From the NCBI GenBank assembly GCA_013115125.1, contig JABANN010000128.1, forward strand, positions 1 to 64,000: a stretch of DNA of 64,000 nucleotides, in the 5' to 3' direction. The notes under the pieces are model-generated. The model searched no databases. It had not been told where the DNA came from and was given only the letters and a program-made list of their open reading frames with translations. Shown piece by piece: positions 1-64,000 of this stretch. Position 1 is the first letter of the stretch; each line of letters begins with the position of its first letter. Both the position numbers and the translations under genes were made by a program. Source of the DNA: Perkinsus olseni (lineage: Eukaryota).

Positions 1-119
1 CACCTGGGCGAGCGCGTCACGGACCAATGTTTGCACCACTCTACACTACACAAGTTTCGTGTAGGGTATCAGATAATCCGCAGCCGTAATTTTGAGCGGG
101 CGGCACGAAAAAATCAAAG

Positions 120-338
120 AAAAAGGTGTGCTCCGGGGATCGAACCTGGGCCTTCGGATAGACGTGTTGAACTGACGCGAAACCATCTTAAGATGTCGGA
201 CCTGCAGCCTTGCGATGCACGGTTTGGCAGGTAGGACAACACAGTGCATTGTGGTTAGCGCAATAGAGGCCTCAACAACATCTTTTATCGTAGGCCGGGA
301 ACCACTATTAGAATTGGAAACTACTAGTACTAGCGCAC
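120..338 (-). pseudogene. tRNA-like element with B-box and T-run terminator (copy 1)
   Basis: The minus strand reads CCAGGTTCGATCCCCGG-AGCACAC-C-TTTTT (T-arm/B-box, 3' acceptor-like strand, Pol III terminator). GTGCGCT at 338-332 pairs 6/7 with AGCACAC. No clean D-arm or anticodon arm is visible. Confidence 0.4.
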
Positions 339-339
339 A

Positions 340-2845
340 TTGGATGAGGCTTGGCTGGCAACGGAAAGATACGACCGTTGCAACCAGTAGCGGTGATAGT
401 AGTAGTGGCGTAGTAGTGAAAGGAGAATTGTTAGTCCAGCTCCGCGTGCTCTACCATGTAACCTAGGTCCACCAGTTCTTCAATATGAGTTCGTCCGACT
501 TCTCTGTTTTGACCGTAGTGCTGCATCGTAGCAGCTCTCCTCATTATCTCACCGTCAAGTTCCTCTTCCCGTTTTACCTCACCGTATGCTATCATCCTTC
601 TCCAGTACACTTGGTCGGTCCATTCTTCGACCTCTTGCCGTCCGGGCCACCCCACGATTCCTAGCTGCCGCCGCGCCGTCCGCAAGATGGTTCTCTGAAG
701 CAGCAGCAGCAGCCCAGGCTGCCGTTTCCGGCAACGGAAACCTCACATTGAAACCAGCCGGCGTGCAGGTAACTGTATCGCGTCTCGCGAGGTATCAGTG
801 AGTACCACACGGGCTCTTCTTCAGCACATAATAGATGTTAGCAAAAAGCGTAACATCCCCACAGCTCTCAGGCTAACCGTAGACTCCGGTGGATGCGGTG
901 GCTTCCAGTAAGTTGAGTTCGTCGTTCTATCGAAGTTTGCTGAGGGGCAAGGTATGGCGGGCTTCTCAGATACTATTTCGACCTCGTTCCGGCGGGCTCA
1001 GCGACTGCAACAGACACTAAGGTGGAGGCTGATGATGGGTCTGTCGTGATGCTAGTAGACGCATTGGTAGTACAGGGAAGGGTAGAGCTTTATGCCGCTA
1101 TGTCGGCCCTTCGCCTTGGCCCCTTCGTAAATCTCTTTGCTCCCTCACGGTGCTCCTTTCTCAGTCTGAGTCCTATCTCGATCACTGCAAGGTGGACTTC
1201 GTCGAGGAGATGATCGGATCGAAGTTTGTGGTAGTATACAGCGCTAGTGGGCCCCGCTCTCCCGTCCTGCTACTCTGGGCACCATCTCAGGTTAGCGAGA
1301 ACAAGTTGGCCGAGTCAGCCTGTTCCTGCGGTGCCAGCTTCAATGTTGGCTTTTAAGTCCACTCTACTGCAGCCGGTAGTGAGGCCTTTGTTGTATTACC
1401 ATCCGACAGTATCATTAACCGTGCATCAATTTTTACACTGTACCAGACAGTAGAAAGTGGCATACAAGCTTTGCGTTAGTGTTCAGCTCAATCAACGACG
1501 CTACATGAGCGGGGTGACTGCTGCCAGAGCGATATCGCCTCTCGCTGGTAGTTGAGAACTTTTCAGTAGCTCGGCTGCTGCTTACCGCAATAGACCGTAG
1601 GCTCCCGCTGTCAAGGCCCTCCTGGAGAGTTCGTGTTCCCTGTGTTGATTCTAGCACAGTACGTTCAGCGAGTACAGGCAAGTCCCTCCTAGGTCTCTTC
1701 ATGGGCCCTCAACAGGTACTATGAGGTGCTGTGAAATCGTTGCTTCGATGGAGGTACTACTGACATCACCAGGTAAGCTATGCGGATGCGCTCTGCGTCT
1801 CAGGATTTTGATGTAGTCAAGGGCCAAGTGCGATGGTGATTGTCCATCAAGTAGCAGTACCTGTGTGTACAGCTCCCATACCTGTCCTTAATCGGCCCTG
1901 TTATCGGATCCCTTTTTTTCGTTGAGACATCCGTGAGACAGCGATTATCAACTCCAGCTCAGTTCGAACCATCCGGTTTACCCCACCCTAGTGGTCAGCT
2001 AGGGGTTGGTGGGCATCATTCTATGGAAACAGCTCGGTCACCACCATGCGGTCACTGGCCGAGCGGCAGACCTGGCGCTAACTTGCAGTATCGTGAGATC
2101 ATCTCGTTCTCTTGTCTTACAGATAAGCCAATGGGCCACACTGTCGGGCAGGACTCGCCTGTGCCCCTGATGAGATACAATGCGCGCCACGTGGCAGAGT
2201 GCTCTCACTTTTGCATGCTGCATCTTCTAGTTACAGACGGTATGAGGTGGATTCACAGCGACCACTCTTTATTAAGACTTGAATGAACACCACAGGTGAG
2301 TGGCAGCGCACATCATGAACAACTTGCTTGCAATGAAAGTTTCCCCGCTACTAGACCTCGGTCTCTCCCCGTCGCGGTTTGACCATCGTACGACCACCGT
2401 CGACTTTCTCAGACTCCCATTCCGCGCGGTCTGCGAAATCGGCTGCCTCCTCGGAAACCGCGTCAAACTCCCAGCACAGTTCATCGAAGGTACCAAGCTC
2501 TTTCTGGATAGCCAATCCTACTACAGAACAGACGCTCCGGAATTTCTTAATGGTGTCCTTTTTTTTCTTCCGTCTGGTCTTTGTAAAGTCTCTCTACGAG
2601 AATGTTGAAAAGTATCGGATACGCAGGGAGTGTTTGTCGTTCTGCGCTTCTGATAGCCGCAGATCTCACATTATCAACAGCCGTGTAGAGACTTCCTCTT
2701 TCGTGGTGGAACTTCGATTGATCAAGCTCTTCGAGCGGATTCAGATCGGTATTCCAGCGGCCCGTGAGGGAATGCTAACAAGGGTTCGCAGGCTGGGTAC
2801 TCGGGCCTGCACGCCTCCGGGAGGCCGCCATTCTTCGAGGAGCTG
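340..2845. repeat. Segmental duplication unit A (paralog at about 8185-10775)
   Basis: Collinear similarity over the upstream flank, the IscA gene and about 1.4 kb downstream. Near-identical at about 770-1490 vs 8650-9380 and about 2565-2835 vs 10500-10770. Confidence 0.9.
586..1356 (+). CDS. Mitochondrial A-type Fe-S cluster assembly protein (IscA/HesB, ISA2-like), copy 1, 5 exons
   Basis: Ser/Arg/Ala-rich presequence. Spliced reading gives LRLTVDSGGCGGFQY...VDALSESYLDHCKVDFVEEMIGSKFVVSENKLAESACSCGASF, carrying the GGCxG and CxCGxSF motifs. Introns are GT-AG. Confidence 0.93.
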
Positions 2846-2850
2846 AAACA
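2030..2850 (-). pseudogene. Decayed ORF, possibly a retroelement gag-like remnant (copy 1)
   Basis: Protein-like stretch ...LEELDQSKFHHERGSLYTAVDNVRSAAIRSAERQTLPAYPILFNILVERLYKDQTEEKK/DTIKKFRSVCSVVGLAIQKELGTFDELCWEFD..., broken by frameshifts and stops. A degenerate knuckle-like 'VTRRCSMQK*EHSATW' follows. Confidence 0.35.
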
Positions 2851-3492
2851 ACAGAAGGCAGTATACTGGCGCGGGACCTTGCCATCGAGTGGGATCAATC
2901 CTTCCTTTCTCACCGTGCCTTGAACGCTTCCAGATCAGTAGGAGGTAGCCATCCACAGGTTCCACGGCAGGGGGCCGATGATAGATACAACACACGACAG
3001 TATCCAGGGGCCAGTATGAGAATGATAACTCTCACTGGGAGGGAGAAGGCACAGGTGAGCCATGAGGCCTGAGTGGATGATCAAGAAAGACTGCTACAGG
3101 ATGACATACGGCAAAAGGGCCCCGGGCCTGGTCAATACAACCTAAGGGATGGTGACTTTGACAAGTTCAACTTGGAACCGGTCGGCTGGAAGTGAGCAAC
3201 ACGTCCGATCTCCGTGGACAAAGGGCCTCTCCTTCCAGTCCACCCTGGGTAGCTGAGCTGAAGGAGATGAAAGCTCAACAGTCGATCCGGCGAGGGTCCT
3301 CAGAGAGCGTCCTAACGACAAGTTGATTCTCTTGCACCATATCATGCTGTAGACCCGCAGCCGTCATCAAACTGCTGATTGTTGAGTTAGCAGGCAAGTA
3401 CAAAAGTGTCACAGCAGCCCTTTTGGGCATCATTTCAACTAACGCAAGCTTCGACGTCGGATACGAGACGCTACATACCGCATCGGCAATGT

Positions 3493-5265
3493 TCATGACA
3501 CATCGGATTGCTGCCGTAGGGCCCGGAGGAAATCTCTCATCTCGGTTTTCAGTCCCTCCTTGACCTCCGCCTCCATCCCTTCCAACACGCCCTCACTTCC
3601 AGTTCCGTCGCCCTTGTCAGCACCACCACTGGCCACACACTCACGAGGCACTTCACAATCGTCATTCACGACAACCTCGCCACCCTTGTCGTCTACCCTT
3701 GGCGGCGGGTCGGAATGGAGTTCACTCGGGTCCTGCTGGAAAATCGCGTCACCCTGTGGTCCCAGCCACTGGTGGTCATCCTGAGATGCCCCCTCGTCAT
3801 CACCATCATCACAGCCATCAACGGCCTCGAGCAGATCTGGCTCTGGCAGATTCAGTTCTTCTCGCCTCTGACGTTGTATCTGTCGCAGGCCTGTCACCAG
3901 CTGGGCCATCGCACGTTGTTTTTCAATAAGTACCTGAAACCACCCGTACTGCAAGGCTGGCGTTTGAATGACAACTCGGTGGTCCTGAAGCCAATGGTAA
4001 CGCCAGAAACTCTAACCGAGGTCTGGTAAGCGCGTCGTGGGCAGAGTCTGGATCTTACGCCCTCCGAGCAAGGTTCTCAGCATCCGTCCCCCCCTTGACG
4101 AAGGCCTCTGCCCCGGCCCTCTCCTCCCTAGTAACGGGGCTCTTGTCGATGTAAGTAAGGGTGGGTAGGGCCGCGATGACCCGCCGTCTGTAGTGTCGCA
4201 TCTGCCGGACATAAGGGTTACCTGCCAACCTCACAGTCGTCGCTCGCCGACCGTCCAACACCAACCATGGGCGTAGAAGTCGTTCAATTTGGGACAGCAA
4301 GATTGCAGAAACTTAATCAGCTCCGCTCCGCTCTCGGACCCCTCGCCCGATGCTTCAAGGAGATTGTAGCTGATGTCAAGGCTCAGTAGCCATGGAATCT
4401 GACTCATGCATGCTCGACCTCAAGATACCATCCCCACCTTTGAAAGGCCTTCACCGAGGTCGGAGTCGAAGTCGCTTATGTGGTTGTTAGCGACAATGAG
4501 CGTCTTCAGACTGGTCAGCTCTTCAAGGTTCCGCACGGTACGAATGCGATTGTTGCTCTGAGGTCGAAACCTCCGCTGAGGTCCTAGCCGGCCAGCCTCA
4601 CGAGATTAAGATACTCAAGATTTTTGCATTCCTGCAAGCCTTCAATCTGGGTAAGTCCGTTGTTATTGAGGTAGAGCATCCTCAGCCGTGACAGACACTC
4701 AAGGCCTTCGATACGGTGCAGCTGGTTGCTCATCAAAAACAGGGAGTGTATGCCTGAGTACCTGCAAAACTACAGGAGTGAGAGTCTCAGCGCGCGGGAA
4801 GGGCCCTACTGCTGCAGGCCGCCAATCGAGGTGAAGCCACACATTTGCAGGTGAAGACAGTCGTTAAGATGAGGAGTCTCATACTGGCCTCTTTCCTAAC
4901 AGCTGCTGTCCACCACAGCGCAGCAACCGGGTTGGAGGGGCTCACGCTGCAGACTTTCCGAATGGCAGCCTCGCACATCGGTCTCGGTTCCCCGATGGTC
5001 CAATGCCTGCAGTTGTCCAAGTCGGCCACTCTGGGGTCCACTTCCCTCTCCAAATCTGAACGACAGAGCTCAGCAGAGCTAGCCTAAAGATTCATGGGGC
5101 CCCGTCCGTGTCACCACCTCCACGGTCACTGCTAGCACTCTCCGCCTTGGTACTGGTGTCACCGGGCAAGCTATGAGGTGCCGGAGCACTGGGTACGCTG
5201 GACGACGTGTTCGATGTCTCCGAGTTCTGGTCCCATGAAGGGTCCCCGTCGGGTAGCGTGGGCAT
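3493..5265 (-). CDS. DNAAF1: Dynein axonemal assembly factor 1-like LRR protein (ODA7/LRRC50 family), multi-exon
   Basis: Spliced segments GQYETPHLNDCLHLQMCGF, SDS22-type LRRs (LFLMSNQLHRIEGLECLSRLRMLYLNNNGLTQIEGL) and LRRcap GNPYVRQMRHYRRRVIAALPTLTYIDKSPVTREER, followed by an acidic C-terminus. Confidence 0.82.
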
Positions 5266-6090
5266 GTTGAGCAAGGGTCGCTGTTTTTATCGTAGCAATA
5301 ATACGAAACATCTCAGTTCGCAATACGGCAGCCTAGCTTCTCTCTGTGCGCATCAGCGGCCACGTCCCTCACGACCACAAGCGAGGAGACCTAACGTATG
5401 GTTGCGGCTCTGCTAGGCGGAATGCACCTTCCACTCCGGCTGAGACGAGGCTGGAGCGTTGATACTCGTCTCGGAGTGCTACCCGTGGGACCCATATGAG
5501 GACCATCATTGGCGCGATCGCCGTCATGCACACTGAGGCATTCTCGCTAGTCAAGTGGAAGGGGGCGCAGGCATCCAACCGGCGCCAACCTCTTTGATAT
5601 CAGGACAGCATGGAGGAGCATGGAAGTGATAGGCCGTAGTAGCGGCCGAGCGTGCATCAGCGAGCCCATGGTACCCAGGGACTTGGCCGCTGCGGGAATC
5701 AACGGTCGAATGACGGGCTTCCAAGCGCAAAGAGAGAATACCATTGGTGGGAGGGCCTCCTACTATACGGCAAAAGCCGCACGGATGCGACTGACTACAA
5801 CCTGCATCGGATGACTGAGTGTTTGCAGCAGTGGCCATCTGTTACAGCCTCAGTTGGCTTCCTGAAGAGAGAGGATTCATGCAGTGATGAGGTAGAATGG
5901 GCAATAGCTTCCTCTGCTGTGAGACTCCGGTGAACACAACAACCGAGGGGCTACATACAACGACGAGCAACGACAATGACAACAAAACGTCCTCTCTCAG
6001 GCATGACTACGTCGTCCGCCGGGAATATCATGGGAATAAACAGATTACTAGATAGTGATAATGAACTCCATACACATCGGAATTCAACAT

Positions 6091-7032
6091 TCATGCCTGG
6101 GTCACACGAGTGACACCCCTCATTGTCCGGAATTTCCAGTCCTCAAAATAACCATCGCTCACTGCCTTGTCAGCGCTTTTCTTATAGCGGCCACAAAGTC
6201 TATTGTAAGTCTTGCCCCATTTTTCAATCTCACGGAGGACAGCTGAACACAGGCTCGCTAACTTGTCGACCACATCTTGCCCAGCTTCGGTCTGCCACCC
6301 ATAGTGAATCTCGAACATATAGGCTACAGTGGGTTTCTTCCTCTCAACAGCCGCGTACAACTCATGCCTTTCACGCCTGAACGCGTCTTGATGCAGCTTC
6401 CTCAGGGGATCCCATCCAGTGTCATTAGAAGGACCCCCAACAAACTCGTACGTGGGGTCAATATCTGGGTAATAAGGCCTGTAGGACTCGAGAGTAGCAC
6501 TGTGAGCGTAACTAAAACATGAAAAACAAAGTCGTTGGCGAGAGCACACCGCGGGGCTCCTGCATCATCGTCTTCTCCTACGACCTACCTGGCCATGAAC
6601 GCATGCCTCTTACGAGTCGTGGGACAGTTGATGGCATGCGTCCGCACGATATTGGCCTCAACGTAGATGTCCAGCGATGCATACTCCTCAGTGGAAGTTT
6701 TGCCATTGTTGTAGTAGCAACGAGTAGCGTTCTTTGCAACGTCGAAGAATGACGGAATGCGCGGTGGGAAATTCTAAAAATGCACGCGATGAAAGCTGCC
6801 AAACGTGATCCTCTGACGCTTGATAATTCCATTCACCATTCTCTTAAGAGCCGATCAAATGAAGCGTCGAAGATAACTTGTCACTTCTACCACCGGGGTG
6901 ATGATAAATAGCACTTACAACCGACGAAGTTCTTACATCAGAAGGAGCTTTGGAAGCGCCTTTGGAAGCACCTTTGGTCGCGATGGCGATTGGCAAGCTT
7001 GAAAGCAGCACAGCAGTAGTAGACCGTCTCAT
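6091..7032 (-). CDS. Lineage-specific secreted hypothetical protein (spliced; exon junctions uncertain)
   Basis: Signal-like N-terminus MRRSTTAVLLSSLPIAIA; middle exon with CYYNNG...AINCP; last exon YAHSATLES...CSAVLREIEKWGKTYNRLCGRYKK. Confidence 0.55.
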
Positions 7033-7534
7033 GATGAACTTAACAGGTATGCCTCGAACACTGCGATTGGCGTCTAACCCACATTCCACTGGGACACCTA
7101 TTGTAGTTCGCATCGTTACGAGCGGGAAGTGCAGAGGACGAGGATTTCCCCTTGAGCGCAGTGCGTGTTTATCACTCTAGCCGGCGATCCAGTCGTCACC
7201 CCTCGTAGCCGGCGCTCGACCTTTCTACCATCACCCAGGGATGACGTGCCGATCCCTGTGCCATCTCCCTCGAAGGCCCCCAGAGAAACAAACCAGGAAT
7301 TTTCGCGTGTTTCGGCAGCATTCTAGAATTTCTAAGGTTTCCCGTACACCCTTCCGAAACGCCCTGTAGATCAACACAGCAGCTGAGTATGCCCCCACGA
7401 CGACAACCATCGGACATCCACCTCGTGGCTTGTTCACATTGCCGTCGTAGACGAACTGAGGATAACAGACTGATAAATACAATCCGTTAGCCATAATTGT
7501 TGAACGATGATTCCTAAGGGCCAACAAGGGTCCT

Positions 7535-7790
7535 TTAGGGCGTTACGACTATAGAACCATCCGTGCGGTTCTCACGCCTCCAAGTACTCTCTCCCACGGC
7601 TTCAAGGGCTTCGTCAAAGGAGCGTTCATACTTATCACCCAGTTCCTCATAACATTTTAAGAATTGCTTGATCGGCTCTCGCACAGTCGAGCAAATTTCC
7701 TTGAAATTGCTTACCACAACTTTCTCACTTTCCGGCTTTTCTTCTCCCTTCCTCACGGAGAGGGTAATCAGGATGAGACCTAACCCTCTT
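7535..7790 (-). pseudogene. Fragment paralogous to the C-terminus of the 6091-7032 protein
   Basis: VVSNFKEICSTVREPIKQFLKCYEELGDKYERSFDEALE aligns by eye with VVDKLASLCSAVLREIEKWGKTYNRLCGRYKKSADKAVS. No intact 5' part was found. Confidence 0.4.
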
Positions 7791-8068
7791 AGCGACCCGT
7801 TCAGATAGGTTTTTGATGAAGGAATGTGCTTACATATGAACCAACTCACACATCCGCAGGGGCGTTGCATGCAGCGGCTGTGGCGCCAGTCGCGTCACCT
7901 AGCGTGATAGAAAACAATGCAACAGCAACAGCAGCAGCCGACGCTCTCATGACTGTTTGGGCCACATTCAGAGATTATGCTTCGAACGACCCAACGCGAC
8001 GAGTATCGCTCAAGACCTGCTCTTCCATCACGCGCTGACTTTGGGCAAGCGAGACAACAAAGTCAATT

Positions 8069-8171
8069 AAAAAAGTACGCTCCGGGGATCGAACCTGCGC
8101 GGGCTGGTAGACCCGTTGAATTGGCGCGAAATCCTTAGGGGTCCCGGTTGCGTTGCGTCGTAGTAGCGCAT
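8069..8171 (-). pseudogene. tRNA-like element with B-box and T-run terminator (copy 2)
   Basis: The minus strand reads ATGCGCT...GCAGGTTCGATCCCCGG-AGCGTAC-TTTTTT, with 6/7 acceptor-like pairing over about 97 nt. It is homologous to the element at 120-338. Confidence 0.4.
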
Positions 8172-8184
8172 ATCTGCTCAGGGG

Positions 8185-10775
8185 GCAGGCTGGCAACGGA
8201 AAGACGCGAGCGTTGCAAGGGGATGGTAGTAGTGGAGGTAGCAGCAGTTGTAGTGCTTCTGGAGGTAGTGGAAGGAGGATGAGGCTTTCATCATCAGCTC
8301 AGCCACGCTCTGGCATGTAACCCTGGTCCTAGGAATGGTGTCCATCTGTAGTACTCTGGCTACTCTGTTGGGACCGTTGCGCTGCATCTTAGCAGCTCTC
8401 ATCGTTAGCGCAAAGTGATATTCTCACTGTCATCAAGTTCCTCTCCCGGTTTTACCCCACCCTATGCTATCAACCTTCTCCAGTACACTTGGTCGGTCCA
8501 TTCTTCGACCCCTCGCCGTCCGAGCAACACCGCGATTCCTAGCTGCCGCCGCGCCGTCCCAACGATGGTTCTCTGAAGTAGTAGCAGCAGCAGCAGCCCA
8601 GGCTGCCGTCTCCGGCGACGGAAACCTCACACTGAAGCCGGCCGGCGTCCAGGTAACTGTATCGCGTCTCGCGAGGTATCAGTGAGTACCACACGGGCTC
8701 TTCTTCAGCACATAATAGATGTTAGCAAAAAGCGTAACATCCCCACAGCTCTCAGGCTAACCGTAGACTCCGGTGGATGCGGTGGCTTCCAGTAAGTTGA
8801 GTTCGTCGTTCTATCGAAGTTTGCTGAGGGGCAAGGTATGGCGGGCTTCTCAGATACTATTTCGACCTCGTTCCGGCGGGCTCAGCGACTGCAACAGACA
8901 CTAAGGTGGAGGCTGATGATGGGTCTGTCGTGATGCTAGTAGACGCGTTGGTAGTACAGGGAAGGGTAGAGCTTTATGCCGCTGTGTCGGCTCTTCGCCT
9001 TGGCCCCTTCGTAAATCTATTTGTTCCCTCACGGTGCTCCTTTCTCAGTCTGAATCCTATCTCGATCACTGCAAGGTGGACTTTGTTGAGGAGATGATCG
9101 GGTCGAAGTTTGTGGTAGTATACAGCGCTAGTGGGCCCCGCTCTCCCCTCCTGCTACCCCCGGCATCATCTCAGGTTAGCGAGAACAAGTTGGCGGAGTC
9201 AGCCTGTTCCTGTGGTGCGAGCTTCAATGTAGGCTTTTAAGTTCACTCTACTGCAGCCGGTAGTGAGGCCTTTGTTGTATTACCACCCGATAGTATCATT
9301 AACCGTGCATCAATTTTTACACTGTACCAGACAGTAGGAAGTGGCATACAAGCTTTGCGTTAGTGTTCAGCTCAATCAGCAAATGCGGCAAGAACGTGAG
9401 GACCGCTGCCAGCGCGTTATGGCCTGCTACTGGCATTCAAAGGCTCTTCAGTAGCCCGGCTGCAGGTAGTCGCATAAGGCCACTGGCTGCCGTTGTCAAG
9501 CTACTGCTGGAGACCTCGTGCTTCCATCACGAAACTGTTCTGTTGACTGTGGTACAGTACGTTTGGAAAATACAGGTGAGGATTTAAGTCGCGGACAGGT
9601 CTCTTCACGGGCCCTTCACAATTACCATGGGATGCTGTCAAACTTATGCGGCGGCTATGTTCAATGGTGGAAGCATAACTGATATCACAAGGCAAGCTAT
9701 GCGGTACTGAAGCGGTGGATGTGTTCGGTGCCTCAGAATCCTGATGTAATGATGGGTGGCCGTTCATCGCGAGCAGTGCCTGTGTGCACAGCCCCACGCC
9801 TGTTCTCGAATGGTCCTGTTAGTGTTTTCCTTTTGTCGTTCGAGATGACTGTCGAAGAAAGTGATCACCAAGACAGTGGTCAGCTAGGAGTTGGCAGCCC
9901 TCTTCAAGGACAGTCATCATTCGATGCAGCCCGGTCACCACCGAACGGCCACTGCCCGAGCGGCAGACCTTGGACTCGCTTGGGGTATCGTGAGATCATC
10001 TTGTTCTTCCGTCTTCCAGGTGAGCCCATGTGTCACGCTGCTGGGCACGACTCGCCCGTGCCACCGATGAGCTACAATGCGCGCCATGTGGCAGAGTGCC
10101 CTCGCCTTTGCATGTTGCATCTTCTCGTTACAGACGGTATTATGAGACGGATGTTAAAGACAGCTGTGGGATGCTTGGGAGTCACATCGGCTAGCTTCCT
10201 GTTGCTTAAGACTCGGAAAAAATCTCCGACAGGTGAGTGGCAGCACAACATTATCAGCAAGCTTTCGATGGTAGTGAGCCCGCTACTAGACCTCGGACTC
10301 GAGCCCTCGCGGCTGGATCATTGTACGACCACCGTCGTCTTTCTCAGACGCCCATTTTTCGCGGTCTGCTAAATCTCTTGCTTCTTTAAAAATCGTGTCA
10401 TACTTTCAGCACAGTTCATCGAGAGTGCCAAGCTCTCTCTGGATACCCAACCCCACCACGGAAAAGACTTTCCTGAACTTCTTAATGATGTCCTTCTTTT
10501 CTTCCGTCTGGTCTTTGTAAAGTCTCTCTACGAGAATGTTGAAAAGTATCGGATACGCAGGGAGTGTTTGTCGTTCTGCGCTTCTGATAGCCGCAGATCT
10601 CACATTATCAACAGCCGTGTAGAGACTTCCTCTTTCGTGGTGGAACTTCGATTGATCAAGCTCTTCGAGCGGATTCAGATCGGTATTCCAGCGGCCCGTG
10701 AGGGAATGCTAACAAGGGTTCGCAGGCTGGGTACTCGGGCCTGCACGCCTCCGGGAGGCCGCCATTCTTTGAGAA
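8185..10775. repeat. Segmental duplication unit B (paralog of about 340-2845)
   Basis: Collinear nucleotide similarity to unit A. Confidence 0.9.
8464..9240 (+). CDS. Mitochondrial A-type Fe-S cluster assembly protein (IscA/HesB, ISA2-like), copy 2
   Basis: Same exon structure and motifs as 586-1356. Differences are mostly in the presequence. Confidence 0.93.
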
Positions 10776-11110
10776 GCTACGACAAAAAAGGGCAGTATGC
10801 CGACGCGGGACCGTCCCATGGGGTGGCTTCGTGGCTCACCTCGTCTCGAACGCTTTCCTGTTACTATTCCTCGGGCATCCGAGGACGCGCGCGTTCCTAT
10901 GGCGTCGCCCATGAGGTCGAATTCCAGTAGCTGGGACCTCTCTGTGGCGGCTAGATTGTTGGTGAAGACGCAATATGTGGTGTTGGTTCGGAAGTTGAAG
11001 TACGTTGGAGCAGTGTTCACGTTAGTCCGAGTGATTCGCAGGAATCGTTCGGCCGTGTTGTTAGCCATTTCGGCGGACCATGCGGCCGGAAACACGAATC
11101 GGACGAGCAC
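9930..11110 (-). pseudogene. Decayed ORF, possibly a gag-like remnant (copy 2)
   Basis: Homolog of 2030-2850: ILVERLYKDQTEEKKDIIKKFRKVFSVVGLGIQRELGTLDELC*KYD..., and PSVTRRCNMQRRGHSATW. Several stops and frameshifts. Confidence 0.35.
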
Positions 11111-12060
11111 ACAAATTTGTGCTCCAACGGTTGGAGCTTGCTCAGGGTAATCCTAAGACTGTGAGTTGGAAGAAGGTACGATAGCGGCTGTGTATTAATT
11201 AGTATACACTTCCAAGACGCTGCGAGCCACGCAAACGAATCATCCTTTCACTACCCCGGCTGCGAGATACCGGCCTCAGTAAGTATTATAGCGTCAAGAG
11301 AGTAGGGCAGTATAACTGCCCGTATCACCGTGTTATGGAGGGGTGGGTTCGACAGCCAAGTTAAGGCGTCGGATGGTGCCGCGAAGGAGAACTGTGCAGG
11401 CATACCTTGGAAACTGCATTGACACGCCCTCAGTCACGAATTAGTTGAACTCATAATATTGGTCAACTCATCTGTCTACTGCAGATGATATCTTTATGGT
11501 GATGTGTCATCGCTCTCCCGACAATTCGTGGAGTGATCGTGCGCCGAGTGCTGGTGACGAGATTGGGGCGCGTGAGATAATTTGATGAGAGATGATGAAG
11601 GTTGATGAAGATCTCATCTACGCCCTGTGTTGCCTTTTCCCGGAGCTTGAAGTTTCGTCATCTGGCTGAAAGAGCATGGCTGACTACGTCGGTGCTCTTC
11701 GTTTGTCCGTCCACTGTCTCGGTGCGAGTAGTCCTGTACATAACGCCGTACGAGTTGATGGGGAGTTACAAAATTGAATTGGGGCTGTAATGAAGTTGCC
11801 GACATGGCCGTGGAATATACTCATGTTACTACTAACAGTGTTGCGAGTGTCCGAAGCACGGTCGTCCAAGGAGTATTGTACCAAGTTTCGGAGGTGAGAC
11901 TTTTCCTTCTGAACTACTCGATCTTCCCTTGGGAAAACGCCCGTAGGCCAGGGCTGGCATTGAGCTGAAACTCACCTCTCACAGATATCGATCAAGGTGG
12001 CTGTTGAGCTGGGGCGTGAAGGGCGTCAATCCCACAGTTATCTTTCCTTCTCTGTCTATT

Positions 12061-24778: not shown

Positions 24779-25974
24779 TCACTCGTCCAGCATCAATGAC
24801 CTCTTGGGTGCTTCTCCTTTAGCATCGGTATGGACCTTCCTGAGTACGGTTTTAGTCCATTCCCAAAACTCATTCCTCATAGTATCGTTACAGGTCCACC
24901 AGTAGGCAGAGTCCTTCTGCCAATCACCACGGTATCCCACTGGGAGGTAGTATCTGATGAAAACAGAATCCGTAGCAATCACTGGAGGCGACATCGGTCA
25001 TCCCAATCAACAAAGGATGTCATCGACCCACTAAAGGTGTTCAGATGCAGAGACAACAGTAGACGAGCCTACCCATCTCCGCCAGCCTCGGTGTCAACTG
25101 CGGGGCGCAACAGCGTCACGGCTCCCTGCGTAGCGTCGTAAGTCATAATTCTCGGGAATTTGCTCAGGAGTGGCCCCAAATTCGTGGACACCATACCCGG
25201 ATGAACCGCGTTCACTTTGAACTTGTTGGGATACTTCTCCTCAATGCGAGCCGAGAGTTCCCTTGTGTAGAGCAGGTTGGCGAGTTTGCTATTCCCATAC
25301 GCCGGCATGGGCTTGAAGCACTCCTCGGTCACGTTGTACCGTATACCTTCTGGATAGGAGAACACGTGGGCCGAACTGCCGGTGATGACGACTCTAACCT
25401 CGCCAGGGCTCCTCAGTAGCATTGGAGTGAGCAGCTCGAAGAGGTAAGCGTGGCCGAGATGATGAGCAGCTAACATCAACTCGATGCCTTCCTTGTTCGC
25501 CTCGTAAGTTTCGTACCACTTGCCGGCGTTCAACAGGACGATATCGAAATGGTCAATACCAGCCTTGGGAAGGGAACCAACAAAAGTCCTGACACTGTCG
25601 TAGTCGGAGAGATCCAAGGGTGCAGGGGCCAAGACCTGACCTGGCATAGAGGAGGTTATTTTATCCAACCTCTCTCGGCTGCCTCGGATACCCACGACCA
25701 CTTTAGCACCGCGGGAAGCAAGAATCCTGGCAGACTCAAAACCAATACCACTGGAGGCTCCTGTGATGAGTACCACTTTATCAGATAAATCATTCGGTAT
25801 GTCATACTCTGTAAAATCCTGGTAGTGCCAGATATTGGTAATTGGGAAGGCCGCCGTCGTTTGACGGAACCAGAACCTCAAGGTATCCCTTGAGAGGTAC
25901 ATTGCGCCTGCAGCCACAAGAGCAGGTACCACAAGAAAGCGAGGGTTCTCCGCAAGGATACGGAGATATTCCAT
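24779..25974 (-). CDS. Membrane-anchored SDR (RDH-like), SDR4
   Basis: TGASSGIG, NAG, YGNSK, HPG; same last exon. Confidence 0.92.
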
Positions 25975-26198
25975 TTATCAAACACTGGAATAAAACTGCT
26001 TGAAGTGCTTCGTTCCCGTAGACACGCTGCGCCACCACTTGTACACAAAGTATGCGTAATGTGCGGGAAAAATGATGATAGGCCTGTTAAACGTGATAGA
26101 AGTCTGCACCTATGTGTGAAACACTTTGTCCAGGGGCTGGAGCGGGCGGGCCCTAGACAGGAGAATCGGGGAAGATAGTGGGACGAGAGCCCCATCTA

Positions 26199-27481
26199 TC
26201 AGCCCAGCATCAATGACCCCTTGGGTGCTTCTCCTTTAGCATCGGTATGGACCTTCCTGAGTACGGTTTTAGTCCATTCCCAAAACTCATTCCTCATAGT
26301 ATCGTTACAGGTCCACCAGTAGGCAGAGTCCTTCTGCCAATCACCACGGTATCCTACTGGGAGGTAGTATCTGATGAACATACCGAAACATTAACGTGAG
26401 TCCAACCCAGCTCGAAGCAGTCGCTATAGGGATGACTTCATGCTCATCAATCACAGGGACGAGAGAATCCCCAACGTCGACGAGTTCTCCGGCCAACGCA
26501 CATCTATTGAAGCCCAACTTCTAGTTGCATCAGCAGCGTAGTTGAGAGAGAGGGCACGGTGCCCCGTTGCCAAACTTACCCGCCGCCTTGGTCGTCATGA
26601 GCAATAGCTGGCCCCAAGGTCGCCATGGCCCCGGCATTCACGTCATACATCACGAAGTGCGGAGCCTTCTCTTCGGTTACAGGGACTCGCACGAACCCTG
26701 GATGGACCGCATTCACCACAAACTTCCCAGGATAGGACTCTTCGAGATGAGCAGAAAGCTCTCTAGTGTAGAGTAGGTTCGCCAGCTTACTGTTGGCATA
26801 AGCAGTGAACGGGGAGAAATCCTCTCGCAGAATGTCATAACGTATACCCTCGCTATATGACCAGATGTGAGCGACGCTAGAGGTGATGACGACTCTAACC
26901 TCGCCAGGGCTCCTCAGTAGCATTGGAGTGAGCAGCTCGAAGAGGTAAGCGTGGCCGAGATGATGAGTAGCTAACGTCGATTCGATACCTCCCTTGTTGG
27001 TGCTGTACTGCGTGACCAGTCTACCGGCGTTGAAAAGGACAATATCAAAATGGTGAATACCAGCCTCCGATAGTGCTTCAACAAAGCTTCTTATACTGTC
27101 GTAGTCGGAGAGATCCAAGGGTGCAGGGGCCAAGACCTGACCTGGGATAGAGGAGGTTATTTTATCCAACCTCTCTCGGCTGCCTCGGATACCCACGACC
27201 ACTTTAGCACCGCGGGAAGCAAGAATCCTGGCAGACTCAAAACCAATACCACTGGAGGCTCCTGTGATGAGTACCACTTTATCAGATAAGTCATTTGGTA
27301 TATCATACTCTGTAAAGTCCTTATAGTGTAAGAAATTTGTTATTGGGAACGTTACGAACATCTGACGTAACAAAACCGGCCACGCCTTGAGAGGTGTGTC
27401 CGAGTCCACATAGAAGAACATCGCAGCCCACGCGACGAGTAGGGGGACGACGACCAAGCCCAATGTACGGCGGAAACTCAT
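26199..27481 (-). CDS. Membrane-anchored SDR (RDH-like), SDR5
   Basis: TGASSGIG, NAG, YANSK, HPG; same last exon. Confidence 0.92.
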
Positions 27482-28543
27482 TGAGAGACTCAACAGCCTT
27501 CAACCGGTTCATACTCGAAGTCGACATCGGTGCATCCTAGCTCAATAGCAATGGGAAGTCTGAAGAGGTGACGCCGCCGCGGTGTGGCCCCGTAGGCGCG
27601 TGACGCAATCTAACATAATCCCAGGGGAAAACATGGAGCGTCACCAGTGAGATTCACCAGCCACCGTCACCAATGGACCCTGCCAGAGGTATAGGAGACA
27701 GGAAGGGTGGATTCAGAGGAAAACGCCCGGCTCACGGTGCGTCACCTCAGATACCCGGTGGTGTTTTATCATCAGGTGTATCGAACACAGACTGATGTAG
27801 AAGTAAGACATGTGTTTGCTCCAGGAGACCCCATAAGAGGGTAAGACGAGGTGAGTCTGCCAAGGCTCTCAGCGAACGCACGTTGCCGCCAATCCTTGTG
27901 ATACGGAGTGACCTCAACGAGGAGAGTGTCCCATTCTTCCCTTTATGCTGCCCATTACTGGGCAAACCACTGTGAAGTCGGCATCGTGCGTGAAGGCTGA
28001 ACCGGTTCTGAATCCTGCAGTCACTCACGGCATTCGTTCAATACACAGGTACTCTCGGCGGACGTGGTAGTGTGCTACATTCGCCGTTGGGATCGCTCTC
28101 CAAATTTTTTGCTACTGTGGATCATTCAGATACCGGGTATCTGATACCCTATTCACCGAAAGAAAGGCGGATCATAACTTTTATTACGATCGGTTCGGTA
28201 GGACACCCCCAGGGTGTCACCCTGGCACATGTGCAATGCGTCCACTCTCAGAATCCGTTACACCCCGTCAATGCTAGAACCAGTCGCGCGTAAAGGATCG
28301 CTCGAAACCTAGCGCACAGCGCTGTTGCGCTAGAGTGTCTCATGCCCGGCGAAATCGGAGACCGAAAGCTAAGATGAAATTTGTCGACCGATATTCCCGT
28401 CGCTACTCCCAACGATTGAACCAGAGCACCACAATGCTCTCGGGATGATACAGACATTCTAGGGGCGGGAACCCCCCAAAAACGAAGTAACGACCGTGGG
28501 CAACATTCAACGAAGGTTTCAAATGAATCGGTAGAGGTCGGAG

Positions 28544-29699
28544 TTACAGCTCACTAAGCATGAGGGACCCCTCGATAGGGTGGCTATCCCTCACCGCACT
28601 GTGAACCTTCCTCAGCCAGGTGCGTGTCCAATCCCAGAGCTCATGGCGCATCGTCTCATTGCAGGTCCACCAATGGGCCGTATCTCGCTCCCAGTCCGCA
28701 CGAAGTCCCACCGGGACATAGTACCTGATAGGCAAGGGCGAGTAGAGCAGCGCCAAGACAACTGAGAAACCAGGCCAAGCCAGGGACTCACCCGTCCGTG
28801 GCGACTTGACCATCAACAGCCGGCCTGAGGAGCGGCATAGCACCAAGAGTCGCGTTGTATGCAAGCCAGCTGGGAAAACTCTTGACCGACGCTGACAACT
28901 CTGTATGGACCGCTCCCGGATTGACCGAGCTCACGATGAACTTCTTCGGAAAAGTTTGGTCCAAGCGTTTAGCGAGCTCGCGGCCATAGAGCAGATTAGC
29001 CAGTTTGCTATTTGCATAAGCCACTCTCGATTGATAGATTTCAGCGGTATCGTTGTAGCGGATACCCTCAGGATAGGACCACATATGGGCGACACTACCG
29101 GTGATGACCACTCGAACCTGTCCTGGGGCCCTCAGCACGAATGGAGTGAGCAACTCGAAGAGGTAGGCATGACCGAGATGATGAGTAGCCATCATCCACT
29201 CTACACCATCGGGGTTAGCGGAGAATTCCTCTGGCCTTTTCCCAGCGTTCAACAGGACGATATCGAAATGGTCAATACCAGCCTTGGGAAGGGAATCAAC
29301 AAAAGTCCTGACACTGTCGTAGTTGGAGAGATCCAAGGGTGCAGGGGCCAAGACCTGACCTGGGATAGAGGAGGTTATTTTATCCAACCTCTCTCGGCTG
29401 CCTCGGATACCCACGACCACTTTAGCACCGCGGGAAGCAAGAATCCTGGCAGACTCAAAACCAATACCACTGGAGGCTCCTGTGATGAGTACCACTTTAT
29501 CAGATAAATCATTTGGTATATCATACTGTGTGAAATCCTCTTCATGTGCTCTGTTGCAGTATCGGCAACTGTTGAGAGCCGCCCTCATGAGGATAGGTAG
29601 ATACCCACGGGAAGCTTCCATATCGAAGGTTGTACACACACCGTAGAGTATGGCAACCAGTAACACGAGGATGGACACTATAGTAGGGAGGATGGGCAT
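28544..29699 (-). CDS. Membrane-anchored SDR (RDH-like), SDR6
   Basis: TGASSGIG, NAG, YANSK, VNPG. The N-terminus (TFDMEASRGYLP) resembles SDR1. Last exon RYYVPVGLRADWERD... Confidence 0.92.
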
Positions 29700-29984
29700 G
29701 AGGAGGACGGGGAAGAACACGGGTATCCCTGTTGGAGATGTCACGGCATACTCGCGGCTTGGACACCACCTCGGAAAAACGCGCGCGGAGGACGATACCC
29801 CCGCCGGATTGGGCACTACCGTCGAGCCGAACGTGCTAACGCGCATCACAACCCCAGGTGCGGAGCGCGGATACTGGTTGAAGGGGATACTGATAATAGC
29901 GAGACGAGTATTATCTCAGAGACGATTCAACAATCAGATAACCACTTTCCCGTGGTCTTGAATCGGGCATAACCCAGCGTAATC

Positions 29985-30360
29985 TCAAGGGCAATTGATG
30001 GCGTGGGAGTTTGGAAAATGACTCGTAAATACACCACGTATGGATTGAACCTTCAACCTTCCGATACCTTGCACTCCTTCAATACCATTAAACCAACCCA
30101 TCGGCCCGCTGACGTGTGGGATTTTCGTACGGCCAGGAGTGGAGATTCGACGCGAACAATGATCACTAGCATGCGGATTGGCTCTCGGCTCATGTCCGAC
30201 AATGGTCCATAATCCGAACATGGGTTTTGAGGACAAGTAGCTCGACTGGTTCGAGAATGATATTGACATCCAATCAGCCCAGGTTCATATCGCACTTTCC
30301 CATTGATCATCTTCATGATCATGCGCTGGTGAAGTTTTTCAAGTCGTTGTAAGAGAGCAA
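29985..30360 (-). mobile_element. Possible decayed non-LTR (RTE-like) retrotransposon 3' remnant
   Basis: Across frames: LQRLEKLHQRMIMKMING..RYE, WTIVGHEPR, GRTK...WFNGIE. This is reminiscent of the post-RT region of RTE elements (RLE.FHQRCLR.I, W.GHV.R, GRP...W). Confidence 0.3.
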
Positions 30361-30439
30361 GATACTCTAGCACAATTGCGATGATGGAAAAGCTCAACGG
30401 CTTCCCGTTCCCGCGTACGGTTTCAGTGTTTCCTGAAAC

Positions 30440-33400
30440 ATGGAGCCATTGCGAGACCCCCTCGGTGATCGGCCCGTAAAAAGTGTCACACCACCACCGA
30501 GAGCCGTAATGACTAAGCACTGAGAGTGACTCATGTCTTGATGCGCTATGAACCTCAGCCCCTTGACAAGCCTCTGCTCTTCCCGAACGGGCCGGATGAG
30601 CCTCCCGACTGGCGGGCACTCAAGGACCATTTGGTAAGAGAGCGGTACGGGGAAGGTGTCCTGGCTCGGCATGATGCGTTATTTAGTTTCATGAAGGTCG
30701 ACTCGACCTAGAGTCAATTAATATGATACTTAACGCGTGCATGGATGTTTTGGGAAAGGAACCCAACATAGTGAAGCTGAAGGACCCCATAACAGTGGTT
30801 GGGGATATTCATGGACAGTAGTGGAGGAGGAAGGGGGTCGTCTGTGATGGTATATAATAATACCGTAGATACTACGACTTGATAAAGTTATTAGAAGTTG
30901 GAGGGGATCCATCAACCACCCAGTGAGGCCACACCATCAACACCACCGCCAGCTGCTGTTTTATGCCACTTCTACTTTAGATATCTCTTCCTCGGTGATT
31001 ATGTTGATAGAGGGAGTTATAGCGTAGAAGTGCTGCTACTATTGTAATAATACACCATCGTTACCACTACCATCGATTTTATGCTACCCACCCATTATCA
31101 ATAGGTACGCATTGAAGATTAATTACCCAAAGGCAATAACGTTACTACGGGGGAACCATGAGTGTCGGCAGATGACCGCCTTTTTCAATTTCCGCGATGA
31201 ATGCGAGTAATACCATGGGGGGGGATATCTTACTCTTACATCGGCCATCGAATCGAGGTCCGTTCGATAATGCTCTGCTTCGTCTGCTACCCACTGATCG
31301 TACGCACTTTCCTCGGGCTTCCAATCCTCGCATTAAGACATTCTCATCAGCTCCATGAACTCACCGCACTTCCTCCGGGACGATTGATTCCTTTTTCTGC
31401 ACGGCGTGATGCTTCCGTTCCGCACCGTACGTTCTATCACTTATCAAGAGCTACTTTGGTGCTGCGCTGGCTGCTCTTGGACTGTCCGCAATGGTACCCT
31501 GTCCCCCTTCGTCATTTGCTACTCTTTTCATACTTCTCATTCGCAGCTCGTAGTTGTTAGTGCCATCGAGAGTGCTTCTTATCAATCACCTTGTACGGCC
31601 CAGTAGGGACCCTTGCGCCCCGTCTTCATGTCGTTCAACAACGTGGACTCCATCCCTAGAGTCATGCAGGCTTGGTCACATGGCTCTCCACTTCCAGGTA
31701 CAAACACAACCTTACCGTCTATGCGCTTTTTGCGCAGTCCTTCGACCACTTACCTCTAGCCGCTCTTCTCAACGGTAATAATCCCGTCGTCAGGTTTTGG
31801 AGTGCCTCACCGTGCTGTCCCCTCAGGAAAGTTTCTTTGTGTTCACGGTGGCTTATCACCGGATCTTCATACATTGGCAGACATTAACAAGGCCAATAGA
31901 TTTCAGGAGACACCTCGCCACGGAATGATGTGGTAAGGCTATAGCGTGCTGCCGATCGGGATGGTATTCTTCTTTCTAGTGATCTTCTATGGAGCGACCC
32001 CGAGAACGAGAAGAAGGGAGATTCTCCAGTCGGGGCGGCATTTTTTGCTAATGATGTGGGTGATTAGATTTGGCTTCGATGCATTACTTTGTCGATCGTA
32101 GGTCCGTGGCTGCAGCTATTTCTACACGTATGATGGCGCGATGAGATTCCTAGAGAATAATTCGTAGGGCGGTTTGTTATCAAGTCTTTTGCTCGAACGG
32201 CCCGGGTTCCATCCTCTGTACAGGTTATTGTCGGTTATTCGAGCACATGAGGCTCAGCTGGAGGGATACAAGATGCACAGTAGTATAGAATCGGCCTTTG
32301 GGTTCTCGGCGTTGCTCTGGGAGCGCGTACTGCTGTGATGGCTTCCCGAGTAGAGTGTCTTCCTCTCCGCAGGGACCAACGAGGCCACGGGCTTCCCTTC
32401 GGTTATTACCATTTTCTCGGCGCCTAACTATTGTGATGTCTACAATAATAAGGTGATCGGAGGCGGCGGCGGCAGCGCTTCTGCTGGAACTCTTTCCCCG
32501 TCCCATCTCTCAGGGCGCAGTACTGAAGTTTGAGAACAACACGTTGAACGTGCTGCAGTTCAATTTCTCGAAGCATCCGTAGGTCGACCGGCGCATCATC
32601 ATTCACCTCCTCATCCTGTTGGGCGTCGTCACAGTGGACGCTGCCAGATACCATTTGCCTGGCTGCATGGATGTCTTCGCTTGGTCCCTACCATTCGTCG
32701 CTGAGAAGATCACAGAGATGCTTTTCCACCTGATTAAGGCAGAGGAAGTGCGCATAGCGTCCCCTATGAAGACTGCCATGTCCTCTCCCCTTCAGGATGC
32801 ACCGGATGACCCCGAGATCGATCTGCCTGAACTGTCAGACACTGAGAAGAGGAAGTTGAGTTGGTCGAGGAGGGACAGTCTGTCTGACGAACAGGTATGA
32901 GAGGGGAGAGGGTGGGGTGACGAAGCCCTTGGAGACCTTTGATCGATGATCAGAACGCGTCGATCCATCTGGCTGCTAGGCTGCATCACCACATGATAAC
33001 TGAGGCTACAAAAGGTAGCTTGGAGCGGTCCTGGCCCGGCTGATGGTCCTGTAGGGCGTGAGGGGGATGGGACGAAGAACGAGGCAGAGGAGGAGACACC
33101 TGAGGAAAGAGCGGATCGTTTGCGGAAAAAGATCAAGACTGTAGGAGGAGGGTAGAGACGAGTTGGGCTCTTTATGGTATTGAGCACGGAGGAGTGAACT
33201 CCCTGTCAGGTGAGCCGTATGATGCTGATGTTCAAGACACTGCGAGAGGAGAATGAGACCATCATCAGCCTGAAGGGAGTATGTCCCGGCCACAGGTGGG
33301 ATTAATGACATCCTATTATTACCACCACCGATACCATCGACCCTCTCAGATTGGCACCGGGGCTCCTGCTGTCCGGTCGTGATGCCTTAAAGAATGAGCT

Positions 33401-33506
33401 AGAGAAGTTCACTGAGGCCCGATCTATGGACCTAGAGAACGAGCGAATGCCCACCGACGAGAAGGAGAGCAACCCCATGACACGCTCTGAAGGGTCTACT
33501 TCCTGA
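30440..33506 (+). CDS. CNA: Calcineurin catalytic subunit A (PP2B), paralog 1, multi-exon
   Basis: GDIHGQ, GDYVDRG, LRGNHE, HGGLSP, RAHE, SAPNY; CnB-binding [19 protein letters not shown]; CaM-binding [19 protein letters not shown]; autoinhibitory [15 protein letters not shown]. Confidence 0.95.
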
Positions 33507-34001
33507 CACCGTTCATGCCCATCATTTCCATGCCTCTGATGCATGCTGTTGTTAATGGCTGCCGCTCACCGCGCCTTATAGAGAGTAGCTGTCGCGTTAG
33601 TGCTCGAGAATCATCGCGAAAGCAAGGCAAGGATTCGGGGCTTGGGGTCGGGTCACTCGGGTGCAACCCCCCCCCCGGAAGCCCCCCTTCGTCTCCGGAG
33701 AGTCTACTCTGGCTGCAGATACCCGCTCACACGCCGCTGGGACTCCGCGAGGGGAGCGTCCTCAACCGAAGCCTTCCTTGAGTCCGAATATAGAACCGCT
33801 CGGCCAATATACCAGTAGATTAATCTAAGGCCTATCATTGTCACTCACGCTTCGCTTCAACTCCGTCCAGGGCTGGCTACGTCACGGTAGCCGTGGTGTT
33901 GACTCTTCACAGCTGTCAAAAATAGCAGCACCAGCAGCAGCACTAGCTTAGCGTTTGCAGTAGTATTATTATCTTTTGACTCGTCATTCATCGAAGGCAG
34001 C

Positions 34002-37000
34002 ATGGAGCCGTTGGAGGATCCCCTGCACGACCGACGAGTCGATACAGTAACCCCACCTCCCAGAGCAGTAATGAGGAGTAGCATAGGGGATAGGCTGTAA
34101 CCGCCGCCCTTGCCTTTCAGCCCCTCACGCCGGAGCTGCTATTTCCGGAAGGTGAAGAGTCGCCACCGGACTGGCGATGCCTTAGAAAGCATTTGGTGAG
34201 AAAATCACTTCGGATGGCTAGGTGGCGTATCTTATTTGACTCTAGTTCGCGGAGGGAAGGCTGTATATTGAGTCGATTACGCGTATAGTGAAGGCCTTCA
34301 TCAACCTGTGTACAGCAGAACCCAACATAGTGAAGCTGAAGGACCCCATAACAGTGGTTGGGGATATTCATGGACAGTAGTGGACGAAAGGGGGGTCGCC
34401 TGTGATGGTATATAATAATACCGTAGATACTACGACTTGATAAAGTTATTAGAAGTTGGAGGGGATCCATCAACCACCCAGTGAGGCCACACCATCAACA
34501 CCACCGCCATCTGCTGTTTTATGGCACTTCTACTTTAGATATCTCTTCCTCGGTGATTATGTTGATAGAGGGAGTTATAGCGTAGAAGTGCTGCTACTAT
34601 TGTAATAATACACCATCGTTACCACTACCATCGATTTTATGCTACCCACCCATTATCAATAGGTACGCGTTGAAGATTAATTACCCAAAGACAATAACGT
34701 TACTACGGGGGAACCATGAGTGTCGGCAGATGACCGCTTTTTTCAATTTCCGCGATGAATGCGAGTAATATGAGCCCGATCGATCATCACCTTCAAGAGC
34801 ACCACAGTGCTCACGGTCCCCTAGACCAATATCTCGTCATAATGATCTGCTCCTTTCCGACGGATCTCTCGACATGACGATCGTCAGAGGGCTTCGGAAT
34901 CCCTTCCCGCTCCGTAGATGAGGGCGTGTTGTTCTATCAGGTATAAGTATAATTTGACAGTCTACGAACTCTTCATGGAGTCCTTCGACAGCCTCCCGCT
35001 GGCTGCTGTTGTTAACGGTAAAGCTGGACTGCTGGGAGGGCGCCATTGTCCTTACCTTCGGCTGTTCAGGGAAGTTCCTCTGCATCCACGGTGGCCTGTC
35101 TCCGGATCTTAACAGCCTTGCTGACTTCAATAACATCAATCGATTTCAAGAGCCCCCTCGGCAAGGTCTCTTCTGGTGGGTGTGTCGGTCGCTTGGGTCC
35201 TGCCCACCTGAGTTTGGTTCAGTGATATTCTCTGGAGCGACCCCGAGGAGGAGAAGGATGGCGTAACGGTTTTCAAGTCGAAGGAGAGGTCGTTTATTCC
35301 CAACGACGTAAGGCGGCTGTTGCCAGTTTTGAAGACGTGGACGCGCGTTGTTAGGTGCGCGGATGCAGCTTTTTCTATACGTATGAAGCAGCGACTAAGT
35401 TTTTAGGGAAGAATTCGTAAGGCGGTCGGGTGTCAGGCTGACCTTTGAATGACGCGGGTTCCATCCTCTGTACAGGTTATTGTCGGTTATTCGAGCACAT
35501 GAGGCCCAGCTGGAGGGATACAAGATGCACAGTAGTACAGAATCATGGAAGGGGTGTTCTTGACTCTGCGAGATCTCATCCAAAGTCTATTTTGAGACCA
35601 TCGTTCGCCCTGGAATGGAGATCGCTGGCGGCGCCCTTTTTCTTCTGGTCGCGAGGAGCCACTCGGGCTTCGAATAGTGAAGATATTAATGGATCAGTGA
35701 AGATATCGACGCTTCGAGTATCGTGGTGAGCACACGAGAAGGCCAGCATTGGGAAGTTCTTTCCGGCCTCCTCCGCTCCTCGCTCGGATCATCAGCCCTT
35801 GTGATTGCATAGAGCTGTTTGTACATGGGAAGCATGCAACGAGTGGCTTGATGGCCTTTCTCGTCCAAGGCTTCGCTGATTCGAGATCACCTCCTTCAGG
35901 GACCAACGAGGCCACGGGCTTCCCTTCGGTTATTACCATTTTCTCGGCGCCTAACTATTGTGATGTCTACAATAATAAGGTGATCAGAGGCGGCAGCGCT
36001 TCTACTGAAACTTCCTTCCCGTCTCTCAGGGTGCAGTACTGAGGTTCGAAAACAACACGTTGAACATACTACAGTTCAACTACTCGAAGCACCCGTAAGA
36101 TGCTCATCAGCTTCCCGATCAGCTTCATCATCGTGATGGTGGCCTCTAGGTACCACCTCCCCAACTTCATGGATGTCTTCGCTTGGTCGATGCCTTTTGT
36201 CGCTGAGAAGATCACCGAAATGCTCTTCTACGTTTTGAACCCTCAGAACGAGTCCGGCGATGTATGTTGAGCCTCTTCGCAGCCCTCGTCAGTGATTTCT
36301 TCTCTTCAGTACGCTCGAGTGCCTGATGTAGCGGATGAGGACCTCCCACAGCTGCCAGAAGCAGATCTGGAGCAGCTCAAGGTGGCCCGACTGTCGAGCT
36401 TGTCCGAGGAGCAGGTCGGCCGGGCGGGAGTACTTCGACTCAATTATCTCGATTCTTTCCAGAATAAGTCGGTCTCCTTGGCGGCCCGACTTCACCAGCA
36501 TATGATGGCGGAGGGCGCCAAGGTTATTGAGCAAAGTAGTAGTACGGGGACAGGTACTTGGCGGGTTCTCAACAGTCCTTGGAGAGCCTCTCTGGATCGT
36601 CAGTGGAAGCTTTTGTAGGTAGAGAGGCAGAGGCCAGTGGCAAGGCAATATCAAAGGAGAAGGCCGATCGTATGCGGAAGAAGATACAGACTGTAAGAGG
36701 AGGGAGAGACGAGTTGGGCTTTTTATGGTATTGAGCACGGAGGAGTGACAGCCCTGTCAGGTGAGCCGTATGATGCTGATGTTCAAGACACTGCGAGAGG
36801 AGAATGAGACCATCATCAGCCTCAAGGGAGTATGTCCCGGCCACAGGTGGGATTAATGACATCCTATTATTACCACCACCGATACCACCGACCCTCTCAG
36901 ACTGGCACCGGGGCTCCTGCTGTCCGGTCGTGATGCCTTAAAGAACGAGCTAGAGAAGTTCACTGAGGCCCGATCTATGGACCTCGAGAACGAGCGAATG

Positions 37001-37060
37001 CCCACCCAGAAGGAGGTTGAAAGCCAACCTCATTTCCACCGAGGGATGTCATCATCATAG
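34002..37060 (+). CDS. CNA: Calcineurin catalytic subunit A (PP2B), paralog 2, multi-exon
   Basis: Same motif set and matching intron positions as paralog 1; ends ...[24 protein letters not shown]. Confidence 0.95.
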
Positions 37061-37667
37061 TAGTGATGGTGACTCTTGGCTCATCTTGCTCTCTTGGGCA
37101 ATTCCTCAACGTCTCCTCCTGTACTCTGCTGGACATGCTTTAAAACTGTGTAAGATTACTGGAAAGATTGTAAGTGCATCGTCCCCTGTCGATTCTATTA
37201 TACCCCTCCCCATCGTTGCGGGAGGCACCCCCATCTGCTGGTGATGCTGTGCTCGTTTTCAACCTCGTAGTGCCTGTCTCTATGAAAGCCGTGTACCTGT
37301 CTGTTTGGTTCGTTCAATCGACCACTGGTGGAGCGGAGGTCTGTTGTGACTTGTATGGCGTCCTCGGTGCCTTCAGTTGCGTGAGTAATTAATGTTTGCC
37401 TAGACTAACGTCCTGTAGGCATCGCATTGGTTAGTCCCTAATACGGTTCACTGAGAACACCAGTGTACGGACGTCGCCGGTTTGTGCGCTCTCCCTTTTC
37501 TTAACAATCGCAATCATTCTGTCGCTATCGCTGGTGTAACTACACAGAAGTAGGCTCCCAAGGGAGGGAGGATTGAATCCATCGCCATACCAGTGGGGAA
37601 GGATGTCTCCTCTCATCGGTCTGTCCGTGCTAGCGGGAGCGTTTAGGTTTTTGTTTAGCGCCTAGCC

Positions 37668-39013
37668 ATGGCCGCTGCCTCCACCCCGACGATCGATTAT
37701 TTGATAGACATATCGAGGCAGGCTGGGAAGCTCATAAGAGATGCCTACCACCGAGCAAAGCACGTCGATTGCAAAGTATCGGCGGCAGATCTGGTAGTCC
37801 GCGAAGGGAGAGTCAGGAGGGGCGGCAGTGTGCTGGGCAGGTCACGGAGACCGACGTCGCGGTGGAGAGATTTCTGATAGAGAGAATCGCCAGCAGTTTC
37901 CCCACGTGAGCCGAGGCTAGATCAACGTGGGTCGCCGAGGTCTGCCCCTGTGTCGTCGTTGCAGGCATAAGTTCCTTGCGGAAGAGTCTTCGAGGGAGGA
38001 TGATCAGCTGTCCTCGGACCCAACATGGGTGATCGATCCTATTGACGGTAACTGATGGTGCATCACTACTGGGTGGACGCGTCTCCTTAGGGACCACCAA
38101 TTTTGTCTGCACCTTCCCGCAGTGCGCTACGTGTAATAAACGTCCCTCTGATCTTCCCCGCTAGGTTTCTGTTCAGCTATTGCTTTTGCTATGGACAAGG
38201 AGATCAGACTGGCCTGCGTGTTCAACCCTATCACAGATGAGGTAGTAGTCCTGATCGCCTCGGTGATGGCATCAGCTCAACAACACAGATGTGGTACGCC
38301 TCCTTGGGTAATGGGGCCTACTATGTCCCTGCGGAGGGCTCGGAAGCGGTCAAGATTCATACATCGGGAAAGACAGAGCTTGGGGACTCCCTTGTTAGTG
38401 AGTAGCCCCCGCTCTACTACTACGGCCATCGAATGTTCACGCAGGCCTGGGCTATAACGTACCTCTTCTACGGAGTGACCAGCGGGACACTAACCGTAAC
38501 ATCATCACTCACACTCTAGGCGCTTTACTTACCCTGCAGGTGGACGCCGCATCGCTGAGGTTGTGTGCAAGAACCATAGAATGCTGATGTAGTGCTCCGC
38601 TAGCAGCAGCCCCATCCACCGACTGGTGTTCAGGTATAATTCGAGGGACATCAGGAGAGTTGGCAGCGCTGCGATCGATCTTTGCTACGTCGCTATGGGA
38701 AGGGAAGACTGGTAGTAGGCGTGTGAGGGTCCTCTCTCCTGTGGTCCCGAGCGACGCCGTTGATAGCTACTTCGAGCTTGGCATCAAGGAGTGGGACATC
38801 GCCGCTGGTGTACTGATTCTGTCGGAGGCCGGTGGCTGCTACAGCCTTATCAATGGGGAGAAGCCTGATGACCTCCTCCATCGACGCCAAATACTCGCTT
38901 GTGCGTCGGAGGCACTACGTAAGTTGGCTGTGGGGGTGCCTGGGTGAGGTGGTGTGGTAGGCACTGAGATGAGCTCAAAGTTGGAGTACATCGACTGGTG
39001 GGAGGGCCTCTGA
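37668..39013 (+). CDS. IMPA: Inositol monophosphatase, multi-exon
   Basis: DLVTETD, AEES, WVIDPIDGTTNFV, GSAAIDLCYVA, KEWDIAAG motifs after splicing. Confidence 0.93.
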
Positions 39014-39213
39014 TTTTCTCACACCTCGTATTCTGAGCAACCTTCTGATAATAATGATGATGATGACAACTGTCCGTACACTAGGGATGCCGCTACGGGA
39101 GTGTTTTGTTTAACTCCTGCTGTCAATCTCTCAGGGGCTCTCTTTGGGATCTATCTCCCACGCATACCACATGACTGTTCTCGGTGGATAAGGTTTTCTT
39201 TCGGCTTATCATC

Positions 39214-39633
39214 ATGATGTGGAAGGCTACTCTCCTCCTCTTGGTGGCGGTTCTCCTCCCCTTCGTTACAGCAGCCTTCGACGATGACGATGATCATGCC
39301 GATACTAGTGAGTACGAGAAGGACTTCGACGAGTTTGACCAGGATGGTGATGGTAAGTGTATCTGTGATGCGCAAGAAAGGACGGTTGTTGTCCATGGCA
39401 GGGCTGATCGACGCACAGGAGATCAGGAGCGTCTACACCGGCACTCTCCGCCCGCAGGATCTCGACGCTTTCGTAGGTTTGGTGCGCCTAAGGCCGGCCC
39501 CATGGCTGTCTCAGGTCCGCAAAGTGGATGTGAACCAAGACGGGCTGAGTAGGGCTGGGAGGCCACTTGTCTTTCATTGTTATTTTCAGTCACCTATCCA
39601 GAGTATATCGACTATGCTATGGTCAACAAATAG
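39214..39633 (+). CDS. Small secreted two-EF-hand Ca2+-binding protein, 4 exons
   Basis: Signal peptide MMWKATLLLLVAVLLPFVTA; EF loops DQDGDGLIDAQE and DVNQDGLITYPE. Confidence 0.85.
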
Positions 39634-39849
39634 AAACCATTAGGTGAACATGTACATACCTATGCCGATAATGATTTCCTTGACGGACGCTTTGAGTTTA
39701 CCAGTCTGGGGAGACCCGGGAGTGGATGATTCAGCCGTCGTATGGTAGACGTCCCCCATTCTCACTCATCAATTTCAACTCAACCCTCAAACGCCGAGAT
39801 GTGAAATTTGATAAACTCATTAATCATCATCTGCAGAAAACAGTAGTGG

Positions 39850-42750
39850 TATACTCAACAACACAGTCCCGGAACCTGAGCAGACACAGTACCACACTTT
39901 CCCTTATTCACCTTACCTATCATAGTGAAGAGCCGCAGCTCCAAGCTCGTTGCGGAGGCAGAGGCCTGTGAAGGAACAAATCGCCATCGGCGAGACGAAG
40001 CGAATGAGACTCACCATTTCGGATTTGAGCTCTTCGTTATCGGCGAGTATCCCTTCGGTCTCCTTCCTGAGCTTAGCGGCGGATGGCGCAGTTCGTAGGA
40101 GCAGAATCGAAGGGTCGAACCCGTCTGAGTGACAGCAGTGGCAAGGAGATGGAATAGCCCTTTATCGACGAACCTTGCTTATCATCCGGCGTGACGGCAC
40201 CCTGCCCTGCTAAGGCCTCACTGAGAGCACTCCTCAACCTAAGATACGGTATCGATATGGGAGGGTCAAGAAGAGCCCGCCACTCACCTTTTCATCAGCT
40301 CTGAGGAGTCAGGGGTGAGCTGCAAGGCTACACCCTTCACGAGACACCTGGAAAGGGGACATTTAAGATTCTCACACTCATGTTACCCGAACAATTGGCA
40401 GCTAGTGCTACAGAAAATGTATTTTCCTGCATTTTGGGAGTGTGAACGAAGCGTGGTTAATAAGACATTGCGGTCTCCACGATTGCTTCACGAGAGTACA
40501 GTTACTCGTGAAATTCTGCAAGTGCCCTTCGTGTGAGCTGGTATTTCGAACACGCGACTATCGCGGAGTGACTTGACATCAACACGGGATTTCCGCGTTC
40601 TCCCCTTTCCGGTAGTGGGGGGTGAGATTCGTGCCAGTGAATGATGATCATCGTGAGATAAGCCGATTCTCACGTAATGGCGCCAGCTGCCAGCCTGAGG
40701 TGTTTCTCTTTCTCCAAGAACTCTTCGGCCGCCGACTTCAAGGCAGCCACACACACATCGGTCTTGCCAGTGGGTATCCTACAGATCGATCAACATTCGT
40801 CCGCCAGGAGTATCGAAATGACGCTAACCTCATATCGTTGAGGATGATGCGGAGCTTGTCCTTGCTTGGAGTTGCCTTCTTCGTCAGCTTCTTCGGGGCT
40901 TCCTTCATAGCCACGTCTTGGATGTCAGCGCACAGCGTCATGAAGTCAGGGGAGGTTACCCGAACCTGGCATACCCACGATAACGTCCCCAGCGCTGCTA
41001 GCCGGGCCGCTCACCTCTAGACGGCAGGGGTCCCCGCCCTCACTCTCCACATCATCCTTCTTCTGCTTTTGTTTCTTGTCTGAAACGGACATCTCCCGCG
41101 ATGTGTCTCTCCGCTACACCCTCCTACCCTTGGCTGCCTTCTTTGCCTTAGCCGGCTTAGCCTCTTTCTCGGGCTCAGCGGGAGGAGGAGGGGCGATGGT
41201 CTCCCGCATCTCATCGGTCACCTCGATCTCCTCGTCGAGTGGGAGGGTATAATTTACAGCAAAGAAGCCGTCCTCTTGCTTTTCTTCTGAGAGAGGCAAA
41301 AAAGGCTTCCAAGCAAGCATTCGCTCGAGCCTTTTCCTTGTCGAGGACCGCACAAAGCAGTGAACCCTCATCAAGAACGCTAAAACGGAGCTCTTCAGCC
41401 GCCCATCAGCTCACCTATCATCGAGCACAGTTCAACCTTCTCCACCTTCTCTCCCGTGTCGTCACCCTGATCGTGATTCCCTCCGAAGAGTGACCTCAGT
41501 GGCGCTTACCAAATCCGCATCATCATCTCCGAGTTTAGTTTTTATATCATCAATACTGGGTATCTTCAAAGCCGTTCGCGCCTCTTTCTTGTTCTTCCGC
41601 AACTCCGGGAATTTCTGATATCACCACAGGGAACTCAGTAAGATGCGTCCCCTGTCGGCCTACCTTCACCCGCCTCATCCCTTGGGCCGCCTTGATGATG
41701 GTAGCATGCGGCTTGAACTCCGAACCTGATGTCAGTGACCGCTGCTCTGGCAGAGTCCGCTAGCGTCTAACGCTCTCCTATTCCGGCACATCGCCGAGTA
41801 ATTCAAGACACCAGCCTACTGACCTACTCTTCTCCTTCGCCATTTGAATGTTGCGTCCCTTCAACTCGGTCGAAAGGAGCTCGTAGTATCTGAGGCTCAG
41901 CTGCAGCTACTGACCACCATCAAGCCTCGTACCTCCGCAGTACAGCAGAAGTATCCTCATCCATCTTTAAGTGGAGGACTCCTGGGAAGGACCTGATGGA
42001 AGACCATGACCACTCTCCTTCATCAAGGGTAGCTCCTCCAGAACCTTCCCCTCACCCTAGCTCTGTCGGCTGCAGCTTTATCCCTCCCCCCTGTCGCTCA
42101 TCTAACAGCTCCTTCGTGGCGATCTTTATAGCATTGATAGCATCTTGCTTCCTCTCCTCGCTTTCCAACCTGTCAAGATCATCACCCTCGGCAGCCGGTC
42201 AGACCTTACCTCATAACTGCCATCGACAAGTGGACCTTCTCTCTCTTAACACAGGCCTCCTTCATGATCTCGTGGGCGTCCTCAGTCACACAGTCCTGAA
42301 CTCTTCCGCAGTAGTCCAGCACTTTCGGGTTCGTCACCCTTATCTGACACCACAGGGCTTGCTACCACAACCACAAGCGTCGAACTTCTCACAGCCAGGA
42401 AGTGGGTCAGCAAGGGCCGGCCCGCCTTCTTGCCCGGGGCTTTACCCGGAGGAGCTCCTCCCTCTGGCAGCTCCTCCACCTCGGACACTGCGGACTTCTC
42501 CTCAGCATCATCGCCGCTCGAAATATCCTCGGCCGTCTTAAAGCCCTCTGAGGGTCAAATCGTCACCCAGGGCTCATCATCCTCATCTCCCAACTTCACC
42601 TGTGACTTCAGAAGGTTTCCGCTTCACCGCTGGTGGTTCGTCTACACTGGACGGTGCGCTCTCAGAAGGCAACTCTGAGGCTTTGTCCCCGGCCTTAGGA
42701 GGCAATGGCTGTGACTTTAACACGGTTGTGAATACTCTCTTATTAGACAT
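39850..42750 (-). CDS. AKAP7/ASCC1-like 2H phosphoesterase with long C-terminal extension (3' end approximate)
   Basis: LTHFLAV, KVHLSMAVMRL, FKPHATIIK (two Hx[S/T] motifs), VELCSM, DGFFAVNYTLPL; charged low-complexity N-terminus. Confidence 0.72.
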
Positions 42751-42986
42751 TCGCAGAAGTAGCGTTGATGTTATCGATCGCGAGAGTATGAAGGAAGTAC
42801 TAATCTGCAGTAGCTGCATCATCAGAGACTTTTATGAGAGCTACTGTCTCCGCCTCGCCTTTTCCCTCAGCTCTGCTGTTCCCGCCACTACTACTGAACT
42901 CAACACACTAGGAGGTTCCTAAAACTGTAGCACTGCGGCCATGCAACAGAGATGACTATTATGAAACTACGTCAACTAACGCGGCC

Positions 42987-43496
42987 CTAAGGAGAGACGA
43001 AGTAGCTGCCGGCAGTGGAGGGATGGCCGGCGGGGCTGTTGGCGATGATCTCGCCTGGCTTCAACAGCTGCGGCTGAGTTGGCTGCTGCTGTTGCGTGAC
43101 AACGATGTAGTCGCTGGTGCTCGTGCCGAGCTCACTTGAGAATGGGGATTGTAAGTGATACTGTTGACGACATATCGGGCAGAAAATGGAAGTGCCGGAC
43201 CTGAGGATCGAACCTGTGCCTGGCGCTTCGTGATTCACTATCGTGGTGGCATGGATAGACCTCCCACATCGAGACAAAGTTGCTCCCGCATGCACCGCAA
43301 TGAACTTCCTTAGCCCCTCCTTCCTGGACCGCCTTGGCCGCCTGTACTTGCATCTCTATGGATGCGCACAGCGAAGAATCTTTCAAGATACCTTCTGACA
43401 GCAGCTACCTTTCTCGAAGATATAACGATGCTCCTCTTCCGTAAGGATGTCATTGGCCGGATTGACGGTCATCGGTCGTTCACAGAAGTTGCCCAT
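42987..43496 (-). CDS. Small zinc-ribbon protein with putative N-acylation, spliced
   Basis: N-terminus MGNFC; VHCGACG ... IFCPICRQ pair. Confidence 0.6.
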
Positions 43497-43616
43497 GGTG
43501 GCGGAGGAAAGTGCAACGGAACTACTGCAGAGCCTCCCTCTCACACCCAGGACTGCACGAAGAAGGCATCTTAGGTTGAAGCTGGTGAATTACAAGTGGT
43601 GCTAGAAAACTAGAGA

Positions 43617-45572
43617 TCACGGCGTGACAGATCCTCCGGCTACTCCGACCGCCATGGCACCTGCATCAATATACAGTCCCAAGCCAAGACACCGAGTTGC
43701 GTTACCAACATGGCACCCCGCCCGCAATGCTGACTCCTCATCGTGAGGGTCCTTCAGCCAGGAGGACAGGAAGGCCGCAGTGAAAGCATCACCCGCTCCA
43801 CAGGCATCTACTACGGACGCCTGATATAGCAGTAGCCGACGATAATGTCGACTGGGCGCGCGCATCGCCTACCTTTTCTGCGGGGCAGTGCGTAAAGCCT
43901 TGAACGGAGGACACGAAGGCCCCTCGGTCAGCTAAGGTGACCACCACCTTCAAACCTGAGTCCTTAGCGTACATCACCGCAGCCAGAGAGAAACGGGAAG
44001 ATACTACCTTGGTTCCCATCGCTCAACCCGTGATACAGGATATGGGCCGCGTTCCGCTCCGCGACAGGATCGGCAGACTGTTGTTGCGGCAGATGCAACA
44101 GCGTTGGCTCGAAGTCTGAACCGTGAGCCACCATTCCGGGCCGTAGGGAGGGCGGGCCGTACCTCTTCTGAGCTTGCTCAGAGTGTTTGCTACACGCTGA
44201 GCTTCCTCTTCATTGCATATAAGAATATCAATCATACCAAGGAGTTCTGCTACTCCTCCATCCCAGGTGCCAGTCGCGTCGAATTGCGGCGACAGTGATG
44301 TCGAACAGCCCGCCCTGAGAAGAGAACGGGAAGGTGTGGTATGGGCGAGGGAGATGGTGCTTCAATCCGGCGCCGTCTAGTCGCGATGCGGATCGATACG
44401 TGTCATGTGATGCGACTTGTGAAAAGATACGAGTACTGAGTATCACACTGCAGCTGTTTTGAACAATTCAATGATCGACCTAAGATTCCACAAAGAGATG
44501 GTACCAAATCTGGCCTGAACTACGCTCTTGAAGTACCCTCAGCGGAGTTTCGCGTTTCGCTTCGCTCCGCCGGAAATTCATGGATTGATCGCATGGTCAA
44601 AGTCGATCGAGAGGAGGAATGCTTATCAGCTGCTGCCTCACTCCTTAGCCCTCCTCACTAAGTCCAATATACCTGGCCATAGTCCTTGGCAGTTGTAGTA
44701 GCCACCGAGATGCATATGACGAGGAGTATCTGAGGTTGATCATGGGAACTGACAGAATGGAAGATACCTTCTCACGGCTGCGAGACAGCCTGGACTCACC
44801 TGAGGGGATGCCCTCGAGGAAGGCAGGTATGCTGATGTTAGCGCAAGTCATAACGTCCATAGTACCACCTGACACCATCACCTCTGGTTACACCACAACA
44901 AGCTGCTGCTGCTGCCAGCAGTACGCTTGGACACGAAGGCCCGATCCTTGCTGCCTGACACGCATACACAGACACCGCTCTCGTAGTGGTCAACGTCTTG
45001 CAGGGGTACCACCTGCCATAGAGGGAGTTTACACATTCTCAGAGGGGATAAACGGTTACCCTCACTCCGCTGCGTTCGAGGCGGTCCATCAGCGCTTGCC
45101 CTACAAAGCAAGGAGCATCCTACCCACCCTGGGCTGTATATACTACCAGCGAAGTCGGTCTCATCGAAGGTCTTGACAAGGCTAACAGCTGCCGAGGGGT
45201 TGCAGTACTTCAACCATACTGCAGAGTTGAGGGCCGACCCTCCGGCGACTCTCTCCACGGACTCAGCTAGTCTCTGATGATGCAGCCTGCGAACTACTAG
45301 GGCAGCGAATCTGCTACGTCCTCTCCCCACTCCGGCAGGTCGTCCTTCTCTAATCGACAGACGATATCACAGAAGCTGTCTCCAATGACTGCTACTGCCA
45401 CCGAAGGTGGTCGCGACTGATCAGAAGCAGGCCGGTGAGAAGACCACAGTGGCAGCGATAGCAGCCCTACCTCCCGTCCACGTCTCCGCCTCTTGAACTC
45501 GCATATTGCGACAACACCCAAGGAAAGCACTGCTGCTCCTATCAACCGAGGGCGATCCACTTCCAAATCAAA
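43617..45572 (-). CDS. pfkB family carbohydrate kinase with N-terminal TM (start codon not located)
   Basis: VIGDSFCD, AGGSALNSA, ILICNEEEA, VVTLADRGA, VVDACGAGDAFTAAFL signature. Confidence 0.85.
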
Positions 45573-45758
45573 CTAAACGAACTGAGCTCGAGCGAAGCTA
45601 CTCGAACGGTCCGGACGCACTCGCCGGTGAGGCCACCTCGGACGACCGACTAACAGCGCAACAATCTACAGATACAAACTTACTGCTTCAGTGATTGTGA
45701 GAGACTGGCTAAATGAAATTGAACACCATCAACGGCTGATACAGGGACGGCTGGCCCC

Positions 45759-46151
45759 CTAGTCCTTACTGAGGGACTTGTAGGCAGCCCCAGCAGCCGC
45801 ACCAGCAGCCCGCCCTGCCGAGTCCAGAGCGGCATAGGTCTTGGCCTTCCTCTCAGGGGTGAAGTGGTCGTCTATGAAGTCCTTGGTGGTGTGGTAGGCA
45901 GCAGAAGTAGCAGTACTAGCCACCCTCCACGTCCGGCCCAGCTGAGACCTATCCCCCCTACTAAGGGAGAAACCGTCCTCTGACAGAGTGAGGAGGTAGT
46001 CATAACCCTCACAGGACTTCTGCCATGCATACTCCGAAGCCTTCTTGCACCTTTCGAAGGCTTCCGAGTTGAAGATGTTATCGACGAATTCAGTGCTGCA
46101 GACCGAACTCTCAACTGCAGACATTTCTAGATCTGTCCTTAATGGCTGCAT
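45759..46151 (-). CDS. Hypothetical helical protein, paralog 1, intronless
   Basis: Shares AWQKSCEGYDYLLT.SE.G..L.R...SQ.GR.W...STATS with the neighbouring ORF. Confidence 0.75.
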   Translation of the reverse strand: MQPLRTDLEMSAVESSVCSTEFVDNIFNSEAFERCKKASEYAWQKSCEGYDYLLTLSEDGFSLSRGDRSQLGRTWRVASTATSAAYHTTKDFIDDHFTPERKAKTYAALDSAGRAAGAAAGAAYKSLSKD

Positions 46152-46368
46152 TCAGGATGATATTACGATACTCAATACCAACACAACCGTAGCTTGCGGA
46201 AGAAACAACAACGACTAGTGTAGAGAATCAATTGTGCTTTAAATCAGATAGGGTGTGGGACAAGGAGAACCGCTCACACCGCGATGTTTCTGCTGCTGCT
46301 GCTGCTGTCCTTGCCGGTCGTCCCACTGTGAAGAATGAGTAGTACTCTCCTCCAAGAGAGCAGCGCCT

Positions 46369-47142
46369 TTAATGGCTCCTCAGAGTGGACTTGTAGGAAG
46401 CGCTAGAGGCGGTCTTGCTGCCAGTAGAGGTACTGAAGGCCTTCCTGTTGTCAGCCACCTTCCTTCCGACACCAGGGAGAACAGGGGAAGGAGCCCCAGC
46501 CGTGTTATGGGCCTTAGCAGGGTCAACGGTACTAGCATCTCTCACCGCACCCACGGTCTTTGCCTCCTTCAAAACCTCCGCGGGCTTAGCCTCTTTCACA
46601 ACATCAGTAGTAGCAGGAGCAGTCTGCTTAGTCTGCTTTACAGCATCAGCGGACTTAGTCTCGACCTCCTTGATCAGACCAACAGGCTTCACGTCCTTCA
46701 TGTCTTTATCGCCTCCGCCGCCGACCACTTTGTAGGCCTTCTCGACGTCCTTCACCACAGGGACCTTCTCGGCCTCGTCGGCCACTAGCTCTTCACCCTC
46801 CTTCTCAGCCGCTGTCTTTATACACTTCTCCTCCACCACATGCTTAGCCTCCTTCACATAACGGGGAGTGTTCTTCACAACAACACTAGTGGCGGTGCTC
46901 ACAACGGACCAGCTCCGACCAAACTGAGACTTCCCATCTCTGTCCAAGTCCAAGCCTTCTTCCGACCGAGTCAACAGGTAGTCGTAGCCCTCGCAGGTCT
47001 TCTGCCAAACATACCCAGCGGCCTCCTTAGCTTTGGCGTAGGCGTCAGAATCGACCACCTTGTGATAGGTTTCCGAACCGCACATGGAGCCGTCGACACG
47101 AGCCTGCTCCTGTGCTGATAATTCCAATGGATAACTACTCAT
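46369..47142 (-). CDS. Hypothetical helical protein, paralog 2, with Lys/Glu/Val-rich repeats (VKEAK/VKDVE), intronless
   Basis: 257 aa ORF with the shared core VWQKTCEGYDYLLTRSEEG. Confidence 0.8.
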   Translation of the reverse strand: MSSYPLELSAQEQARVDGSMCGSETYHKVVDSDAYAKAKEAAGYVWQKTCEGYDYLLTRSEEGLDLDRDGKSQFGRSWSVVSTATSVVVKNTPRYVKEAKHVVEEKCIKTAAEKEGEELVADEAEKVPVVKDVEKAYKVVGGGGDKDMKDVKPVGLIKEVETKSADAVKQTKQTAPATTDVVKEAKPAEVLKEAKTVGAVRDASTVDPAKAHNTAGAPSPVLPGVGRKVADNRKAFSTSTGSKTASSASYKSTLRSH

Positions 47143-47298
47143 TACAAAATACTATGATACTGTGAAAAAAGTTGCGGTAGTAGGTTCTCGAAGTAGCGTT
47201 GAGGAAATGCAAGATTCGGCAAGATTGCAAGATTAGGCTAGAAGATACCGACCACACTTCAAGACTGAACACAGTGCTGTGTATTGATAGAAACGTCG

Positions 47299-47825
47299 TC
47301 AGTCGCCGCGCCATATGTTGCCACACTTAACGCATCGGTAAAAGGTTGTCATCGGCTCATCAGCACTCCTGATCTGCATCTGCTTGAAGTAAGCCCGGTT
47401 AGAGTCGCAGCCATCAGCAGGGCAAACAGCTGAGGAGAGGTGGTCATGGAGACGGACAGAGGGAGGCAAGAGTTCCTACCTTCAGTCTGCTGAACATCCT
47501 TCCATGCATCTGGTCCTCCGAGGACATCCTCAACCACAGGGCCACCTGGTAATGGCAAGAGAATGACAAAAATGACAGCCGCCGGGATTGAACCCGGGTC
47601 TCTCGACAGACAGGGCTCACCTTCCTTGTGTAATATCTCCTTCTGCGTCAGCTTCTCGGAGATGGGGAATAAATAAGGACATGTCCGGCACCAGTACCTG
47701 CCACCGCGACCATCAACCCAAGTACAGCAACCTCTTCCCCCTCCTCCTTCTCACTTCATCGTATCATGACCAGCTTGTAAGACTAGTAAATTCCCGCACG
47801 TCGGGCAAAACAACACTCCGGACAT
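47299..47825 (-). CDS. POLR3K: RNA polymerase III subunit RPC10/C11, 4 exons
   Basis: LFCPTCGNLL, YWCRTCPY, EDVLGGPDAW, RAYFKQMQIRSADEPMTTFYRCVKCGNIWR (TFIIS-like RSADE zinc ribbon). Confidence 0.93.
47568..47615 (-). promoter_or_regulatory. Intronic tRNA-derived B-box with T5 in the RPC10 gene
   Basis: Intron 47546-47620 reads GTGAGCCCTGTCTGTCGAGAGACCCGGGTTCAATCCCGGCGGCTGTCATTTTT. It matches the B-box GGTTCRANNC, forms a CCGGG/CCCGG hairpin and is followed by TTTTT. Confidence 0.55.
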
Positions 47826-48197
47826 TACTAAGAACAACTATTCCGTGCTTTCTGACACCTCTAGCTGTGGAACTCAGAAGCCTCGGTATGATAGAGAAAT
47901 ATAGCCATTATCAGCGGATATCAGGTTACAAGTTGCTTTCGTTGGTAGACGTACAGTGTTGTAGTGGAACGTAGCATCACCAGCCAGACACGACGTCTGG
48001 TGATGATGAAGGAAGAAGACGACGATGGGGAAGAAGAAGAAGGAACATGGGTGGCACGGGTCACCGGTACGGTAGACGTAATTCGACCACTCAATCTTCA
48101 AGCTGTATTTTACGTATTCAGGCACTGCCCTCAGTTGCTACCTGGCCTGAAAGAAGGAATGGTGTTCCAGTATCTCCCCAAACCTCATATCAACGGC

Positions 48198-50176
48198 TCA
48201 AATTCCTGCCCAGGTTCGAACCCCACAACCACCATATGTTCTCTCGCCACCAATAATACCTTCTGTAGGTTTCTTCTCCGCCAGGGACTTCTTAGCGTTC
48301 TTCCCTCGGTATTTCTGTATGTTCTCCTTCCGCTTCGCCTGAGCTGCTGCCTGCTTCTCCTTGACCTCTCTGCTCCTCGCCGCCCTACATACCACAACCA
48401 TCACAACTCCTCCCCCCATCCCACCATCCTACCACTCCTCGCGTGACTTGTTCTTCTTCTTATCAATCGCCTTCTGAGCCTTCCTCAACTTATGGACATC
48501 ATCATGGACCTTCTCACCAGCAGCTCGCTTCATCGCCTGCCACAACACTCAACTGCCCCTTCCACGCCCTTCAAAAGCTATCCCCATATCATGACTAGGT
48601 CGTGCTCAAGCTAGCTTCTCCTACACCCTACATTCACTCTGCTTCTATGGTCCCAAACTACAAGACTCGAACTACAACCACCGCGACAGTGTACATATCG
48701 CCATCCCCGACAATACTACCCTCTCAATAGCCTTGTCTTGACTAAGTTTAACCCTCTCCTCTGCAGTGGATGCCTGGGTTATCTGCTGCTGCTCCTTCTC
48801 GGCCTGCTCTATCTCCTTCTCTAAGCGTTGCCGCTTGGAAACCTTCTTCTCCTTATGCTCCTCGACTGAGAGATAGTGAAAAGCCGATACAACGATTCGA
48901 ACCCACAACCTCGGCGAGGAAATCATCAGCGCCAACCCGCTCGGCCACATCGTCAAGATATTCCTACCATCAGCGGCTCTCTTCTTGAAGTTGAAGGAGC
49001 TGAAGTCAAGATCTTCCTTAACGTTAGCCTTCTCCTCTAGCTCCTCCTCCTCCCTCTCCTTCCTCTTAGCCGCAATAGCTGCCTTCATCTCGGCCTTCTT
49101 CTTTCCACCATTCTTGGCCTTCTTTTTTCGCTCAGCAGCATCAGCCTTCTGCTTCGCTCTTCGAAGTCTCTTAGCCTCAGCAGCATCTTCACCCTGACAG
49201 AATGACGCTCAGCGTCCCCCCAATGGACGGGTGCCCGTCAGAGATCACTGACAGGAATTCTCCTAGACAACCTTGCCCCGCATGATTCGAGCTCAACCCA
49301 AAGATACGCGGGAACGATTGAATAGCATCCAAGCTACAGTACTGCTAACGGTTAGTCTGAGTTGCGGAATACCCGCGATATTTAACAATCATTGAACCCT
49401 ACGGAAGTGTTCAATAGACTTCCCCTCTCGAATCCCAGAATCGAATTTTGCGCCCAAAAGTGGATCCCGGGAGCGCTTTCTAAGCTCAGGAGAGCTCCAT
49501 TGAAGGCCCGGAATGATCGGGCGAGCGCATCGACTACCTCCTCGTTCTCCTTAGCTGCCTTCTTCCACTCCTTCTGCGATTCCCGAGCCTCCCTGACCAA
49601 CTCGAGAGATTCCAGAATAAGGGACCGTGCCGATTCTCCCACCTCAAAGCTTCGATTTTGGCGTGAAGTTTTTCTCGAAGCTCCGCACCAGATACGGGAC
49701 GGGTGACTTCTGAGGACGGAAGGCGCAGTGAAGGCTACGACAGTCTGATGAACGCTCTGCGGAGGCATCCCCCTTCCCCTCTGTGGGCCACTCAAGAGCT
49801 ACTAGGCTCGACAGGGAACATATCACGGCCACGACTCTACCCGTCTATTACTAGCTTTCTTCTTCTTGGCATTCTTCTTCGCCCCAGAGATCTTTTCCTG
49901 CTCAGCTTTTCGTTTGCTTAGAACCTCCTCCAACACCCGAGTAGTGGTCTTAGCATTGCGAGGGTCCAACTGCCTGCTGTGGAAGCCCGCCTCCTGTACT
50001 GTTAGCGGAGAATCGCCGAAGGTTATCGTTTGAAGGTACTGATGAGCCGGAATCAAATCGATCGTTTGATCGATTACGTCCCGTATCTCCCTATACGTGC
50101 TCCGAAGAGCCTGCTTGCTAGGTGCCTTGGACGAGGGCGCCTCTGGAGTCTTCTGCACTGATGAAGGGACAGTCAT
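48198..50176 (-). CDS. SURF6: SURF6/Rrp14 family nucleolar protein, multi-exon
   Basis: N-terminal IDLIPAHQYL (Rrp14-like); C-terminal AMKRAAGEKVHDDVHKLRKAQKAIDKKKNKSREEW...KRKENIQK; highly K/E/R-rich. Confidence 0.82.
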
Positions 50177-50658
50177 ATTGACGCTAAGTCAAACTACCAC
50201 AGGCAAACACCGTTGAAGCCACAATCCTGCCAAACTCCACAAAAGTCCGGTGATAAAATTTTCAGCCACTCATCTTTATGATAATAATCGTAGTTCAATC
50301 GAGTTAGGCATCCCAAAGATGCCTCTCTATAAAGAGCTAAGAGCAATTCTCATTCACATCCACTGTGCGTGTATGGCTATTATTGTCATGAGTCGTTAAG
50401 TTCCGAGAATCCATCCAGGTCCTCTGAGGAATATATAATAAAACTTTCCGTCGTTGGTATGCTGCTGCCGCTGCCGCTGCGCACCACCTACAACAACAAT
50501 GCAGCTTATCCGCTGGCCCTGTAGGGGTCGATCAGAAGGAAAACCCCAGGACGTAGCCACCCACGAATCTACCAAGCGCTCCTGATTGATATGAGAGTTC
50601 CATCAACATGAGACATTCAGTACGCTACCTCCCCTCACTGTGGAAGAGCCGCTGCCCG

Positions 50659-51283
50659 TTAAACTACACTCGAGGAGCAGGAGGATTCCATCCCCGCCTC
50701 CCGCCTTGTCCCTTGCATTGAGTTGGACATCGGCAGGGCCCTAGGAGGCCCCATTCCCGGTGCCATCACCGAGCTGCTAGTGATCAACATCCGCCGCAAC
50801 TCTTCAATCTGTGCCTACACGCTGAGCCTGCTGCCCGTATCCTACCCATGAAGGATACTACTTCTAAGGCGGCCACGGTCTCCTGAAGCTCCTCAACATA
50901 CCCAGCTTCGGTCTGGATCATCGCATCTTCGGTTGATGCAGAATAAGATGCTGATGACGATGGGCGAGGACCCGCAGCAGGAAGGGACCTACGTAGTAGC
51001 AACAGCATACGTGTGCCCGTCAACAGTGACCAGAGATAGCCTACCTCACGGGGTCCCCGTCATCATCACACTCTCGGACGGGCCTCCATCGACGGCCATA
51101 TCGAGGCTTCGCCCTCGACGGGCAGGTCAACACATCAACACTCGTGAGTGCTCCAAAGGGTCTGAGTAGAACCCAGTACCCCAACCACCTCCCGGACCAC
51201 GGCTACTACATCCCCTCCCAGAAGCAGTCCTCCCTAATAGCCTCTTCAGTGTCCGTCAAGTCCTCCTCCTCTCCTTCACTCAT
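50659..51283 (-). CDS. Hypothetical coiled-coil protein (spliced; ends uncertain)
   Basis: Exon-like pieces MSEGEEEDLTDTEEAIREDCFWE, GYVEELQETVAALE, IEELRRMLI. Confidence 0.4.
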
Positions 51284-51590
51284 GTCCGTAGTAGGGGTGG
51301 CCGAGCAAGTACTATCTCGGTCACCATAGACATCCCTGTGAAGCTGACTGGCGAACCCTCGGACGTCTGCAGCGACCTCTCGAAGGAAACAAGGCCACAT
51401 CAGAAGCTACAAAGGCGTCGATCAATCGGACCTCGACCCAACCCAACAGCAGCGGCTCCCGTCCATCACTCAGAGACAAATACTGTTAAGTACAACATGA
51501 CGAGGATGAAGGCAATCTTCAATCGAGACTCGGCGAGATGAACTTAAGAAATGCTGGATACAATAGCGGACAGCAGCTAATTCGGCAGGA

Positions 51591-52600
51591 CTACTCATTT
51601 TTGACGTACTTCGGAGGACAAAGGAAACTAAATACGTTTTCACCAGCTACTTGGCGGACCGTCCGCGTCAACCTCTGGTCAGCCCCGCAATGGTTCGTTA
51701 CAAGCTCGGCAATATCGCTGACAATTTGCACATTCAAGTTGAAGTAGTTGTGCCGTATCGAGTGAACGTTCTGCTGCATGTGACGACAGTCCATCACGTC
51801 AATTCTGCTGCGGCCATAGGGAAGAGCCCCACTCGGGCGAGCGCACACCGGCCAAACCTTCCTCCCTATAACCTTATCCCGTGAGAAGACCTCCGAGCAC
51901 AGCAGTGCGAAGTCCCTGTCGTCACAGTAGAGAGTCATCCGATCTGCCACGTCCAACACGCGGGGCACATGAACCTCCTCAAAGCCAGCTACGGGAAAGT
52001 CCGCATTGACGAGGACCACATTGGACAATCTCAGAACCCCCATACCCTCCGGATCGGTGAACCGTCGATCCTCGTACTCCTCGAGAATCATAAAGAAGAG
52101 ATGTGCTGCCATGCTGTGGACGAGGCAGTGGACATGCTCGTATCCCTTCCTCCGCAGGTCCAATAGGAAGTCTAGAAGGTCCGTCGTGAACTGTCCTATA
52201 CAGCCCTTCGCCTTACCGTACGACAGCGTCTGCCCCGTGGCTTGGGAGAATACAAAGGGATGAATATGAGAAGGGAACCTCCCCAGGGCCAGCATTTGAC
52301 CCAGCCGTAGCAAAGCGTATTCAGTAGGGCAGTTGTAGCCATGAAGGAACACCAGTGCCTCGCTCGAAGGCTTAGTAACCGGCAGGGGCTCCAGGACGTA
52401 CATAGAACGACCCACTATCTTCACCCTGGCACTGCACTCATAACCTCCCTTTACTTCCAGGCCCCGATTCGGCCATAGATGGGCTGTTATCCGCCTGTCC
52501 TCGTCCTCCAGGCGACTCGTTAAAGGGTTACCTCCACCACGAGATGGCGATGATACACCTACGATGGTGGTCCCGACTGTGATAGTACAACCCTACTCGA

Positions 52601-52653
<53 letters not shown>

Positions 52654-54909
52654 TAGGTGTCAATTTCGGCACTTCTAAGGTTCCTCCGCAAAGTTCTCAG
52701 GGATTCACCGATCTCCCTTGTCTCCTGGCCTACCCTGTCAGTAACCTAACAGCCCTCTGATCACAACCCCAACCTCATCGCGACACCTCACCTGCGGCAG
52801 GTGGGCATAGAAGTCGCCCCCAGCGCAGCACTCCACTCCCACCACCCCATACCGCATGCCTTCCTCCGAGCGTTGAGGGCAGAAGTGGGTCTCCCGGAGG
52901 TCCATCTCCGCCCTGCTAGTCGCATACCTGTCCAAATCGATCATCACGACCACGCCAGCATTCCCCCCATTACATAATGAAGGTTTGCACCGACAACGAA
53001 CCTGATCCGAACTCCCGGGCTCGGAAGGGGCCCACAGGCTCCCCGTGACAGAAGCGTCCCATCAAGCATTCCCCATGGAAGGAATCATCCCGCCACTCAC
53101 CCGTACCATGCGGCCGTCCCTAACGCGAATCATGAGCTGGACCGAGGCCAGGAGATTGAGCAGACCTCCTTGTCCGTAGAGCCCGTGTATCTACATCTCC
53201 TCCAAGTACGAGGCGTGAAGATACCATATGGGATGTACCGGAACCACCCATCACCTTCGTGCTGCAACCGGAACCTAGAACGTCCATGAAGGTCCTTCGC
53301 GCTCGCTTTGGACGGTTCTAGAGGGTGCTTCACAACTCCGTTAACAATTCAAAGGTCTTGGGCTGACGCGCAAATTTTTGTAGATAAAAATTTGAGAGAA
53401 TACGACCAATGGCACAAGGAGGCAAGGTGTCCAAAATGGCGCTGTGAATCGGCGACTGCAACTGGTGAGACCCTTTACCACCAATGCTTGGCCAGCCAAG
53501 CCTCTGATATGTTGTGGATGAGCAAGGGGTACAACCAATGCAATAAGGCGTAGGCCAGGAAGAGGGCTAACTCTATGCTCATGATGAGGATCAACACCAG
53601 ACGCTCGCTCTGGAAGGGGAGTAGGGACCAGGGAGAGGAGCCCATCAACCGACTACCCGTGTTGGCTTGAGGAGAAAAAAAAAAGTCCGATCCGAGTCGG
53701 GGTCATAGACCCAAGCCAGCCACATCATACCGAGGTACCTGGCAGGGTATCCTCACAGGAGCGCTGGCAGGTGGGAATACTACAGGGTGGTGAGCATGAG
53801 GGTGGGGATGACGAACTGTTGTGACTGGGCTACACTAACCATCGCCGCCACTGCAACCAGGCTGGTCACCACCACTGGGGCCCACAAGGGCACCGCCCAA
53901 CGCTGAGAGACGCCCTTCGACCATGGGAACTGGGGTGGGAGGAAGGCCTACGTTGGTGACACCCGAGGAGGTGATGTTGAGGCCTAGCTGCTGGCAAAGC
54001 ACGATAAATAGACAGAAGATGAGCACCGCCTGTAGTACCCCTTGGCTGACAGAACGTGCCCTGATGGGACGATGGAGGACCTTAGGAGAGACTGAGTCGA
54101 GGAGAAGAGTAGTAACAGGGTGGGACAGTGGAAGAAATTACTTTCACGGCCCCGCTACTCTTGATGCATGGGATTTATGGTACTAGTAGTACCACATTAA
54201 TACAAGTAAAATAGATCATGTATTTTTAGGCGAGAAATATTCCCAGAGATCTATAGACCTATAAACGGCTGCCTTGAGAGTGCTCCGAGGACTGCTCACC
54301 GAACGTCGGGAAGTGTAGAGTGTGGAAAGCGGTCAGAACCGGACTCAGAATCAATCTAGGGAGCGCTACTGATGTCACAATAGATCCATTGAACGCCTCC
54401 GTTATGACCGAGTCAGAGTAGACCCGCCCCCCCCCTTATCCCATCCTACTACCCTCAAGAGCCTCCTTCGTTCCATAATACGGAAGGTTGATGCCAGAGA
54501 ATCAACGCACACTCTACCTACCGTAACAATCGGAACTACCATGGAAAGGTAGGGGTACTCACCCGCCCCTAGATGATCGGTTTCAGAGTAGTAATAGTCC
54601 GACTTGGAATCGTCCATATTCAACTCAGATGGTACAGTGAAGGGGCTCCTAACCCACGGGTACCCCGAAGGCCACCACCCTCTCACTAGTACCTCTCCTC
54701 GCCCTTATCAGCCATAATGATACTACTACTACTGGAGCTTCTCGATTCGCCTTGTATTATGCCATTATGCAGTTCGGTGGCCATTCAAAACTAGTCAACC
54801 CTTCTTGTATCACTAAGAGACCCCCATCATCCTCATGACCAGCAACGCCTTTTCGTCACTCGGGCTCGCCATTCTGATCGATAACCTCACTGAGATCCGT
54901 GGATGTCAT
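51591..54909 (-). CDS. Multi-TM protein with C-terminal alpha/beta hydrolase (DUF900-like); 5' end approximate
   Basis: Last exon has VFLHGYN, LVHSMA (nucleophile elbow), NAD, D.AL..S, HNYF. Upstream exons have hydrophobic helices (LIFCLFIVL, LILIMSIELALFLAYALLHW). Confidence 0.75.
52602..52653. repeat. (ACT)n microsatellite, about 17 units
   Basis: Perfect trinucleotide run. It reads as poly-Ser in the apparent minus-strand exon frame (RSAEIDTYSSS...). Confidence 0.95.
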
Positions 54910-55611
54910 CGAATGAACGGCGATTCTAGGTGCTTGCTTTGAATTCAGTAGCGGATTATCGGGCACCTACTGCGGCACCTCTTCGCTGTTTATGTGGTCA
55001 GTTCTGTCAAGAAGTAGCTACCTTTGAGGGAATGCAAGCTCGAATGTGCTAGGCGTAACGTCAGATCAATTCAGGGTGAACCATCTGGTGCGAGAGGGCA
55101 GCTTTACGGCGAAGACGGCTGTTTCGGATGGTACCACACTCAGAGATGCTGCCACGTACTTCGTCGGTCGCTCTTGGGGGAATGACGATCCAAAAACAGG
55201 TCAACGAAAATAACATATTTCAGCACCTACTTGCAAGAGTGAGATGATAACTATTCCCACCACCACGGTTGTTACCACCGGGGTTTGTAGTGCCAGCGAA
55301 GTACGTCTTTCCGAAGTGTTCAGTGGCAGTACAGGGGTAGCGACCTAGCATGGCAGGCCCTTCACTTCTGAGTGCATTCCCGTTGTCCACTGCCGTTCCC
55401 AGTGCCGCGACTAAACTCCGTTATCGTATTGAGCATTGCGGTAGTCACGCTATCTTGCAAGGTTGTTTCTATTCGTCCTTGTGTAGGTCTTGGAGTTCAC
55501 TTGGTGCCGCTCGTTTTGTCTAATGGATGCCGGCTCGCGTTTTACCACTTTTTCCATCAGTTTCGCTACGTTGTGTAATCCCTGCATTCCCGGTTGTCCG
55601 TAACATCCTCA

Positions 55612-57246
55612 ATGGGTGGCCTAGGTTTAGCCGACCTAGATCGGGTCTACGAGGTAGCAGCAGCAGAAGAGGAGGAGGAGGAGGAGGAGGAGTCTGGTCG
55701 CCACCATCATCGCAGCAGCTGCAGTATCATCCATCACGATAATAAGGGGAAGAACCGCTCCATTACGGAGCGTCGGGGACAGAGCCATGACAGCGCTCTC
55801 CGTGGGGTTTCGTTATCGGATGTCGCTGCACGTTGGTTGATATTTTCCGGCCCTACGGGGACCAGCTCGACCTACGACCTTTCTCGTCCTGTGGACCATT
55901 TAGACCTATTCCTTAGTCACTCCTGGGGCGCTAACATGTTTTGGAAGCATCTCTCGTTGATCACCGCCTACTACATGCATATCGGTTACATCGTCATGCT
56001 CACTTTGTCGATCTCGCTGTCCATCATGATCTACTTCCTTCCTAGCGACAGAGAAGTCGTGGCCTACTGTGTCGAGATAGGTGGCCTGGTCATCGTTTGC
56101 CTTGCTGTTGCCTTTGGTTGCTTCTTTACACGCTTGTTTCACAAGGACCCAGTGGTCTTTCTCGACAAGTGTTGCATCTCCCAGACAGACACTGGACTGA
56201 AGTACATCGGTATTCATCACATCAGCTCATTCCTGAGCAGGTCTGATGGCCTCGTCATACTCTGGTCGACCGACTACTTTTCTCGGCTTTGGTGTGTCTT
56301 CGAGCTGGCTGGGTTCCTCAGGACCCACGAACCGGGGAGAGTAACCTTCATCTCTAATATGCAGACTAAGTTCTGTATGTTGGTGGCGATCTGTGAAGTT
56401 GCTATTTTGGTGATAATGATGTCGATTGACCTTTCTATGGTGGCCAACCGTATCGAGTCTTTTACTCCGCTCATTCTTTATCTGGCTCTTGAAGCTGCAG
56501 TCACGGTCATCATCAGTACCATTGTTTGCTTTATCTTTATCCCGGCCAAGGCCAACCTACAGGCTCAGATCACCAACTTCACTGTAGCTAGCGCTCAGTG
56601 TACCCTGCAGGAAGACCGTGCGTTCATAAGGGAGAGCATCACCAAGTGGTACGGATCCGAGGCGCAGTTTGAAGAGAATCTTCGAGCCCATTGGGACGAG
56701 ATCGCCTCTGCTCAAATGCCGATATGGACTCTCAGCAGAAGAGGTGTCTACATTGTGGTAGCTCCCTTCCTTGCCTACGGCATCCCAGGTCTGGCCTTCT
56801 CCTTGTCAGCCGATGGTCTTCATCCTGTCCCTCAGTGGTGGATCCCCTTAAGAGACATGCTCATACTGACCATCATGCTGGGGTGTCGAACTCCACTCAT
56901 CGCCAACGTGGCTTACAAACTCTACGCTATCAATACATCACGTAGTCGCTTGTCAAGGCTTGTACTATATACGGTTATTGTTGCCTTTGGATTGGCTTAT
57001 GATGCTACTCTGGTCGTCGGCGGCGGGGCCGCACTGTTTAGTAACACTACCCGAGACCAGATCAAGATACCAGAGCCTTATGGTTGGGTATTTGTCATAC
57101 CGGTGGTGTTTGTGCTGGTATACCTGTATATAACATACACTAGGCATACCAATCTGAGCATCGACGTCGCCGCAGCAACAGCAGTGGCACTGCCTGAGCT
57201 GTCCCTATCGCAACAGGATACTCCCACCACCTCATCATCAGTGTAG
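55612..57246 (+). CDS. TIR-like domain multi-pass membrane protein, intronless
   Basis: DLFLSHSW, VFLDKCCISQ, ISSFLSRSDGLVILWSTDYFSRLWCVFEL; two TM helices inside the domain and about 6 after it. Confidence 0.8.
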   Translation: MGGLGLADLDRVYEVAAAEEEEEEEEESGRHHHRSSCSIIHHDNKGKNRSITERRGQSHDSALRGVSLSDVAARWLIFSGPTGTSSTYDLSRPVDHLDLFLSHSWGANMFWKHLSLITAYYMHIGYIVMLTLSISLSIMIYFLPSDREVVAYCVEIGGLVIVCLAVAFGCFFTRLFHKDPVVFLDKCCISQTDTGLKYIGIHHISSFLSRSDGLVILWSTDYFSRLWCVFELAGFLRTHEPGRVTFISNMQTKFCMLVAICEVAILVIMMSIDLSMVANRIESFTPLILYLALEAAVTVIISTIVCFIFIPAKANLQAQITNFTVASAQCTLQEDRAFIRESITKWYGSEAQFEENLRAHWDEIASAQMPIWTLSRRGVYIVVAPFLAYGIPGLAFSLSADGLHPVPQWWIPLRDMLILTIMLGCRTPLIANVAYKLYAINTSRSRLSRLVLYTVIVAFGLAYDATLVVGGGAALFSNTTRDQIKIPEPYGWVFVIPVVFVLVYLYITYTRHTNLSIDVAAATAVALPELSLSQQDTPTTSSSV

Positions 57247-58908
57247 TTCGGCGGAGTTGTGGTATTACTGATAATGATGAGGGCTACTGTATAGGACTGG
57301 CATGTTCAGACAACTCTATCGTATTTCCCACTCTGTTACCTGCCTGGTCCCGTCATCAGCAGCATCAGTGGCCGTAGTGTCGTTATTTCCATTATTATTG
57401 AATTAATCAAGGGTTAATATATCCTTCAACGTTCCTCACCTATACTTCCTTCACTGCTTTCTACCCGACTCTCTCCGCCTTGCGTTTCGGTACAGACCAC
57501 TGACACGCGGCATGCTTCATTTGGAGGAAGCTCTGGGGTCTGGAATGAACTACCAAGACTGCTGTCTACCGTAAAACTTCTTCTCCTCTTCGCGGGTCTT
57601 TGAGGGTGGAATTGCTACAACGCGTAAAAACCATCGTGTTCTCAAACAGGTCTTTGCTACCGGCGGTCCAGGACGCTCCAGTATAACGTCGATGTTAACT
57701 CTAGGAGTACCAGTACGTCTTCAGGAGAGTGCCTAGTGTCCCCGCAAACAAGCTGGGACTCGCCTTCTACGACGGTTTTTCGTTCATGCATGGGGAAATG
57801 GTTGAGGCCTTTGATATCTTATTTCCGGCAAGAGCAGACGGCTATACTCGTGCATAGTGACACTGAGGTCTAGGGTGTTGGTTGTATGAAGATGCACCCG
57901 TGCGGGACAGGAACATCATCTCACAAACTAACTTTCTGAACCTCTCGTCCTGCTTTTTTGACGAATGCCACTTCGCCTCTCCCGCTGATGAGACGCGGGG
58001 CTGCTTGCGGGCCGTGGTATTTCCGCTGCCATCATCGTGCGACGCGAGGTGTCGACGGAGACCAGCGGCGGCATTATCATCATCGACGCCGGTCTTGTAG
58101 CGCTAATTTTAACGGTAAATCGGAGCTACCCCTCGGCGAAGTGCACTTGGAAACGCTCTTACTGTGCGGCAACTATTTCAAGTGCACCAGGAGAGGTAAT
58201 ACTCAGGATTCAATAGACGCGGGATGAATTCCAAGCAAGCATCTTCAGGGATATGTTTGTCCTTGGCACCAGTTGGAAACTAGTAATTGCCTTTTCCGAT
58301 TTTCGGACGGGTTTCTCGCTTTTCGTTCCTGGAAGGCAGGGCTTGGATTCATCCGCAATAAAGGCGTTCTCGCTTGCTGTGGGTTTTCCGTCCTTGGGAC
58401 CCAAGGCTTGGGTTTTGGCCATGCCGTGCAACCAAAGAAAGACTTAACTTGTGCATCGATTAGAATGGCGCGCGCGATTATCCCGGTTGTCCCAGGACAG
58501 TACTCACGCCTGCAGACATCGTTGCTAGCTGGGACGTACAATGGTTGAATAGCCTCCTAGCTGCCAAGATGCTCAGTGGCCGATAGACGCAGATTAAATT
58601 TTAGAGCTGGCTCGGAAGGATGGGAATTCGCCGGCGGTTGGAATTGTTTAAGACATTTTTTCGGGGCATGGTAGGAACAATTCTGTCACAGTCGAGCCAG
58701 CTAAGCCGTGAAAGTGTGGACTGAGCAACTGCGGAATTAAGTCCTGGATGGGGGTGGAATTGCCGCTAGCTTTCCGTCTCTCGAGCACTGCGAAGCGTTG
58801 TTGTCACAATGGGGTCGAGTACCACGCTAGCGCTAGAACTGTGGTTTCACGCGATGAGAGATTACAACTAATTTTATTTTATAAAGTTTCTCGGTTTCTC
58901 TTTTGTTG

Positions 58909-60543
58909 ATGCCCCGGTTTCACTCGGCACTCACGGAGCAGAGCAGCAAGCCTTTGTCGTGGACTGACGCCTCTGGTAATACCTATTCTTACTATGAGCA
59001 TCCTTTCTTGAAGTCCGTCCTCTTCATCTTGGGGCAAGAGCTGTGTGAACGATTAGCTTACTACGGTCTTACGCCCAACTTGCAGACTTTCCTGAAGGAG
59101 TTTGCTGGTATGGATGATAGTGGAGCCAACTCGTACATTTCTATTTTCAACTCGATCATTTATTTGACCCCCCTAGTGTCAGCCGCTCTGTCTGATACTA
59201 TCCTCGGTCTTTACGTCACTATCGTCGTATTCTCTCTGATCTATGCATGTGGGTTGGTTCTACTAACGCTATCAGCTATCGAATCTATTTCCGAGCAATG
59301 GATGATTGATGTGGCACTGCTTTTCCTCATCGCACTTGGTGCTGGTGGTATCAAGAGTTGTGTCAACATCATGGGTGCTCAGCAGTTCCATCCTGAGCAC
59401 CACAGGGACCTCATCACCAGGTATTACACCTACTTCTATGCTACCATCAATATTGGTAGTATCATCGGTGGTATCGTCTCCCCCATCCTCGTGCAGGAGT
59501 GCTCGTTCTTCGTTGCCTTTCTCTTCATCACTATCGTCTTCCTGTGTGCCTGTGCTGTCTTCCTTGCGGGTGGCATACTGGGGAGGTATGTGAAGCCGAA
59601 GCCACAGGGTTCGGCGGTACTGAAGGTCGTGGAGGTCATCGGGGTGGCCTGTACCAAGTTCTCTTTCGAGAAGTGCAAGAAGTCTAAGGGTGGACGGTTT
59701 GAAGATTCCTTTATCGAAGACACGAAGTGCTTATTGCGGTTGGTGCCCATGTTCACCATTGTGATTCCCTTCCAAATGGTATACACGCAGATGACCACTG
59801 CTTATTTAACGCAGGCCACTAAGATGGACACCAACACCTTCGGTTGGGATATGCCTGCTGCTATGTTCCAAAACGTGGATCCCTTCGCTGTCATCATCAA
59901 CTCGCTGATACTGGATCAAGTCATATTCCCCTTCTTGCAAAGGAGGGACAGGATGCCTTCAGTGTTGGGCAGGTTCTGTCTGGGTTGCATTGCTGGTGCT
60001 TGCTCTCTTCTCTGTGCTATGGGGTTGGAGTATGCTGTAATGGCAAAGCCTTTGTTTACGATCTCTGCATGGTGGCAGGTCCCACAGTTCTGGCTTATCG
60101 CTTTGGGTGAGTGTTTCCTATTTGCTACTTCATACGAAGTTGCCTTCACCTACTCGCCCGGGCAATTGAAAGCATGTGCCTCTGGTTTGAACTTACTATT
60201 CTTCTCCTTTGGCTCCATGCTTTCGGCTGTTTTATTCCAAGTCTGCTCACCGTGGTTGCCGGATTTCAAGCCTGACGATCCTTCTACTTGGGGCGGATCT
60301 CATTATGATTACTACTACATGGTTCTCATCGGTTTCTGTGTCTTGGGTGCCATTGGTAGCCTGGCTCTCATTCCCTACTTCAACAGGGTCGCTGCGGCCA
60401 ACTTGGCGGTTGCTGACCGCGATGCCGAGCAGCCGAAGAAGGAAGCTGGTCCTGCGGATTCCTGTGATTTTGACGGCGAGTCGTCGGAGTCAGCGGTGAA
60501 GTCAGACCGTGTTGATGATTTGGAGAACCAGGTGTTGGCATGA
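58909..60543 (+). CDS. Proton-dependent oligopeptide transporter (POT/PTR family), intronless
   Basis: QELCERLAYYG (ExxERxxYY), LGAGGIKS, FYATINIGS (PTR2 motif), WQVPQF; about 12 TM helices. Confidence 0.95.
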   Translation: MPRFHSALTEQSSKPLSWTDASGNTYSYYEHPFLKSVLFILGQELCERLAYYGLTPNLQTFLKEFAGMDDSGANSYISIFNSIIYLTPLVSAALSDTILGLYVTIVVFSLIYACGLVLLTLSAIESISEQWMIDVALLFLIALGAGGIKSCVNIMGAQQFHPEHHRDLITRYYTYFYATINIGSIIGGIVSPILVQECSFFVAFLFITIVFLCACAVFLAGGILGRYVKPKPQGSAVLKVVEVIGVACTKFSFEKCKKSKGGRFEDSFIEDTKCLLRLVPMFTIVIPFQMVYTQMTTAYLTQATKMDTNTFGWDMPAAMFQNVDPFAVIINSLILDQVIFPFLQRRDRMPSVLGRFCLGCIAGACSLLCAMGLEYAVMAKPLFTISAWWQVPQFWLIALGECFLFATSYEVAFTYSPGQLKACASGLNLLFFSFGSMLSAVLFQVCSPWLPDFKPDDPSTWGGSHYDYYYMVLIGFCVLGAIGSLALIPYFNRVAAANLAVADRDAEQPKKEAGPADSCDFDGESSESAVKSDRVDDLENQVLA

Positions 60544-63205
60544 GACATTTTTCACAGCGAGATGTTGTTAGTCTCGCTCTTGCTGCGGTGGTCGTTGCGG
60601 CGCGTCGCTTTGTACCCTCGAACGTAATGAGGATGTGGCATCGCGCACCGTCTAGGATATGTGAGGTTTGTAATTGCGATTATCATCGTAGCAGCCGAGA
60701 ATAACAGTAGTTTTCTCTCTCTCAAGTTCTCATCACCATCATCAAGCCTGCTCGTACTATTACTACCACTGAAGAGAAGCTGCCATCTTCATTATTCTGT
60801 GGTGGCTACTACAATAAGTCTTATTATACGATATGGTCATTAGTCATTTGTCGTCATCATGTGTCGTGGGTGCTGTCGGAAACATCATCACTTCCACCAA
60901 CAACCTCATGTTACCATTCGCTTGTTGCTGCCGCCCATAGACGTGGCTCAGCTGATTGGTTGTCGTTGTTGTGGTAAAGTTCTTGATGTGTTGTCCATAA
61001 AGGCTACGTAATTACCAGTAGCTTGTGTTATATCTTTCATTTTCCCCTCACTCTATTCTTATGCTTAGACTATGTCTTTTCAACATTCATACGCTTGCTG
61101 TAACCACCGAAGTGACTCAGATCGTGCCGATGACGACCAACCCGTCGGCGTTTCGGTCATTTCTCGTCACAGTACCAGTTGTTAGTCTTTTCCGCTGTAC
61201 CGTCGCATTCTGATTTTGATGGTTGCAGTCTGGCTTGAGCAGTGATTGTGCTCGCTCGGTAGCCTTTGTTGCCACCCTAGAGGGGCTTACTGTCAGCTAT
61301 TCATAGCGATCGCTAAGTGGTACGGTTGCGGCACGATTGTTGTTAGAACCACGTCGTCGTCCTTCTATGCTCTAGGCTATGATGGAATTTTGTCGCATGC
61401 CAATACTACCGGTGTGTTGACTGTAAAAAGTTTAAATGATAAATACTACTATGATGTCTCCTCTGCACTTGAGTGTCGTAACACTACCATCTTCCGTCGT
61501 CGGGTGATTACTGATCATCATGGCGGCTATTGCTGTGAAGGCCCCTGTTACCGTTATCATCGTTGGTGTGCCAAAACCGAGAAAGATCGGCTTTTGGTAT
61601 GCTCGAAGCTGTCTGATTCCAGCGGTACTGTCGTGATTGTGGCTGCTCTTGTCGCTGCTTATGTTGCGGGCAATAGTGTGAGCATCGATATGGTCATACA
61701 TCGTGTCCCCTGTTTAGCATTGTACGAATGTTGTTGCGGGTCAATGCGTCTAGAGACGTTAAAACGATGTTCAGGATTCTTAGGTAGTCGTACTATGATC
61801 CTTATTCTGTCCTCAGTACAACCATCTGTTGTTGTGATTATCAAGGTTTTACACTACCAAGATTCCTTAAGTAATATGATAAACAGCTTACCGTTGCTTT
61901 GTGTTGGGTTGTTATTGAAGTAGGGTTGTGGTTGGGCCATCGTCACACTGGCTGACGGATAGTACTAGGGCAGCCTGATCAGATCCATCTTTAGGGTAGT
62001 TGGAAGTTCTAGAAAACAACCGGAGAGAGCCATTGCTTCGGAGGTGTGCAACAAGCGTTTTTTAGGAGAATACTGAAAAGAGTTGGGTCATTGCTCTCTG
62101 TGTGTCGTCCCGTCGAGCTCTCTGTGGACGACCGAGTACTAGAATTGTTTAACTTGTTAGTAGAACCGTCAAAGAGTTCGGCGCGTTATTGTATGTGCGT
62201 GCACCGTAAGCGGATCGATCTCTGCGAGTCAGCTATTCTCGTAGTAACCCCTTGTCGTATATTTGCTCGTATCGGCCTGTCGTGTTCGTCAATCGAGGAC
62301 TGGTCCTACTATCGTTAGTGCACTTACGACTCACCAAGCGCGGAGGCCGCCCCCTATTGGTGGTGGCATGTGGATGCATGACCATAAATTCCTGGTACAC
62401 TTACGGACTAGCTTCAGCCACCTTCAGTTTTGTAAGGTGCCAGAACGGTAGCCTGGCCTCCAGGCGCTCGGTCATCGCCACCGTAGTCCGCCGTTGCTAG
62501 TCGTCCCTCGAAGTAACTTCCCCATCCCCTTAGGGGGCGCCCCTTGAGATCCCAAGCTGGGACCTCTTACCGAGCCGAGGTTTCCAGTATGTGACTCATA
62601 CTGAACACCAGAACGAATCGAGGCGGCTGATACTCCAGTTCGGTGCCTGTCACACAGGGCAGTCGTTGTTAGTAGACGCCCACTACCGTCTTCCGTCAGT
62701 GCCTTCTATGCCGCAGGAAAACAGCCCACTATAGGTCGAGGATAATGCTCAAAGATTGCTGCATCAATAGCCTACTCGTCGAAAACACAACATAGCGAAC
62801 CTCTGGCGCCGCGAGCCAGTATTGCGACCGGCTCCATCTCGACATCCCAAACCGCACACTCGATCAAATGCTCGATACCGAAGGAGCTCCGGACTATTGT
62901 AGTCACTTGGCCAACGCAATCCTGCTGCCGTTGTGTGAGCGATTTTGTCGGCGAATGAGCCGTTCAAAGTAATGAGACAGAGAATAACGAAATTCACTGG
63001 TTTTTCAACGAACCCGCCTATTTGATCGGCTCATGACATGATTGACACACTGGGAGTGTGTGACAACCAGGACGAATGAGCGTAATCATTACCATATCAT
63101 AAGAGTGGTTGAAAATAAGCGGCCGGGCTCAGTGTAGTGGCCACGTGGAACATAGCTACCGGACGCCTCCCCTCACCGGCGGTGAGTTCGCCCCTCATCA
63201 CGACC

Positions 63206-63430
63206 TCAGTTCTTGCACTGGCATATGATATTGTCAGCACAGTCGCTGGCGAACGGGTTGGTAGGAGCACAGTGCCCCCACTTGCAGTTGCAGAAAACCT
63301 TGACGCCTCCGCAGAGACTGTTGGATGCCTGCTGGCAGTCATTGTCGGCCTTAGGATCTCCGCCAGGGTCGTGACTGTTGGCGTGCCACGTGAAGATAGT
63401 CAGTAGGAAGATGATGGAAAAGGAGTTCAT
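63206..63430 (-). CDS. Small secreted cysteine-rich peptide (8 Cys)
   Basis: 74 aa; signal peptide MNSFSIIFLLTIFTWHANS; mature part has C-x7-C-x6-CxC-x4-C-x9-C-x5-CxC. Confidence 0.65.
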   Translation of the reverse strand: MNSFSIIFLLTIFTWHANSHDPGGDPKADNDCQQASNSLCGGVKVFCNCKWGHCAPTNPFASDCADNIICQCKN

Positions 63431-64000
63431 AGTGTTGAAAATTGGGGAGTCCAGCTAAGAGGAGGAGCAAACAATAGCCAAGAAAGGTGGGACAGACTCA
63501 CCCCGGCGAGTCCGCGTGCAACCGTGACGCCACTGTGCGGTCGCCATGTGTGTCCTGCCCGGGTTGCTGAGAGCCCTGTGATTGGAGGGGCTCCTTCGCA
63601 GCGGATCATGCGGGAGGTGTTTGATGGTTGCGTCGCGTTAAGGTCTAATGTCTGTAATGAGTCAACGATAAGATGATTGAGGAGTTAGTCAGCTGAGACC
63701 ATCGGTGACATGAGAGAGAAGGTGTGGGCGGATATCTTCAACGTCGTGATCGAGTCGTCGATTGATACTATGTGCGGTTCAGCGCAGTGTACGGAGACCT
63801 GTTAACTATTACGGTTGATCTGTCTCTTGTATGATAGTATTCATCGTTACACTGTTACAGTATTTACTATATTGTCTGTGCTGTCTATTGTGCTAGCCTC
63901 GGTGTTGTGAGCTCACCGATTTGTGCACGCGTGCTGTCTCCTTAAGGGTTGTGAGGATCCTTAGGGTGAGGCGTTCGCGAACGAACAAGGTCGTTTACTT

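What the first reader, a model, noticed from the sequence alone, without database searches (positions are those of the whole stretch)
47546..47620. tRNA-derived B-box and Pol III terminator inside an intron of the Pol III subunit RPC10 gene: possible autoregulatory circuit
Seen: the 75-nt second intron of RPC10/C11 carries, on the sense strand, GAGACCCGGGTTCAATCCCGGC followed within about 10 nt by TTTTT. This is a B-box consensus with a T-arm-like hairpin, resembling the 3' half of tRNA-Asp/Gly, and it is preceded by CTGTC. Established: Pol III machinery genes can be controlled by embedded Pol III elements (yeast TFC6 via the ETC6 B-box, mammalian POLR3E via an intronic MIR, plant TFIIIA via a 5S-mimic exon), and C11 is the termination/cleavage subunit. 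Inference: TFIIIC/Pol III binding here could roadblock Pol II or affect splicing, tuning RPC10 to Pol III activity. The T-run might instead be only part of the polypyrimidine tract.
Basis: partly seen in the sequence, partly recalled or inferred. Interest (0 to 1): 0.75.

Follow-up and report, generated by a model that had tools for sequence, protein, structure and literature searches.

The report
tRNA-like B-box inside RPC10 intron
A short intron in the gene for a small RNA polymerase III subunit of the shellfish parasite Perkinsus carries a perfect copy of the DNA motif that marks tRNA genes, and a distant relative seems to keep it, which hints at a feedback switch but does not prove one.

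Summary
Window 47620..47546 (minus strand) is the 75-nt second intron of a four-exon RPC10/C11 gene. Spliced RNA contigs from four runs confirm all three introns. The intron holds an exact B-box (GGTTCAATCCC), then 11 nt, then TTTTT, on the sense strand. The organism is Perkinsus. The element is not a tRNA. ARAGORN and Rfam find nothing, there is no A-box, and the "T-arm" pairs only with a 6-nt loop. No whole genome and no orthologous DNA were available. One relative's read-through ORF (P0004) aligns to the intron. At the positions its residues fix, the B-box is unchanged (5 same, 0 different, 6 undetermined) and so is the T-run (4/0/1). The rest of the aligned intron has 13 of 23 changed, and exon-4 silent sites have 11 of 23 changed. 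The hypergeometric P is 0.058 for the B-box alone and 0.003 with the T-run. The T-stem changes in the relative do not compensate each other. I read it as a DNA-level, extra-TFIIIC-like site (confidence 0.35). A neutral relic and a splicing element remain serious rivals. The autoregulation idea is untested.

The parts
47299..47825 (-). RPC10/C11 (small Pol III subunit) coding region. Exons are 47825-47755, 47697-47621, 47545-47480 and 47429-47299.
   Evidence: The splice model gives 114 aa, identical to P0005, which is named RPC10 [Perkinsus olseni]. Supported by Pfam PF01096, PDB best hits RPC10, and spliced RNA contigs in 4 of 4 runs.
47546..47620 (-). Intron 2, 75 nt, GT..AG, in frame and free of stop codons
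   Evidence: The joint 47542>47618 (cut +3) appears in 4 of 4 runs. The open frame is visible in the ORF 47349..47750.
47584..47594 (-). Exact B-box consensus match, GGTTCAATCCC (intron positions 27-37)
   Evidence: The relative P0004 shows 5 positions the same, 0 different and 6 undetermined.
47581..47602 (-).
   Evidence: It is the only match in the window with up to 3 mismatches. The stem flanks changed without compensation in the relative.
47568..47572 (-). T5 run, 11 nt after the B-box (intron positions 49-53)
   Evidence: The relative shows 4 the same, 0 different and 1 undetermined.
47573..47578 (-). CTGTCA block just before the T-run, unchanged at its determinable positions in the relative. 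A similar CTGT[AC][AC] sits 24-27 nt before the 3' splice site in all three introns.
   Evidence: Intron sequences and the position table. A noisy window-wide scan of intron candidates showed no general peak.
47698..47754 (-). Intron 1 (57 nt)
47430..47479 (-). Intron 3 (50 nt). Its position after ...QTE is shared by many distant eukaryotes.
   Evidence: Read-through ORFs turn to unrelated residues right after QTE/QTD.
47838..47839 (-). Probable spliced-leader acceptor AG, leaving a 5' UTR of about 13 nt
   Evidence: The X20 contig carries 9 loose letters at 47839. Their reverse complement equals the 3' end of Perkinsus SL1 (passage of PMC3101222).

Best explanation
Intron 2 of the Perkinsus RPC10/C11 gene carries a sense-strand module that looks like the last third of a tRNA gene: a B-box, about 11 nt, then an oligo-T run. 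It has no A-box and no foldable tRNA. I think the B-box most likely acts as DNA, as an extra-TFIIIC-type binding site inside the transcribed region of a Pol III subunit gene. Shown: the motif, its place in a real and efficiently removed intron, and its apparent retention in a deeply diverged relative in which the flanking 'T-stem' bases changed without compensation. Inferred: that TFIIIC binds it. Also inferred: that a bound factor slows Pol II or alters splicing of this in-frame intron and so ties RPC10 output to the state of the Pol III machinery. Its origin from a tRNA gene 3' end is plausible but was not demonstrated.
For: The intron has an exact B-box plus T5 at tRNA-gene spacing on the sense strand. 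The host gene is the Pol III subunit C11/RPC10. The intron is genuine. The relative's ORF P0004 aligns collinearly with the intron: 9 of 14 residues are identical in a non-coding frame (E 0.010 in a 651-nt search), and the offset to exon 3 agrees to within 1 nt. The B-box shows 0 changes in 5 determinable positions and the T-run 0 in 4, against 13 of 23 in the rest of the aligned intron (hypergeometric P 0.058 and 0.0033). The divergence is deep. Exon-4 third positions are 11 of 23 changed, yet the sequence is compatible with an identical protein. The neighbouring protein is only 60% identical to the P. marinus model. The codons flanking the B-box on both sides changed in a way that destroys the hairpin, which argues for a DNA motif rather than an RNA T-arm. 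There are precedents. Yeast ETC sites are B-box-like, conserved between species, and include ETC6 at TFC6 and ETC8 at RPB5-CNS1 (passages of PMC3395662). Polr3e carries an intronic MIR occupied by Pol III (abstract in the search listing, PMC5358760).
Against: There is only one relative, and it is known only as a protein translation. Six of the 11 B-box positions are undetermined, and P = 0.058 for the B-box alone is weak. No occupancy or expression evidence links the site to TFIIIC or Pol III. All four runs show the intron cleanly spliced. Whether Perkinsus has a B-box-binding TFIIIC was not examined. Known yeast ETC sites tend to lie in divergent intergenic regions, not in introns. A B-box plus T4 also arises by coincidence in a coding region of this same window, so such motifs are less rare than shuffles suggest. 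In 80 distant RPC10-like metagenome loci there was no sense-strand B-box from 700 nt upstream to 200 nt downstream of the exon-4 match, so the feature is not general to this gene.
Confidence: 0.35

Rival explanations
1. It is a neutral relic or coincidence. Either a decaying scrap of a tRNA gene 3' end was caught in a lineage-specific intron, or a chance B-box arose there. It has no function, and its apparent conservation in one relative is luck or a locally low substitution rate.
For: No A-box is present. No tRNA is detected by ARAGORN or Rfam. The T-loop is one base short (read from the sequence). The hairpin is lost in the relative. The intron is spliced normally in 4 of 4 runs. A coding-sequence coincidence of the same composite motif exists at 19246..19221. 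The B-box-only conservation test gives P = 0.058 from 5 positions.
Against: B-box plus T-run show 0 of 9 determinable positions changed, against 13 of 23 around them and 11 of 23 silent exon sites. The composite motif is expected 0.01 times per window by shuffling. It sits in a Pol III subunit gene.
Confidence: 0.3
2. It is a splicing or RNA-level element. The conserved blocks would be intron signals, such as a branch-site region, a U-tract, or pairing with the 5' splice site, that only resemble a B-box and a terminator.
For: CTGTCA plus the T-run lie 27-33 nt before the 3' splice site. Introns 1 and 3 of the same gene carry CTGTAC and CTGTCC with 24 nt remaining after them (read). The minimum-energy fold pairs the 5' splice-site bases 2-8 with GGGUUCA of the B-box. 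One low-depth contig retains the intron (X7, depth 3.4), and the intron is in frame.
Against: The fold is unremarkable: z = -1.0, and 36 of 200 shuffles fold as well. The B-box lies 39-49 nt from the 3' splice site, outside the usual branch zone. A scan of 1226 raw and 611 ORF-restoring intron candidates showed no CTGT peak at that distance, although that candidate set is noisy. An exact 11-nt B-box match would be an odd accident for a splice signal.
Confidence: 0.2
3. It is a nested Pol III transcription unit. TFIIIC at the B-box, with a degenerate A-box in exon 2, would recruit TFIIIB and Pol III to make a sense RNA of about 80-90 nt that ends at the T5 and interferes with Pol II, as the MIR does in Polr3e.
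For: The T5 follows at exactly tRNA-gene spacing and is kept in the relative at its 4 determinable positions. TGACGCAGAAGG at 47650..47639, 56 nt upstream, differs at one position from a relaxed A-box consensus. That consensus is recalled from memory and the match was read by eye.
Against: Neither A-box pattern searched found a match between 47000 and 48500. The A-box-like stretch is coding sequence. The only unspliced contig runs through the T-run into exon 3 (X7, 47518-47649). Assembled contigs cannot reveal short RNAs, so this is not a test.
Confidence: 0.07
4. It is a binding site for some other DNA-binding factor (an intronic enhancer or promoter element) that only resembles a B-box.
For: A related block, CAGGTTCGATCCCCGGAGC, is identical in two paralogous copies upstream of duplicated genes at 91-182 and 8040-8131. 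This shows that such motifs recur near Pol II genes in this genome.
Against: There is no evidence for any such factor. The match to the B-box consensus is exact, and those copies too are followed by T-runs at tRNA-gene spacing.
Confidence: 0.08

Closest known systems
Yeast extra-TFIIIC (ETC) sites, especially ETC6 at TFC6 and ETC8 at RPB5-CNS1
   Same: Both are a solitary B-box-like motif without a tRNA, lying next to or in a gene of the Pol III or shared polymerase machinery, and kept between species (passages of PMC3395662; TFC6 autoregulation from the abstract start of PMC3334521 in the listing).
   Different: Yeast ETC sites lie in intergenic, often divergent, promoter regions and share a 10-base extension of the B-box. 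This one lies in an intron on the sense strand, is followed by an oligo-T run, and is in an alveolate. TFIIIC occupancy is unknown.
Mammalian Polr3e intronic MIR
   Same: Both are a Pol III-type element inside an intron of a Pol III subunit gene and are conserved among relatives (abstract in the listings, PMC5358760).
   Different: The MIR is a full SINE with a promoter, is antisense, and is occupied and transcribed by Pol III. Here there is only a B-box plus a T-run in sense orientation, with no A-box and no evidence of transcription by Pol III.
tRNA gene 3' end / tRNA pseudogene fragment
   Same: Both have a B-box, about 11 nt, and an oligo-T run at the spacing seen at the end of a tRNA gene.
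   Different: There is no 5' half, the T-loop is one base short, and no covariance-model or ARAGORN hit appeared. The donor tRNA could not be identified.
Plant TFIIIA 5S-rRNA-mimic exon
   Same: The idea is the same: a Pol III-system gene carrying a mimic of a Pol III product or promoter for feedback (recalled from memory; no paper read here).
   Different: That mimic acts as a structured RNA that controls alternative splicing. Here the RNA hairpin is not conserved.

Membership tests
RPC10/C11 (POLR3K) gene | A C-terminal TFIIS-type zinc ribbon with the RSADEP hairpin and an N-terminal zinc ribbon, in a protein of about 110 aa | tested here: met
   PF01096, E 1.1e-19. Best PDB hits are yeast and human RPC10. 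The 114-aa product is identical to the entry named RPC10 [Perkinsus olseni].
tRNA gene or pseudogene | A cloverleaf detectable by tRNA finders or a covariance model | tested here: not met
   ARAGORN finds 0 genes, with or without introns allowed. Rfam finds nothing at gathering threshold and no tRNA hit at E<=10 on 701 nt or 125 nt.
tRNA gene or pseudogene | An A-box 30-60 nt upstream of the B-box | tested here: not met
   Neither A-box pattern matched between 47000 and 48500.
tRNA gene or pseudogene | A T-arm with a 5-bp stem and a 7-nt loop | tested here: not met
   Read from the sequence: 3 of 5 pairs form in the 7-nt register, and 5 bp form only with a 6-nt loop. The hairpin is absent from the minimum-energy fold.
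tRNA gene or pseudogene | A B-box followed by an oligo-T terminator just after the acceptor strand | tested here: met
   GGTTCAATCCC, then 11 nt, then TTTTT.
Extra-TFIIIC (ETC) site | A B-box consensus without an accompanying Pol III gene | tested here: met
Extra-TFIIIC (ETC) site | TFIIIC occupancy without TFIIIB or Pol III | not testable with these tools
   No occupancy data were available.
Extra-TFIIIC (ETC) site | The motif is conserved between related species above the background | tested here: inconclusive
   One relative, seen as protein only. B-box: 5 same, 0 different, 6 undetermined. Rest of the aligned intron: 10 same, 13 different. P = 0.058.
Extra-TFIIIC (ETC) site | Location in an intergenic region, often a divergent promoter region (yeast) | tested here: not met
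   The site is intronic. The yeast feature is taken from passages of PMC3395662.
Nested Pol III unit of the Polr3e-MIR type | A complete internal promoter (A-box plus B-box) and Pol III transcripts | tested here: not met
   There is no A-box. Transcripts could not be tested with assembled contigs.
Dispersed repeat (SINE or introner-like element) | Further copies elsewhere | tested here: inconclusive
   There is no other copy in the 64-kb window. The genome is not held.

The most novel reading that the evidence does not exclude
Perkinsus uses an intronic, sense-oriented TFIIIC/Pol III landing site inside the C11 gene as a sensor of Pol III-machinery availability. Occupancy would throttle Pol II through the gene or shift splicing of this in-frame, stop-free intron, whose retention would add 25 residues to the C11 linker. 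This would be a feedback circuit kept across deeply diverged Perkinsus species, and an alveolate instance of Pol III self-regulation arrived at independently of yeast ETC6/TFC6 and mammalian Polr3e/MIR.
Probability: 0.2. Interest if true: 0.75.

Novelty: new variant of a known kind. Interest (0 to 1): 0.5.

Why it matters
Embedded Pol III elements are known to control Pol III machinery genes in only a few cases, in yeast and mammals. A conserved B-box in an intron of the termination/cleavage subunit gene of an alveolate parasite would suggest that this kind of self-sensing has arisen repeatedly. It would also give a compact and easily tested example, because the intron is only 75 nt long. If it proves to be a relic, it serves as a caution: exact B-box plus T-run motifs turn up by accident even in coding sequence.

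Tried and rejected
- **Whole genome.** None is held, so the genome-wide intron count was impossible.
- **Orthologous DNA, metagenome scan.** The scan with the exon-4 region returned 80 loci, all 68% identical or less and none from Perkinsus. None had a sense-strand B-box from 700 nt upstream to 200 nt downstream of the match, and one had an antisense B-box. These loci are too distant to count for much.
- **Orthologous DNA, other collections.** Scans of genome contigs and viral contigs with P0004 found no relative.
- **More read-through ORFs.** The 'shorter' length class gave none. The antisense wobble-matched frame gave none. The representative search gave 22 further proteins, all distant eukaryotes.
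- **Test of tRNA derivation.** Only 4 tRNAs were found in the fetched loci. The intron segment's best local score was 12, and 52 of 200 flank-shuffled controls reached it, so the test is uninformative.
- **Relaxed ARAGORN thresholds.** These gave obviously spurious calls with giant introns (18 at -ps90, 133 at -ps80) and were rejected.
- **Rfam on the two other B-box elements.** Only weak snoRNA-like noise appeared.
- **RNA structure.** The intron fold gave z = -1.0.
- **CTGT position scan.** A scan over 1226 raw and 611 filtered intron candidates showed no peak.
- **RNA contigs.** No contig ends at the T-run, and the intron interior is covered only in X7. Contigs cannot show RNA ends or levels, so nothing follows from this.
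- **Fungal origin.** I first assumed a fungus. The named cluster members disproved that.

Full report
**What is there.** Read on the minus strand, 47825..47299 is a four-exon gene. The exons are 71, 77, 66 and 131 nt and the introns are 57, 75 and 50 nt. The spliced product is 114 aa. Exon 4 matches the TFIIS-type zinc ribbon (PF01096, E 1.1e-19). Its best solved relatives are the Pol III subunit RPC10/C11 of yeast (52 bits) and human (44 bits), ahead of TFIIS (about 36 bits) and Pol I RPA12 (28.7 bits). An exact look-up shows that the 90% cluster of this protein holds an entry named RPC10 of Perkinsus olseni. That entry (P0005) is identical to the spliced product. The cluster also holds a fused Perkinsus marinus model (P0006) and two MMETSP transcripts. 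The window therefore comes from Perkinsus, an alveolate parasite of molluscs, and not from a fungus as I first assumed.

**The intron is real.** I laid assembled RNA contigs of four runs from four studies on 47000-48100. Two runs are on record as RNA. The other two are only guessed to be RNA but yielded spliced contigs. Each run has one contig that joins 47429>47480, 47542>47618 (equivalent to 47545/47621 with GT..AG) and 47695>47753. Only X7 also has a low-depth contig (depth 3.4, 47518-47649) that keeps intron 2. That contig carries A>G at 47619, which turns the GT of the 5' splice site into GC. At that depth the change may be a sequencing error. One contig (X20) carries nine loose letters at 47839 whose reverse complement is the 3' end of the Perkinsus spliced leader SL1 printed in PMC3101222 (passage). 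The mRNA therefore appears to be trans-spliced about 13 nt before the ATG.

**The motif.** Intron 2 (47620..47546) holds the quoted 22-mer at 47602..47581. The exact B-box consensus match GGTTCAATCCC lies at 47594..47584. Eleven further bases follow, then TTTTT at 47572..47568, all on the sense strand. The spacing is that of the end of a tRNA gene. Beyond this the tRNA likeness is thin:
- ARAGORN finds no tRNA in the window, with or without introns allowed.
- Rfam finds nothing at gathering threshold and no tRNA-model hit at E<=10, even when only 125 nt are searched.
- There is no A-box.
- The 'T-arm' makes 5 bp only with a 6-nt loop (read from the sequence).
- The minimum-energy fold of the intron does not use the hairpin and is unremarkable (z = -1.0).
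- A comparison with the only four tRNAs I could obtain was uninformative.

**Chance.** The window holds 5 B-box matches against about 1 expected. It holds 4 B-box plus T4 composites against 0.01 expected, and 0 of 200 shuffles reach 4. Inspection tempers this. The copy at 19246 lies in the coding sequence of a short-chain dehydrogenase (residues EGIRFNSTPGSFG; its paralogues encode EG[IV]RYN without the motif), so it is an accident of coding. The copies at 146 and 8095 are paralogues within a 2.7-kb segmental duplication. That leaves two independent non-coding cases in 64 kb. The motif in the intron is unlikely to be pure chance, but the shuffle null overstates how unlikely.

**Conservation, the key test.** No genome is held, and none of the DNA collections contained a Perkinsus relative. 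I therefore searched the protein collections with the unspliced open frame that runs through exon 2, intron 2 and exon 3. One hit, P0004 (88 aa, from an unnamed assembled contig), is a read-through ORF from a relative. It contains the 3' two-thirds of intron 2, then exon 3 (22 residues, identical), then an unrecognisable intron 3, then exon 4 out of frame.

Its exon 4 is compatible with an identical protein but needs at least 12 synonymous changes in 26 codons. Third positions there are 12 the same, 11 different and 3 undetermined. The window's species and P. marinus share only 60% identity in the neighbouring protein. Divergences within this genus are therefore deep.

Against that background the intron aligns collinearly. 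VCRETRVQSRRLSF in the window matches VHRTTQVQSHHLSF in the relative, in a non-coding frame, and the distance to exon 3 differs by 1 nt. I counted only nucleotide positions that the relative's residues fix unambiguously:

| Region | Same | Different | Undetermined |
|---|---|---|---|
| B-box | 5 | 0 | 6 |
| T-run | 4 | 0 | 1 |
| Rest of the aligned intron | 10 | 13 | 12 |

The hypergeometric P for no change is 0.058 for the B-box alone and 0.0033 for the B-box plus the T-run. The codons on either side of the B-box changed (CGG to CAR on the 5' side; CGG CGG to CAY CAY on the 3' side). These changes leave at most two stem pairs in the relative. If something is conserved, it is the linear motif and not an RNA T-arm.

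This result is suggestive, not decisive. It rests on one relative seen through amino acids, and most wobble positions are unseen. The CTGTCA plus T-run block may be a splice-related signal. Introns 1 and 3 of this gene carry CTGTAC and CTGTCC with 24 nt remaining to the 3' splice site, against 27 nt in intron 2 (read). A noisy window-wide scan showed no general peak.

**Is the intron old?** Among the 22 other representative hits, 17 have the residues on either side of the intron-2 site contiguous. Five have in-frame inserts at a different, more upstream place (read by eye). Many of them turn into unrelated sequence right after QTE/QTD, which is the position of intron 3. Intron 2 therefore looks specific to the Perkinsus lineage, and it comes with four extra residues (GGPV) at the junction.

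**Interpretation.** My best reading, at confidence 0.35, is an extra-TFIIIC-like DNA site inside the RPC10 gene. Whether it binds TFIIIC, blocks Pol II, alters splicing or gives feedback is inference only. Precedents exist in print:
- Yeast ETC sites are B-box-like and conserved between species, and they include ETC6 at TFC6 and ETC8 at RPB5-CNS1 (passages of PMC3395662).
- TFIIIC represses its own TFC6 (abstract start of PMC3334521 in the listing).
- An intronic MIR interferes with Polr3e (abstract in the listings).

The plant TFIIIA example is recalled from memory and was not checked. The rivals are a neutral relic or coincidence (0.30), a splicing or RNA-level element (0.20), a true nested Pol III unit (0.07) and another DNA-binding factor (0.08). 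Four literature searches (14, 15, 15 and 12 papers listed) showed no title about a B-box in an RPC10/RPC11/POLR3K intron. That is a limited search of open-access text, not proof of absence.

**Verdict.** It would be a new variant of a known kind if real, and it is of moderate interest.

Noticed in passing
window 91-182 and 8040-8131 (minus strand): Two paralogous non-coding elements lie at the edge of a 2.7-kb segmental duplication (327-2929 matches 8160-10855 at 79.5% identity). They share an identical 19-nt block, CAGGTTCGATCCCCGGAGC. The block contains an exact B-box and is followed after a few more bases (10-11 nt after the B-box) by T5-T6, like the intron module. No tRNA or Rfam family matches. 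Their function is unknown.
   Followed up: partly
window 19221-19246 (minus strand): A B-box plus T4 composite lies inside the coding sequence of a short-chain dehydrogenase (residues EGIRFNSTPGSFG). It is a coding coincidence, and it shows that the shuffle null underestimates chance occurrences.
   Followed up: yes
window 47838-47839: The RPC10 mRNA contig of X20 carries 9 loose letters that match the 3' end of the Perkinsus spliced leader SL1. This suggests trans-splicing about 13 nt before the start codon.
   Followed up: partly
window 47619: The only intron-2-retaining contig (X7, depth 3.4) has A>G on the plus strand, which changes the GT of the 5' splice site to GC. It could be an allele with weaker splicing or a sequencing error.
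   Followed up: no
window 47546-47620: Intron 2 is a multiple of three in length and has no in-frame stop. Its retention would insert 25 residues into the linker between the two zinc ribbons of C11.
   Followed up: no
window 47299-47825 and 46369-47151: The P. marinus database model (P0006, 327 aa) fuses RPC10 to the downstream gene and skips the four residues GGPV at the exon 2/3 junction. Here the RNA contigs of the two genes are separate (ends near 47285-47308 and 47161) and they include GGPV, so that model looks mis-annotated.
   Followed up: partly
window 18.9-30 kb and 30.4-37 kb: A tandem array of at least six diverged short-chain dehydrogenase-like paralogues (57-80% identical) lies at 18.9-30 kb. 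A second set of duplicated segments lies at 30.4-37 kb.
   Followed up: no
window 48213-48223 (plus strand): A fifth B-box match (GGTTCGAACCC) lies antisense within the transcribed upstream neighbour. No T-run follows it. It is probably chance.
   Followed up: no
window 48028-48029: X20 shows G>A and a 3-nt GAA insertion in a GAA-rich stretch of the upstream neighbour. This looks like a strain polymorphism.
   Followed up: no
introns at 47698-47754, 47546-47620 and 47430-47479: All three introns carry CTGT[AC][AC] with 24-27 nt left before the 3' splice site. This may be a Perkinsus intron signal. A crude scan of the window did not confirm it.
   Followed up: partly
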